A stretch of DNA of 64,000 bases from Piromyces finnis finn (taxonomy: Eukaryota > Fungi > Neocallimastigomycota). Made by a program: the position numbers and the translations under genes. The DNA lies in contig MCFH01000020.1 of NCBI GenBank assembly GCA_002104945.1, positions 372,001-436,000 on the forward strand, read 5' to 3'. Below the pieces are notes generated by a model, which was given only the letters and a program-made list of their open reading frames with translations, made no database searches and was not told where the DNA came from. Shown here piece by piece: positions 1 to 64,000 of the stretch. Numbering within the stretch: position 1 is the stretch's first letter; every line of letters starts with the position of its first letter.

Positions 1-1109
1 GAATGACTGTCTATTCAATTCATATCTAATTAATGTATAAGATAATAAGAAAGGATATTGGCTATTCCTTTAAATATTAATATATCTTTTATATAGTCTC
101 GAGAAGGAAAAAAAGAAAGTAAGAAAGAAAAAAGCTAATTATTTTCTTTTTTATTTTGCAGTTATTATTTTTCTTTTTTAACTTTGTATTATATACCACT
201 TAATTTTTAAAAGTGAAATATTATATATTCAATATTAAAAAGTAACTAATTTTAATTATTGTTTTTCTTCATTGTATTATTTTTTCTATTGATATTTACT
301 TTATTCAAATCTATAAAAGAAAAAAAGCAATAAGTTTTAAATCAATACCTATTATATTGATTAATTACTTTTTTATTTTTATTATTTTTTTTTAAAGATA
401 AAAAAGGTACAACTTAATTTTTTACCTTTTATCATTTTTTAATAAATATTTATATTGAATTTAATATATTATTATATATTATATTTTAATATTTATTTAT
501 CATTTAAAAAAGAAGTCCATATTAAGTTAAAATTTTTTAATTTATAAAATTTAATTATAATTTTGAAATTTTATAATCATTCAATTATATTCGATGTGGT
601 TAATTAATAATTTTTTCTTCGATCATTAAAAAAAATACGATAAACTAGGATATAAAATCAAGTAGATAAAAACAATAATAATAATAATTGGAATAAGAAT
701 AATTGCTATACTATAGATGATGATAATAAATATGAATATATGGCATACACATTAAAATGATATATATTAATTAACTATCTTTTAAATATTATTGCCATAC
801 TTTAAAGGGAAAAAAAAAAAAAAAAAAAAAGGATAATGTATTTTAATTAATATTTTAAGTTTATAAAAGAATATACACTTTGCTCATCTTCCTATTATTT
901 TTTTTTTTTTTTCAATTTTTATTGATCTATTTTATTTTATTTTATGTTATTTTATTTTAATTTTAATTTATTTTGTTTTATTTATTTATTTATTTATTTA
1001 CTATTACATTTTATATAATTATATTTTAATTGTTAAATAATGATAATATTATTTAAAAAAAAAATTATTTTATATATACTAAAAATTATTTTTTTTTACT
1101 TATTTGTCA

Positions 1110-2425
1110 TTAATTTTTAACTTCAACAACTGGAGTTTGAGTTTCATTTTCAGCTGGAGTTTCGGTACTAACAGGAGTTTCAGTTGTCTTTGGTTTGTTT
1201 TCTAAACGATTTAATGGGAATAAAAAGTCTTGCATAATACGAAGAACACCATAATAGGCATATTTAACACCTTTTGGAAGTGGTTTGGCATTAGCGTCAC
1301 GAGTAGTATCTGGATCAACTTTACGATCAAAGAATCTCTTGAGTTCATCCCATACATTACGAACAACTGGTGAAATGTAGTAACGCATGTAAAGGAATCT
1401 TCCATAGAAAAGAACACTTAAAAGAGTGACTTGTCTAAATATAGCAGCAATAAATACCATTGGGAAGGCGATGAAAATTTCATATTGAGCAACCTTCTTA
1501 ATAACATAAGTTTGATATTTATTGATAAAGTTATAAACCTTAACAGCTAAACCGGATTGTGGGTTTCTGGAAAGGAATTCAGAGTAAATAAAGTTAGTAA
1601 CATGGAAAGCAGAGTAAAATGCAAATGGATAAAGTAAAACTGGATTAAATACAACAATATAATAATATATTAGTATAATATAATGTATAATATATTTGTC
1701 TCCAATATACATATTGATATATGAATAGTGGATATTACATATAATTTTTATAATATTATATAGTATATATCATCTTACAGAATAAAGGCTTAATGAAAAT
1801 AAGGAAAATACCAAGAACTAAATAATGGAAGTTTTCATCTCTACATATATTTTCAAACCAAGAACTAGCAAGGTCTGGAATCTTTAATTAAATAATTAAA
1901 TATATTTTATGTATTAATTAAAATAATTAATTAAAAAAATTTGCCACTGAAAAATTAAATTTTTGGCAATACTTACACCGTGAGTCTTATATATAATTAC
2001 AGAATTACTAATAAGAACACCAACTAAAGCTTTGTAGTAACTAGAACTAAAGTTGGAATTGAATTTTGCAATAGTTGAATTAATAATGGTGTTGTATACT
2101 AAGAAAAAATTAATAATATTATAAAATAGGTATTAAAAAATTTATAGAAATATTTAAAAAAAAAAAAATAAATAAATAAAAAATTAATATATTTTACTCT
2201 GAATAATTAAAACAATAAATTTACCCATATTTTATATTTCGATTTTATATATTATATATATACATTAAAAGAAATTTCCATAATATACTTACTAACAATA
2301 ATATGACCAACAAACCATAAAAACTTCAAACTAGCAATAAGGATTGAAAGTCTAGTAATGAATTTTGGTTCCTTGTTTGCGCTTACAGTTTTTGAATTTG
2401 CATTTTTATCTTTTTTGCCAAACAT
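1110..2425 (-). CDS. POM33: Pom33/TMEM33-family ER/nuclear-pore membrane protein (multi-exon)
   Basis: ATG at 2425 gives MFGKKDKN...LKFLWFVGHIIVV. The next exon reads YYKALVGVLISNSVIIYKTHG, and the last exon (ORF 1110-1712) has hydrophobic helices plus LFYGRFLYMRY. The WFVGH, YYKAL and FLxxRY motifs match the Pom33/TMEM33 pattern; GT-AG junctions are present. Confidence 0.78.
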
Positions 2426-5382
2426 TTTGTCTTATTATTTAAATTTTAATGTATTTTTTATTTGGATTTATTTTTAGAAAAAAAAATATTTAAATTTGTT
2501 TATTTAATTTTTATTTATTTATATTTTGGTATTGTGTATTTTTTATTTAGTTAAAAAAGCTTAGGCTTTTAAAAAAGTCTTTTCTCTATATAAATATTAT
2601 TATTATGCATATTATACATATATAAATATAATGTTAGTTATGTATTTTTTTATATTTACAAATGTTTTATATATTATAAATCATAATTTAGTAGTATTGA
2701 TATCAATTTTATAAAAAAAAAAGAGAGAGAGAGAGAAGAGAGAGAAACTAGAACTTTTTATTATTACATTAAGCTATTCAAATATATCCACACAATATAT
2801 ATATATATATATATTACATATATCACTATTAAAAATAATTTCATTTCTGATTTTTTTATTATTATTTATTTTACTAAAATTTATAAAATGAAATTAATTA
2901 AATCTTATTGTTGAATTAATATTAACGTAGTAATTTATATTTGGTATATTTATTTAATTTATTATTGTTTAGTTCATAGCCCTTCTTCGCTTTATGATGA
3001 GATAAAAAAAAAGTCTTATTTCTTTGTTAAGACTTATTTATATTATTACTTTTATACTTTTTTAAATAAAAATGGATATAACAAATAAATATAACAAAGT
3101 TCCAACTTTTCTTCTATGTACTTACTTTTATATATAAAAGATTTCTTTTATTTTTTTTAAAAGAAAAAAAGAAAAACTACTTATTTTTAACAAACAAAAA
3201 AATAAATAAAAAAAAAAATTATTTGTAAAAGAAAAATTTTTTGAATTTATTAAATTTTATGTTAATTAAAAATTTAATGTATTTTTGGTATATATATAAA
3301 TTTATTCAATATGTATAATACTAAGAAGTTTTTTTTTTTTTTTTTTTTGTTTTGTTTTTTTTTTTTTTTTTTTTGTAATTTAAATGTATTATGGCTGGTA
3401 AAAGTATCTTTTATTCATAATAAATTAAATAAAACTAATATATTAAATAAAAAAAGAAATAAGAAAATCTAAAGGTATCTCACAGTCAACCTTTTTAATA
3501 TATTTAAAATAATTGATTTCGATATAGATTAATACATAAAATCTTAAAATTATAAAAGATGATTAATATTAACTTTAACAGATAATATTAAAATAGAAAC
3601 CTATTCTTGATATTAATTATACTAAATAGAAAAAAAAAAATTCCTTAATTAAAATTTGATCATATTTAAATATAGAAATGATAATATTATTTCTCTTGTA
3701 TTCATAAATAGATATTATTATTTTTTTAATTATGTAGTTATTCATTTATTTATATTTAATGATAACATGATAATATTTTCTTTCTTTATTATTTAAAAAA
3801 GCAACACACATTAAATAAAAACTTATTTCTTCTTCTTTTTTTTTTTATTTATAATAATAATTACCTGTCAATTTTTTTATATGGATTATTCCTTTTAAAT
3901 ATATATATATTTAATTATAAATATTAATAAATGAATAAAATATAAAAATGTTTCAAACTTTATTTAATATAAAATTATAATTTATTTAACTAAAAAAGTA
4001 TATAATTATTTAATATTCATTAATATTAATTTTTATATATTTGATTATTAAATAGAACATATATTATCTATTTTAATAATATATGAAAACAAATACTTGG
4101 AAATAAAAGTAATTTCATTTCGAAACTTTTCATTTGTATAGACTCTTTTTTTTTTTAATTATTATGAATATTATAATGAAAAGAGAAATAAAAGAAATTT
4201 GATTTATTTCAATAGGTAATCTATACAGCAACAATATTTATATTAAAAATAAAATTAATCCTTACTATATGGATATTCGAATGAATAATTCAGTTTTCAA
4301 GTTTTACTTTATATTTCAAACTATTAAATAAATAGATATTTTGTATTATTAATTCATACCATTTCATTCTTTTTAAATATTACCATAATGCTACTAAAAT
4401 CTGCTTTATTTTATTATACAATAATACTCAATAATATATATAGTATAGAATACTTTTAAAGAAAAAGAAAAAAATTCACAAAAAATTTTCCTCATTCACC
4501 TTTTTTTTTTTTAAGATTAAATATTCAATGATAATATATAAATGATTTTGAAAAAAAATATAATAATAATTATAATAAAAATGATTTCACATGTTTTGTT
4601 TTAATAATGTATACAAAATATGCTATATTAAGCAAAGGGGAGATTGAAAAGGACATTCTATAGTATTTAAAGTATATTATTAATATTGCTAAACTTTAAT
4701 TTTAAAATGAAACTGTTATTAGTATAATTGTCAATACTGCTCTCATAATAAAATAACAGTGATGTTGTTGTAACTTTTATAATAATGTTTTTTTAAAAAT
4801 AAAATAGCATTTCAATTTAAAATTGTTGGAATAAATAATATTTATTCTTAAATTTCAGATAATTTTAATTTTTTATATTCTTCAATATGCTGATTAGTAT
4901 TTTGTTTATATAAATCGATGAAAGTATTTAATAAATATATAATATTTATTGAATTGTAGATTACACAATGTCTTTTAGGATTGATTAAATAATTTGGTAA
5001 TAAATCGAATTTTTGTTTTAATGGGTTTTACACAATAAATTCTTTTTTCTTTTATAATATTTCAATTGCTTTATTTCTACAAAAAAAAATTGAAATATAT
5101 ATAAATACAATCTTTAATAAAAAAAAATGTAAATAGGTTGTATTAGAAATTTTTAATTTATAATGTAAATTTAATACATTGTATCAATATGTATGTAAAT
5201 AATGTATACATTATTAAATAATAGTTTATTATATAAAAATATATATTTTATTGATATATTGATTGAAATAAAAAAAATTAAGTTTTTTATATTAATGGAT
5301 AATAGAATAAATAAAAAATAATATTTATTATTTTTCTAAAAATTAGTAAATTCAAAATCTAACATAAAAAATTAAATTTAAA

Positions 5383-6757
5383 ATGGATACTCATTCTCCT
5401 GTAAGTTTAATGAATAAAAAAAAAAAAAAGAAAAAGAAAAAACGAATTTTAATATTACTTTAAAGATTGTCATCACTTGAGATTTTATAGAAATATCAAT
5501 AATTTAAATTAGTAAATAAATCACAATTCAATATTAATTAACTATCCATTCCATCCTAATAAATGATATTTAAATTAAATAAAATGTATATAATTCTACT
5601 TATAAACACTTTTTTCTATTAATTATTTTTAATTAAAAAGATAAAAAAGTATAAGTTTTCTCATTTATTATGTACTTTTCACAAATGTTAAAAAAAAAAA
5701 AATTATTAATGAAAGAACAGAGAAATAAATATTTTATTCAGATAGATAAACAAAGTCGTTTATTAATAAAATTAATGTAGATATACAAACTAATAAGCTA
5801 ATAATAATAAATTAAAATTTCATTATTTCTTTTGAATTAAACAATTAATTTAAAAGTAAATTCGTTGATTTAAAAAAAATAAACAATATAAATAAATAAT
5901 TTTTCAATAATTTTAACTGAACTATCTTTTTTTATTATTATTATTATTATATTTTAACATATTTATTTATTATATGTTATATTTAATTTTAAAAAAAAAA
6001 AAAAAAAAGCTCTCTTTATATTCTGTTGATGCTTTGATTATACTCGACAGTGATGGCAAGCGTATATTAGCTAAATACTTTACACAAGATTATAAGAGCG
6101 CTAGAGAACAAACTGATTTTGAAAAGCAACTTTTCAAGCAAACCAAGAAATTAAATAGTAAAATTTATTAGAATTATATATATTGACAATATAATATAAT
6201 AACAATAACAAGAATGAATGAAATAACCTTTTTTTTTTTTTTTTAATTATTATCCTTTATTTGGTTTTAATTATAATATGCGTTTTATCAAACAAATAAA
6301 AAAATCGATAATGTTAAATGATTATATATAAATACATAAATACATAAATAGATGAATTAATTATGTATGAAGGAAAACTTGTTATATACCAAAATATTGT
6401 TGATGTTTTCATATATGTTATCGCTAATCAATATCAAAATGAATTAATGTTATGCAATTTTATGACTTCTTTCATTGATGCTTTAAATATTTTATTAAAG
6501 TAATATATCATTATAAAATATAATAATAACATATTATCTTAAATATTAACTAAATCAAATTAAGGGTAAAAAACAATAATATTAACGTGAATATTCTTGA
6601 TTATATATAAAATAATATATTAATAACAAAGGAATCAAGTAGAAAAAAGAGTTATTATGGATAACATGGATGTTGTTTTCTTATGTATTGATGAATGTTT
6701 AGATGAGGGGTATATACTTATATAAATATAATTTTAAAAAAAGTTTTTTTTTTTACA

Positions 6758-6797
<40 letters not shown>

Positions 6798-6964
6798 TAT
6801 TTTAACATTATAAAAGTATTATACTTGATAATGATGCAACTCAAATATCAAGCCGTGTTTCCAAAAAAGCAAATAACGGTGATACTATGAATCTTTCTGA
6901 ACAATCCTTTACTCAAGCATTCTTTAATGCTAGAGATCAAATTGCTCGTTCACTCTTAAAGTAA
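5383..6964 (+). CDS. RET3: Coatomer subunit zeta (multi-exon)
   Basis: First exon ATGGATACTCATTCTCCT|gtaagt (5383-5400) splices to 6010, giving MDTHSP-LSLYSVDALIILDSDGKRILAKY. Later exons read NELIMYEGKLVIYQ, QNELML, MDVVFLCIDECLDEG and QAFFNARDQIARSLLK*. Confidence 0.92.
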
Positions 6965-7660
6965 AATAATATATAACATTACTTGTTGATAAAAAGAAAA
7001 TAATCAAAACCAGTACAAATTTCAATATACAATATATATAATAATAATTTATAATTATAATCAATAATTAATTTTATGCAATTATAAAAGAAATAGAAAT
7101 GTTTTAAAGTTAATAAAAAAAATAAAACAAATAATTATTATTCAATAAACTAGCTAAAAATAAAATGTCACAAATATATATTACTTTTAAAAACTAATAA
7201 AGTATATAATATAAAAAATATATATTATATAAAAAATAAATAAAAATAAAAATAAAAATAAAATAAACATATTATATATTGTGTGAATATTAATAACTAT
7301 TATTTAGTAATATTATATATATGTATATATATTACTTAAAATAAAAATGAAAGCAATGTTTTCATATATTTCTCAAAATATAATACATGTGTGTGTTAAT
7401 TGTAAATTGTTATTTTTTAATTTCTTTTTATTATAATTCATATATTAAAAAAAATTGTTATAATAAAACACTATAATAAAACATAAATAAAAATAATGTG
7501 CTTTTTCTAATAATTAAAAAGAAAAAAAAAAAAAAAAGATGTGTGATTGAAAAAATATAATAATAATAGTTTTAAAAAAAAATAATAATAAAAATTTCTA
7601 AAAAGAAATATAAATAAAAAAGTAATATTATTTTTTTTTTTTTTTTTTTTTTTTTTTGAA

Positions 7661-10600
7661 TTAATCATATTTGACTTGAATACTTTTTTTAATTAAATTA
7701 ATGTATTCAGTGAATATCTTTTTATCTTCAAAATCTTTTTCACTTCTTTCTTCCATTATGCATATTAATTGATCAATAACTGTATATGGGAACCATTTTT
7801 CGTTTCTCTTAGTTACATCCATCTAAAAAAAAAAAAAATTAAATAAATAAATATATAAAAATAAATATTTTAATAATTAATAATAATTCATCAATTCATT
7901 ATTATTATTTATCAAAAAACTATCAAAAAATGTTTTATATTTACATTATTGATTAATTTTATAGTAAATAAGGCAGCTTCCTTAATTCTATTATATTTTA
8001 TATATATTCTAATTAAATCTTCTGGGAAATGATTCTATAGGTTATTAATATAAAAACAGCATTAAATAATATATCAGTTAACCATTTTTTTTAATCCAAA
8101 TTATAAAAAAAAAAAAACCAAATTTACCATAAATGGTTCTATTAACCATTCTGGAACTTCTGATGTAACACAGGTTTCTAAGAATTTTTCAATGACAACC
8201 TTATGATAACGATAATAATTATCTGTTGAGTCATGAAGGTCTAAGAATTTCTTTAATAATTCATGGAAATCAACAGTATTATTCATTACAGATGCCTTTC
8301 TTCCTTGGCTGGCTTCTCCTCTATTTAATAAAATATTATTTTCATCCTTTTGTTTTATTCCTTCTTGTGTAGCAATAGCCTTCTTATAATTATAAATGGT
8401 AACATTATTAGAACTACCATCTCGAATAAATAGTTGTTTTGGAAGATTAATTGTTGGAGAGACCTTCTTTTCACGCTTGTCATCATCCTTTGTTTTGTTC
8501 ATTCCTTCTTTACCATTTAAAATCTTTTCGAAATAATCAGTAATGTAGTTACTATTTGAATTAACAATCATATACGAAGATTTAACATATTGTAATAATA
8601 AGTTTTGGAATATAATAGATAAATCAAAACCATATAACAATGAAAATGATATAGCAGTATCATATTTTCCTAAAGAAATATACAAAGTTACTGCATCTAC
8701 TGGATCTAATGATAAAACTATAAAAAATAATAAATTTAATTTACTGTAAATATAATTAATTATGCTTTTTCATCTATATTTAATATTTACTTGAAATTTC
8801 GCTTTCCTTATGATTTTTTGATAACTCAAGCTTTGATAATGATAGATAATATTCTTTTTTTATATCAAGTAAACTTATATTAACTAATTAAAATATTTAA
8901 ATTTTCAAATAAAAAAAAAAAATCAATAAAGCATTTCATTTAATAAAATTTTACTTAACTTATTAATAAAATATAAATAATATTAGTATTTATATATTAA
9001 TTACCATTTCTAACAATTCCATCACTCTTAGCTTCATGCTAAGTTACATAAATATAAATATATATATATATAACATTATAATTAGTAAACCAAATGTTGA
9101 TATTAATAAATTATATATAAAAAATTAAAAGAAGAATAAAGAGATTACATCAATAATAATATATTGATTTTTCTTGTCAACTAAAGATAATGCGTTTAAA
9201 GCAATTAATAATGCTTTTGATTGTTCAACAAGTAATGTCTTGAATGAATTTTCTAAATTTCCAGTTTTACAACATTTGTAGAGTCTTTGAGCATATTTAT
9301 ACATATATAATGCAGCTAAATATAAAATATATAAATATTAATATTTAAATGGTAATAAAATTAATTCAAAAATTACAAAATAATTATTAATAATAATTGC
9401 ATACCTTTTCTATATGAACTGTTATAAATTAAATAAGAATAGAGGATTTTATTATAATTTGGTGTAGATAATAAATTGGTAGATTCTTTGATTTGGTTGT
9501 TTAATATATTTTCAATATCCTCTTTACAACCACTAAAATTGAATTTAAATAATAAAGTTTGATCATTTTCACATATTTTTATTACAAATTCTTTAAGTAA
9601 TTGTTTTTTTCTAAATAACCAAATTGATTTAAAAAAAAAAAAGAAAAGAAAAGAAATAATAATAATAATTGTAATATATAAATCAGTATTACAGATAGCT
9701 TTTTTCTTGGTAAATGTAAATCAATTTTCAAAATTTATTGTTAATAATAAATAGTATATACCTTTCAGGATCCATTATATTCTGTACAACTAAAAATGCT
9801 TCTTCAAAGTTTAATGTATTCAAATGGCAATTAAATAATACAAACATTAAATCATCCTTTATTGAAATTTTTATATAATAGAATTATTAGTTTTGTTTTA
9901 CCAACCATTTTTAACTATTCTATTATTAATTTTATATTTAGAAAAGTAGTCTAAAAAAAAATAATATACTTTTGACTTATCCTCTTTCATATGTAATAAA
10001 GAAAGCTTTGCAAATTTTTCTATTGGTTCATACAATGGTTTAATATTTTGATATAAATGCATGATATATTGATAATATTGAAATGAGTTTTCTATAGTTA
10101 ATGGTAAGAAAGTATAGATGGATGAATCAACTGTTTTAGAGACTATAATTAAAAAAAAAAAAAATTAGCTATTATATTTTATATATAATAAAACGAAATA
10201 TTTATTTTTATACTAAAATAAAAATTTTTTAACTATTTACCGAATGCAGAACCAGCTTTTTCGAAATAATCTTCTGAACTTTCAATATCATTAGATATCA
10301 AAGAAATAATACCTTGTAAAAGGAATATACATGATGAATTCATAGATGGTAATAATTCTCTCAAGTAATGAATTGACTTTGTACTATGTTGAATTAATTG
10401 AATAATAAATGATATTAATGGTGAATTAAATATATATTCTTTTGAATACCATGATAAATTAAGAGTATCAAGATATCTATGAGAATAATCATAAATAATA
10501 TCAAGAAAAGATATAGATTGTTTAACTAAATCACTTGGGTATAATGAGAAATAATTTGTTAATGCTAAAGAATCGGAAATATTAGATAAAGTTTTTTCTT

Positions 10601-13537
10601 CGCTATTTTCATTCTTTTCTTCTTCGCTATATTTAACTAATGATAAGATGGAAGAATATATTAATCGGAATAAAAGAGAATCATTAGTATGACTTAAAAC
10701 TGCTTTATCAATATTTATATCCATATTTATTTTATTTATATTGAAATAAGAAAGGATATATGTTATTTTTTCATTATCCATTTCAATATCATTATTATTA
10801 ACTTCTCTTTTAATGGAATTTTTAGAAGTATTTCCTAAACTTAAATTTTTAAGAATATTTAATTCCTTTACTTTTTCATCACCACTTAAATCTAAATCAT
10901 TTTCATTGGAGTATTCGGAAGCCCATTTCAAAATGATAAGAGCATGTAAATAAGACTTACAACGATATATAGAGTTAAGGTATTCAAAATGACCAATATC
11001 AGAATTAAACATTTTCATTCTCTGTGTTTCAATGGTGTTTTTATTGAAACTATTTTTCTTGCTCATCACATATAATGCGATTAAAACAATAAAAAGATGG
11101 AAACATAAATGATAACGAGCATTTATTACTTCCTTTACATTTACAGAAATTAGCTGTGCTAAATAAGTTATATAACTTTTACTAATTCTTCCATCATTAT
11201 TTCTTAATTCATTTTGAATTGCATTTTCTAATGGTATTGTTTTTTCATCTTGATCATTTAAAATGCTAAATATATATTCAATACATCCTTTAATATCTTT
11301 TAACTTTCTTATTTTTCTCAAAAAATTTTCATTTCCTTCAAGATAATCCCAATAAATATTTTCTACTAAACTTTCTAATTGAATTGAAGACTTGCATATA
11401 CCTACAATAACATCTCTAGTGAACTGTTGGATATTTAAAGTCGAATTTTTTAAATTTCTGCTTGAATTATTTATTCCAAATTTTTCAAATGAAGAATTAT
11501 TTTTATAAAGCTGATCAACTGCAGAAAGGAATAAAGACATACTAGAACTTACATTATGATATAAATTTTTTTTATTAAGATCTGTTATAGAGAAAAGATA
11601 TTGTAATTCCATAATCGAATGTTTATTAATTAAAGCATTGTAGAAAATTTCAGATGTGTCACATAAATTGATAGTAGTTATATATGCTTTTTTTATCAAA
11701 ATAAACATAGGAATATTAATCTTACCAATATTTTCTTGAGAATATTGTAAAAATGAAACAAATTTATTTTCATTTTCATATTCTATTACACAATAATATA
11801 AAAATTTTTTATATTCTTTTTCAACTGTAGCTTTATCAGAATAATTAATTGCATTAGAACTAATTTTTTCATTAATACAATTTACAATACATTTTTTAAT
11901 ATATTTCAATCCTATATGTTTTAATTCGGTTTGATCAATATAAGTAGCAATACTTGATTCCTCAGAATATTTCATCAATGCATAATATAAAATTGAAAGT
12001 GAAAATCTATTAATGTTAAATATATAATTCAAATAATATTCTTTAATTAATTCAATTGAATCTTGTTCATCTTCTTCATTGTCATTATTGCAATAGGATG
12101 GCATAGATGGAATATCATTAATATCTGAAATTAATGAGAAATTTGAAAAAGATAAAGTAGATAAAGAATTTGACAACCCTTTAGTATTATCAATATTTAT
12201 AATAGTTTCTTTTATTTTAGAATTAAATTCAATAGAATTTTCTGAAACTGATTTCTTACTACTTATAATACTATCAGAATTTTCAATAATATTATTTGTT
12301 ATTAAAGGAAGCCATATTTCTGGACAATAACTTTTAAAATTACTACTTAATTTATTGTTTTCACCTAAATATAAGTATTTTATAATGCTTTTATCAAAAG
12401 TATCTTTTTGTTCAACCCATAATACAAAATGATTGTTAATATAAGTAATTTGAAAAGTATTTATAAAAACTTTTTTTTTCTCATTAATTGAAACTGCTTC
12501 AATAATAGGTAATAATATGTCATCTGCATTTAAATTCACATTTTCATTTTGATCTATTATCATTTTAAATATGTGAAATTCATTTCCTAATAATATGCAT
12601 AAATTAAAAGAAGTGTATTCGTTATTGTCATCAGTGTATAAATCATAAATGCTGATATATTTTTTTGAGGTGCTTACTGTTGGTTTCATCAATTCTTTAT
12701 TAAATATGAATTTCAAATTTTCATTTAAAACATATAAAATATTATTAAATAATACTATAATATAAATTTTATTGTTATATTTTATATATGAAAGGTCTTG
12801 TAAAACATCGGTAGACATATTATTTGTGATGAATTTTGAAAAATTTCTTAAAATTGAACTATTTAAATTTTGTTTTTTTTCAATTATTGAATCATCTTTC
12901 AAATAAATGAATTTAAATAATATATGTATGTATATAAAAATTAATTATTAACATATTATATCAAATCAAAAAATTATACTTTTCTATAATAAAATAATTT
13001 TTAATTATAAAAAAAAGTAATTATAAAAAATAATAATAATAATAATAGTTCATTTACAGTAATATAATTACCTTTTAATTTTCTTATTGTTATTATTTCA
13101 TTTAATGTTGTTGTAATAATAAAATTATCCTGATCTATTATTTTAAAAAGTTGAACTTGTTGTTTTTGAATTGATTTAATATATAGATTTTGTAAATTAA
13201 TTTCCCTTGATTTAATGTTAATTGTATACTTAAAAATGATACCATCATTTGAAAGTAAAAACATGTATACAAGGCTATCATTTTCATCCTCCTTAAATTG
13301 AATATTATCTCTCATATTCTTTGGTAAATTAATTTTATATGTTATATAATCTGTCAAAGTAGGAGCCAATTGAATTTCAAGATGAGTATTATATAATTTC
13401 CAATATATGTACACATATTGATTTTTAAGGTTCAACTGAACTACAGAAGAATTTGACAATCTTCTTTTATTGAATATATATTCCTGGTCATCTTTATTGA
13501 ATAAATAAGAAGATGATTCTTTAAATGTAAATGCCAT
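7661..13537 (-). CDS. NUP160: Nucleoporin Nup160/Nup120-like (multi-exon, includes a ~2.67 kb exon)
   Basis: ATG at 13537 (MAFTFKES). C-terminal exons encode LLIALNALSLVD, VPEWLIEPF, ELIRIYIKYNRIKEAALF and WFPYTVIDQLI, paralleling Nup160 C-terminal motifs (YLAALNCL, LPNWL, ELLRLYLNY, WLPYSSIDQL). Stop TAA at 7661-7663. Confidence 0.75.
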
Positions 13538-14520
13538 TTTAATTTTAATATTCAAAATATATTAGAAAAAAAAACTAGGGATTGGGAATTAAATTTTTAT
13601 CTAATAATCTTAATATTAAAATTTGTAATTGTGTAGAAATAAATTATTATACTGTAGAATCAAAAAAAAAAAATTGTTATCTTTCGATATTTCAATTTAA
13701 AAATATATAAAATTGTAAAATCTCGGATGTACTAATATTTCAATTATATTTCAATAATAAAACATTTATTATTTCATATAAAGCAACTGATTAATTATTA
13801 ATAAAAATGATAATATATATAAATTATACTTTATTATTTTTATATAAAAAGATTCATTTTCAAAATTAAATAACAATAAAAAACTAAAAATAAAAAGAAA
13901 AGGTTAAAACAGTTTTTTTCTTTGGCCTTTATTTTTTCTATTTCTTATTATGTTATTATTGTTATTAATATTATTATTAATAATAGTTTCTACTCTTTAA
14001 AAAAATACTATAATTTTTGGATTTACCATTAATACAACTTAGCCAATCAACTGTAACATTATTAGAATACTATCATAGAAGTTGTATGTAACTAATGTTT
14101 TCACTTACATATAATTAATAAGTACAAAATTTTATTATATTTTTTATTTGACAATCACAAATTTTCATTAAATAAAAATAATTTAATTAAAATTATTATT
14201 TAAAAAATTGAAATTTCTTTTATATATTTTATACCCACTTTATATTTTATATTTAATTTATTGTAAATTCGCATTACAAATACCAAATTTAAATATAAAT
14301 AACAATAAAATAAAATATATAACGATTAATTATGATAAAGTTTAATTTTTAGGGTAGTATACAAATATAACTTAAAAAATAAATAAAAAAATAAAAAATA
14401 AAAAAATTGAAAAAGAATAAAAATATAAAAAAATTGAAATTTGAAATTTCAAAGTTATATATTATAATTTTATTTTTAGTTTTAGTATTAAAAACAATAT
14501 AAAGTATAATATTTAACAAA

Positions 14521-17230
14521 ATGAATACCAATGTCACTTCTGATAATTTAAAAAATAGAAAAAAGGCTAAGCAAAATAGTACCAGAAATAAAAATGCTAT
14601 AGCGAAAAAAGCAATAGAGTAAAATATCTAACTTTAAGCTTAAATAAGAAACACATTAAATAAAAAGCATTTAATAACTAAATATGAAATTTAAATAATA
14701 TTACTTATATATAAATATACATAATATAAAGTAAAGTAAAACCTGAGGAAATTAACAATTTAAAGAATATTGAACCACCAAAAAATTTCTACTATCCATA
14801 TTGCCCTTCATTTTCAGTTGCTTTTAAATTTATACTTTTTTGTAGACTGTTAGCAGCAATTTTTACTGTTATTACTGATTGTGACGAAACTTTCAATTAT
14901 TGGGAACCAACACATTATTTACATTATGGCTATGGTTTACAAACTTGGGAATATTCTCCAAAATATTCAATTCGTTCATGGGCTTATGTTTTAATTCATA
15001 CAATTATATCAAAAGTTTTTTCTATTCCTGCTCATAATAAAGTAATAAAATTATTTTTCTTTTTTTTACAATGATTGAATTTAAATTTAAAATTTCCATA
15101 CTTACAAGAAAAAATTAACCATATTTATATATATATTTGTTATTAAATAATTAGTATCAATTATTTTTCCTTATTAGAATGGTGTTTGCAACTGTATCAT
15201 CCTTTTGTGAAACTGTTTTATATCAAACTATTGTAGACTATACAAATCCATATATTGCCCAAGCTTTCTTATTTGGTATTATTTATAGTGCAGGAATGTC
15301 AATTTCTTCTGTTGGTACGTTTTTAAAATTAGTAAATTATCAATATTAACAATATTTTTAATTCAAATAATAATATATATTATATATAATATAAATATTA
15401 TACTATTAATAGCATATCTTCCTTCCACATTTGCAATGTATACAACAATGCTTGCTTTTGCTGCATCTTTTCAAGAGTCTTCAAAGAAAAGAACATCTTA
15501 TGTAATTTTCTTTTATGCTTTAGGTGGTTTATTGGGTTGGCCATTTAGTGCTGTTTTAGTTTTTCCATTTGTTTTTGAAGATATATTTTTACCATCAATT
15601 AAAAAAGGAAATAAAATAATAAATGAAAAATTCAAAATTAGCAATAGCCTCTTGAAAATTAAAGATGTCTTTGTATATGGCATTTTATCTATTTGCGTTA
15701 TATTAGTAAGTATATAATTATTAATTAATTAACATTTCGCATTCTATTAATATTAATATTTTAATATTTTTGATTCATGATTAAACAATGAATTAATAAT
15801 TAATAAAAGGGTCCAATGATGCTTATTGATTTTGTATATTATAAAAAATTTACAATTGTACCATTAAATATTGTTTTATATAATGTATTTAGCTCAGATA
15901 AAGGTCCAAATATTTATGGTGTAGAGCCATGGCATTACTACTTATTTAACGGTTTCCTTAATTTCAACATAATATTTCTATTAGCCTTATTAAGTATACC
16001 ACTTTTGGTAATACAATAATATTTTTTTAATATATATATTGTAATATTATAGTAATATTATATAATAATAACACTTAAATTTTTATTTAATATAAATATT
16101 CAAATATTTTAAATATATTAAATTGAAAGGCATTTGAAATTTTAATAAGTAAAAGACCTCATTTATTTTCAAAAATGTCAAATTCTCTATTAATGATGAA
16201 GCTTGTTCCAATGTATTTATGGATTTTAATATTTACTGCACAACCTCATAAAGAAGAACGATTCTTATTTGTTATTTATCCATTAATCGTATTTAATGCT
16301 GCTGTTTCAATTTTCTCAATAAAAAGAATAATCAATATATTTATTAAATTTACTCACTACGTAAATATAAATAAATTTTACTAAATTTAAAAAAGAAATA
16401 ATAACAATAATATTTTACTGATACCTATATAATATGTAATATAATATTCTATAATTTGTAGGAAAATGGAAAAAAATTAGGAAGAATTGTAGTTGGATTA
16501 ATATTTGCAATTTATTCTGTTCTTTCTGTATCTAGAATACTTTCTCTTTATATTAATTATTCAGCTCCTTTAAAGGTCTATGGCTATTTAAATAATCCAG
16601 ATATGATAAAAGAGCTAAATAGTTATGGTCATAATGTAACTATCTGTGTAGGAAAAGAATGGTACCATTTCCCAACACATTATTTTATGCCAAATTCTAC
16701 AAGAATTGGATTTGTTAAATCAAAATTTGATGGTTTACTTCCAGGGTACTTCAAAGAAGGTGATGATCATATTGGAACATGGGTTATTCCAGAAGGAATG
16801 AATGATCTCAATCAAGAGGAATTTGATAAATATGTAAATTTAATTTTACTATAATATTTTTAAAATTACGATATAAATATGTGTTCTAGATTCTAATGAT
16901 AATTCTTAATTTAAACAATTAATTTTACATTAGGTTGATATTGAACAATGTAGTTATATGGTAGATTTATATGTTGAAGAAAATAATACTATAAATGAAA
17001 AAGTGATAGAACCTAATTATATTTCTCAAACAGATAAATGGGAAAAAATTGTATGTAAATCATTTATTAACAAAAACAAAAGTCATGGTTTATTACGACC
17101 ATTCTTCTTCCCAAAATTTATAAGAAATTTGATTTCGAAACAAGGTTTAGTTTATGATGATTATTGCTTGTTAAGAAAAGTTGGTATATATCATCCTGAA
17201 AAAAATGAAGATGAAGAAATAGATAATTAA
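14521..17230 (+). CDS. ALG9: Alpha-1,2-mannosyltransferase ALG9 (GT22, multi-exon)
   Basis: ATG at 14521. Exons encode DCDETFNYWEPTHYLHYGYGLQTWEYSPKYSIRSWAY, GLLGWPFS, GPNIYGVEPWHYY, QPHKEERFLFVIYP and CVGKEWYHFP. Confidence 0.94.
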
Positions 17231-17318
17231 TTCCATAAAAAAAAATAGAATATATACTTATAAAATAAAAGTTAAATTCAAATATTATAAATATATAATA
17301 TATAATAAACAATATGAT

Positions 17319-17391
17319 GATTTAGAAAACATGCATATTTTTTGAAGGGGTCGATTCTGGATCCCTCTAAAAATGGAGCATTTTCTAAATC
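17319..17391. other. ~73-nt imperfect hairpin between the convergent ALG9 and LPA1-like 3' ends
   Basis: Outer arms GATTTAGAAAA(CA)TGC / GCATTTTCTAAATC. Inner arms TTTTTGAAGGGGTC / GATCCCTCTAAAAA around a 7-nt loop. Function unknown. Confidence 0.5.
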
Positions 17392-17449
17392 TTGTAGAAA
17401 TGAAAGATATATATATCTCCACTATAAAATGAAATAATATATATTAAAA

Positions 17450-17484
<35 letters not shown>

Positions 17485-17689
17485 GTAAAAGAAATAAATT
17501 AAAGAAGTTAAAAAAAAATAAATAAACAACTAAATAAAATAAAATAAATTTTGCATATTAATGAAAATCCTTTAGATTTTTATATTTTAATGCCTTTTTT
17601 TTTTTTTTTTTTTTTTTAACTTATTTATTTATAATTGAATTATGATTATATTTTATTTGATTTCAAATTTTTAATTCGAAATTTAAAAA

Positions 17690-20588
<2,899 letters not shown>

Positions 20589-21730
20589 TTTCAAGATTTA
20601 ATTGAACTTTTTTTCTATCGATATTAAATAAAATTTAATTTAAATTTAATTCTAGCATAAAATCAATGAAATAATTTTATGCCCGTAGTTCAACTATTGT
20701 TTTAATAAACTATTTTACCTGTCATCATTTTATACTCATTAAAATTTTAATTTATTTAATTAAATTAAACTTCAGTTAATTAGTTGAAATGTGAATTTTA
20801 ATCATTATTAAATTTTATACTAATATAGAATTTATTATATTTAATATTTTTTATAATTCTATAATTAAATAATTAATTTTATTTTTTTTTCTCTGTTTTG
20901 TTTTGTTTTTAGCTTTTGTTTAATAAAAAAATAAAAAGATATGGATGATTTAGAATAAAAACATATATGAATAATAATAATTTATAATAATTATTTATAT
21001 AAATTCAAATGATCATTTATAATTAAGCAAATACTATCCCGTTGTTTTTATTATAGAACAAAAATCCATAATTTATATTTAATAACATATATCATGTAAA
21101 ATTTTTAGATATAAAAAGGTTAATTACGTTATTTTAGTAAATACGAATGTTCAAAATAATTTATTTTCTTTCTTTATCTATTATCATTATTATTTTAAAA
21201 AAAAAAATAATAATAATATTAAATTTCTTTAGGAAATCTTAAAAATTCGATTTATATTTTAAATTTTATATATTTTATTATAATTTCTATAAATATAATT
21301 ATTAATACATTAAATAAGTTTACATCTACTCTACACCTAAATATATAAGTTTAATAATTTTATAATAAATTAATATGAAAACTAATAATTATATTATTTG
21401 TATTGTATTTTAAAGTTTTAATTGCATTATTTAAAATAAAAATATTTGTGAAAACACTTTTAATTATTTTTAATAATAATTTTTTAATGTAAATATATAT
21501 ATTAGATATATATTATATGTAAATGACAATATAATACAAATTTATGGGATTTAATAATTGAATATATGTAAAAAAAAAAAAAAAAAAGGATAATGAATTG
21601 AATCATTTAAATCAATAAAGTATTTTAAAACATATAGTAAAAAAAAAACTATTTAATTTTCTTCTATAGCTGAAATTAAAGGTCCATAATAAAATACTTT
21701 ACTTTTTTTTTATTAAAATTAAGATTTTTC

Positions 21731-23365
21731 TTATTCTCTTATTTTTTTAGAATTTTTTTTATATCCTTTTTTCTCTGGTGTAGTCAAATAATGATGTGAT
21801 CTTTCTCTACTAGTAATCATATTCAATATTCTTTTTTCTTCTTCATCGAAAAGTAATGGATCTTTTCCTGTTGGATTTCCTTTTCCTTTATCTTCAATGT
21901 TCAAATTTTGGCAATGGAGATTAGGCCATTCACCTTCACCATCTTCAACGTAATAAGCATCAAAGCGAAGTAATATATTATTATATTTTTCATTATTTTT
22001 ATCTTTAACGATACTATCATTCCAGAAAAGAATTTTTCCATCTCTTGTTGTATGACCAACATGTCCACAGATTTGTCTTTCATCTGGATCATCACCAGCT
22101 TCACCAACATTTAATTCACCTACTAATACACTTGGTACTGGAAGCATATTGTATGGTTGGCGAGCCATATCAAAACCAATCCAAAATGTCTCCTTATCAC
22201 CTTGAACATATTTATAAACTACATCATCACGAATTCTTTGTTCATTTAATTTACAAACTGATAATAAACCAAGAATATTTTTTGTTTTATTCATTACGAC
22301 TGTACTTGATTCCATTTCATGAGATGTTTCTTCTTTCCAATAACGTAATTCTTTAGTATCTGGTAATGGATCAAACATCCATGATTTTAACCACCGTGAA
22401 CCATTGTGTGAACCAGGGAATAATGTACGATCACGGAAAAATATTGTACCTTTTTCGAGATAACCTTCATCTTCAAAAAGAATGGCTGGATCACGTATAT
22501 ACATAGCATCAGCATCCATTAATATAATTTCTTCAAAACGGGAAGCTAAAACAGAGAAAGGTTTAATAGCCCATCCACCAAGATTAATGATATTATTATC
22601 AAAAAATTCGGAAATATCAGTAAGATATACATTATCAAATTTAGAAAGTGTTTCTTGTTTATGTTTTGGTAAATCATTATCGCCATTATAAAAAATTTCT
22701 ATTGGAAGTTCTGTTTTAATAACATAACGAAGAGTATCAATAATACTTCTTGCAAAGTTAAAATGATGATTACCAACACACATAACAATACCTCTTCCAC
22801 TATATGAACTCAATAAGTCTCCCAAAGACTTAAATTTTTTATTATATACCCATGGATAGAGAGACTGATGTAATGTAGCTAAAAGCTTTTGAGGGATTGG
22901 TAATTCATTTAAATCTTCACTTAAGAGAAAAGATGATTCTTTAATTAAGGTTTCTTTATCAACATTATTTTTATCTTCCGATTTATTAAAAATTAAATCC
23001 CATAAAGCTGCATGAGCTTCTTGTTTTTGTCTTAAACTAATGAAATCTTCTGTAGGTGTTTTTCTTTCAAAATTTTCTAATAATAATTTTCCCATTACCT
23101 TATTTATTTTATCTTTTTCCTTTTTATTTAACGTACATTCAGAAAGGCATGCCATTAAATCATCATTATCTAAGTTGTAATTTTCAATAGCTTTATTAAT
23201 ACTAGTATTATTGTTTTTGAGAATACTTTTGAAATCATCTGTGGTTAATTTATTAGAAAAATCATCAATAGTAGTTGGGCGAATTGATAATAATAAAATA
23301 GATATAAAGACGATGGTTATTATGATAAATATTAATACTAAAAACCTTCTTTTTAACAATATCAT
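21731..23365 (-). CDS. GT71 (MNN1/MNN2/MNT-like) Golgi alpha-mannosyltransferase, intronless
   Basis: 544-aa ORF with an N-terminal TM anchor and the motifs GRGIVMCVG, LPIEIFY, GWAIKPFSVLASRFEEIILMDADA (DxD), GTIFFRDR, HEMESSTVVMNK and YVQGDKETFW. Confidence 0.88.
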   Translation of the reverse strand: MILLKRRFLVLIFIIITIVFISILLLSIRPTTIDDFSNKLTTDDFKSILKNNNTSINKAIENYNLDNDDLMACLSECTLNKKEKDKINKVMGKLLLENFERKTPTEDFISLRQKQEAHAALWDLIFNKSEDKNNVDKETLIKESSFLLSEDLNELPIPQKLLATLHQSLYPWVYNKKFKSLGDLLSSYSGRGIVMCVGNHHFNFARSIIDTLRYVIKTELPIEIFYNGDNDLPKHKQETLSKFDNVYLTDISEFFDNNIINLGGWAIKPFSVLASRFEEIILMDADAMYIRDPAILFEDEGYLEKGTIFFRDRTLFPGSHNGSRWLKSWMFDPLPDTKELRYWKEETSHEMESSTVVMNKTKNILGLLSVCKLNEQRIRDDVVYKYVQGDKETFWIGFDMARQPYNMLPVPSVLVGELNVGEAGDDPDERQICGHVGHTTRDGKILFWNDSIVKDKNNEKYNNILLRFDAYYVEDGEGEWPNLHCQNLNIEDKGKGNPTGKDPLLFDEEEKRILNMITSRERSHHYLTTPEKKGYKKNSKKIRE

Positions 23366-23834
23366 TTTTGTTTTTGTTTTGTTTTATTTTATTTTTATTT
23401 TTATTTTCGGATTTTTACTTTTTTTTTTGTTTTATTTTGATTTACTTTGTTTTTGTTTTTTTAGTAAAATATTTTTTTATATTGAAAATTAATAAAAATT
23501 ATAAATAAATCATAAATGAAAAGACAAGTTTATAAAACTTTATATTATTATAATAAATAATTAAAAATAATCAATTATAATTTATTATTTAAAAATCGTT
23601 AATTTTCTTTTATCTTTTTTTTTTTTAATAAATAAAAATTGTTTAATTTTTAATTTTTATTACTATTGTATAAAATAATATATCATTGTTTTTTTCATTT
23701 TCTGTATTTTATTTATTTTTACCTTATTTTAAATATATTTTTTCGCTAATTTTGGATTGGTTTGATTTGGTTTTTTTACATATTTGAAAACAAATATTTA
23801 TATTTATTTTAAATAATAAGTATATTTATAATAT

Positions 23835-23950
<116 letters not shown>

Positions 23951-24319
23951 GATTAATTAATGAATTTAATGATTTGATTTTAATTAATTACAACTATTAA
24001 GTAAAAAATCATTTATTGACCAATAAAGTAAAATTAAAAACTTTAATTAATAGTTATATACAAAAATTATTTTATACATTTTATTAGAAATTAAATGACC
24101 AAATACAAAAATTGGACATATTAAAAATTTATTATATATACAATTCTTTTTTTTTTTTACAATGTTTAAAAATAAATAAATATTTTCTTTCAAAGTATTA
24201 ATATATATGTAATAATAGTACAAATAAAAAAAAAAAGAAATATATTAAAAAAGTATTAATATAACTTACATTCTTTGTAAAAATATACCCTTTTTCAGAA
24301 AAGAAGAATTCAATAAATA

Positions 24320-27300
24320 ATGAGTGCCAATTTTAGAAAAGCAATTACTGGTTTTTGTTATACAAAAAATGGTGAAATTCTAATTACAGAAAAATGTCTT
24401 TCGATACATGAAATAAAACTCAGAAACAAATATTCTGAGATTAGTAAAAAAAAAGTTAACTTAAATTCGAGTAATACCTATTTAAATGTAAAGAATAATA
24501 AAATAACCCTTAAAAAAAAAGGAGAAGAATTAATTAAAAAACAAATTGAACTCTACAATAAAAAATTAAGATTTTTCTTTGATTTTAATTTAAATGGGGA
24601 ATTTCAAACAGAAAATAAAACTACTACATTTTTAGCTAATAAATTAAAATACTTCCCGAAATTCAGAAATTTAATTGACTTTTTAATGTGTTACGTTCAA
24701 TTAAAAAATTCTATTAATGAAAAAGTCTATATAGAAGATATTGAAAATTATCTAAATAATCAAAAAATATTTTCTAAAAAAATTAGCATATATTTCAAAA
24801 GTTTAATTAGAGGATATAGAAGTTTTTTTAAGTCAACTTTAAAATCTATTTTTCAAATTAGTAGTAACAATAAAATTCAATTTTCTGATAGAGTCACTAG
24901 TAGTATAAATAATACTAAAAGAAAAATAAATGAAAAAAGTGAAAAATATAAAATAATGCAAATTAAATTAGATTTGTTTAATTATTTAAATAAAAAAAAA
25001 AGAAACACGATTTCTTATGAAGATGTTAAGATGATTATAGAAAAAAATAACATGAAAAGTAATAAAGATATTATAGAAACTGTATTAAATATAAAAGATA
25101 ATTACTTTATATTAGATAATAATGTATATAATGTAAATATGAATATTCGTAATAATATAAAAGAATATGATAATAATAAAAGTTTTATATCCCAATGTGT
25201 ATGGCTACATCCTTATTTTGAAAAATGCTTAGTAATCATTATTGATTTTCTAAAAATGCATGAATTAATAGGATCAACAAAAATTACAGTTGAATCAGCT
25301 AATAATTGGTTGTTGAATCATTACTCCCTAGATGATTCAGAAAAAGAAATAATGAAAACATTTCTTAAAGAATGCAAAGACCTTAATACATTTTTAAGTT
25401 TTGATATTAATTCTGATATATTTAAAATTGTTAAAGAGAATAATACTGAGTATGTAATCCTTCAAGCTGATTCGTTAAACAAAAATAAGATTGAATTAGA
25501 ATCATTATATCAAAAGCATCTTTTGAAAAATCAACCATTAATACTAGAACCTTATAATGATAATTTTTTACTATTAAATTACTCATACTTATCATTAAAA
25601 AAGAGCGATTGGGATGATATAGAAAGTTTCACATTAGAAATTTTTATTATATTTTTTATGGCATGTTACAAAAGTTTTGGAGTAGTATGTAATAGTCAGT
25701 TTTTATTGGAATTAATTGGAAAATACAAAATTCCAATTAAAAGTCTTACAATTAACTATCTTGAAGAATTAATATCGAAAAAAAAATATATAATAACTCA
25801 TAAAATTAAAATATCTAATAGTAAAAATTCTTCAGAAGAAATATTACGTCTATGTTTTGATAATATAAGTATGATAAAGATAAGAAGTTACACGGATGAT
25901 TACAGTAGTGATGATGATAGCGATGATTATAGCGATGATTATAGCGATGATGATAGCGATGACGATAGCGATGATAAAAATGATGATGAAAATGTTTTAA
26001 ATGATATTGAAGCCAAAAATGAATCATCAAAACTGGATAACAATGTTACTATTGAAAATAAAGAGTTTACCGAAAAAAATGATGATGATGATAATCCTAT
26101 TAATAATAATGAATTTAGCCAAGGTAATAATGAGTCTTCAAGTTTAAATTTGAATAAAACCAGTTCAATAATAAATCCAAAAATTGAACTTACGCAAGCT
26201 AACTATGATAATCAAAATCAAGGAAAAGCTTTAAGTTTACCTAGTTCACCGAAATCATATCTTAATAGTTTAGTTATAAATAATCAAGCTCAACATAATA
26301 GTAATTTACGACAACCTCCAGGCCTTGAAAATCAAAATGCCAAAAGTTTCCCTAATTCACCAAAAATAAACTTTGATGTTTCAGCTCCAAATTATCAACC
26401 TCAGGATTATAATGATTTTTATCAACCACCTCCAGGTTTCGAAAGTCAAAGCATTAAAGATTTTCCTAATTTACCAAAAGCAGACTTTGATGTTTCAGCT
26501 CCAAGTTATCAACCTCAAGATTATAATTATTTTTATCAACCACCACCAGGTTTCGAAAGTCAAAGCATTAAAGATTTTCCTAATTTACCAAAAACAGACT
26601 TTGATATTTCAGCTCCAAGTTATCAACCTCAAGATCATAATGATTTATATCAACCTCCAGGTTTCGAAAGTCAAAGTATTAATGGCTTTCCTAATTCACC
26701 AAAAACAGACCTTAATGTTTCAGCTCCAAGTTATCAACCTCAAGATCATAATAGTTTTCATCAACCTCTAGGTTTTGAAAATCAAAGCATTAATGGCTTT
26801 CCTAATTCACCAAAAACAGACCTTAATGTTTCAGCTCCAAGTTATCAACCTCTAGGTTTTGAAAATCAAAGCATTAATGGCTTTCTTAATTCACCAAAAA
26901 CAGACCTTAATGTTTCAGCTCCAAGTTATCAACCTCTAGGTTTTGAAAATCAAAGCATTAAAAGTTTTCCTAATTCGCCAAAAACAGACCTTAATGTTTC
27001 AGCTCCAAGTTATCAACCTCTAGGTTTTGAAAATCAAAGCATTAAAAGTTTTCCTAATTCGCCAAAAACAGACCTTAATGTTTCAGCTCCAAGTTATCAA
27101 CCTCTAGGTTTTGAAAATCAAAGCATTAAAAGTTTTCCTAATTCGCCAAAAACAGACCTTAATGTTTCAGCTCCAAGTTATCAACCTCAAAATTACCCTA
27201 ATAATTTTGAAGATGACGATTTTGAAGATATTTTTAAAGATGATGATGATGATGATTCTAATGAAAGTGAATCTAATTATGAAAATGAAACGTATGTAAA

Positions 27301-29755
27301 TCCGGAAATTGATGACTTATTGAAAAAAGCTGATATTCAATTTAGAAATAACAGAGGACTTTCTGAAATTTATGCCTTGGATATTATATTAGACTCAATT
27401 CTAAATATTATTATAATTTCAAGTAAAGAACTATTGAATATTAATATAGTTCCATTAGATGTTTGTGTTAAGTATATTCAAATGTTTAAAGATATTTTCG
27501 AAGATGAACTCTCTGGAAATATAATTGACGAAACCTATTTATTAAATTACATCAAACAAAGAAAAGAAAAAATTCATGAAATAATAAAAATAGATAATAA
27601 TTATATATATATAAGTTTTGCAAATGAAATAATGACTGATAAATATATACAAAAATTAGGGAATATAAATAATAAATTTAATGACAGTAATTTCAAATAT
27701 AATGTTGAACAATTAATACAAGCAATAAAAACACCAAAGATTTTAAAAGATAATCCATTAAAAGCATATATTAATAATTATATTACCTTCTTCCCAATAT
27801 ATAAAGATCTTTTCTATGATATCATTGAAATATTAATTCCGGAAGATGAAATGGCTTTAGATGTATTAGGATCAGTTATAATTAATAATTGTGATCATAA
27901 ATTTAATAAAAATTATTATCAATTCTTACTTCGTGCTTCTAATGGTATAGAATCATTTATTTTTAAAACATCAAATCATGAAAAGTTTTTTTCAAAAAAT
28001 GAAAATAATAATGTATTTATTGATCTATCTAAACTTGATAATGTAGATTATAAAAAGGAATTAAACAAAATTTTTGAAAATAATGAAGAAAATAAAAACG
28101 ATATTATTGTTATTTTACTTCTTATTTTCTTGATTTCATATGGAGAATACGATAAAAATAAAAATGAAATCTTATTATTATTGGAAGAAATCGAATTCTT
28201 TTTTGGTTATTTTACTGATATTGATTATTTACCATTAATATCAATTATCAAAGAATATAATAATGGTTTAAATTTACTAGAAGATGGATATAAACTCATT
28301 ACTTTTAAGCTTAATAATAAGGAAATGCAACCTAGTAATTTTGATTCTAAAGAAGATACTCTTCGAAACCTTTTAAATAATTTTATTTTTACTTTTAATA
28401 AATCATTAAAAGAAGAAAATATAAATGATTTTATGAAAGGGTATATTGAATATTTCCCTATTATTCAGAAATTAAAAGATAGTATAATACAATTATTACA
28501 ACCAGGTTATTACAACAGTGTAGAATATATTAACGCTAATTTAAAAAATTACATAACACAATTTGGTTTGAGTCTTTATGATTACTACACTAGCTGCTGT
28601 TCTAATAGTCTCGAAACTATTCTTGAACATGATAAAGATTTTTCATTCTATAAATTTAATGGACGCATCTACTGCAAATATAATCAAAAGTATAAGGAAA
28701 ATGAAATAAATAACATAAATAAAAAGCTTGATGATTCTATTGTTGCTATTGTCAAAGACTCATTACCAGAAGAAGAAGATTATAAGCGTTTAGAAAAATT
28801 TGAGAAGAAAATGAAAAAGATAATAATGAATGAAAAACAGTGGAAAAATTATGAATTAGAAGTACATCGTTTTGGTTCATCTAAAAATGGACTTTGGAGT
28901 AATCAAAGTGATATTGATTTATGTATTTTTGCTAATAATTCAAAAGGTCAATATATTGACATTAATATGCACAAAATTGCCCATGTTTTAAAAGTTAATG
29001 GTATGATAAATATAGAACCTATTATTCATACACGTATCCCAATTTGTAAATTTGAGGATCCAGAAACTGGCTTCAATTGTGATCTCAGTTGTAATAATCG
29101 TATTCCAATCTATAATTCTGAACTTATTGCTTGTTATATGAAATTTGATGAACGAGTTCGTGATATTGTTATGATTGTTAAAAAATGGGCAAAAGAACGC
29201 TGTATCAATAGTTCGAAAGACCGTACTTTTTCCAGTTATACTTTTGTACTCCTATGTATTGCTTATTTCCAAATAATTGATCCACCAGTTCTTCCAAATC
29301 TTCAAAATAAAATAGCTAATATTGATATGTTTGAAATTGACGTTAATGTTTCCAATAAATTACTTAATAAAAATTTATCAGGTTATTATCTTGAAAAAGT
29401 TAGATTTTATAATGACATTAAAAAAATAAGTCGATACTTTATTTCTAAAAATGAATCAAGTCGTAGAGAACTTTTACTGGGTCTTTTTAAGTTTTATGGT
29501 TGTGACTATCATTTCGAAGATGTTATATGTAACATTCGAGTCGATGGAAGTTTCGAAAAAGTTCATGATTACTTACATAATAATAAAGATTATATATTTG
29601 CCGTAAAAGATCCATTTATTAAAAAAAGAATAATTAATTGTAATTCTGGAGAAGATGAAAAGCGCCATATCATTAACGAATTTTATCGCGCTTATAACAT
29701 ATTAAAAAATACAAATGAATTAAATGCCATTTTTAAAAATGATGATATCGTTTAG
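24320..29755 (+). CDS. Giant intronless Cid1/TUT/GLD-2-family RNA nucleotidyltransferase with N-terminal winged-helix-like repeats and a central motif array
   Basis: 1811-aa open frame. The C-terminus carries FGSSKNGLWSNQSDIDLCI (DxD), HTRIPICKF, CDLSCNN (third Asp), KKWAK, FSSYTFVLLCIAYFQ..PPVLPNLQ and VKDPF, which are the pol-beta NTase plus PAP-associated domain signatures. Confidence 0.9.
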   Translation: MSANFRKAITGFCYTKNGEILITEKCLSIHEIKLRNKYSEISKKKVNLNSSNTYLNVKNNKITLKKKGEELIKKQIELYNKKLRFFFDFNLNGEFQTENKTTTFLANKLKYFPKFRNLIDFLMCYVQLKNSINEKVYIEDIENYLNNQKIFSKKISIYFKSLIRGYRSFFKSTLKSIFQISSNNKIQFSDRVTSSINNTKRKINEKSEKYKIMQIKLDLFNYLNKKKRNTISYEDVKMIIEKNNMKSNKDIIETVLNIKDNYFILDNNVYNVNMNIRNNIKEYDNNKSFISQCVWLHPYFEKCLVIIIDFLKMHELIGSTKITVESANNWLLNHYSLDDSEKEIMKTFLKECKDLNTFLSFDINSDIFKIVKENNTEYVILQADSLNKNKIELESLYQKHLLKNQPLILEPYNDNFLLLNYSYLSLKKSDWDDIESFTLEIFIIFFMACYKSFGVVCNSQFLLELIGKYKIPIKSLTINYLEELISKKKYIITHKIKISNSKNSSEEILRLCFDNISMIKIRSYTDDYSSDDDSDDYSDDYSDDDSDDDSDDKNDDENVLNDIEAKNESSKLDNNVTIENKEFTEKNDDDDNPINNNEFSQGNNESSSLNLNKTSSIINPKIELTQANYDNQNQGKALSLPSSPKSYLNSLVINNQAQHNSNLRQPPGLENQNAKSFPNSPKINFDVSAPNYQPQDYNDFYQPPPGFESQSIKDFPNLPKADFDVSAPSYQPQDYNYFYQPPPGFESQSIKDFPNLPKTDFDISAPSYQPQDHNDLYQPPGFESQSINGFPNSPKTDLNVSAPSYQPQDHNSFHQPLGFENQSINGFPNSPKTDLNVSAPSYQPLGFENQSINGFLNSPKTDLNVSAPSYQPLGFENQSIKSFPNSPKTDLNVSAPSYQPLGFENQSIKSFPNSPKTDLNVSAPSYQPLGFENQSIKSFPNSPKTDLNVSAPSYQPQNYPNNFEDDDFEDIFKDDDDDDSNESESNYENETYVNPEIDDLLKKADIQFRNNRGLSEIYALDIILDSILNIIIISSKELLNINIVPLDVCVKYIQMFKDIFEDELSGNIIDETYLLNYIKQRKEKIHEIIKIDNNYIYISFANEIMTDKYIQKLGNINNKFNDSNFKYNVEQLIQAIKTPKILKDNPLKAYINNYITFFPIYKDLFYDIIEILIPEDEMALDVLGSVIINNCDHKFNKNYYQFLLRASNGIESFIFKTSNHEKFFSKNENNNVFIDLSKLDNVDYKKELNKIFENNEENKNDIIVILLLIFLISYGEYDKNKNEILLLLEEIEFFFGYFTDIDYLPLISIIKEYNNGLNLLEDGYKLITFKLNNKEMQPSNFDSKEDTLRNLLNNFIFTFNKSLKEENINDFMKGYIEYFPIIQKLKDSIIQLLQPGYYNSVEYINANLKNYITQFGLSLYDYYTSCCSNSLETILEHDKDFSFYKFNGRIYCKYNQKYKENEINNINKKLDDSIVAIVKDSLPEEEDYKRLEKFEKKMKKIIMNEKQWKNYELEVHRFGSSKNGLWSNQSDIDLCIFANNSKGQYIDINMHKIAHVLKVNGMINIEPIIHTRIPICKFEDPETGFNCDLSCNNRIPIYNSELIACYMKFDERVRDIVMIVKKWAKERCINSSKDRTFSSYTFVLLCIAYFQIIDPPVLPNLQNKIANIDMFEIDVNVSNKLLNKNLSGYYLEKVRFYNDIKKISRYFISKNESSRRELLLGLFKFYGCDYHFEDVICNIRVDGSFEKVHDYLHNNKDYIFAVKDPFIKKRIINCNSGEDEKRHIINEFYRAYNILKNTNELNAIFKNDDIV
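26312..27187 (+). repeat. In-frame tandem repeat, 9 units (core 84 nt / 28 aa, QP[P/L]GFENQSIxxFPNSPKTDLNVSAPSY)
   Basis: Visible in both DNA and protein. Units 2-5 have an extra QPQD[Y/H]NxFY-type spacer, and the last three units are identical. Confidence 0.95.
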
Positions 29756-30475
29756 AAATTAAATATATAAATCTAGTTTAATCCTTAATTATTTATTTAT
29801 TACTAAATATATTAATAAATATTCAATGAAGTCTAATCAGTTATAAACTATAAATATTTAGCATATTAATTAAAGATTAAAAATATACCAACAATAAAAA
29901 ATAATTAAAAAAAAAAAAAAAAAAAAAACTTTAAATATTTCTTTGTTCATATTTTTATAATTATTCTAATATCTTCTTATATATATTTTTTGTTTATTTA
30001 GTTGATGTTAAAATTTTTTTTATTCTATTCAAAAAAAGCAGAGTATATTTTCTAGATCATCATTTTATAATATAATAGTAATACAGAATAATTTCTTTTT
30101 AATGGCTCTATTAAATTTTTTTAAAAAAAAAAAAAAAAAAAAAAATTAGTTATAATAATGAGAATAATAATTTTATTAAAAAGACTATATATCATTAAAT
30201 TTTAAGACATATGAACCATATAAATAAAAAAATAACTATTTCCTAAAGCATGTACACATTATGTTTACAACACCTTTAATACATATTTGCATTTTTATGA
30301 CATGTATTTATTTATAAATATATAACGTAAATATATGTTTATAATTTTTCATAAAATTACCATATGATTTATAAAATCTAACCTTTAAAAAGGTTAGAAT
30401 TTATTGTTTAAAATTTTATTAGAAAAATTTATTCCATTTTTATTATTTGTAACAAACAACAACAACAACAACAAC

Positions 30476-30506
<31 letters not shown>

Positions 30507-32786
30507 TATTAAAATCTAAAAAACATTTTTAATTGCTTTTTAATAACTGAAATATTTTGTATTTTTTTTTTTTTTAAAAAAAAATATCTAGAATTTATTA
30601 ATTTTTATAATAAATTAAACTTTTAAATTTCGAAAAAAAAAACAATTAACATCAATTTTATAGATAAATTAAATATTAAATACGTTTTAAACATTTGTGA
30701 ATATTTAGTAGTATTTATAATATACAATTTATTGAACTATTCACAATATATTTTTGAAATATATTTCAATATTTATTGATAAAAAATATATAATGTAAAA
30801 AACAATATCTATATTTTTAAAATATTCAATAAAAGTGTATAAGAAAAAAAAAAATACTTTTATAATTTTATTGTTATGATATATATCATTTATTCTTAAA
30901 TATAATATATGCTCTGATGTACTAAAATTTATTTACAAAAAAAAAAAAAAGAGAATTCTTTTTAATATATTATAAAAATTTAATTTCTTAATATTTTTAA
31001 TAAGTAATGTGTGATTAAACATTAAATGAACGACAGTTTTCATGAAAATATGTATAATTAAACTTATTATTATTATAATATATACTTATTTGTAGATACA
31101 TTTATTATTAATATTTTAAATTTTTTAATGTTCATTTTTATAGTTATTTTTATATATAAAATAATTGAATGAATAATAATAGAATAAAATTTAAATTATA
31201 TATATATAAAGTTTATAAAATTCTTTTAAAAAAGAATTTAAAAGTTAAATACATTATTTTGTTATATATTATGATTAACTTGTATTATAAGTTGAAAATA
31301 TTATTAAATGCAATTAAAATGTTTTTACTAAATACATTTTCATTTAGAGTTATAATAAAAGTGTGATATATATAATTTATATTTCTTTTTTGTTTTTTTA
31401 TTTTTTAATTAGAAAACCTGATATATAATTAGAATTATAATATTAAAGATAGTATAATATTTCATTACTTGTAAAAAAAAATATTTTAAACGACAAAAAT
31501 TGTGTATTCAAAATATAAAAGTATTAAGAAAAAAAAATCAATTTAATAAGAAACACATATTAACTCCAAATAAGCCATTATCATAAGAAAATTGAATTAT
31601 TAAAAATTAACTATAATTATTTAAAGTATGCATTTTAAAATTAATATTATAAAAATTAAATACTAATCGTACTAAACAAGGTTGAGAAAATTTTAAAAAA
31701 ATCTTATTCTCTAATTAAAATTTAATTAATAATTTTAATTTTTTATTTTATATTATATTATACTACCTAAAACAAAGATTATAATTGTTTATTATCAAAT
31801 TAATTATTTTTTTTTTTTAAAGTGTTTCATATATAATAATTAAATGAATAATTAAAAGAATATAATCCTAATGTTTTTTAAATTTAAAGTTATATTGTTC
31901 TCTATATAATACATTTTTATTTTCTTTTTTAACAGAAATATATAGTTTGCTTTATTTTAAAAAATAAAAAAATATAAAAATAAATAAATATATATTTTTT
32001 CTTTTTTTCTTTTTTTTTTTTTTTTTAACAAGAATTGATATTTTTATTTAATAGTATATAAATTATATAAAGAAAAATACATTTTTTTCTCTAAAAAGAA
32101 AAACAAGAAAACAACAATATTCAGTAGTAGATATACAATTAGAAATTATAAAGAAATAATTATATATATATAATCTATATATCACTCAAGAGGATATAAG
32201 TTGATATAAATATTTTTCTTTCTGAGGAATATTATTATTTTGATGAGATATTAATATAAAATCCTGGGTAGAATTTTTTTTTTTTTTTTGAAATTCCATT
32301 ATAATAAGTAAATATATAATATTTCTTAATATTTTATTTCTTGTTATTATTAATAAGTAAAAGAATTGAATGAAAGAATACTATAAAAATATATTAAGTA
32401 AAAAAAGAATTTAATTTATTTTGAAATGAAGAAAAACAATTCAATTATTATTCATTTATAAATAATTAAATACGGCACTATATTATTAATCAATAATAAA
32501 ACAGTATAATCTTTTTAGAAATAAATATAGAACACTTAATACATAATCAAATATAAGTTACAATTAGAAATAAAACTTATTGTATTAAAAACAGAAAGTT
32601 TAAAAAATGTTTATATATTAAGAAATTTTAATTATTATAATTTTAATATTATATTATTGCTTTAGAGGGTTAGAGTTATGAAACAGTTATTTTAATTATT
32701 AAAATTTTTGAAATTTTAATATATAACACATTTTTATTAATTATTTGAAATAATAATATTTTTTTTATATCTAAAGTAATATTAAC

Positions 32787-32817
<31 letters not shown>

Positions 32818-32888
32818 TTTTTTTTTCTTTTGAATATTTAGTTTTATTTTATTTAATAGAAATTATAAATTAGTGTATATATAGGAAA

Positions 32889-34873
32889 ATGAGTAGTGTA
32901 CTATTTTTGGCAGTCCTATTATTACATATAATAGGACAAATCTATGGTCGTGTTGTTAATTTTAATCTTTTAACTTTTGGTCAATCAGTTTCTGTAGTGT
33001 TTAAGGATAAAACACTAACAATGAAATTAATTGATAATTATTCACATGTACATTCAGTTACTGGAATTTGTCCAGATGATGATTTTGAGTATGTACTTTG
33101 TAATAAATACATATAATAATTTAATTTACAATTATTAATTATTTATTATAACAATAATAATTGTTATAATATATATAATATCATCTTTTTTTTTTATCAA
33201 ATTAAAGATATACTTATATTGTTGATGGATTTCCAGAAGGTTTTTCAAGAACTCTTCCAAGAGGTCAACTTACCACGCATATTGAATTCTTCCAAAGAAA
33301 AGATACTTTAAGTCCATTAAAAGGTATGGGTTATCCAGAAGATAAACCACTTTGGAACCGTTCAATTGGTAAAACATCAGTTTTTGATGATTCTTATATT
33401 CCAACAGTTATTATTGATGAAGGTTCAAGAGATTTCTTTATTACAGGTAATGATACTTGGACTTTAACTAGATTTACACTTGTTTTACAAGATGAAATTT
33501 TCACTGAAGAAAATGTTCCAACTAAAGCACAAAATCGTTATCAAGATAAATTCCAATGGAGAGTAAAACTTGAAAAGAAAATTCATAAAAGAAAAGTATT
33601 TAAGTTTAGAGCTAATCCAGCAGATCCAATCTTTTATCGTCAATCTCTTTATGGTGATATGGTAGCTGCTATTGGTAATCCAGTTCATAATCAAGTTATC
33701 GTTCGTGTTTATTTAAGTGATGGTACTCCAATTGGTTTATATTTAATGATTGAAGTTACCAGTTCCAATTCGTTTATAAAGTCTCAATTCTATGGTAATG
33801 AAGAAACCGGAAAAATAACAGTTCCAGAAACTGGTTTAGGTTATGCATTAGATTGTAGTACTGGTGCTGATTTTGTTTTAGGTGGTCCATTTTATGCATT
33901 CCAATATTCTGAAGGTGAAAATAATGAAAAAATTAAATATTTGACTGAAGCTATGCATAAATTAGATGTTACTAATGAAGAAGAAGTTAAGAAATTTAGT
34001 AGAGAATGGCTTGATTTAGATACATTCTTTAAAGCCCTTGCTTTGGAATATTTAACTGGTGACTGGGATTCCTACTGGATGTTAACTACTAATTTTGTTA
34101 TGTATGATGCTCCAGACGAATCTACTAGCAAAACATTCAAGTACTACTTTATTGATCAAGATTTTGATTTGACCTTTGGTATCGGTTTATCTGAAAAAGT
34201 TAATTTATATGGTGAAGCATTCCCAGCTCAATCTTATAAAACTTTAGTTGATCGTGTATGGAGTGTTGAAAAGTATGATGGTGCAAATAGAGAAGCCATT
34301 GACATTTTCTTAAGAGGTGGTGTTACTAAAAATATGTTTGAAAATCATTTAATTGATATTGTTAAACATGTTTTTAATCCAGTTGCTATTGGTCGTCGTT
34401 TGTCAGAATATAATCGACGTTATGCTAGTGAAGTTGAATGGGATTATAATATTGAACGTTTACACCTTGGAGCTGATCCAAACAAAACTAGATATGTATG
34501 GACAATGAATGATTATTATGAAAATATGGAATCCACACCAAAGGCAAGTGTTAAATGGGGTTTTATGCAATGGATTAGAACTCGTGCTCAAGCTGTTGCT
34601 GAAGAATTTGGATTTGAATGGGATGCTGAACCATTAGATCCAATTGTTAAACTTCCAGAAGAAAAAGATGATGGTGGTCAATCCTCTTCTAATTTAAATA
34701 ATTCAGGTAATAATATTGAAAATAAAGTTGATAAGGATGATGATAATTCTAAAGAAGATAATGATAATAATCAATCCGATCCTTCATCATCTTCTGCTAT
34801 AACGGTCAAGAATATTAATGCTACTTTTGTATTTATTATTTTAACTTCATTAATTCTTGGTTTCTTTATATAA
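32889..34873 (+). CDS. CotH-family atypical kinase with signal peptide and GPI-like tail (one intron, 33089-33207)
   Basis: Signal peptide MSSVLFLAVLLLHIIGQIYG. The GA|gtatgt...aag|A junction restores EYTYIVDG. Kinase motifs GDWDSYW and IDQDFDLTFG are present, followed by a Ser-rich linker and a hydrophobic C-terminus. Confidence 0.88.
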
Positions 34874-35647
34874 ACATAATTATTTATCACAAATATAATA
34901 ATTCTTATTATAAAAAAAAAAAAAAAAGAAAAAAATATGATAATATTTAAAATAAATATTATATCTTAATCTTTTTATCAGTTATATTTTTTTTTTATTT
35001 ATTATCCTATAGTAAAACATAATATACCTTAATATATAAATTTTTATTTTTTTGTTAAAATAATATGAGGATTAATTAAAATATATATATATATTCAATT
35101 ATTTCTTTTTAATTATAATATTTTTTTATATAATTTTTATTTTGAATTATTTATATTTCTTCTTTTTTTTATATAACAACAAATATCTATAAAGTTTATT
35201 AATAATATTATAAAGTCTTTTTGTAATATATATATTTTACTAATTTTTTAATAAAGTTTTATTTTTAAAAATGAATAATGTAAAATGTAATTAAATTATA
35301 TATTTTCCCTATTTTAATTTTAATAGTTAAAAAGTGAATTTTTTATTAGTTACTATAAAAAAAATTATATAAAGTCAAATGTATTAATAAAAAAAATCTA
35401 GATTATTTAGAGTTTATTTTTTTTTTATCTTTAATTTGTTATTCCATTTTTACATTATTCATTTTTTTTTTTTTATTGTTACAAGTAGATTTGTGGTTAT
35501 AAAAATGTTACATGTTACCAATGCCTATATTTCTATATATATACATATAATTTTATTCTGCAAATTAAAATTCAAATAAAAATTGAAAAACCAATAACAT
35601 TTGATGTTACATATTTTTGAATTATTCTCGTATTATTATTATTATTT

Positions 35648-37259
35648 ACAAGGTTTTGAAAGGACTTTTTTCAGTCAGTAAATTCTTAAGAAATCCTAAT
35701 ATTCCTATTCCCTTCAAAAAGCTAGTACTTAACTCACAAGTGATTAGCAGAGTTTCATACTTTGCACCATTACTTGGATCCAACAAAGCTAGGTCTAGGA
35801 TTGCTCAGAAGCATGTTAACAAAGGAGTACGATGGGTTGCCGAGTTCATAAAGCTGTATCGTTTATATCTTTATACTCTATCAAAAAAGATTTGAATATT
35901 CCTCCATTGTCAGCCAAATGTGCATTAGCTCAGGTTAGATGTTTTAACAAATGGAAAAACTCAAATTGTATTATCTCACACCTTGTCAATTACATTCCTA
36001 AATTTAGAAAATACACGTGGTGCAAATCAAGCAGGACACTTGATAAAAAATTAAAGAAGCATGGAGATGTTAAAGCAGTTAAAAACTTTTATTGGAAAGA
36101 TCTCAAAGGGAATTCAATCAAAGCGCAATATTATGATGATAATAAATTTATTGAAACTAAAGATTTTATTAAATTATGTTATGAGTACCCAGAGTTTGCC
36201 TATGGCTTCTACTGGCTATTGAAAGCAAGAAGCGGATACAAGTTGGATGCTAGAGTTGCCAAAGCTGCTAAATTTGTTGATCCAGTTTGTCCTAACTACT
36301 GTCCATGTTGCAAGTGTGGAGATCAAAGTATTAAACATTGGTTATTAGATTGTCCAACATTTAGAGATATCCGTATTAAACATTATGATTCTATAGTCCA
36401 TCTATTAAATTTTTTCAGTCAACGTAATTCCAATAGTCCTATCAATAATAATGAAAATGTTAATATCAGTAGAAATAGCAATAACAGTAATAGTAATAGT
36501 AACAATAGTAATAATAACAATAGTAGTAATAGTAATAATAACAATAGTAATAATAACAATAGTAGTAATAGAAATAATAATATTAGTAATGATAGCAATA
36601 GTGATGATAATAATTCTAATTTAGATAGTAATTTAGTTAATGATAGTAATAGTTCTAATAATCCGGTGAATATTAATGTGTATGATTATTCTAGTGTGTG
36701 CAGTAAAATATTTAAATTCCTTCTTGGGGGAAGAAGTTTTAACAATATTAATTACAATTCAAGGGAATGGAAAGAACTTTGTAAGCGTCAGATTCAATCT
36801 GGTACTAATGAAGGAACACCATTCTTGACGGTAACCGCGGAACTTCTAACCAAAATCATGCCTTTTGCTATTGGCCAGCAATGGTCAATGTTCAAAAGGT
36901 TTGAAGCAACATCCAAGAGCGTCAATGCTGAAGAAACAGTAAGACAGGCCAGGAGGGCCAGCGCAACCAATGGAGATCATAATTTTGTTCCATGACAAAA
37001 TTTCGATCTTTGGCTCGGTGTCCCATTGGAAGTCAAATACAATTATTATACTTTAGTATGATAGTGGCTTTCTTACTTTAATTAAAATTACTAGAATACA
37101 TTATACCCAATTTTTATTCATTTGTGTTTAATTAAACATATTTTTTTTTTATTTTTATTTTTATTTTTAATTTTTTTATTACATGTATTATAATTTTAAT
37201 TAAATTAATAATAAAGTTTAAAATATTTGATGCCGTTAAAAAAAAAAAAAAAAAAAAAA
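35648..37259 (+). mobile_element. 5'-truncated non-LTR retrotransposon (LINE): RT C-terminal/thumb region plus CCHC knuckle, frameshifted
   Basis: Frame 1 (FLRNPNIPIPFKKLVLNSQVISRVSYFAPLLG) shifts near 35842 into frame 2, which contains CPCCKCGDQSIKHWLLDC (Cx2Cx8Hx4C). An A22 tail lies at 37238-37259. A candidate 14-bp TSD TATTATTATTATTT lies at 35634-35647 and 37260-37273. Confidence 0.82.
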
Positions 37260-38448
37260 TATTATTATTATTTTTTGTAACACCAAATTATAATTAACAA
37301 CTTTAATACAACCATAGAAGAAAAATAAGAAATATTAATAATAATAATAATAATAATAAAAAACTTTATTCAAAAACATAGTTCATTATAAATAATTAGA
37401 GAGTTGTATATTTTATAATTTTTATTTTGGTGATATTTCTTATTTGTTATGTAAATTCATTCATATTCTTTTAAATCTCATTTACTTTAACATAGATTTA
37501 TGTTTCTAAACATAAATTTATTATCAAATACATAAAAATATGTTTTTTATAATTTTTACAATACATTTTATGATAAAAGAAAAGTTTATTTTCTTTTAAT
37601 TAAAGTTTTTTTTTTAATTTATAGCTTTTATTAAAAAATTAAATTTTAATATATAAATTAAATTAATTTATATTAGTGACATTTCCAGAAAAGATAAAAG
37701 TCCAGAAGTATTTCTTGATAAATGTACTAGTCATACATTGATTCTATATATTGTAGTATAATGAAATAATATAATAATTAAATTAACTTTTATTTTAATA
37801 AAAAATATTAAATAGAATAATAATAATTAATTTTTGATTCATAGAGTTTAATAATAATTTTATTTAAATTTAATCATTATTTTAAAATTTTAATATTAAA
37901 CCATTTGATTGTATTAAATTTCATAAGATTTCAAAAGATTCCTATTGATTTATATAAAAACTAAAAATTTGTAGTTTTTTTTTTTTTTTTTTTTTTTAAA
38001 ATATTGAAATATAAAGAAAACAGAACAAAATAAAAAATTATTATATATATGTGAATGTATATAAACTAAAATAAAAAAAAAATAATATTATTAATAAAAA
38101 AGTTTAAAAAAAAAATAAAAATAATTAAAAAAGAAAAAGAGTAGAAAAGACAAAAAATTTTAAAATTCATATAATACTTAATGAAGAATATATAATATAT
38201 AATAAAATAGTATATTATTATTCAAGAAAATTTAAAAGAAAGCATATAAAATAATAAAAATTTAAAACATTTATAGTATTAATAAATCATATATTTTTAA
38301 CAATTTCTAAATCCATTTTGTAATAAAGTAAGAAATATATATTTTAAAAAATTATTAAATTTAATTTAGTAATTTTATACAATTTTTAAATTGACTTTTA
38401 ATAATTATTAAAAAGTTAACTTTTACAAATAAATATATAAAGTATAAA

Positions 38449-40230
38449 ATGAATTGTCTGTTATTATCTCTTTTGTTCATTACTATAATTGAACAAGTAT
38501 ATGGACGTTTCGTCACTTTCAGCTTAATTACTTTTGGAAATGAAGCATCTGTTACTTTTGGTGGTAAGACATTACCATTAAAAAGAATTGATAATTATTC
38601 AAATGTTCATTCTGCTACAGGAATATGTCCAGATGAAGAATTTGAGTATACATATTCAGTTGACGGTAAACCTGAAGGTTTTTCTAGAGTTCTTCCAGTT
38701 AATGCACTTACTACTCATAATGAATTTTTCGGAAGAAAAGATACTATTAGACCATTAAAAGGTTTAGGTTATCCAGAAAATAAACCAAGATGGACTCGTT
38801 CTATTGGTAAAACATCACTTTTCGATGATTCATATATACCAACTGTTATTTTTGATGCTGATTCTAGGGAATTTTTTAAAAGTGGAAATGATACTTGGAC
38901 TTTAGGTAGATTTACTATTATTATAAAGGATGAAATTTTCACTGAAGAAAATGTTCCAACTAAGGCACAAAATCGTTACCAAGATAAATTCCAATTTAGA
39001 ATTAAGCTTGAAAAGAAAATTCATAAAAGAAGAGTTTTTAAATTTAGATCAAATTCAGCTGATCCAGCATTCTTCCGTCAATCTATTTATGGTGATGTTG
39101 CTGCTGCTGTTGGTAACCCAGTACACAACCAAATTGTTGTTCGTATTTATTTAAGTGATGGTACTCCAATTGGTTTATACTTGATGATTGAAGTTACTAG
39201 TTCAAAATCATTCATTAAAACTCAATTTTATGGTAATGAAATTACTGAAAAGGTAAATGCTCCAAAAACTTTAGGTTTCCCATTAGATTGTAGTACTGGT
39301 GCTGATTTCATTCCAGATCACAGCATTAGTGCCTTCCAATATTCTGAAGGTGAAAATAATGAAAAAATTAAATATTTAATTGAAGCTATGCATGAAATTG
39401 ATGTTAATAACGAAGATGAAGTTAAAAAGTTCAGTAAAGAATGGTTTGATATGGATATCTTCTTAAAAGCTCTTGCTTTAGAATATTTAACTGGTGATTG
39501 GGATTCCTACTGGATGTTAACTACTAATTTTGTTATGTATGATGATCCAACTGAATCTACAGATAAAACATTCAAATACTACTTTATTGATCAAGACTTT
39601 GATTTAACTTTTGGTCTTGGATTATCATCAAAAATCAATACTTTTGGAGATGAATTCCCATCTCAATCATACAAGACATTAATTGACCGTTCATGGAGTA
39701 TTGGATCAAACGATGGTCCAACTAGAGAAGCAATCGATTTATTCTTAAAAGGTGGTGTTACCACCAAAATGTTTGAAAACCATTTGATTGATATTGTTAA
39801 ACACGTTTTTAACCCAGTTGCATTAGGTCGTCGTATTGATGAATATGTAGATCGTTACTCTAGTGAAATTGAATGGGATTATGGTTTTGAAAAATTACAT
39901 ATTGGTGCTGATCCAAATAAAACAAGATATGAATGGAAATATAATGACTTTGTTGAAAATATTGAAAGTACTGGTAAACAAAGTACTCCATGGGGTTTAA
40001 AGCAATGGATTACTATGCGTGCCGAAGCTATTGCTGAAGAATTTGACTTTGAATGGGATAAAGTTCCATTAGAACCAAGGGAAATTGTTAAAAACACTGA
40101 TGAATCCTTTAACTTGGTAAATAATTCAAATAAAAATAAGGTTTCTAGCAGTGCTTGTTCTGTTTCTCATCATTCATCAATTATTTTTGTTACTTTTATT
40201 TCAATCATCCTTATTGGATTACTTTTGTAA
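38449..40230 (+). CDS. CotH-family atypical kinase, paralog 2, intronless
   Basis: 593-aa ORF collinear with paralog 1. It has the same GDWDSYWMLTTNFVMYD and IDQDFDLTFG motifs, a signal peptide and a hydrophobic C-terminal tail. Confidence 0.9.
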   Translation: MNCLLLSLLFITIIEQVYGRFVTFSLITFGNEASVTFGGKTLPLKRIDNYSNVHSATGICPDEEFEYTYSVDGKPEGFSRVLPVNALTTHNEFFGRKDTIRPLKGLGYPENKPRWTRSIGKTSLFDDSYIPTVIFDADSREFFKSGNDTWTLGRFTIIIKDEIFTEENVPTKAQNRYQDKFQFRIKLEKKIHKRRVFKFRSNSADPAFFRQSIYGDVAAAVGNPVHNQIVVRIYLSDGTPIGLYLMIEVTSSKSFIKTQFYGNEITEKVNAPKTLGFPLDCSTGADFIPDHSISAFQYSEGENNEKIKYLIEAMHEIDVNNEDEVKKFSKEWFDMDIFLKALALEYLTGDWDSYWMLTTNFVMYDDPTESTDKTFKYYFIDQDFDLTFGLGLSSKINTFGDEFPSQSYKTLIDRSWSIGSNDGPTREAIDLFLKGGVTTKMFENHLIDIVKHVFNPVALGRRIDEYVDRYSSEIEWDYGFEKLHIGADPNKTRYEWKYNDFVENIESTGKQSTPWGLKQWITMRAEAIAEEFDFEWDKVPLEPREIVKNTDESFNLVNNSNKNKVSSSACSVSHHSSIIFVTFISIILIGLLL

Positions 40231-41117
40231 AATCCATTAAACCTTAATACATAATAATTAATGGCTTTAACATAGTTAATTCAATAATTTTCCCACATCA
40301 TTATCAAAATTTAATTTTTTATAAAAAAATAATAATATGAAGTTTATTTTATAAATATACCAATTACCATTATAAAAAAACTTTATATACAATGATATAA
40401 TTGTAGTTAGTTTGATGATGATGTTTTTTTTTTTTTTTGTATTTTTTTTTTCTTTTTTAAAGAAAAAAGTAAAAGTTTCCTTTGGAAAAAAATATTGAAA
40501 AATATTAATGATGAATGATAAAAAAAAAAAATACATGATTTAATAATACTATATCTATAACACATAATATATAAGTTAATTATCTACATAATTTTAAACA
40601 AACAAACGAAAAAAAAAAGTAAACAAAATTCATATATTAATAATATTTTAGTATGTAATTCATTAATTCATAATAGTCATAATTATATAATATTAAATAA
40701 TTGAAATTATTATTACCATATATATCCTATCCTATAATAACAATAATAACAATAATATTAAAAATAATATTAAAAATATTTATTCATCATATATATATTT
40801 TATATTTGATAAAAAATCTTGAATAAAAGATTTTCTATATAAAAAGTAATGATAATAATAATAAAATAAAAAAAAAAAAAAGTCAAAACACAATCTTTCA
40901 TTGTTATATATTTATGTGTGTCAAAAATAACAAGGGATAACTATTTTATTGATAAAATTACAATAGTTAATAATAGTAAATAATAAAAAATTAAAAGCAA
41001 TAAATTTTTCTAGTATGGACGAAAGAAATATTAAAGTTCCCTTTTTTTTTTTTTTTTTTGGTGAAGAGGTTTTATGAAAGTGTTAAAATTAAACAGGCAC
41101 TTTTGAAATAAAAATAA

Positions 41118-41382
41118 ATGGAGATCATGATGTTGTCTCTTATAAAAATAGGATCTTTGACATGGATTCCCATTGGAAGTTAAATTCAATATATTATTAC
41201 TTTAGTATTATAATGGCCTTTTTACTTTAATTAAAATTATTAAAATACATTATGCCCATTTTTTATTCATTTGTGTTTAATAAAATTTTTTAATATTTCC
41301 AAATGTATTTTTAAAAAGGATAGATCATCATTTTTATTAATATAATAAAAAAGTTTTTAAAAATAGTTGCAGCGGTTAAAAA
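41118..41382 (+). mobile_element. Decayed 3'-end remnant of the same LINE family
   Basis: Collinear with 36970-37240. Shared blocks are ATGGAGATCAT, GATCTTTG, CCCATTGGAAGT, TACTTTAGTAT, TACTTTAATTAAAATTA, TTTTTATTCATTTGTGTTTAAT and a terminal GC[C/G]GTTAAAAA. Confidence 0.75.
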
Positions 41383-42644
41383 TATATATATATTTATTCT
41401 TATATTTTTTTATTTATTTTTTGTTTAATTATATTTTTTTGGAATATTAGTTTAGATGTAGAAACTAACTTTCAGACGAAATAATATAAAATATATTTAT
41501 AATAAAAAATTTCATATCATTTTATATTATTACTTTTATAATCATTTTTTATTTAATTTACTATAGTATTATTTTATAAATTTATAAATGAAAATATATT
41601 TGAATATTTTATAAATTTAATTAATGCATATTGTAATGTTCTTATTATATTGTCATTTATCATTTTGTTAAATAAAAAAAAGATACATCATAAAACATAG
41701 TTTTTAGCCTTTTTTTTTTTTTTTTATAAATCTAGGCTATTTAAAAAAAAAAAAATAGCTATTTTATATATTCATTTTAATTGTTACAGTTATTGTAATT
41801 ATTAATAAAAAAGGACTATTTTAGTACATTTTTATTTCAAAAAAAAAAAAAAAACATTTTATTTTATAATAATTAAAATTTGAATAATTTTTCATTGTTG
41901 TTTGAAGTAATAGAAATTAAACTAAAATTATATAAAAAAGGTTATATTAAATATATTAAATGGTTGAAGATTAAATTTGGTTACTATTATATGAATTTTT
42001 TCATTTTTTTAATATATTGGCAAATATATTATTAATCCATTCAATTTTTAAATGGTTAATTTTAACAATTAATAAATTAAAAAGTTTAATGAATAAAAAA
42101 AAAAAATTCACAAGTTTTTTTTTCAAAAAAATATAATCACGTGTCATAAATATGGTCATCATTTTTACCAACGTGAGTTTACGTGATATCGAATGTTTTA
42201 AATATTATTTTAGAGTTAATTTATTAAAGGTTTATATCATGTTTCATATATAAATATTTTATCATTTATCTTATTTAATTTTGTAAAGGAATTATATTAT
42301 TGTAGGTAGTTTTTTTTTTGTTGGTTTGTTTAAATGAAATCCTTTTTACTAATTATTTTCTCATTATTATTGTACCGTATTTCTAGTGGAAACCATGATA
42401 ATCTTTATTTTTTTTTTAAATGATGGCATAGCCTAATTTTATTATCTCTTTTCAACTTTTATTATTTAATTTTATAAAGATTCCATATGAATCATAATTG
42501 TATTTTTATTGATTATCCTCTAAGTATTATGAATTTATAAATATTAAAATAAACATTTTATAATATATGTATAAACCTACACACATACAACAATTATATA
42601 TTTGAAATAGTTGTTGCTTTCTAAATTAAGAAATATAATCCATA

Positions 42645-42676
<32 letters not shown>

Positions 42677-43073
42677 CAGAATTTTGGTAAATATTTACCC
42701 ACATTTATTCTAAATTTAGATATATTGTATTTTATTAAATCTCTTTTTTTTTTTTTTCTAAAAAAAAACTTTAAATTCTTGTTTTGCTTTGTATGAATTA
42801 AAAACTCTATATTTGGAAGGTAGTATTATCAACATTGTTTGAAAATCTAAAACATTCTTAATAATAAAATGAGACAAAATCTATATTAATAATTTAGGGA
42901 TGAAATTTTTTTTTTTGGAGAAAATTTTTATTTGTGTTATATAATTTATTGATAAAATATTTATGATACATTGAAAAAAATAAATAAATAAAAAAAAGTA
43001 TATGGAAATAATAATCTTTTAAAAAAGATGAAAAAAAAAATATACTTTTTTATTTTCAAGTAAAGTGTACAAG

Positions 43074-45357
43074 TTATTTACGAGAACGTAAACTGTAGGT
43101 ATGGTTTGGTATTTTTTTCTCCTTTTCTTTAGAGTCATTATCTTCAATTTTGATACTTTGAGATTTTTCTTCTTTTTCATTTTTTATTTTTTTAGATTGT
43201 TTCATGTTTTCTTCTTTTATTTTTAAAGATTCAGGAGCTGATTTATACTTATCCTCTTCTTCTTTCTCTTCCTTTTTAACTTTTCTAGATTTTGAATCTT
43301 TGTCTACTTTTATTTTTTTATATCTTGATGATCTTGTGGTTTTTTTAACTGTATCTTTTGTTTCTTCATTTTCTATTTCTTCTTTTGAAACATTTTTTCT
43401 TCTTGAATTTTTCTTTTTCTCATTAACTGTCTCTTTTTTATCTCCGGTTTCAACTTCTTTCGTTTTATTATCTGATTTTTTTCTCTTATTCTCTGTTTTT
43501 AACTATATCATGTAATATAAAAGAATATAATTCGTTATATAAGAACTTAAACCTTTAGAATTTAATATTATTGCCATTATTGTAATATTACTTTTTGTAA
43601 TGTTGGTACAATTGCGGATGTTCTACCACCGGCTTTTAAAAACTCAATCTTTCCTACTCCTGGAATACTAACTGAATTTCCTTTGGTACTACCACGTTTA
43701 TTCCAACGATAGTGAAAGATCCAATCTTTTGGGAATAAGTCAGCATCCGCATTAACAGATATTGATAGTTTAATAATTTCATTCATTGAATCATATATTC
43801 TTTTTATATCCTCATCATTTAAAGCACTAACATTTTGTAAAGGGTGTACTCTTGCTTGATAAAGGATCTAATTTAAACATATACATACATATAGATATGG
43901 TAAACTGTTAATAATTTTATTATTTATAGTAAAAATAATTTTTATATTTAAATAGTATCATCATATATTTGTCTTTTTTAACCAACCTCATCAGCAATCT
44001 ATAATATATAGGATTTATACGGCGGATAATAATTAATAATCATTAAAATTATAAAGTTATCTAATATAATGATTAATTTTGTATTTATTCATTAGTTACC
44101 CAATTGCCTATACCAGATGAAAATGATTGATCGAGAAGTAATGCTTTTATTCCACACTATATAAAAAATAGATATAATTAATAGTTATACTGGTTGTAAT
44201 TAATATTAAAATATAAATTATTATTATTACATAAGTTATTAATTTTATTCACAATAGCTTACTGTTTTCGTTTTTATTGATTTTAGGTAATCTTCAAAAG
44301 GTGGAACTTCATTCATAATGTCGAAACCATGGTTAGATAGAGGCTCTTCTTTCATAATATCTTTGGAAAGCCATACCCGACCTAATCTTCTTACATCACA
44401 AAAAGTAAAACAATCAATTTTGTTATTGTTTTCTTCCTTCCATTCTTCATCTTCTTCATTTTCATTCTGTTTTTTATTAAACTCATTAATATTTTTAATT
44501 AAACTTTTGTCATCCGTTATATATATCATCATTTTGTACCAACGAGGTGGCCATGAAACATCGTCCTTACTTTTAGCATTTCTATATTGTATTAATTGTT
44601 GACCTTTTATCTATATTATTAAAATAAAAGAAAAAGAAAATAATATATAAGTAGGGTGATAACAATAATAATAAATTACAAATAATAATAATTAACATTA
44701 TGATTATATTTTTTTTTTTTTTTTTTTTTTTTAAAAAAGGTATTATTTGTTTTACTTTATTAAATTTTATAAATAAATAATATATATATATTTAGTGTTA
44801 TCATTATTTTTGTTAATTTCAAATTAAAATCCATTGAACTTTGAAAAACAAAATTACAATTGAATATATATAAAATTACATACTTTAAGTTCTCCTGTCA
44901 TTCCAAAATGAAATCCTAATTGAAAAGAGTCTTCTAATTCTATCCAAAATACTTTTCCATGTCGTTTAACATCCAATATTTTTTTTCCCAATATAGATTT
45001 TACAACATCTTGTGAATCTTGCTTTGAAAAAACAATTGTATCTATTGGCTTTTTTTTTTTTTTATTTTTAAAAAAGGAATTTAGTATTATTTAAATTTAT
45101 ATTTATATTTAGAATAGAATAATATATATAAAATTATAAAATAAGATATAATAAAATAAAAATAACAAATAAAGAGAAATGAATAATAAAAATGGTTCAT
45201 TCAGGTTCAATTTAATTAAATTTTGAAATTAAAAAAAAAAAAGAAATTATGTATAATATTCATTATTAAAATTTACAGCTTTGGCTTTAATAATAGTTTT
45301 TCCAATAAAAGGTTCAAGATACTTTTTTGCTCTTTCTACTTCTGGTAGTTCTGGCAT
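43074..45357 (-). CDS. fpg: Formamidopyrimidine-DNA glycosylase (Fpg/MutM, zincless plant/fungal type) with a Lys/Glu-rich tail
   Basis: MPELPEVE start at 45357, then RHGKVFW, HFGMTG, WPPRW, FCDVRRLGRV, LLLDQSFSSGIGNW-IADE-ILYQARVHP and WIFHYRW. The final exon ends HTYSLRSRK*. Confidence 0.92.
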
Positions 45358-45480
45358 TTTATTAAATTTATTAAAATATTATTTCTTTTTTTTTTTTTTT
45401 TTTAAATTTTCTTATTATTTCAAGGGAAAGCTTAATTAAAAAATTTTTAATATTTTTAAAAGGGTATACACTACTGTTTT

Positions 45481-45513
<33 letters not shown>

Positions 45514-46197
45514 ATTATATTATTAACATAAATATCAATAATTAATATTATATAAAGGGGAAAAATAAAATAATATATAACAGTTCTAAGGTACACTACA
45601 GCTTATATATTACTATGTAATATAAATTAGCCTAACTAGCAAATGGTAACTTTATTGGACTTTTAATTATAAAAGAATAAAAGAATGCCATATTTACTTG
45701 GCAAAATTCAATTAAAAAAGGAAAAGTATTAAATGTAATTTTTTTTTTTATTATTTTCTATTTTGTCATAGGTAGAGGATAAAAACAAAAAATTCATTAT
45801 TTATTATAATGAAAAAACATCAAAATAGCTTTAAAGAATTTTGTTTTAATTAAAAGTAGAATATTCTAAAATTTAATGATGTGTAAATTATTCACTATGA
45901 AGCATAATGTCATTATTAATGTTTAAAATCATAAATATAAGAATAATCACTTGTTACTTTATTGCTTTTTATTTTTGTTATTTTGTTAATATAATTAATG
46001 AAAGAATAGAATCAAATTGAAGTATAGAAACAAAAAAAGTTTAAAGATGAAGTTTCTCAAATAATGCTCGTTTATTAAATTAACATCTTTAATCAGGCAA
46101 ATTGAACAAAATTCATTGGACATAAGCTTAAATGAAAATGATAACTTAATCTTTCATAACAATTATGGGAATTATATTTTCTAAAATATTTTTTATT

Positions 46198-46393
<196 letters not shown>

Positions 46394-46760
46394 CCCAAAT
46401 TAATATTAAATAAAATGATTTATCCATTTCATTTTTTTTTTGTTATAGTAAAAATTCGCTTTAAAAAAAAATTAATAATTCATTTAATTATACTTAAAAA
46501 ATTTATATATAAATTTAAAAATAATTTATAATTTTATTATTTTTTTTGATGATAATAAATATCCTGAAATCTTTCCTATTACATTTAAACAATCTAAAGA
46601 GTAATAATTGATGGCATAAAGCAAAATTCAAAGTATAAAAAGTAGTTTATTAAAATATTAAAAAAAAAAAATTTTTTTAAAGAAATTTGAAATGGTCTTT
46701 ACAAGTTTATCCTTTTAAATTTAAAATCAAAATTATAAAAAAAAATATTTAGGATAAACT

Positions 46761-47555
46761 TTATAGATAGGTCCAAACAGGTGATGTATTGTAGTCGGTT
46801 TTTCTTAAAGTATATAACATATTACATTTTGAAATGAAAGGATATAGTTGTGGTGGTTGTACACTTTCATCAAGATAAGGTTGTGTAAGGTCAGTATTCC
46901 AGAGACATTCAACAATTTTTATTTGTTTAGTGATTGGATGTTGAATAATAAATTCTGATGTCGGCTCGTTTTCATTCTTTTGAGTCTTTAAAGTATTGTT
47001 TGAAAAAGGAGTATTCGTTGTATTATTCATGGAGAGAATATCTTGGTCTGCATTATGACAACAAAAAACATTTTGAAAAAGATGATTTCCATTGGGGGTA
47101 ACACAATAACCAGAAATTCCTTCAATTTGATGTTGATAATAATTGGAAATGCATGAAATATCCTTTAGCATACGCTTATAGAAATTCTTTCCAACAATCG
47201 AACGATTTAGTACCTCGATATGATAAATATGAATACCAATAGGTCTTAATTTTTCTCTGTATTTGTCACTATCTGTACTCCATTCAATATTAAGCGTATT
47301 TTCAAAACATTCTCCTTTAATCAACTCATTCCATGTTTTCAATGGCATTGGAATAGCTATAGCCATAGCAACAATATCATTAGATTCTCCATTTGTATTT
47401 TTATTAACATATATCATACCATATTTAGGAAATTTACTATACCAACGATCAACTATTTCCTCATTTATTTTATTTTCTTCAGATACAGGATATACTTTTG
47501 CATCTAAATGTAATATTAACTGATAATCCAAATTATTTATTCCTCTTAATTCCAT
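46761..47555 (-). CDS. Intronless 264-aa hypothetical protein, possible GNAT-like fold
   Basis: Clean ORF with true ATG and coding-like composition. The pattern LDAKVYP...VAMAIAIPM...IGIHIYHIEV...ISGYCVTPNGNHLF is reminiscent of GNAT strands; the family call is tentative. Confidence 0.55.
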   Translation of the reverse strand: MELRGINNLDYQLILHLDAKVYPVSEENKINEEIVDRWYSKFPKYGMIYVNKNTNGESNDIVAMAIAIPMPLKTWNELIKGECFENTLNIEWSTDSDKYREKLRPIGIHIYHIEVLNRSIVGKNFYKRMLKDISCISNYYQHQIEGISGYCVTPNGNHLFQNVFCCHNADQDILSMNNTTNTPFSNNTLKTQKNENEPTSEFIIQHPITKQIKIVECLWNTDLTQPYLDESVQPPQLYPFISKCNMLYTLRKTDYNTSPVWTYL

Positions 47556-47877
47556 TTCTTAATTTTAAAAGATATATTTTCCAAAAAAATAATAACCTTC
47601 AAATATTAAAATTTATCTATATACCACTCAATCAAATAACACATCAATAACAATTTTTATATTAATTTTAAATTTTATTTATTTACAGATTCTATGAAAA
47701 AACAATTGAAAAAACGATATTCCGATTAACACTTTAAATTTATATTGATAACACGCCTCTATTAAACTTCTAAAATATTTGAATTTTAAAAATTCTTTTT
47801 ATTTAAATAACCCCAATACTTATAACAATAAGTATTTTATTTATGTTCTTCAATAAATTAAATTAAGATCAATTAAT

Positions 47878-48437
47878 TTATTCTTCATCAGCAGCTTGGT
47901 CAACGTTGTAGTAACGGATTTCGTAAGCGGCCTTGGAAGAGGCAACAACACGGAGCCAATCACGGAGGGAAGACTTCTTAAGGAACTTCTTGGTTAAGTA
48001 CTTAATGTATCTCTTGGAGAATTGAACATCTGGTTGAACGGTGACCTTAATTTCATTACCAGAGCGGGAAACGGCAATCTTCTTACCGAAGTTGTTAGTA
48101 CGACCTTCAACCTTAATTCTGGTGACGAGGTAGTTTTCTAAGTCGGCAACATTTAAGATACCATCGTTAGCTGGACCGGTACAGTCGATAGTGTAGACGT
48201 TTTCCTTCTTAACAACCTTCTATAATTTTCAAATAATTTATTTTTATTTATTGATTTTTTAAATTCAAATTATTTGAATTCATCCATTATAAAAATAAAA
48301 AAAAAATAAAGTTAACATTTATGAGCAAACCATATTTAAGGCTACTCCTGTTTGTTTTTTATACAGTTAGGAGATAACTCTATTTTTAAATACATAATAC
48401 ATCATAATTATTTTAATCAACTTACAGCTGGAGCCAT
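47878..48437 (-). CDS. RPL22: 60S ribosomal protein L22 (eL22), 2 exons
   Basis: ATGGCTCCAGCT|gtaag intron 48220-48425, then YTIDCTGPANDGILNVADLENYLVTRIKVEGRTNNFG...FSKRYIKYLTKKFLKKSSLRDWLRVVASSKAAYEIRYYNV. Strong C-ending codon bias. Missed by the ORF track. Confidence 0.96.
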
Positions 48438-48512
48438 TTCAAATAATTATTGATTAATTTGAGAGAAGGAATAAACTATTATTAAACAAAAATTTATTTA
48501 TAGTAATATATA

Positions 48513-48543
48513 TCACGTGAAATAATTAAAATCTGCCCAATCA
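48513..48543. promoter_or_regulatory. Candidate RPL22 promoter elements: palindromic TCACGTGA E-box and CCAATCA
   Basis: TCACGTGA at 48513-48520 and CCAATCA at 48537-48543, ~75-105 bp upstream of the ATG. CCAATCA also occurs at 14043 and 51274, upstream of other genes. Confidence 0.35.
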
Positions 48544-48943
48544 TCTACATAAAAATATACTTTTGACCAACAAATGTAAAAATAATTAAGTAAATATGAT
48601 ATAATTTTAAATAAATTAATATTAGTGTTGAATATTATATTTAAATTAAAGAAGTATTTATTTTTTCCACCACATTTGTGTAATTTTTAATATGTAGATG
48701 ATTTTAATAATATTACATTACACACATTTTTTAAATACATTTTTTTTAATAATGGAAAATAATTATGTTTAATTATTGTAATTATTTATTTTGTTTGCAA
48801 TTTTTAACCTTTATTTTTGTGATTTTTAAAATACATTTATATTATATTATACATTGTATTAATATTATATATATTTATAAAATTGAATAATCTAATCCCA
48901 ATCAATAATTATATTTTTTATTTTAGAACTAATGTTTTTAAGT

Positions 48944-51147
48944 TTAAGAATCGTTTTCTTCAGTAGAGGTGTTTTCTGGTAATTTACCAACAAGTGGAGC
49001 TGGAATATTATCCTTCTTTAAGTAGGAAGATGCAGCTTGTCTTGATAATTGAATTAATAAATTGCTATAATGTTTATTTGAATTAATATAATTTAGTATT
49101 AATTCACATTTTTATTTAAAATTAAAATATAATATTAATTTAAACTTACTCCATAATAACAAGAGCAGACATAGTTTCAACAATTGGAACAGCTCTAGAA
49201 ACAACGCATGGATCGTGACGACCCTTTGCAGCTAATTCACCTTCAGTACCGTCATAAGTACAGGTCTTTTGAGCTTGACCAATAGTAGCAACTGGCTTAA
49301 AGGCAACTCTGAAATAGATAGTTTCACCATTAGAAATACCACCCTATTATTTTTTATTAATTTATATAAATTATTATATTTAATATATATCTTTTTTTTT
49401 TTTTCCATATATTTATTGAAATATTAATATTATCAACTTACTTGAATACCACCAGAGTAGTTTGTAGTAGTACCTAATTTACCGTTTTCTTTCATTACAA
49501 AAGCATCATTATGAATATGACCATTTACTGTAGTACCAGCGAAACCACTACCAATTTCAAATCCTTTTGTTGCTGGAAGAGAAAGCATAGCTTGAGCAAG
49601 TTGAGCTTCAAGTTTATCAAAACATGGTTCACCTAAACCTGATGGAACATTACGAATAACACAGACCAAAGTTCCACCAATTGAATCATGTTGTCCACGG
49701 GTTTCTAAGATTTTCTGTTTATTTTAGTATAATAATATTAATTAAAAACAAATAATATATATAAGATGTCGATTATAATATATACATTAATTTATAATCA
49801 ATTAATTAAATGAACAGTTACATATTATATTTATATAATATTCTTTTTTTTTATTATATATATAAAGTATCTTACGTTTCTGAATTTTTCAGCATATTCT
49901 GGATCTGGGCAACGAACTTCATTAGAGTCGACATCATCTCTAGAAACTTTTTCAATTAATTCCCAGAATTTTGGATATTCTTCAATCTTAGTTGGGTACA
50001 TAGAAATATCACCAACAGAAGAAACAAAAGAAACAATTTCAATATTGAAAGCTTCCTTTAAGTATTTTTCTGCAATAGCACCTGCGGCAACTCTACCTAT
50101 TATCCCATATAATTTTTTTTATTATTTTTAAATATAAATTATCAAGATATATTTATATTTAATAATACTATATTTATTTTATATATTCTTCTTCCATTAT
50201 ATATAAAAATTATATTTTATATTTTACCAATTGTTTCACGAGCGGAAGCACGACCACCACCACTGGTTGCCTTAAGAGAATACTTTTCTAAATAAGTATA
50301 ATCGGCATGAGATGGACGTGGGTATACAATAGCATTAGAGTAATCATTTGGTCTTTGGTCATTATTTGAAACCATTAAACCAATTGGAGTACCTAAAGTG
50401 TAACCTAATTCAGTACCAGAATATATAGTTACTTTATCCTTTTCATCTCTCTTTTTTTATTTAATAATATTATTTATTAATAATATAAATGATATAATAA
50501 AAATTAATTAATTATAATCTACTTTTACTTTTTAAAAATGTATTTATCTGTTATTTATTTTTATATTTTAAAAGTTTATATTTAATTAAATTGATTAAAA
50601 ATTAATATCTTATTGTTAAATTTATTAATTATTGAAATTCTTCAAATAATATAAAATATTCATTCTTTTATTTCATATTATTATAATAATCTTCAATGAT
50701 ATTTATATAATTTTTAAAATAATCTATATATTTTCATTTTAGTCTTCTTGTTCATTTTCAATTTTCAACTTTACTCTTATAATTTCTTCAAATTCATTAA
50801 AATCAATTTAAATTTGATGAAAATTATAATTTATATTAACATTTTAACAATTGTTAGAATGCATTAAAACTTGAAACATTCTTTTCTTTTCTTTCATTGA
50901 TATTCTATTTTTCACTCTTTTACTTTATGTATTAAAAATTATTACTATTTTTTATTTAATTAATATATTTTCATCATACTGGAGTTGTTAATTTGCTTTG
51001 TCCTGGTCTTCTTCTGGTTAATTGAACTTGAACATCAGATTCAGTTAATTGTAAACCTGGTGGGCAACCGTCAACGATGACTCCAACACCTTTACAGTGA
51101 GATTCTCCGAAAGTAGTTACTCTAAATAATTTTCCAAAAGAACTCAT
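48944..51147 (-). CDS. ARO2: Chorismate synthase (multi-exon)
   Basis: [29 protein letters not shown]...[53 protein letters not shown] and [17 protein letters not shown]. Confidence 0.96.
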
Positions 51148-51966
51148 TTTTATAAAAACTAATTTTAGTTTTGATATTTAAATTTTAGTGTAAAAATATA
51201 AATTATTATTTTTTTTTATTAAATATTTTTAATTTGGGTATTACATATTATCGAATATTTAATGTATTAATATCCAATCATATATATTAAAGTGAATATA
51301 TATTGTACATATTTCATAAATATTTGATTTTAATTTATTTAAATCAATATTGTTTCACAGATTAAAGTTAAACATGTATATTTTTTTACATAAAAATTCT
51401 ATTAGTTCTCTTTACTAAATTTATGAAATATGAAATAGGCGGCTATATTTTTCTTTATGTTAAATTTTTATTATATTTTTTCCTTTTTTTTTTTTTTTTT
51501 AAACTATGATGTTTATATTAACAAGTATTTTTCGTACTTTAATTTTAAAACATGAAAGTCTATATTAAAGTTGTAATATCCATATAAATTTTACAAATAA
51601 AAAAAAAGTAAACTCTAGTTTTTCATTTTCATTTTTTTTTTTACTAATGGGTTTTATATAGATAGATATATTATAATATTATAGTTTATTAAAAAATAGG
51701 TTTTTAGCTATTTTTTATTACTAAATTGATAAATATGATAATAGAAACTTTATTAATTATTTAAATTATAGTTCATTGTTAACCAAAGAATACACTAAAA
51801 CTATATTAAATATAATTTTGATATAAGATGGAAAAAGGAATTATATTTACAGATTATTTTATTGATTATTTAGGATTTGGTAGTAATGAACTAATAAATT
51901 GAACATTTTCCTTATATATACATATATTTATTATTATGTTATTAAAAATAACATAATATAAGAATA

Positions 51967-52027
51967 ATAAATAAATAAATAAATAAATAAATAAACAAAC
52001 AAACAAACAAACAAACAAACAAACAAA

Positions 52028-52110
<83 letters not shown>
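51967..52110. repeat. Compound (AAAT)n(AAAC)n(AAAT)n microsatellite
   Basis: Directly visible. Confidence 0.95.
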
Positions 52111-52115
<5 letters not shown>

Positions 52116-52557
52116 AAAATATATATTTAAAGTATTTATTAAAAGTATTAAATATCAACGTAATTAGTTGAGAAATGATAATTCTATGCAGTCATGAATT
52201 TTTTTTAGAGACTTCTAAGGAATATGAAAATTCGAAAAAGAATTATTAAAATTAAAATTTTATTTTTAATTAAACTAATAAAATATATTATTATAAAGTT
52301 TTAATTATAGTTTTATATATAAATAGAATTTATATTATATATACTAAAATTTGAATTTTAATAATAATGAAAAAGTTTTTATATATATTTATTAAAAATA
52401 ATGATTTTTTTTTTGTATATAAGAGTTTTATTTTCTTTTTATTTCATTAATATTTTTTTTAAAAAAATTATAAAAATATTTTGAAAGATATTTTTTAAAA
52501 AAAAAAAAAAAAAACTATTACTAATAAATAAATAAATAAATAATAAATTTAATAAAT

Positions 52558-54856
52558 ATGTAGTATGTAGTAAAACCTTATGTTTTTTTTTTTAATTTTA
52601 TTAATTTATATTAAATATAATTATAAATAAGAATATCATTATTATTATTTAAAGATATATAAATTAATTTTTTTATGGAATAATGAATTTAATAGCGGCT
52701 ACCCACCATCAGGAGGAGCATACCCACCACCAGGAGGAGCGTATCCACCACCAGGAGGCGCTTATCCTCCACCAGGAGGAGCATACCCACCACCAGGAGG
52801 CGCTTATCCACCTCAACAAGGTTCACAGAGTAAAGATACTACTTCCCAGCAAGGTTCTTTTTCAACACCACAAGGATATCCACCACAAGGATATCCACCA
52901 CAAGGATACCCACCACAAGGTTACCCACCACAAGGTTACCCACCACAAGGATACCCACCACAAGGATACCCACCACAAGGATATCCACCACAAGGATACC
53001 CACCACAAGGATATCCACCACAAGGTTACCCACCACAAGGATACCCACCACAAGGATATCCACCACAAGGATACCCACCATCACAAGGATCATATCCACC
53101 ACCACAACAAGGATCTTACCCGCCACAAAATTATCCTCCTCAAGGATATCCACCACAAAATGTTTCACAATTTAATCAACCTCAAACGTAATATTTAATA
53201 TATATATATATTAATATATATATATATTAATATATATATGAACATTTTTTATTTTTCATATTTTATAACAGTTCTCTTTTAACACCAGCTGAATGTGATT
53301 TAGCAGTTAAGACTCTTAGAGATTCTATGAAGGGAATTGGAACAAATGAAAAGAAATTAATTAGTGTTTTAGGTAAATATCCACCACTTCAAATGAACCA
53401 AATTATAAAAGGGTATAAAAGTAATTATGGTAAGTGTAATTTATTAAACTTAATTACACTATTTTTATCAAAATTATAGTGATAATAATAAATAACCAAA
53501 TATATTGAAAATATTTATAAATCGAAACAGGTAAAAACTTAATTGATGATGTTAGATCAGAAACCTCTGGAAATTTCGGTAAATTAGCATGTGCTCTCAG
53601 TATGTCTATTATTGAATATGACGTTAAATGTCTCCACGATGTAAATATCAATATTAGAAATATATCTTTTCAAATATTTTATTTGGAATTGCTTTATTTA
53701 TATATTATTATTATGAATTTTAGGCTATCGCTGGATTAGGTACTGATGATGATTGTTTAATGGAAGTATGTATTTTGTATTTTATTATTATCATTTTTAT
53801 AGATTATTTAATATGAAATGATTAAATTAATTATTATTGGTGTATATATTAATAATACAATTTATTAAGATTCTTGTTGGTAGAACTAACGCTGATATTA
53901 ATGCACTTCGTGCTGAATACAAAAAAACATATAAAAATGATATTGAAAATGACGTAAAGGGTGATACTAGTGGATATGTTCGTCGTTTGTATACTGTTTT
54001 ACTTCAAGTATATATGATCCAATAATTATATATTAATAAAAAGAAGATATTTATTATTAGGAAATATTTTTTTTTTGATAATTAATATATAACTTTTATT
54101 TATTAAAATAGGGTAATCGTGATGAAACTAATAACGCTAGAGATGCTGTTGCTGATGCAGAAACTCTTTATAGAGCTGGTGAAGGCAAGATTGGTACTGA
54201 TGAAATGGCATTTATGTATGGAAAATTTTTTTAAAAAATACTTTTATTAAAACTATATGCTTATTATAGAAAATAATTTCATATTATTGTTTATTTGTTA
54301 TTAATTATTAACAATTTTGCTGATATATGTGTACCCTATATAATTTATTATTTTCAATTAAAAGCTCAATGTTATGTAATCGTCCAGATGCACATTTAAG
54401 ACAAGTATTTGATATTTATCAACAAAAGCATGGTCATACTATTGAAAAAGCCATTTCAAAAGAATTCTCAGGTGATATTAAGAAAGCTTTAACTAATCTT
54501 GTTTCTTCTATTAGAAATAAGGCTGAATACATTGCTACTTTGTATGTAAAACCTAAGTTTGGAAAATAATTTATTATATTTAATAGTAACATTATTATTA
54601 TAACAAAAAAAAAATATTCTAATTCCAATCAATAAATCTTTAAAATTATAGATTCGAAAAATCAATGAAAGGTATGGGTACTGATGATGATAAACTTATT
54701 AGATTGGTTGTTCGTCATAGAGCCCCATATGTTATTAATCCAATTAAGCAAGCCTATTTAACTAAATATGGTAAGCCATTAGCTAAGAGAATTAAAGGTG
54801 ATACCAGTGGTGATTACTGCAAACTTTTATTAACTTGTATTCAAGAAGCAAGCTAA
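52558..54856 (+). CDS. Annexin (A7/fungal ANXC-like, P/G/Y/Q-rich N-terminus), 9 exons
   Basis: ATGTA|gtatgt micro first exon. Introns at 52563-52695, 53188-53271, 53430-53530, 53641-53723, 53766-53869, 54008-54111, 54216-54364 and 54542-54651 all keep frame. Four annexin repeats: MKGIGTNE, GLGTDD, GEGKIGTDE, MKGMGTDD...GDTSGDY. Confidence 0.93.
52871..53080 (+). repeat. 14 x 15-nt coding repeat (QGYPP) in the annexin 1 N-terminus
   Basis: CAAGG[A/T]TA[C/T]CCACCA units; preceded by five GGAYPP(P) units. Confidence 0.93.
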
Positions 54857-55316
54857 ATTAATCAAGAACATAATAATTAAAAGTTCAAAATTCAATATTA
54901 ACTTTTTTTTAAAATGATATATAAAATTATATTCAAGTAAAATAAAATGTGAATTATTAATAGATGAATATTAGTAACATAATTATTTTTAATAGAAACA
55001 ATAATGTAATGTATTTGTATTCTAAATTATAATATAAATAAAATTTTATTTTACAATAACATAAAATATATGCATATAAGAAAAATATTTATAAAAGTAT
55101 ATCAAAATAATTATAAAACTTTTTAAATATTATTTAAACTTTTTTAAAAAAAAAATTTATGTATCATACATAAAAAGATTTCTTTTTTTCTCTTTCTGAC
55201 ATATGACATATCCAATTATAGTATTTATTTTATTTTGTATATTTTGAATTAAATTAATTTAATTAACTTTAAAAAATATATTAAATTAGATTTTTAAATA
55301 GCATAACTAATTATAT

Positions 55317-55414
55317 TACTTAACTGTAGCATATGGTATATTTTATTATGACAAAAACCTAAGTAATTATAACTAGTTATTGTCATAATAAAATATACCA
55401 TTTACAGTTAAGTA
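55317..55414. repeat. Long inverted repeat (12 bp + 22 bp perfect stems, 25-nt loop); MITE-like or hairpin RNA
   Basis: Left arm TACTTAACTGTA-GCAT-ATGGTATATTTTATTATGACAA. The reverse complement of the right arm is TACTTAACTGTA-A-ATGGTATATTTTATTATGACAA. Confidence 0.85.
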
Positions 55415-56387
55415 TTTTTCTTAATTGTTATATACATGCTTTATTTATTTTATATATACATATATATTTTTATTTAAGTAATATAAATTATTGCCAAAAG
55501 TGATTTTAAAATTTAATTAAATAAGAACGAGGTATATTATCTTTTCTTTCTAAAAAAAATATATATATAGGTATATTATCTAGTAAATATATATGTCATT
55601 TATATTTATTATAAAAATAATATCATCATTAAAATATGAAACTAAAATATTAATAATAGAATTAATTATTAAAAGGATTTCATTATAAAAAAAAAATGAT
55701 ATTACCTTTATGTAACTTATTAAATTGTTTTTCCCCCCAAAAAAAAAAAAAAAAAAACTTTAAAATTAATAATTGTATATATAGAACATATCGAGTGTTT
55801 AATTTTTTATTATTTTACTAAATCCTATTATATTTTATTATTGTTTTTCTTTTAATTAAGTCTTTATTTCTTAATTTGATGTATAACTGCCAGAATAAAA
55901 AAAGAATTAATTAAAAAGGAAAAGGTAGTACATTCTAAATCTAACCTAATAAATGTGAATTATGTATATTTATATCATTTAAATAAATATAGTATATATA
56001 AACTTTTAATAATTTGTTTAGATATTCATAAAATATTATTTCATTATAAATAATTAATTTTTCTTTTTAAAATTATAATTTTGTTGTTGGTATTAATGAG
56101 AATATAAAAATTTATTATAATATTTTTCTTTTATATGGAAACAATTATAATTTCCTAAAACAAAAAACAAATAATATAATAACAAAATTTATATTATCAT
56201 ACCCTTGCTTAAATAAATAAATAAATAAAAATACTTCTAAAATACTTATAGAAAAGGTCAATACAATATAAAAGCATTCAAAAAATAATAAAAGAACAGT
56301 ATTATATTTTAAAAAAGTAGTATTTCAGAAGAAACTGATATTATAAGAATATTACTTCTCTATTAACAAAACTTAATTAATTTAAAT

Positions 56388-58236
56388 ATGTAGTAAGTGT
56401 ATATATTTTTATTATAACAAAAACTAATAATTATAAATATTTTCTTTTCTTTTTTTTTTTTTTTTAAAAAAAAACATTTTATTTTAATTTAAATTATGAA
56501 TTGCAAATTAAATGGCATAATCATGCTACTAATTTCATTTAAAATATATTTCATAATATAATAATAATAATAATAATAAAAAGAAGTATATAATATTTTA
56601 ATAATATAAATAATATCAAAAAAAAAAAAAGTTATATATAATAATTAAATTATATAAAATAAATATATTAATATTAATATCAATTTTTTAATTTAATAAC
56701 AGTCCACCATATCAACAATCAGGTGCAGGAACAAATGGATATCCATACCAAGGATATCCACCACCACCACCACAAAATCAATATCAAGGATATCCACCTC
56801 CAGGAACAGGTGGCTACCCACCACCACAACAAAATTTGTATCAAGGATATCCACCTCCAGGAACAGGTGGCTACCCACCACCACAACAAAATCTATATCA
56901 AGGATATCCACCTCCAGGAACAGGTGGCTACCCACCACCTACAGGAGGATATCCACCAACAGGAGGAGGTCATCCACTAACAAATATGCCTTCAACTGCT
57001 CCAGAAAGGGCTGGTAGTGCATATCCACCTCAACCTTCTTTACAAGCTGGATATCTACCACCAACTACACAAGGTGGATATACTGGATATCCACCACCAT
57101 CAAATACTCCAGGAGCTTATACTGGATATCCACCGGCATCAAATGGTTATCCTCCACAGGGTAGTTATGCTGGCTATCCACCCCAAAGTGGCTTTGCTGG
57201 TTATCCACCAACTCAAGGATATCCTGTTCATCAACAAAATACTGTTTATGGAACAGGTGCTTATGGTCAATCAATAGATAACTTTGGTTTAGGTGGAACT
57301 TCAAACCTTTTAACTGCAGATGAAGTTACAAAAGCTTGTGCTGAATTAAGAGATGCTATGAAAGGTTTCGGAACTAATGAGGCAAAATTAATTAGTGTTT
57401 TAGGTACTTATCCTCCAATTCAAATGAATCAAATTATTAAAGGTTACAAGTCGCATTATGGTAAATCATTAGAATCTGCTGTTGATTCTGAAACTTCTGG
57501 TAACTTTGGAAAATTATGTATTGCATTGTCAAAATCAATTTTAGATTTCGATGTTTATTGTCTTCATGAAGCAATAAGTGGTCTTGGAACAGATGAAGAT
57601 TGTTTAATTGAAATTTTAGTAGGTAGAACTAATTCGGATATTCAAGCTATTAATGATGCATACAAAGCAAAATATCGTAATTCACTTGAAAAAGACATTA
57701 GAGGAGATACTAGCGGCTATTTTAGGGCATTATTAGTAGCTCTTGTTCAAGGTAATAGAGACGAAGGTAATGGTACTCGTGATATTAGAAGTGATGTTGA
57801 AGCATTATATAGAGCTGGTGAGGGAAGACTGGGTACTGATGAAAGCACATTCATCTCAATTTTATGTGGTCGTCCTGAGGCTCATTTAAGACAAGTTTTT
57901 GCTCAATATCAACAAAAGTATAGTCACTCAATGGAAAAAGTTATTAAGAGCGAATTTTCTGGTGACATTAAAAAGGCTCTTATTAATTTAGTAAAATCCA
58001 TTACTAATCATAATGAATTTATCGCTGAACAATTTGAAAAATCAATGAAGGGATTAGGTACTAATGATGATAAACTTATAAGATTGACTGTTCGTTATCG
58101 TGATCCAATAATTATTGCTCCAATTAAAGAAGCTTACAAGACCATGTATGGTAAATCATTAAAGAAACGTATTGAAGGTGATACCAGTGGTGATTATAGA
58201 AGACTTTTAATAACTTGTATTGGTGAAAATAAATAA
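56388..58236 (+). CDS. Annexin paralog 2, only one intron (56393-56702)
   Basis: ATGTA|gtaagt...aacag|T gives MYPPYQQSGAG. The ORF-track start at 56836 is a TTG. Four annexin repeats: MKGFGTNE, GLGTDE, GEGRLGTDE, MKGLGTND. Confidence 0.94.
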
Positions 58237-58691
58237 TACTAAACTTGACGAGAGATTAACTAAATAATATTTTTTAGTTATAAATAAAACTAAATCATTT
58301 TATTACAAAAAAATGTTTATTATTTCAATATAACTCATATCTATATCTATTCTGTAAATAAATAAAATAATTATTAAAATAAATATATAAACGATATAAA
58401 ATTTCTTCAATACATTATATATATCATTTTAATTATTTTTGTTTATATACATTTTTTTTTAAAAAAAGTGATTACATTTTTAGAAAATATATTCATCATT
58501 TTTATTATTTTTATTTAGATATGCTTTATTTTTTTTTTATTTTTATTATTTTTTTTTTTTATTTTATCCTACATTTTTATTTTATATTGACTATAAAGAA
58601 ATTATTATGTATATTATTTAGTAAATGTTATAAATATTATATTTGGATGCGTTATTATAATTTTTTTTTTTTGGAAAATAAAAAATAAAAC

Positions 58692-60908
58692 TTAATTTTG
58701 AATTTTCAATATAAAACTATCAAAGAAATTGTTTGATTTTTTATTTTTATAGTCTAATAAACTTAGATCGTCATCATCAAAATTTTCATTATCATTAACG
58801 GGCTCATCTAAATAAGGATGAAAAACATTTTCCATAAAAAATTCATAATCTATGTTCATCTTTAATATATATAAATATTTATATATCAAAATTATTACTA
58901 TGAAATTTCTTACATATTTTATATTATTTTAAAACATTTAATAAACATAAAGCTACTTACATGTCCCCCTGGTGATGTAAGAAAATCTAGCTTATTTTCT
59001 TTATCTAAAGTATGCATACCAATCCAATCCTATATGAAATAGTTTCATAATATATAAATATGAAGTGAATTACAATAAAATACTATTAAGATAAAAATAT
59101 TTTTAGATATATATATAAGTATATTAATTACTTCTTTATATGAAAGAGTTTCATTCATTGGAATCATTTCTTCAAAGTCATTCACCCAACCAAACCACTT
59201 TTTTTTTAATTATTATTTTTATTTTTTAAAAATCAAAATGAGAGATATTATTGTATTATTATTTTTGTAAAACAATAATTAAAAATAAAGTATATTAGTA
59301 TATCATATTATGTTATATTCGACATACAGAAGTAATGGCTGGAATAACAGTTTCTTCTTCCGAAAATCTTATCATTACAAATTTATTGAGTTTGAGCATA
59401 TTTTCTTTATATTTTGGATTCTTATTCTAAATTTTAATGTATATTAAAAAAATAATATATTAAAATCCAATATTCTTTATTTTCATTACTATATACAGAA
59501 TTTATTTTTACTTCTCTTTCATTATTAATATCGGCTAAAAAGATTGATTTTTCTAAATATTCATCATAATTATCGATACTCTTAAATTTATAATTAACAT
59601 GTAAATCATAAAAAATTATTATGTCCAGATTTTTAAAAATTAATTATTTATATAACCAATAATTTGCACTATAAAAAATATACATTTTTATTATTCTATT
59701 TACTTTAAAATACTGAGCTTGAATAACTTTATTTTGAATAAATGAACTATATACATTTGAAGATAATAATAATCTCATTTTAAAACAAAAGTCAGAATCA
59801 TCATTAGTACAACCTGGAACGGAAGAAACACCTTTATATAAAATATTTTTGTTTAAATTTAATAGTTATTAAAAATCAAAAAATCTATATATTATTTTTA
59901 TAATATATCATTGTAGATTAACTTTTCCAATTATTTTACCATTATGCTGCCCACCATAAGTAATTAAATTATAAACTGGTGGATCATTGCAGCGCTCAAC
60001 ATAAGCTCTTAAAAATTGTCCACCCTTTTTTTTTATAATATGTATCCAATAAAGATTATTTATTTTATATTTGTTTCAAGCTTATAAAAATTTTTATAAT
60101 TTAAGCTATTTATAATAATATTTACTTGTGAAAAACCAAGAGCATTGAAACCATCTTTTAAGTATGGGTAAATATCATCTTCATGTAATTTATTACAAAC
60201 ATAATCAACCTATTTAAATATAACAATATATATAAATTTTTAAATTTAAATTTATATATATATTTATTATTATTATTTTCTTTTTAATTTAATAAATTAT
60301 TAAATTAAAACTTTATATTTATGAAATTCACTTGTTCATTAATATTTCCAAAATATGAATTCTTTCTTTCAATTAATTCACTTTCTGAATCTGAAACCAT
60401 TAATGAATAAATAAAAGTTCCTGGTAATAATTCTTTAAGTATTTCCATAAATCCACCAATACTATAATGATATTATTTATATTCATTTCAGCATGAATTA
60501 TTTAACTGGTTTTACTAAAGTCTTAATATTTTTTTTAAAACAAATTCGTTTATACCTATCCTTATTACAACATGTATCGCCCATACCATGCCATATTACA
60601 ACTATGTATAAAAATAATTGAACCAATAGTTTCTTGATAATTAGAACTTATAATTTGTTGCACTATATTTATAAAATTAAGAAAAAATATTTTACCTGGA
60701 CGATATATATTTTTTGCAACTTTTTTTTTTATTAAAACGGTTTTTTAAAATAATAACAACAATAACAGTAATAATAATGAAAATAAAATTAGTTTACTAA
60801 TTATTTATAATAATAATAATTATTATTATATTATAGTTTTTTACAAGTATTAGTAATAATTAATGTTTTAATTAAGAAGCTAATTAAATGAATTTTATTA
60901 AATTTCAT
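58692..60908 (-). CDS. PPT1: Palmitoyl-protein thioesterase 1 (multi-exon, secreted/lysosomal type)
   Basis: Signal peptide [21 protein letters not shown], a 24-nt exon, then [63 protein letters not shown] and [11 protein letters not shown]. Confidence 0.9.
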
Positions 60909-61486
60909 TATTTGTTTTCTTTTATATATATATATATATATATATTTTATTTATTGTTTTTCGTTTCTCAAATTTATGTTAGTAATGGTTTATTTATTAT
61001 TTTGATCTATATATTTATTTAAAGATGCCTTTTTTTTTTTTTTTTTTTTTTTTTAAAATTTCTTTTTCTTTTTTATTTTATTTTTTTTTATTTTCTATCT
61101 TGATTTTTTATTAAATTAAAGTTAATTAAAATTAAAAAATTTTTGTAGTTTTATGGAATTGGAAAAAAAAAGAAATAAATTTTCAGTACATAAAATATTA
61201 AAAAGAATCAATATTTAAATGAAATTTCAAAATTAAATCTATTATAAAATATTACTAATAGAAATAGATTAAAGAGTATTATTAAATTTTAATGTGAAAA
61301 TTTTATATAATATATTAATATAAAAATAAACAGTATATACATATATACACAACAGATTGTTCAAAAAATAATAAATGAATTTATAAAAAACATTTCATTC
61401 ATTATCCTTTTTTAGTTTTTTAAATATTCATCTAAATTAACATATATAACAATTTAATTTTAAACATAATAAAATTTAGTAACAAT

Positions 61487-61781
61487 ATGAGTCTAGAAAG
61501 TCTTCAACAACAATATAATTTATTACATAATTTATTAGATAATTTGGAAGATCAATGTCAATTATGGATTCAGAAACAAGATATTACATGTGCATATGCT
61601 TCTTCCATTATTAATCTTATATCTCAACAAAATGATGCCAAAAGCTATTTTAAGAACAACGATAGTGATATTATTATCAAAAAGGGGAAAAAAACTTTTA
61701 CACAAACCAATTTTTCAAATTTTACATCTAATGGAGTAAATGTAGTATCTTTTCTTCCTCCATTGGAATTTAAATTAACCT

Positions 61782-61812
<31 letters not shown>

Positions 61813-62467
61813 TAATAATGCACTATCAGATAATATTAATAATAACAATATAACATTAAAGTGTGGTAACAACAATAATAAAAAGGTGAGCAATGCTACT
61901 ATTACTCAGAGTATTGATTCAAAGGATTATACACCTGCTATCATTGATTTACTTTCACAATATCCAGATGTCGTTGAAAAGTTGGTAGTGAAGCAACAAT
62001 ATAATATAGAACAAGCTATTAAAAATTTTAAAAATGAAGCTGAAGAGTTTAGTTTAATTAAGGATACAATGATAAAAATAAGGCATGATGCCAAAAATAG
62101 TGTTCGTTTAGCATATCGAAAAGCGATAGAAATGGAAAATCAAGATATTGATGAAGAAAATGGTTTGAAAGAAAAGGTTATAGATAAAATGAATACCATG
62201 GAAAAAGCGAATATTCCATTAATGGACCTAGAAATGTGGATAGATAAAATAGTAACTTGTTATGAAAGAGAATGTACAGTAAAGGAATATTTATTAAAAC
62301 GCTTAAGAGAAGGTAGCCTTACTGAAACAACTGATTGGGATAATTGGAATAGTCGTTGGAATTCCCAGAGTTATTTAGATTTTAATCTTGAACAGGATAT
62401 TCGTGAAAAAATTAAAGCTTATAAATTACTTAAGATATATGAGAGAGAAAAGGAAAAAGAAATTTAA
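61487..62467 (+). CDS. C1orf109/AIRIM-like protein with a poly-Asn insertion, intronless
   Basis: Three blocks align by eye with human C1orf109 as I recall it: LEDQCQLW...SSIINLISQ vs VEEQQGLW...SSLSNLAEQ; YPDVVEKLVVKQ vs FPDLKERLRRKQ; DLEMWIDKIVTCYERE...KEYLL vs DMLEWLQDIERHYRKS...RKYLL. Confidence 0.65.
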
Positions 62468-62844
62468 AATTTATTTTTTTGAACTAGTTTAATATTTTTA
62501 TTTTTTTTTATTATTTTTTCCTCTGTCTATACTATCAAATAAACCAAATAAACAATAAATCATTATACTCTAATATTTTTCAATTTAATTTATTAATTAG
62601 ATTATGATATTATATATAATATCCATAATAAAATAATAATAATACTAAATATAACATAGTATTTAAACATTAGATTGCAATTATTATATTTTATTATATA
62701 TTTTTATTATTTATCTTTATTAAATTAAAATATACTAAATGGTGTTTTATCTTGATAGAAAACAAAACAAAGAAAAGTTCTAATTTTTTTTTTTTTTTTT
62801 AATATATTGTAATCTTTAACATTAACAAAGTATATTTACTAGTA

Positions 62845-62878
<34 letters not shown>

Positions 62879-62983
62879 GAAAGTGATTTAATTATTGACT
62901 AAGATCATTTTTAAAATGTGTAAAAACAAAACATTTAAATATATAAACTGACTCGACTAGAAATGAGAATATACACAATAATT

Positions 62984-64000
62984 TTACCATTTTCTCCATC
63001 TGCCACCACATATACAATTTCTACCATATTTTCTATACCATGCTGCCTTTCCTCTAAAAATATAGAGATTTGTTCCAGAATTATTATTTTCTCCTCCAAC
63101 ACTAGGCATTATTAATTTTTTGATATTTTTAGAAGATTCTTTTTTATGTGGCTTTTTTTCATCTGTAATAAGATTGTATGGTAATATTAAAGAAAATCCG
63201 CTAAATTCATCTAAATGAGGAACTTCGCTGAAATGATAACATCTATTTTAAGTTTATATATAAACAAATATAAAATCATGAAGAAACTATTAATATCTTT
63301 TATTATCGATTAATCTATTAATTTCCTATTGTTATAACTGTCAATTTACCTTTCACATTGTCTTACTCCTGTAGCTCGATGTAAAGATGTCTTTGTAAGT
63401 ACATCAAATTGCTGAAGAATATTATTTTCTAAAATTGATATAATTTTTGATTTATAGGTGATATTTTCATTATAAATGTTTGGAGAAGTATTAATATTAA
63501 TTTCATTAAGTTCAACGATATCACTGAAGAAAGTATTTGAAAGATTATTAATTTGATAGTCATTTAGATTGGAGCTAATTTTTTTTGGTTCCTCAAGATT
63601 AATATTTTCAAACTTCTTGGATGTATTTTCTTTACTGAAACCTATACCATACAATTTTAATCCTACAAAATTTCTATAAATCATTCCTGAGGTGAGTTTG
63701 CTTACTTTTTCATGTTCAATATATGATACTTCTGATTGAGTAAAAAGATAGTTATATGCTTCAGCAATATTATTACTTAAGAATATCTTTGTAATATATT
63801 TATTGTATAATTCTTTAAGATCTTTTTTAATAAAGGACTCTAAATATGAAGGTATAGTTCCATTATAGATTAAATTCTTTATTTCACTAATTTGGAATTC
63901 TAAATCTAATATATAAAACATAAACCACAAATAGAGATTAATATATATATATATAAACCTTAATATTACATTTTTATAATATTGCATTATTTTGTAGAAA
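62984..64000 (-). CDS. MED16: Mediator subunit Med16/Sin4, 3' part (gene runs off the window)
   Basis: Exon ending VRQCE-R splices to CYHF...AAWYRKYGRNCICGGRWRKW*. The RxCxRC...W...Y.R.C.CGG.W pattern is the Med16 C-terminal motif. Confidence 0.75.

Follow-up and report, generated by a model that had tools for sequence, protein, structure and literature searches.

The window, the whole stretch of 64,000 nucleotides of Piromyces finnis DNA that was analysed, carries on its forward strand an ATG that opens an intronless frame of 1811 codons (24320-29755), whose product comprises an N-terminal structured region, a long disordered linker with a tandem repeat array, a second structured region, and a C-terminal nucleotidyltransferase domain (Table 1). 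A low-complexity repeat lies upstream of the ORF, at 23834-23950.

Table 1. Features of the 1811-codon gene and its product, in window coordinates
Feature	Residues (aa)	Position	Strand	Basis
Whole intronless ORF, with stop	1-1811	24320..29755	+	ORF listing, translation, RNA contigs
N-terminal structured region	1-515	24320..25864	+	predicted fold
N-terminal units, about four, preceded by a small beta-rich part	~114-188, 190-281, 297-385, 436-511
Disordered S/N/D/P-rich linker	516-995	25865..27304	+	composition, orthologue alignment
Acidic tracts flanking the linker	526-556; 962-986	25895-25987; 27203-27277
Tandem repeat array	664-957	26309..27190	+	TRF, motif positions
Four PPGΦ (GYF-ligand-type) motifs	PPGL 666; PPGF 704, 742, 779	26315..26665	+
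Nine PAM2-like motifs, [LF][ND]VSAPxYQP	685, 723, 761, 798, 835, 863, 891, 919, 947	26372..27187	+
Middle array, four units	996-1460	27305..28699	+	predicted fold
Middle-array units	~1019-1100, 1161-1234, 1256-1330, 1382-1454
Cid1/CutA/URT1-type nucleotidyltransferase	1465-1805	28712..29734	+	Pfam, alignment to solved relatives, orthologues
Catalytic Asp	D1531	28910-28912	+	alignment to CutA
Catalytic Asp	D1533	28916-28918	+	alignment to CutA
Catalytic Asp	D1588	29081-29083	+	alignment to CutA
Nucleotide-recognition motif, D1764-P-F-I1767-x-x-R1770	1764-1770	R1770 at 29627-29629	+	CutA alignment

Gene structure and orthologues

At the base composition of the window (~20% G+C), 9.5% of codons should be stops, and 1811 open codons would arise by chance with a probability of ~1e-79; the other two forward frames over the ORF hold 141 and 355 stops. 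Contigs from RNA runs (labelled 'RNA?', and stored as contigs) begin at ~24211-24226, some 100 nt 5' of the ATG, and cover aa 1-313; over 24226-25900 they are 100% identical to the genome and show no intron joint. One of them extends ~560 nt beyond 25900 and reaches the repeat array, and RNA run X1 contains 0.92 of the sampled words of 24320-26200 and 0.99 of those of 27300-29700, such that the contig evidence lies on both sides of the array segment ~26460-27300. The single exon described in an earlier note on this DNA, which was made from the sequence alone, is thus supported over the parts that RNA contigs cover. The same note held that separate transcription of the nucleotidyltransferase and the upstream 4 kb would speak against its reading, and on this point the answer is partial, with both halves of the gene represented in RNA contigs but the array segment unbridged.

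The public model of the gene, BCR36DRAFT_583293 (1443 aa), begins only at M313 and lacks 56 aa of the array; 312 residues and two repeats are thus missing from it, and a correction is warranted. Taken together with the RNA contigs that do not bridge the array, this model could suggest that the long ORF is an artefact of mis-assembly or of two genes read together, and that only the 3' part, or the nucleotidyltransferase alone, is real. Such an explanation is extremely improbable in view of the length of the open frame, the RNA contigs that start before the first ATG, and the orthologues of at least four other lineages, which are full-length and intronless at 1606-1733 aa, share the order of domains and begin with a homologous N-terminus. 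A fusion of two genes in particular is ruled out by the ORF statistics and by these orthologues.

Orthologues, for which the earlier note had proposed a search, were found in about six lineages, all of them Neocallimastigomycota, with word-index searches returning 3-4 matches each. The N-terminal alignment, used in an exhaustive profile search, had three matches, again all from this phylum, no sequence relatives of aa 1-515 or aa 996-1460 were found outside it, and metagenome loci scanned with the aa 1-530 and the aa 990-1460 alignments yielded nothing. One orthologue, P0027, is without the N-terminal winged-helix array.

A Cid1-family catalytic domain

Sequence comparison supports the identification of the C-terminus as an intact Cid1-family RNA-tailing domain. 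Pfam matches are to PF22600 (3.6e-29), PF01909 (1.5e-8) and PF03828, the PAP-associated domain that follows the palm (2e-6; 28.4 bits versus a cutoff of 22.6), and the Pol-beta-type palm is present as FGSSKNG...SDIDLCI...CDLS, with its G-S motif and three catalytic aspartates. The catalytic triad, which had been read as intact from the ORF translation, proves to be so: the three full-length orthologues that were aligned all retain D1531, D1533 and D1588 without change, along with N1593, N1599 and R1770. Among solved relatives the best match is CutA, the C/U-adding enzyme of Aspergillus nidulans and Thielavia terrestris (PDB 6ywn; E 5.7e-36), followed by plant URT1 (~6e-33) and by TUT4/7 (~1e-31 to 2e-28), and the alignment to CutA and URT1 reaches residue ~1796.

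The residues that select the nucleotide have been described for CutA (E551/N554/R557) and for Cid1 (H336) (PMC7498324, PMC5689010), and a His at the H336 position makes Cid1, URT1 and TUT7 specific for U (PMC7498324). In the P. finnis protein this position is occupied by R1770, which aligns with R557 of CutA and His336 of Cid1, and the UTP-selecting His of the U-specific enzymes, Tailor included, is absent. The asparagines N397 and N403 of CutA, which contact nucleotide and primer, likewise have counterparts in N1593 and N1599, whereas E551, N554 and A400 are replaced by D1764, I1767 and P1596. The CutA-like Arg at the selectivity position makes mixed C/U/A tails more likely than pure U tails, and because this Arg replaces the U-selecting His, U specificity of the putative tailing enzyme is doubtful. 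The earlier assignment to Cid1/TUT enzymes therefore holds for the Cid1 family, but not securely for the U-specific TUT type. With R1770, an unusual type of active site that had been reported as a peculiarity of CutA is seen in a phylum of early-diverging fungi as well.

Predicted winged-helix arrays

For the two structured regions N-terminal to the catalytic domain, structure prediction gives about eight winged-helix units in all. The model of aa 990-1460 (pLDDT 78.9) consists of four helix-strand-helix-helix-hairpin units of ~80 residues, and about four such units appear in the model of aa 1-530, which is of low confidence (pLDDT 52.8). Internal repetition, already remarked on when the ORF was first read, is evident in profile-profile comparisons made by sub-blocks with six sequences, where aa 95-290 matches aa 1009-1244 with an E of 4.6e-5, and the two halves of aa 996-1460 match each other with an E of 1.8e-4; the identification of the repeated units as winged helices comes from the predicted fold only. 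With alignments of three sequences, the comparison of aa 1-530 with aa 990-1460 was not significant (E 0.26).

Known families were sought in these regions in several ways. Pfam, including OST-HTH (PF12872), gave no match in aa 1-527, 528-1027 or 1028-1460 at E values up to 10, and profile searches of the PDB with two of the array profiles found no LOTUS chain. In an array-level structure search with aa 996-1460, the LOTUS array of MARF1 accounted for the top six Swiss-Prot matches (E 7e-4 to 4e-3), which are marginal at TM-scores of 0.14-0.20. The named structural neighbours are consistently proteins of RNA metabolism with tandem winged helices, namely MARF1, OST-HTH proteins, the winged helix of Egalitarian and the ROQ domain of Roquin, the nearest of them at marginal scores. 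A feature search of the ESM Atlas placed WHD_Egal and OST-HTH among weak neighbours (score <=0.67), which serve as leads only, and a shape search of the same resource returned only unrelated bacterial proteins (TM <0.3).

MARF1 (limkain-b1) comprises an NYN nuclease, an RRM and a tandem LOTUS/OST-HTH array. As the best array-level match of aa 996-1460 it offers a parallel to the P. finnis protein, in that an enzyme modifying or cutting RNA ends is joined to a string of winged helices, but there is no sequence-level similarity between the two and MARF1 is a nuclease, not a transferase. A literature search found no fusion of LOTUS domains to a nucleotidyltransferase. TUT4 and TUT7 are also large multi-domain Cid1-family enzymes, of similar size and with related catalytic domains. 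Their extensions consist of zinc fingers and an inactive second nucleotidyltransferase module, neither of which was found in the P. finnis protein by Pfam. The idea that aa 996-1460 might be such an inactive second module was rejected in view of the predicted winged-helix fold. A report on Drosophila MARF1 describes its recruitment of CCR4-NOT (PMC6168497).

Many of the matches to single units are DNA-binding winged helices, including those of ORC/Cdc6, forkhead, MarR/PadR and RPC62 proteins, and it could be argued from these that the arrays bind DNA or chromatin and that the protein belongs with the TRAMP/Trf4-type polymerases of nuclear surveillance. This is quite improbable. The catalytic domain is far nearer to that of the cytoplasmic enzymes CutA, URT1, TUT4/7 and GLD-2 than to nuclear Trf4 (1.6e-10, as compared to 5.7e-36 for CutA), the best array-level and the best single-unit structural matches are winged helices of RNA metabolism (MARF1, LOTUS and Egalitarian), and PAM2 and PPGΦ motifs, discussed below, are ligands of cytoplasmic mRNPs.

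Short motifs in a disordered linker

The disordered central array on which the earlier note remarked occupies 26240-27188 in the DNA, where TRF detects periods of 111/114 and 84 bp. Its older part consists of four units of 37-38 aa that combine PPG[FL] with FD[VI]SAPxYQP or LNVSAPSYQP; in the young part, five units of 28 aa, encoded by 84-bp repeats that are 98% identical, combine PLGF with LNVSAPSYQP, the PPG core having been lost. The first three PAM2-like motifs read FD[VI]SAP[SN]YQP and the last six LNVSAPSYQP. The PAM2 consensus is LNxxAxEFxP, with Leu3, Asn4, Ala7, Phe10 (or Trp) and Pro12 (PMC7356810), which LNVSAPSYQP matches at L, N, A, the aromatic position and P, with Tyr in place of Phe/Trp and Ser in place of Glu. 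Its Leu-to-aromatic spacing of +7 is the same as that of the two residues critical for binding to the MLLE domain of fungal Pab1 (PMC11572963). The Pfam PAM2 family (PF07145) had no match, at E values up to 10, in the 500-aa linker or in single repeats of P. finnis and orthologues P0001 and P0003. Smy2/GIGYF-type GYF domains recognize PPGΦ, where Φ is a hydrophobic residue but not Trp and both prolines contact the domain (PMC10187677); the PPG[FL] motifs, in a proline-rich disordered context, fit this consensus, and the PLGF of the five young units fails it. What had been called an array of PAM2 and GYF ligands thus survives as PAM2-like and PPGΦ motifs that are kept in some orthologues, but with Tyr at the anchor, no match to the Pfam PAM2 family and five units outside the GYF consensus.

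Apart from these motifs, the linker cannot be aligned between orthologues; Smith-Waterman comparisons of linkers were dominated by composition and uninformative, and a motif shuffle test was used instead. One PAM2-like copy is kept in each of P0001 (LNVFAPKYTP) and P0003 (LNVLAPSYNP), and PPGΦ occurs once in P0001 and twice in both P0003 and P0027. The PAM2-like motif is absent from P0004, P0005 and P0027, and the orthologues of Pecoramyces (P0004) and Neocallimastix (P0005) have neither motif; the family can therefore perform its core function in their absence.

These absences also bear on the question of whether the enzyme is real but its linker motifs are incidental to a lineage-specific expansion of low-complexity sequence, with any targeting provided by the winged-helix arrays alone. 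Consistent with this are the lack of a Pfam PAM2 match, the Tyr at the anchor, and the youth of the array, whose copy number differs from that of the annotated protein and whose younger units have lost the PPG. Yet the 10-residue pattern and PPGΦ persist, in otherwise unalignable linkers, in orthologues that are only 41-52% identical to the P. finnis protein in folded parts, and in the shuffle test composition alone would yield a PAM2-like match with a chance of 7e-5 to 3e-4 per linker (~1e-4) and PPGΦ with a chance of ~3e-3 to 1e-2. Moreover, P. finnis and P0001 have both motifs in the same order and at similar spacing (SPKxxLNVxAPxYxPQ...PPGFE). That the motifs are incidental is accordingly regarded as rather unlikely.

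The invariable Tyr at the anchor raises a further alternative, namely that the PAM2-like array is read not by the MLLE domain of PABP but by that of another protein, for example an mRNA transporter of the Rrm4 type or a ligase of the UBR5 type. In that case the enzyme would be connected with mRNA transport or ubiquitin pathways instead of the poly(A) tail. Different MLLE domains of Ustilago recognize different PAM2 variants, with Tyr critical in PAM2L, which has an FxY core, and a PAM2 to which Tyr was added becomes readable by both MLLE domains (PMC11572963). The P. finnis motif, however, has the spacing of PAM2 (L, an aromatic seven residues on, then P) and not the acidic FxY form of PAM2L, and this alternative is clearly unlikely.

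GW182/TNRC6 proteins likewise pair PAM2 with PPGΦ in a disordered scaffold, and their PPGL motif binds the GYF domains of GIGYF (PMC10187677). The earlier comparison with a GW182-like scaffold is upheld as far as the pairing of PAM2-like and PPGΦ motifs goes, but the Argonaute-binding GW/WG repeats are absent: Trp and GW/WG number zero in the linkers of the P. finnis protein and of all five orthologues examined. A GW182-like Argonaute scaffold was rejected on this ground, and GW182, for its part, is without an enzymatic domain.

A candidate self-targeting tailing enzyme

How tailing enzymes come to act on particular RNAs is a central question of 3'-end biology. The answers so far are of two kinds: separate adaptors, namely Lin28 for TUT4/7 and GLD-3 for GLD-2, or, in URT1, a few short motifs. 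For the P. finnis protein, the reading preferred here, which is given about an even chance of being correct, is that of a catalytically competent, cytoplasmic-type terminal ribonucleotidyl transferase whose linker docks on mRNPs and whose arrays hold RNA or a partner. The two LOTUS/Egalitarian-like arrays would hold RNA, or else an RNA helicase or a decay partner, while the disordered linker between them would dock the enzyme on messenger ribonucleoproteins through its short linear motifs, the multivalent PAM2-like array binding the MLLE domain of poly(A)-binding protein and the PPGΦ motifs binding a GYF protein of the Smy2/GIGYF type. So positioned, the C-terminal domain would extend mRNAs that bear poly(A) or oligo(A) tails by short non-templated 3' additions, and tailing might thereby be coupled to repression or decay, by analogy with what has been proposed for URT1. 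The analysis itself shows the ORF and its transcription, intact catalytic residues, predicted winged-helix folds, and motifs that some orthologues keep, whereas all binding partners, the cellular location, the substrate and the added nucleotide are inferred. As the earlier note supposed, the enzyme may in this way target itself to PABP-coated mRNA; what that note observed in the sequence is confirmed, and its interpretation is partly supported.

URT1 of Arabidopsis is the nearest precedent for such wiring. It is of the same catalytic family, and its long, disordered N-terminal region has conserved short motifs that include PPGF, which is thought to bind the GIGYF-like protein EXA1, the top co-purifier of URT1 (PMC7910438). 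The likeness does not extend to the His of URT1 at the U-selectivity position, nor to its M1 (DCP5-binding) and M2 motifs, and URT1 has no described PAM2 and no folded N-terminal domains (PMC7910438), where the P. finnis protein adds about eight predicted winged-helix units and nine PAM2-like motifs. For CutA, neither winged-helix arrays nor PAM2-like or PPGΦ motifs were among the features found described. Literature searches found nothing relevant on a tailing enzyme with PAM2, and no papers on uridylation in Neocallimastigomycota. The combination of domains and motifs is limited to Neocallimastigomycota and partly foreshadowed by URT1, and the first impression of an architecture unlike any characterized protein has to be tempered in view of URT1.

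In this protein the candidate targeting devices, a PABP-ligand-like array, GYF-ligand motifs and two strings of winged helices, all reside in one chain, and each is therefore testable by deletion. Natural variants are also available for comparison, in the form of P0027, without the N-terminal array, and the Neocallimastix and Pecoramyces orthologues, without the motifs. A bolder proposal, possible but doubtful, is that the protein is a hub unlike any elsewhere, in which a multivalent and recently expanded Tyr-type PAM2 array clamps the enzyme to PABP, PPGF provides a link through a GYF protein to 4EHP-type repression, and eight LOTUS-like domains bind RNA or activate a DEAD-box helicase. If this were true, one polypeptide would unite what animals split between GW182, MARF1 and TUT4/7; and if the PPGF motifs of URT1 and the P. 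finnis protein arose independently, tailing enzymes would have become linked to GYF proteins by convergence.

Gene structure and transcription

In the extremely A+T-rich window (~13-36% G+C per kb), 9.5% of random codons of the same base composition would be stops, and an open stretch as long as the ATG-started ORF of 1811 codons would arise by chance at ~1e-79, which upholds the single long ORF claimed in the earlier note; the remaining two forward frames hold 141 and 355 stops. The public Piromyces finnis gene model, BCR36DRAFT_583293 (P0002, 1443 aa), is 100% identical to the ORF across their overlap. It starts at Met313 of the ORF, omitting window positions 24320-25255, and lacks 56 aa that correspond to two 84-bp units of the linker array (26792-26959), for a repeat number of 7 versus 9. 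The public model is probably truncated.

The locus is present in four sequencing runs of the same organism labelled 'RNA?'. In one of these, X1, the fraction of sampled words present is 0.99 for 27300-29700 and 0.92 for 24320-26200, and contigs from this run are 100% identical across 24226-24946 and then from 25018 on. In three runs examined over 23960-25900, contigs start at ~24211-24226, ~100 nt 5' of the ATG, with none on 23960-24150 and no splice joint among the contigs placed on 23960-25900; one 1444-nt contig extends ~560 nt past 25900, entering the first repeats. Thus, the 312 N-terminal residues absent from the public model are represented in RNA libraries (24226-25900), with no visible intron. 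At 24165-24245 and 24985-25101, high-depth contigs of X1, X3 and X4 match over 18-25 nt and then run on into unlike sequence; these short stretches look like A/T-rich low-complexity word matches arising from other transcripts rather than splice joints. The uninterrupted frame and the orthologues lead us to infer a single transcript, no contig bridging the array at ~26460-27300.

Features of the window and relatives of the 1811-aa window protein
Feature	Length	Position or source	Strand	Remarks
1811-aa ORF	1811 codons	24320-29755	+	
Mannosyl_trans3 glycosyltransferase ORF	544 aa	21731-23365	-	PF11051, 9.9e-41; divergent from 1811-aa ORF
Low-complexity repeat		23834-23950		intergenic, upstream of 1811-aa ORF
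Linker repeats (TRF)		26240-27188		111/114-bp units (~4.5 copies, 85-91% matches), then 84-bp units (5.1 copies, 98%)
P0001	1664 aa	metagenomes		52% identity to window protein, N-terminus
P0003	1733 aa	metagenomes		41% identity to window protein, N-terminus
P0004	1606 aa	Pecoramyces ruminantium		31% identity to window protein, aa 990-1460
P0005/P0020	1673/1683 aa	Neocallimastix		26% identity to window protein, aa 990-1460
P0027	1010 aa	metagenome		53% identity to window protein, catalytic domain

The catalytic domain

The assignment of the C-terminus to the Cid1 family holds. Pfam families PF22600 (3.6e-29), PF01909 and PF03828 match at aa 1470-1768, and the top solved relatives are CutA (5.7e-36), URT1 (~6e-33), TUT4/7, GLD-2 and Cid1, with nuclear Trf4 a much weaker relative (1.6e-10). 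Alignment to the solved relatives places the catalytic triad at D1531/D1533/D1588, and N1593/N1599 correspond to CutA N397/N403. Where the nucleotide-recognition motif of CutA is E551-P-F-N554-D-G-R557, the window protein has D1764-P-F-I1767-K-K-R1770, and D1531, D1533, D1588, N1593, N1599, D1764, I1767 and R1770 are all invariant in a three-way alignment. In Cid1, the residue aligned with R1770 is His336, which determines UTP selection, and Arg557 of CutA, with E551 and N554, underlies that enzyme's CTP preference and A-adding ability (PMC7498324; PMC5689010). Because an Arg occupies the His336 position, the window protein fails the single defining feature of U-specific enzymes, and the TUTase label given to it earlier was overstated. 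The window protein has the Arg that had been ascribed to CutA alone, although the other two CutA residues differ. Specificity is not readable from sequence, and mixed C/U/A addition would be more likely than pure uridylation.

Predicted winged-helix arrays

Outside the catalytic domain, aa 1-1460 match no Pfam family at E up to 10 save for one chance-level match, and profiles of both folded regions retrieved nothing meaningful among PDB sequences. An AlphaFold2 model of aa 990-1460, built from a 6-sequence alignment (mean pLDDT 78.9), contains four helix-(strand)-helix-helix-beta-hairpin units at model residues 30-111, 172-245, 267-341 and 393-465. The corresponding model of aa 1-530 (3 sequences) is poor overall (52.8), reaching ~80 across aa 210-380, and in this low-confidence model the same unit recurs about four times. 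Neither model has a Foldseek match in the PDB below 1e-3. The weak matches are all multi-winged-helix proteins: RPC62, Dcc1, SarS, Roquin ROQ and STK19 for aa 990-1460, and JetB/MukE, Stn1, ESCRT-II, MAGE and Egalitarian for the N-terminus.

The best named AlphaFold DB clusters are Egal-1 WH, several OST-HTH, NYN-domain, MARF1 and limkain-b1 (E 3e-4 to 2e-2), and the top six Swiss-Prot models are all MARF1, matched over the LOTUS array (E 7e-4 to 4e-3, probability 0.80-0.98). The TM-scores of the MARF1 matches are low (0.14-0.20), as expected if the units are shared but their mutual arrangement is not. By VIA-align, the middle units score against Egalitarian (7.8), Cul1 WHB (7.3) and TFIIIC eWH (7.3), and against the LOTUS domains of TDRD5 (6.7), MARF1 (6.1) and Tejas (6.0); N-terminal unit 297-385 scores against Egalitarian (8.7), TDRD5 LOTUS (8.0), Tejas (7.2), TDRD7 (7.1) and Oskar (6.0), with ORC/Cdc6 and forkhead winged helices interleaved among its matches. 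Profile-profile comparison aligns aa 95-290 with aa 1143-1237 of the middle array (E 4.6e-5) and one half of the middle array with the other (177 columns, E 1.8e-4), and a cap, Y-[FL]-P-x-[YF]-x-x-L, opens alternate units at aa ~111, 296, 1157 and 1378. Predicted folds and internal matches bear out the winged-helix repeats of the earlier note, and the profile matches support internal duplication of these units.

Linker motifs

Between the arrays lies a linker (aa 516-995) rich in S, N, D and P, with two acidic tracts. Both motif types previously read there are present: nine [LF][ND][VI]SAP[SN]YQP motifs and four PPG[FL] motifs, the latter in the older units, with PLGF in five young units. The PAM2 consensus is LNxxAxEFxP, in which the aromatic position is a main determinant and Trp is tolerated (PMC7356810); for Pab1-MLLE binding in a fungus, the critical residues are the Leu and a Phe at +7 from it (PMC11572963). 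In LNVSAPSYQP, the consensus L, N, A and P are present, Tyr fills the aromatic position, the spacing is correct and the Glu is missing; the Pfam PAM2 model does not recognise this motif. GYF domains of the Smy2/GIGYF type bind ligands of the consensus PPGΦ and require both prolines and the Gly (PMC10187677). Since PLGF has one proline, the PLGF units are probably inactive for GYF binding, and the recent array expansion multiplies the PAM2-like element only.

Among orthologues, the linker of P0001 holds ...SPKSNLNVFAPKYTPQNIQKLPPGFEDK..., that of P0003 holds ...SSLNVLAPSYNP... followed by two PPGL, and that of P0027 carries PPGL and PPGF with no PAM2-like motif. When residues of the orthologue linkers are shuffled, the PAM2 pattern arises at a rate of 7e-5 to 3e-4 per trial and PPGΦ at 2.5e-3 to 1.4e-2. 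Persistence of a motif inside otherwise unalignable linkers typically marks a functional short motif. The linkers of P0004 and P0005 have neither motif, which makes the motifs an accessory of one sub-clade. In Neocallimastix (P0005/P0020), a basic KNKAKDNGNDKN tandem repeat replaces PAM2/PPG at aa ~600-700, and an extra Ser/Asn-rich insert (aa ~1310-1390) lies just N-terminal of the catalytic domain. Each lineage has reshaped its linker independently.

Orthologues and synteny

Homologue searches recovered full-length proteins whose parts follow the order of the window protein. At loci L001/L002, a P0001-cluster protein (P0007) is encoded by an intronless ORF with a divergent Mannosyl_trans3 gene upstream. 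This neighbour is common to the window, L001/L002 and the P0027 locus (L006); the proteins are thus syntenic orthologues, and synteny of this gene pair extends across genera. In L006 (2100-6620), there is no ORF for the N-terminal array between the Mannosyl_trans3 gene and the P0027 ATG, and this lineage has the linker, middle array and enzyme only. P0027 is a natural deletion variant that lacks the N-terminal winged-helix array.

An exhaustive search of 1.84 billion representatives with the N-terminal-alignment profile returned three proteins, all from Neocallimastigomycota. In Pecoramyces ruminantium, which also has full-length P0004, a 569-aa protein (P0006) matches this profile at E 3.8e-114 and comprises just the N-terminal array, with an acidic tract at its end. 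P0006 is either an incomplete gene model or a paralogue in which the N-terminal module stands alone.

Relation to known tailing enzymes

Among characterised systems, the nearest precedent is Arabidopsis URT1, whose N-terminal disordered region carries the conserved short motifs M1, M2 and PPGF; its most enriched partner is the GYF protein EXA1, and the URT1-EXA1 link is proposed to bring the enzyme to deadenylating mRNAs (PMC7910438). The claim that the architecture has no characterised precedent therefore went too far. PAM2 is unmentioned in the URT1 paper (PMC7910438). In the literature searched, no tailing enzyme was reported to carry a PAM2 motif, and neither a LOTUS-nucleotidyltransferase fusion nor any work on uridylation in Neocallimastigomycota came up. 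The suggested likeness to GW182 survives as far as the pairing of PAM2 with PPGL, but Trp and GW repeats are absent from every linker examined, in the window protein and its orthologues.

We are highly confident of the enzyme, moderately confident of the predicted fold and less confident of the binding partners. The likeliest mechanism, to which we give an even chance, is that a CutA/URT1-type tailing enzyme would dock on mRNPs through its linker motifs and winged-helix arrays, an architecture that, as far as can be seen, is restricted to anaerobic gut fungi.

Follow-up and report, generated by a model that had tools for sequence, protein, structure and literature searches.

The window, a 64,000-nucleotide stretch of Piromyces finnis DNA, carries on its plus strand an uninterrupted open reading frame of 1811 aa (24320-29755; translation 24320-29752) whose product is an enzyme with an internal, repeat-bearing linker. 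Its features are as follows.

24320..29755, plus strand: host gene, terminal nucleotidyltransferase (uninterrupted 1811-aa ORF, Pfam, orthologues)
24320..25909, plus strand: conserved N-terminal domain region, aa 1-530 (52% identity to P0002, 41% to P0003)
25906..25989, plus strand: acidic Ser/Asp/Tyr tract at the start of the disordered linker, a 12-nt tandem repeat (Tandem Repeats Finder, sequence)
26249..26314, plus strand: decayed unit 0 (a tenth unit), LPSSPKSYLNSLVINNQAQHNSNLRQ, aa 644-665 (sequence; Tandem Repeats Finder period-225 row from 26240)
26315-26425, plus strand: unit 1, starts PPGL
26426-26539 and 26540-26653, plus strand: units 2 and 3, start PPPGF
26654-26764, plus strand: unit 4, starts PPGF
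26315, 26429, 26543, 26654, plus strand: PPG[LF] in units 1-4
26366, 26480, 26594, plus strand: PAM2-like motif starts in units 1-3 (F-D variants)
26705, plus strand: PAM2-like motif start in unit 4 (L-N form)
26765-27184, plus strand: units 5-9, 84 nt (28 aa) each, start PLGF
26765, 26849, 26933, 27017, 27101, plus strand: PLGF in units 5-9
26816, 26900, 26984, 27068, 27152, plus strand: canonical-register motif TDLNVSAPSYQP in units 5-9
27185..27274, plus strand: acidic/aromatic linker tail, NFEDDDFEDIFKDDDDDD... (sequence)
27242..28699, plus strand: middle domain, aa 975-1460, four helix-bundle-plus-hairpin modules (predicted fold, structure comparison)
28727..29752, plus strand: catalytic domain, MTPAP-like_central, NTP_transf_2 and PAP_assoc (Pfam, structure matches, residue alignment)

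On its domain content and residue alignment, the host is a Cid1/TUT4/CutA-type terminal nucleotidyltransferase, i.e., an RNA-tailing enzyme. All three catalytic Pfam domains exceed their cut-offs (bit scores, with cut-offs in brackets: PF22600 102.1 (27), PF01909 35.3 (21), PF03828 28.4 (22.6)), with MTPAP-like_central reaching E 3.6e-29, and the closest solved structures are those of TUT4, CutA, URT1, TUT7, GLD-2 and Cid1. Consistently, the stretch FGSSKNG...DIDL...CDLS aligns with the same residues in TUT4, CutA and URT1 and supplies G-S, D-x-D and the third Asp. Which nucleotide might it add? The His that follows DPF in the uridine-specific TUTases (Cid1, TUT4/7, URT1) is absent from the aligned host and orthologues: LNHNLG of TUT4, where this His selects UTP, aligns to INCNSG. 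Because the position is Cys in the host and Ser in the orthologues, the added nucleotide cannot be inferred.

The catalytic core, the PAP-associated domain and the catalytic carboxylates are common to the host and to CutA, Cid1, TUT4/7 and GLD-2, whereas large flanking arrays of predicted winged helices are unique to this Neocallimastigomycota family; by sequence comparison, the host protein is found only in that phylum. The best structural matches of the middle-domain model are LOTUS/OST-HTH domains together with other winged helices, at Z 6.8-7.5. TDRD5, TDRD7, Oskar, MARF1 and Tejas take ranks 1, 3, 4, 5 and 19 (Z 6.2-7.5, rmsd 2.7-3.0, 70-78 residues), values that are ambiguous, as Z < 8 may mean a common arrangement only. 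Foldseek gave no match to the middle domain at E<=1e-3, and Pfam OST-HTH none in the host protein. Within this ambiguous range, winged-helix (LOTUS-like) arrays may flank the disordered linker on both sides.

The array itself was proposed earlier, from the sequence of the window, as nine tandem units at 26312-27187, and this description holds: the span is in frame (aa 665-956), the units occupy aa 666-955, and in 9/9 units SAP[SN]YQ is followed by P. The preceding residues are NFDV, DFDV or DFDI in units 1-3 and DLNV in units 4-9. The first four units (37-38 aa) carry PPG[LF] and, in each, a 9-aa aromatic spacer PQD[YH]N..[YH]Q; the next five (28 aa) carry PLGF, so that the described drift of the unit start from PPGL, PPPGF and PPGF to PLGF is recovered from the unit coordinates. 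A 28-aa unit equals a 37-aa unit minus the nine residues PQDHNSFHQ, and PPGF becomes PLGF by a single base change (CCA to CTA). Units 7, 8 and 9 are identical, as originally reported (0/84 nt differences); units 5 and 6 differ by 1 nt, and these two from units 7-9 by 4-5 nt, while units 1-4 differ pairwise in 5-14 of 37 codons. Tandem Repeats Finder resolves the two size classes as period 84 x 5.1 copies (98% match, score 795) and period 111-114 x 4.5-4.8 copies (85-91% match). Upstream of the array, the decayed unit still shows SPK and L-N, but A7, P8, Y10 and P12 are gone.

Does the genome really hold nine units? The ORF product matches a Piromyces finnis protein at 100% identity, one gap excepted. 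The public model, ORX50707.1, starts at aa 313, skips 56 aa and contains seven units; it differs from the nine-unit ORF by a 168-nt gap, which can be assigned to 26772-26939, where its borders read GT..AG. Because the gap has such ends and the same model truncates the N-terminus, the seven-unit form is probably a spurious intron, that is, an annotation artefact, and on these grounds we do not take the difference as evidence of polymorphism. We also compared the array with unitigs from four public runs of the organism (three studies). The unitigs agree without differences with the parts of the array that they cover, several unit junctions included, and none contains a joint supporting a seven-unit form. 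No unitig in the four runs spans the whole array, and because they end within the repeat the reads give no direct count of units. For DNA run X1, depth relative to the flank is 3.3x for the piece specific to units 7-9 and 4.7x for the short-unit junction piece; depth is not copy number, and these values are roughly as expected for nine units. The further suggestion that the array is still expanding is not sustained, its one piece of evidence being the three identical units, next to a public seven-unit model that is probably artefactual.

Each unit contains a motif resembling PAM2, the ligand of the MLLE domain of poly(A)-binding protein, for which the consensus LNxxAxEFxP and the roles of L3, N4, A7 and F10 have been described (PMC7356810). 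The consensus L, N, A and P stand in register in units 4-9 (6/9) and in the orthologues P0002 and P0003, so that this part of the predicted register stands; units 1-3 carry Phe3-Asp4. The part that fails concerns position 10, which is Tyr in 9/9 units and in both orthologues, in place of the Phe or Trp that is the main binding determinant; among aromatic residues the replacement is a conservative one. One fungal PAM2 requires its L, F and P for binding to Pab1 MLLE (PMC11572963), and our literature search turned up no natural PAM2 that had been tested with Tyr there. The Pfam scan suggested at the outset likewise failed to support the assignment: PAM2 (PF07145) has no match at E<=10 in the whole protein, the array, single units or the orthologue segments, a test weakly sensitive for a short divergent motif, since HMMER filters drop most matches above about 0.1. 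In the same sequences, DUF, Xin and Homer-binding rows were weak and all under the cut-offs, and comparing the array sequence with the PDB returned phage fibre noise only (E>1). An ELM-style LIG_PAM2_1 pattern is expected by chance 0.009-0.017 times per protein of host composition; it is absent from the other stop-free stretches of the window and fits 1 among about 145 other Cid1-family representatives. Four other readings of these letters were considered and rejected: an FDF motif (the sequence is DFD), an eIF4E-binding YxxxxL-hydrophobic motif, a WW ligand [LP]PxY (the array has AP.Y) and a PAM2L core F-x-Y (absent).

The second motif is of the GYF-ligand kind, PPG plus a hydrophobic residue, in which both prolines contact the GYF domain (10.1101/2021.08.20.457040). 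Counting as candidate ligands those disordered-region tetrapeptides that start P-P-G and end in any hydrophobic residue except Trp, we find them in four units (one PPGL, three PPGF), once in P0002, and twice each in P0003 and P0175; the chance expectation per protein of host composition is 0.004-0.023. Of the nine PAM2-like motifs, each proposed to be paired with a PPG-hydrophobic motif or its PLGF variant, four have the PPG form and five have PLGF, which breaks the PPG core.

Conservation speaks in favour of the earlier reading. P0002 and P0003 are 40-44% identical to the host and form a clade with the window gene; P0002 is also syntenic, with the same mannosyltransferase upstream. Each holds one copy of the module, SPK-x-x-LNVxAPxYxP then PPG[FL], at the homologous place in the linker: SNLNVFAPKYTP then PPGF in P0002, and SSLNVLAPSYNP then two PPGL in P0003. 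Beyond this the linkers are barely alignable, and the motif blocks are the visible islands of identity; in a local alignment, SPKINFDVSAPNYQPQDYNDFYQPPPGFE of the window pairs with SPKSNLNVFAPKYTPQNIQKL---PPGFE of P0002. The original prediction had named loss of the L/A/P/Y positions in orthologues as a result that would count against it; when this was examined, LNV.AP.Y.P was found in both orthologues. The motif lies in a region that is intrinsically disordered by composition and AF2 (mean pLDDT 55.6), and it is conserved there as an island in two independent orthologues. Three other family members, P0175, P0167 and P0005, lack the PAM2-like motif. P0175, the syntenic Neocallimastix form, which is short and misses the N-terminal region (aa 1-530), keeps PPGL and PPGF; P0167 and P0005 (clade B) have neither motif, and in the clade-B paralogue P0167 this place in the linker is taken by about 8 tandem copies of an unrelated sequence, KAKDNGNDKN. 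Among these sequences the nine-fold array is confined to P. finnis, orthologues with the PAM2-like motif having one copy. Word-based searches with the middle domain and the best-conserved N-terminal block led back to the few proteins already found, so the orthologue sample stayed small, and with only two independent orthologues carrying the module so is the conservation sample; a scan of metagenome contigs added one 1.4-kb fragment that does not include the linker.

How does this arrangement compare with known systems? With the PAM2 motifs of Paip1/2, eRF3, GW182, Tob and fungal Upa1 it shares the L3, N4, A7 and P12 register, an aromatic residue at position 10, and a location in a disordered region of an mRNA-metabolism protein, conserved as an island; it differs by Tyr for the consensus Phe (Trp in LARP4), Ser for Glu9, and F-D at positions 3-4 in three units. 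Upa2 of Ustilago maydis, also fungal, likewise carries multiple PAM2 motifs within disordered regions, and its binding to Pab1 MLLE scales in strength with motif number (10.1101/455378). Upa2, however, is a transport scaffold with four dispersed motifs, called exceptional by its authors, whereas the array comprises six canonical-register and three variant motifs, all predicted ligands, in strict tandem, recently duplicated and placed in an enzyme.

Arabidopsis URT1 belongs to the same catalytic family (URT1 structures match the host at E about 1e-34) and has a disordered region with a conserved PPGF; it co-purifies with the GYF protein EXA1, which links it to decay and repression factors (PMC7910438). 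That region is N-terminal in URT1, bears M1 and M2 motifs and has no reported PAM2 (PMC7910438), whereas the host region is internal, between the putative winged-helix arrays, and adds a PAM2-type motif. The silencing domain of GW182/TNRC6 combines PAM2 and PPGL in one disordered region and couples PABP to GIGYF-4EHP; the literature bears out the earlier statement that it carries both motif kinds. It differs in being a scaffold that has no enzymatic domain, single motif copies, a PAM2 of the non-canonical animal type and no homology to the host.

We propose, at a probability of roughly 0.5, that the array is a P. finnis tandem amplification of an older short-linear-motif module predicted to dock PABP MLLE and GYF domains. 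The ancestral module would have consisted of SPK, the PAM2-type LNVxAPxYxP, a short spacer and PPG[FL]E, as still found in single copy in P0002 and P0003. We envision a scenario whereby the PAM2-type peptide docks in the MLLE of the fungal poly(A)-binding protein, with Leu3 and Tyr10 filling the two hydrophobic pockets, Asn4 holding the turn and Ala7 facing the surface, while PPG[FL] docks on a Smy2/GIGYF-type GYF domain; that P. finnis possesses an MLLE-bearing Pab1 and a Smy2-type GYF protein is assumed from their wide fungal/eukaryotic distribution. Together, the two motifs might hold the tailing enzyme at mRNA 3' ends coated with PABP and connect it with GYF-linked repression/decay complexes, following the tethering logic of PPGF in plant URT1 and of PAM2 plus PPGL in animal GW182. 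Replication slippage may then have multiplied the module in P. finnis, and the 28-aa subfamily could have arisen by a 27-nt deletion and the CCA-to-CTA change before being copied five times recently. The PLGF copies would keep the PAM2-type half and probably have the GYF half weakened or lost, so that the net result would be higher avidity for PABP. The array motifs would then be variants of known motif kinds. The sequence analysis establishes the anatomy of the repeat, the enzyme family of the host, the conservation of the motifs and their chance expectation, with both partners and the functional consequence following by inference. For the original idea of a multivalent PABP/GYF docking array this leaves a mixed outcome: the tailing-enzyme host and the conserved module speak for it, and the restriction of the nine-fold form to P. 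finnis against it.

Alternatively, the module may be a real short linear motif with another partner, such as an Rrm4-type MLLE (a reader of aromatic cores, Tyr among them), a WW/EVH1-type proline reader or the putative winged-helix arrays of the protein itself. We consider this unlikely, though a serious contender: every copy and orthologue has Tyr where Phe would be expected, Pfam PAM2 is without a match, and the unit also offers the proline contexts FPNSP and AP.Y. WW domains read [LP]P.Y and not AP.Y, which counts against that partner. An F-x-Y core, which contains Tyr, redirects recognition in U. maydis from the Pab1 MLLE to Rrm4 MLLE3 (PMC11572963), but here neither the F-x-Y core nor an acidic run right before the Tyr, the two features that define PAM2L, is present. 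Moreover, L3-N4-x-x-A7-x-x-aromatic10-x-P12 is the exact PAM2 register, and finding it beside PPG[FL] in a tailing enzyme recalls both URT1 and GW182.

Conceivably, slippage in an AT-rich low-complexity linker produced extra copies, and perhaps even the motif, without selected function. Such neutral amplification also seems improbable to us, although several observations favour it: with units 7-9 identical and <=5 nt of difference among units 5-9, such young copies could not yet bear a trace of selection; one copy suffices in the orthologues; PLGF, once it had replaced PPGF, was passed on uncorrected; and the unrelated P0167 repeat at the same position marks the linker as prone to repeat expansion. 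All four PAM2 motifs of Upa2 are, in addition, dispensable for the tested phenotype (10.1101/455378). Two observations are harder to reconcile with neutrality. The older units 1-4 have diverged, yet all retain SAP.YQP and PPG[LF], and the single-copy motif has been retained across lineages at 40-44% identity in a linker that is otherwise barely alignable. Could the units instead fold into a beta-solenoid-like or stacked-strand domain? Single-sequence AF2 places one 6-7-residue strand per unit on TDLNVS with pTM 0.55, but the mean pLDDT of 55.6 and the lack of any residue at 90 or above speak against such a fold. Stacking of near-identical repeats predicted without an alignment is a common artefact. 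The array is Pro/Ser/Asn/Gln-rich, with 15.5% Pro and few order-promoting or hydrophobic residues. A solenoid is also unlikely in the orthologues, because a single unit cannot form one, and we regard such a fold as highly improbable.

Returning to the docking module, its stronger form is that the enzyme docks PABP by a lineage-specific Tyr-type PAM2 and GYF repressors by PPG[FL], the nine copies letting one enzyme molecule engage several PABPs along a tail at once; we put this forward tentatively, as possible but on the doubtful side. If true, tailing might be gated or made processive by PABP occupancy, and the fungus would have arrived by convergence at an equivalent of plant URT1 and animal GW182, with the largest PAM2-type array seen. 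Target choice by non-canonical tailing enzymes is largely unresolved, plants offering the example of short motifs in the disordered region of URT1. A PAM2-type motif in a tailing enzyme would link PABP directly to 3'-end tailing by a route not described before; in the open literature we found no paper that brings PAM2, MLLE and uridylyltransferase together. Should the Tyr-for-Phe form bind, the PAM2 code as now accepted would become broader. The practical weight of these points is limited, the organism being a non-model anaerobic gut fungus and the partners predicted only. As a linear motif seemingly multiplied by slippage, with its PPGF half decaying and its PAM2-type half kept, the array may nevertheless serve as a natural experiment on motif valency.

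At roughly even odds (about 0.5), we read the array as a conserved PAM2-type plus PPG[FL] module of a tailing enzyme that has been amplified nine-fold in one species. It lies in frame within the disordered linker of a single ORF, in a window of about 20% G+C. The features are as follows.

24320-29755, + strand: host ORF, uninterrupted, 1811 aa, enclosing the array
26249-26314, + strand: decayed tenth unit, directly upstream of the array
26315-26764, + strand: units 1-4, 37-38 aa, starting PPGL, PPPGF, PPPGF and PPGF in turn
26765-27184, + strand: units 5-9, 28 aa, starting PLGF
21731-23365, - strand: Mannosyl_trans3-type glycosyltransferase, upstream neighbour, 61% identical to its Neocallimastix counterpart

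The repeat itself is as the original prediction described it: nine tandem units, each with SAP[SN]YQ followed by P (9/9), in agreement with Tandem Repeats Finder (period 84, 98% match; period 111-114, 85-91% match). Its interpretation is partly supported, the binding partners and any benefit of multivalency being putative. Units 7-9 indeed share all of their 84 nt, units 5 and 6 are one base apart, and these two differ from units 7-9 by four or five bases. The suggestion that the array is still expanding goes too far, because identical units imply recent duplication and nothing more, and a seven-unit public form is taken as an artefact. Three details are additional to that account: the decayed tenth unit; the conversion of a 37-aa into a 28-aa unit by omission of nine residues, PQDHNSFHQ; and the single base (CCA to CTA) that separates PLGF from PPGF, whereby the five PLGF copies probably descend from one mutated, then amplified, unit.

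By protein search, the window translation is identical to the public Piromyces finnis protein ORX50707.1 (P0001) from aa 313 onward, bar one 56-aa gap, which assigns the window to this anaerobic gut fungus (Neocallimastigomycota). The public model begins at ORF residue 313, leaving out 24320-25255. It looks N-terminally truncated, since the full N-terminus is conserved in orthologues, and wrongly spliced, with the 168 nt skipped within the repeat fitting GT..AG at 26772-26939. The unit-4-to-unit-5 junction, missing in the seven-unit form, is present in unitigs of four runs, in which no joint for the seven-unit form was found. A real difference of seven versus nine units was considered and is treated as an annotation artefact, given the GT..AG gap, the truncation of the same model and the unitig junction.

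How well do the motifs match their proposed classes? The PAM2 consensus is LNxxAxEFxP; two hydrophobic pockets receive Leu3 and Phe10, Asn4 steadies a turn, and for steric reasons position 7 has to be Ala (PMC7356810). A fungal Pab1-PAM2 pair requires L, F and P (PMC11572963). The predicted PAM2 register holds at L, N, A and P in units 4-9, where DLNV precedes SAP, and in two orthologues (P0002 and P0003), but not in units 1-3, which carry NFDV, DFDV or DFDI and thus F-D at positions 3-4. Phe is replaced by Tyr in every copy, orthologues included. The Pfam PAM2 profile, the scan originally proposed, matched no piece at E<=10, a test that is insensitive to short divergent motifs. On paper the motif is PAM2-like, yet it departs from the class in two membership features tested. 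The second motif follows the Smy2/GIGYF consensus of PPG plus a hydrophobic residue, in which an aromatic surface takes both prolines, steric constraints demand the Gly, and a cavity specific to the class accommodates the hydrophobic residue (10.1101/2021.08.20.457040). The predicted pairing stands for units 1-4, which like three orthologues carry PPG[LF], and lapses in units 5-9, where PLGF lies outside the consensus. Across 26366-26650, the F-D of units 1-3 stands in place of the L-N seen in units 4-9 and in the orthologues. Judging by the orthologues, L-N is probably the ancestral state; the oldest units would then have drifted off the PAM2 register, which the youngest have retained.

Conservation was assessed among six distinct family members, with a tree built on the middle and catalytic domains. 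The window gene groups with P0002 (support 100/99), and P0003 joins these two next (94/99). A second clade unites P0167, a long Neocallimastix paralogue, with P0005 from Orpinomyces (98/99), and P0175, a short Neocallimastix form, has no resolved place. P0002 and P0175 are both syntenic with the window gene: in each case the upstream neighbour, on the other strand, is the same mannosyltransferase gene. This divergent pair is conserved across genera. P0002 (44% overall identity) contains SNLNVFAPKYTP, with PPGFE seven residues on, and P0003 (40%) contains SSLNVLAPSYNP, then two PPGL; the motifs persist in every full-length member of both 90% clusters. Loss of the L, A, P or Y positions was looked for in these two orthologues and not seen, in line with the original prediction. 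Their linkers are elsewhere barely alignable, and local alignment sets SPKINFDVSAPNYQPQDYNDFYQPPPGFE of the window opposite SPKSNLNVFAPKYTPQNIQKL---PPGFE of P0002, from which we infer the ancestral order SPK, PAM2-type peptide, spacer, PPGFE. From composition, about 0.01 occurrences per protein are expected by chance for each motif, and the PAM2-type pattern fits only one among ~145 other Cid1-family representatives. The module carriers besides the window gene are two independent orthologues. P0175 keeps PPGL and PPGF and lacks the PAM2-type motif; P0167 and P0005 have neither motif. The P0175 gene (1010 aa) is without the entire ~600-aa N-terminal region, of which tblastn found no trace in the 1.5 kb (L001 5155-6642) up to the conserved mannosyltransferase. 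At the same linker position, aa 600-700 of P0167 hold an unrelated tandem repeat, KAKDNGNDKN, in ~8 copies; the linker thus expands repeats independently in different lineages of the family.

That a paralogue's linker likewise expands repeats, and that the copies are too young to show selection, fits an amplification by neutral slippage, which could account for the copy number; yet the older units, diverged at 5-14 of 37 codons, all retain SAP.YQP and PPG[LF]. The peptide could bind another partner, such as an MLLE of the Rrm4 type, which recognises cores with a Tyr, as the Tyr in each unit brings to mind, but the motif lacks the F-x-Y core that defines this ligand class. The one line of support for a folded beta-stack is a low-confidence single-sequence model (pLDDT 55.6), and such a fold would be impossible for a single-copy orthologue.

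The proposed docking module gains prior plausibility from known systems. Arabidopsis URT1, which shares its catalytic family with the window protein, carries a conserved PPGF within a disordered region and has the GYF protein EXA1 as its top co-purifying protein (PMC7910438). GW182/TNRC6 combines PAM2 and PPGL (PMC11572963, 10.1101/2021.08.20.457040), multiple PAM2 motifs raise Pab1 MLLE binding by U. maydis Upa2, whose four were called exceptional (10.1101/455378), and PABP binding by Tob2 is reported to be tuned by phosphorylation near its PAM2 motifs (PMC7430666).

The host protein is a predicted terminal nucleotidyltransferase. MTPAP-like_central, NTP_transf_2 and PAP_assoc each score above the curated Pfam cut-off at the C-terminus, among solved structures the closest are TUT4, CutA, URT1, TUT7, GLD-2 and Cid1, and the catalytic G-S, D-x-D and third Asp align. 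The His of TUT4 LNHNLG selects UTP. After the conserved DPF (29650-29700, aa ~1778-1792), this position is Cys in the window protein and Ser in orthologues, beside a possible four-residue insertion (IKKR); we therefore use the broader name terminal nucleotidyltransferase for it rather than TUTase. Between array and catalytic domain, aa 975-1460 (27242-28699) are predicted to fold (pLDDT 74.9) into four modules of helices and a hairpin. The Foldseek matches were all weak and of tandem winged-helix type, RPC62, SarS and Roquin ROQ among them, and an exhaustive structure aligner ranked the LOTUS domains of TDRD5, TDRD7, Oskar and MARF1 on top, at Z 6.8-7.5, the tool's ambiguous range below the level taken as clear; the models are suggestive of LOTUS-like or winged-helix-like modules. 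Across 1.84 billion representatives searched exhaustively, this middle domain was confined to a handful of Neocallimastigomycota proteins, all remaining matches being to the catalytic domain alone.

By analogy with Tob2, the conserved SPK right before the motif could be a phospho-tuning site. A 12-nt tandem repeat (25906-25989) encodes an acidic Ser/Asp/Tyr tract (SDDDSDDYSDDYSDDDSDDDSDD) that opens the linker and could form a casein-kinase-type phospho-acidic patch.
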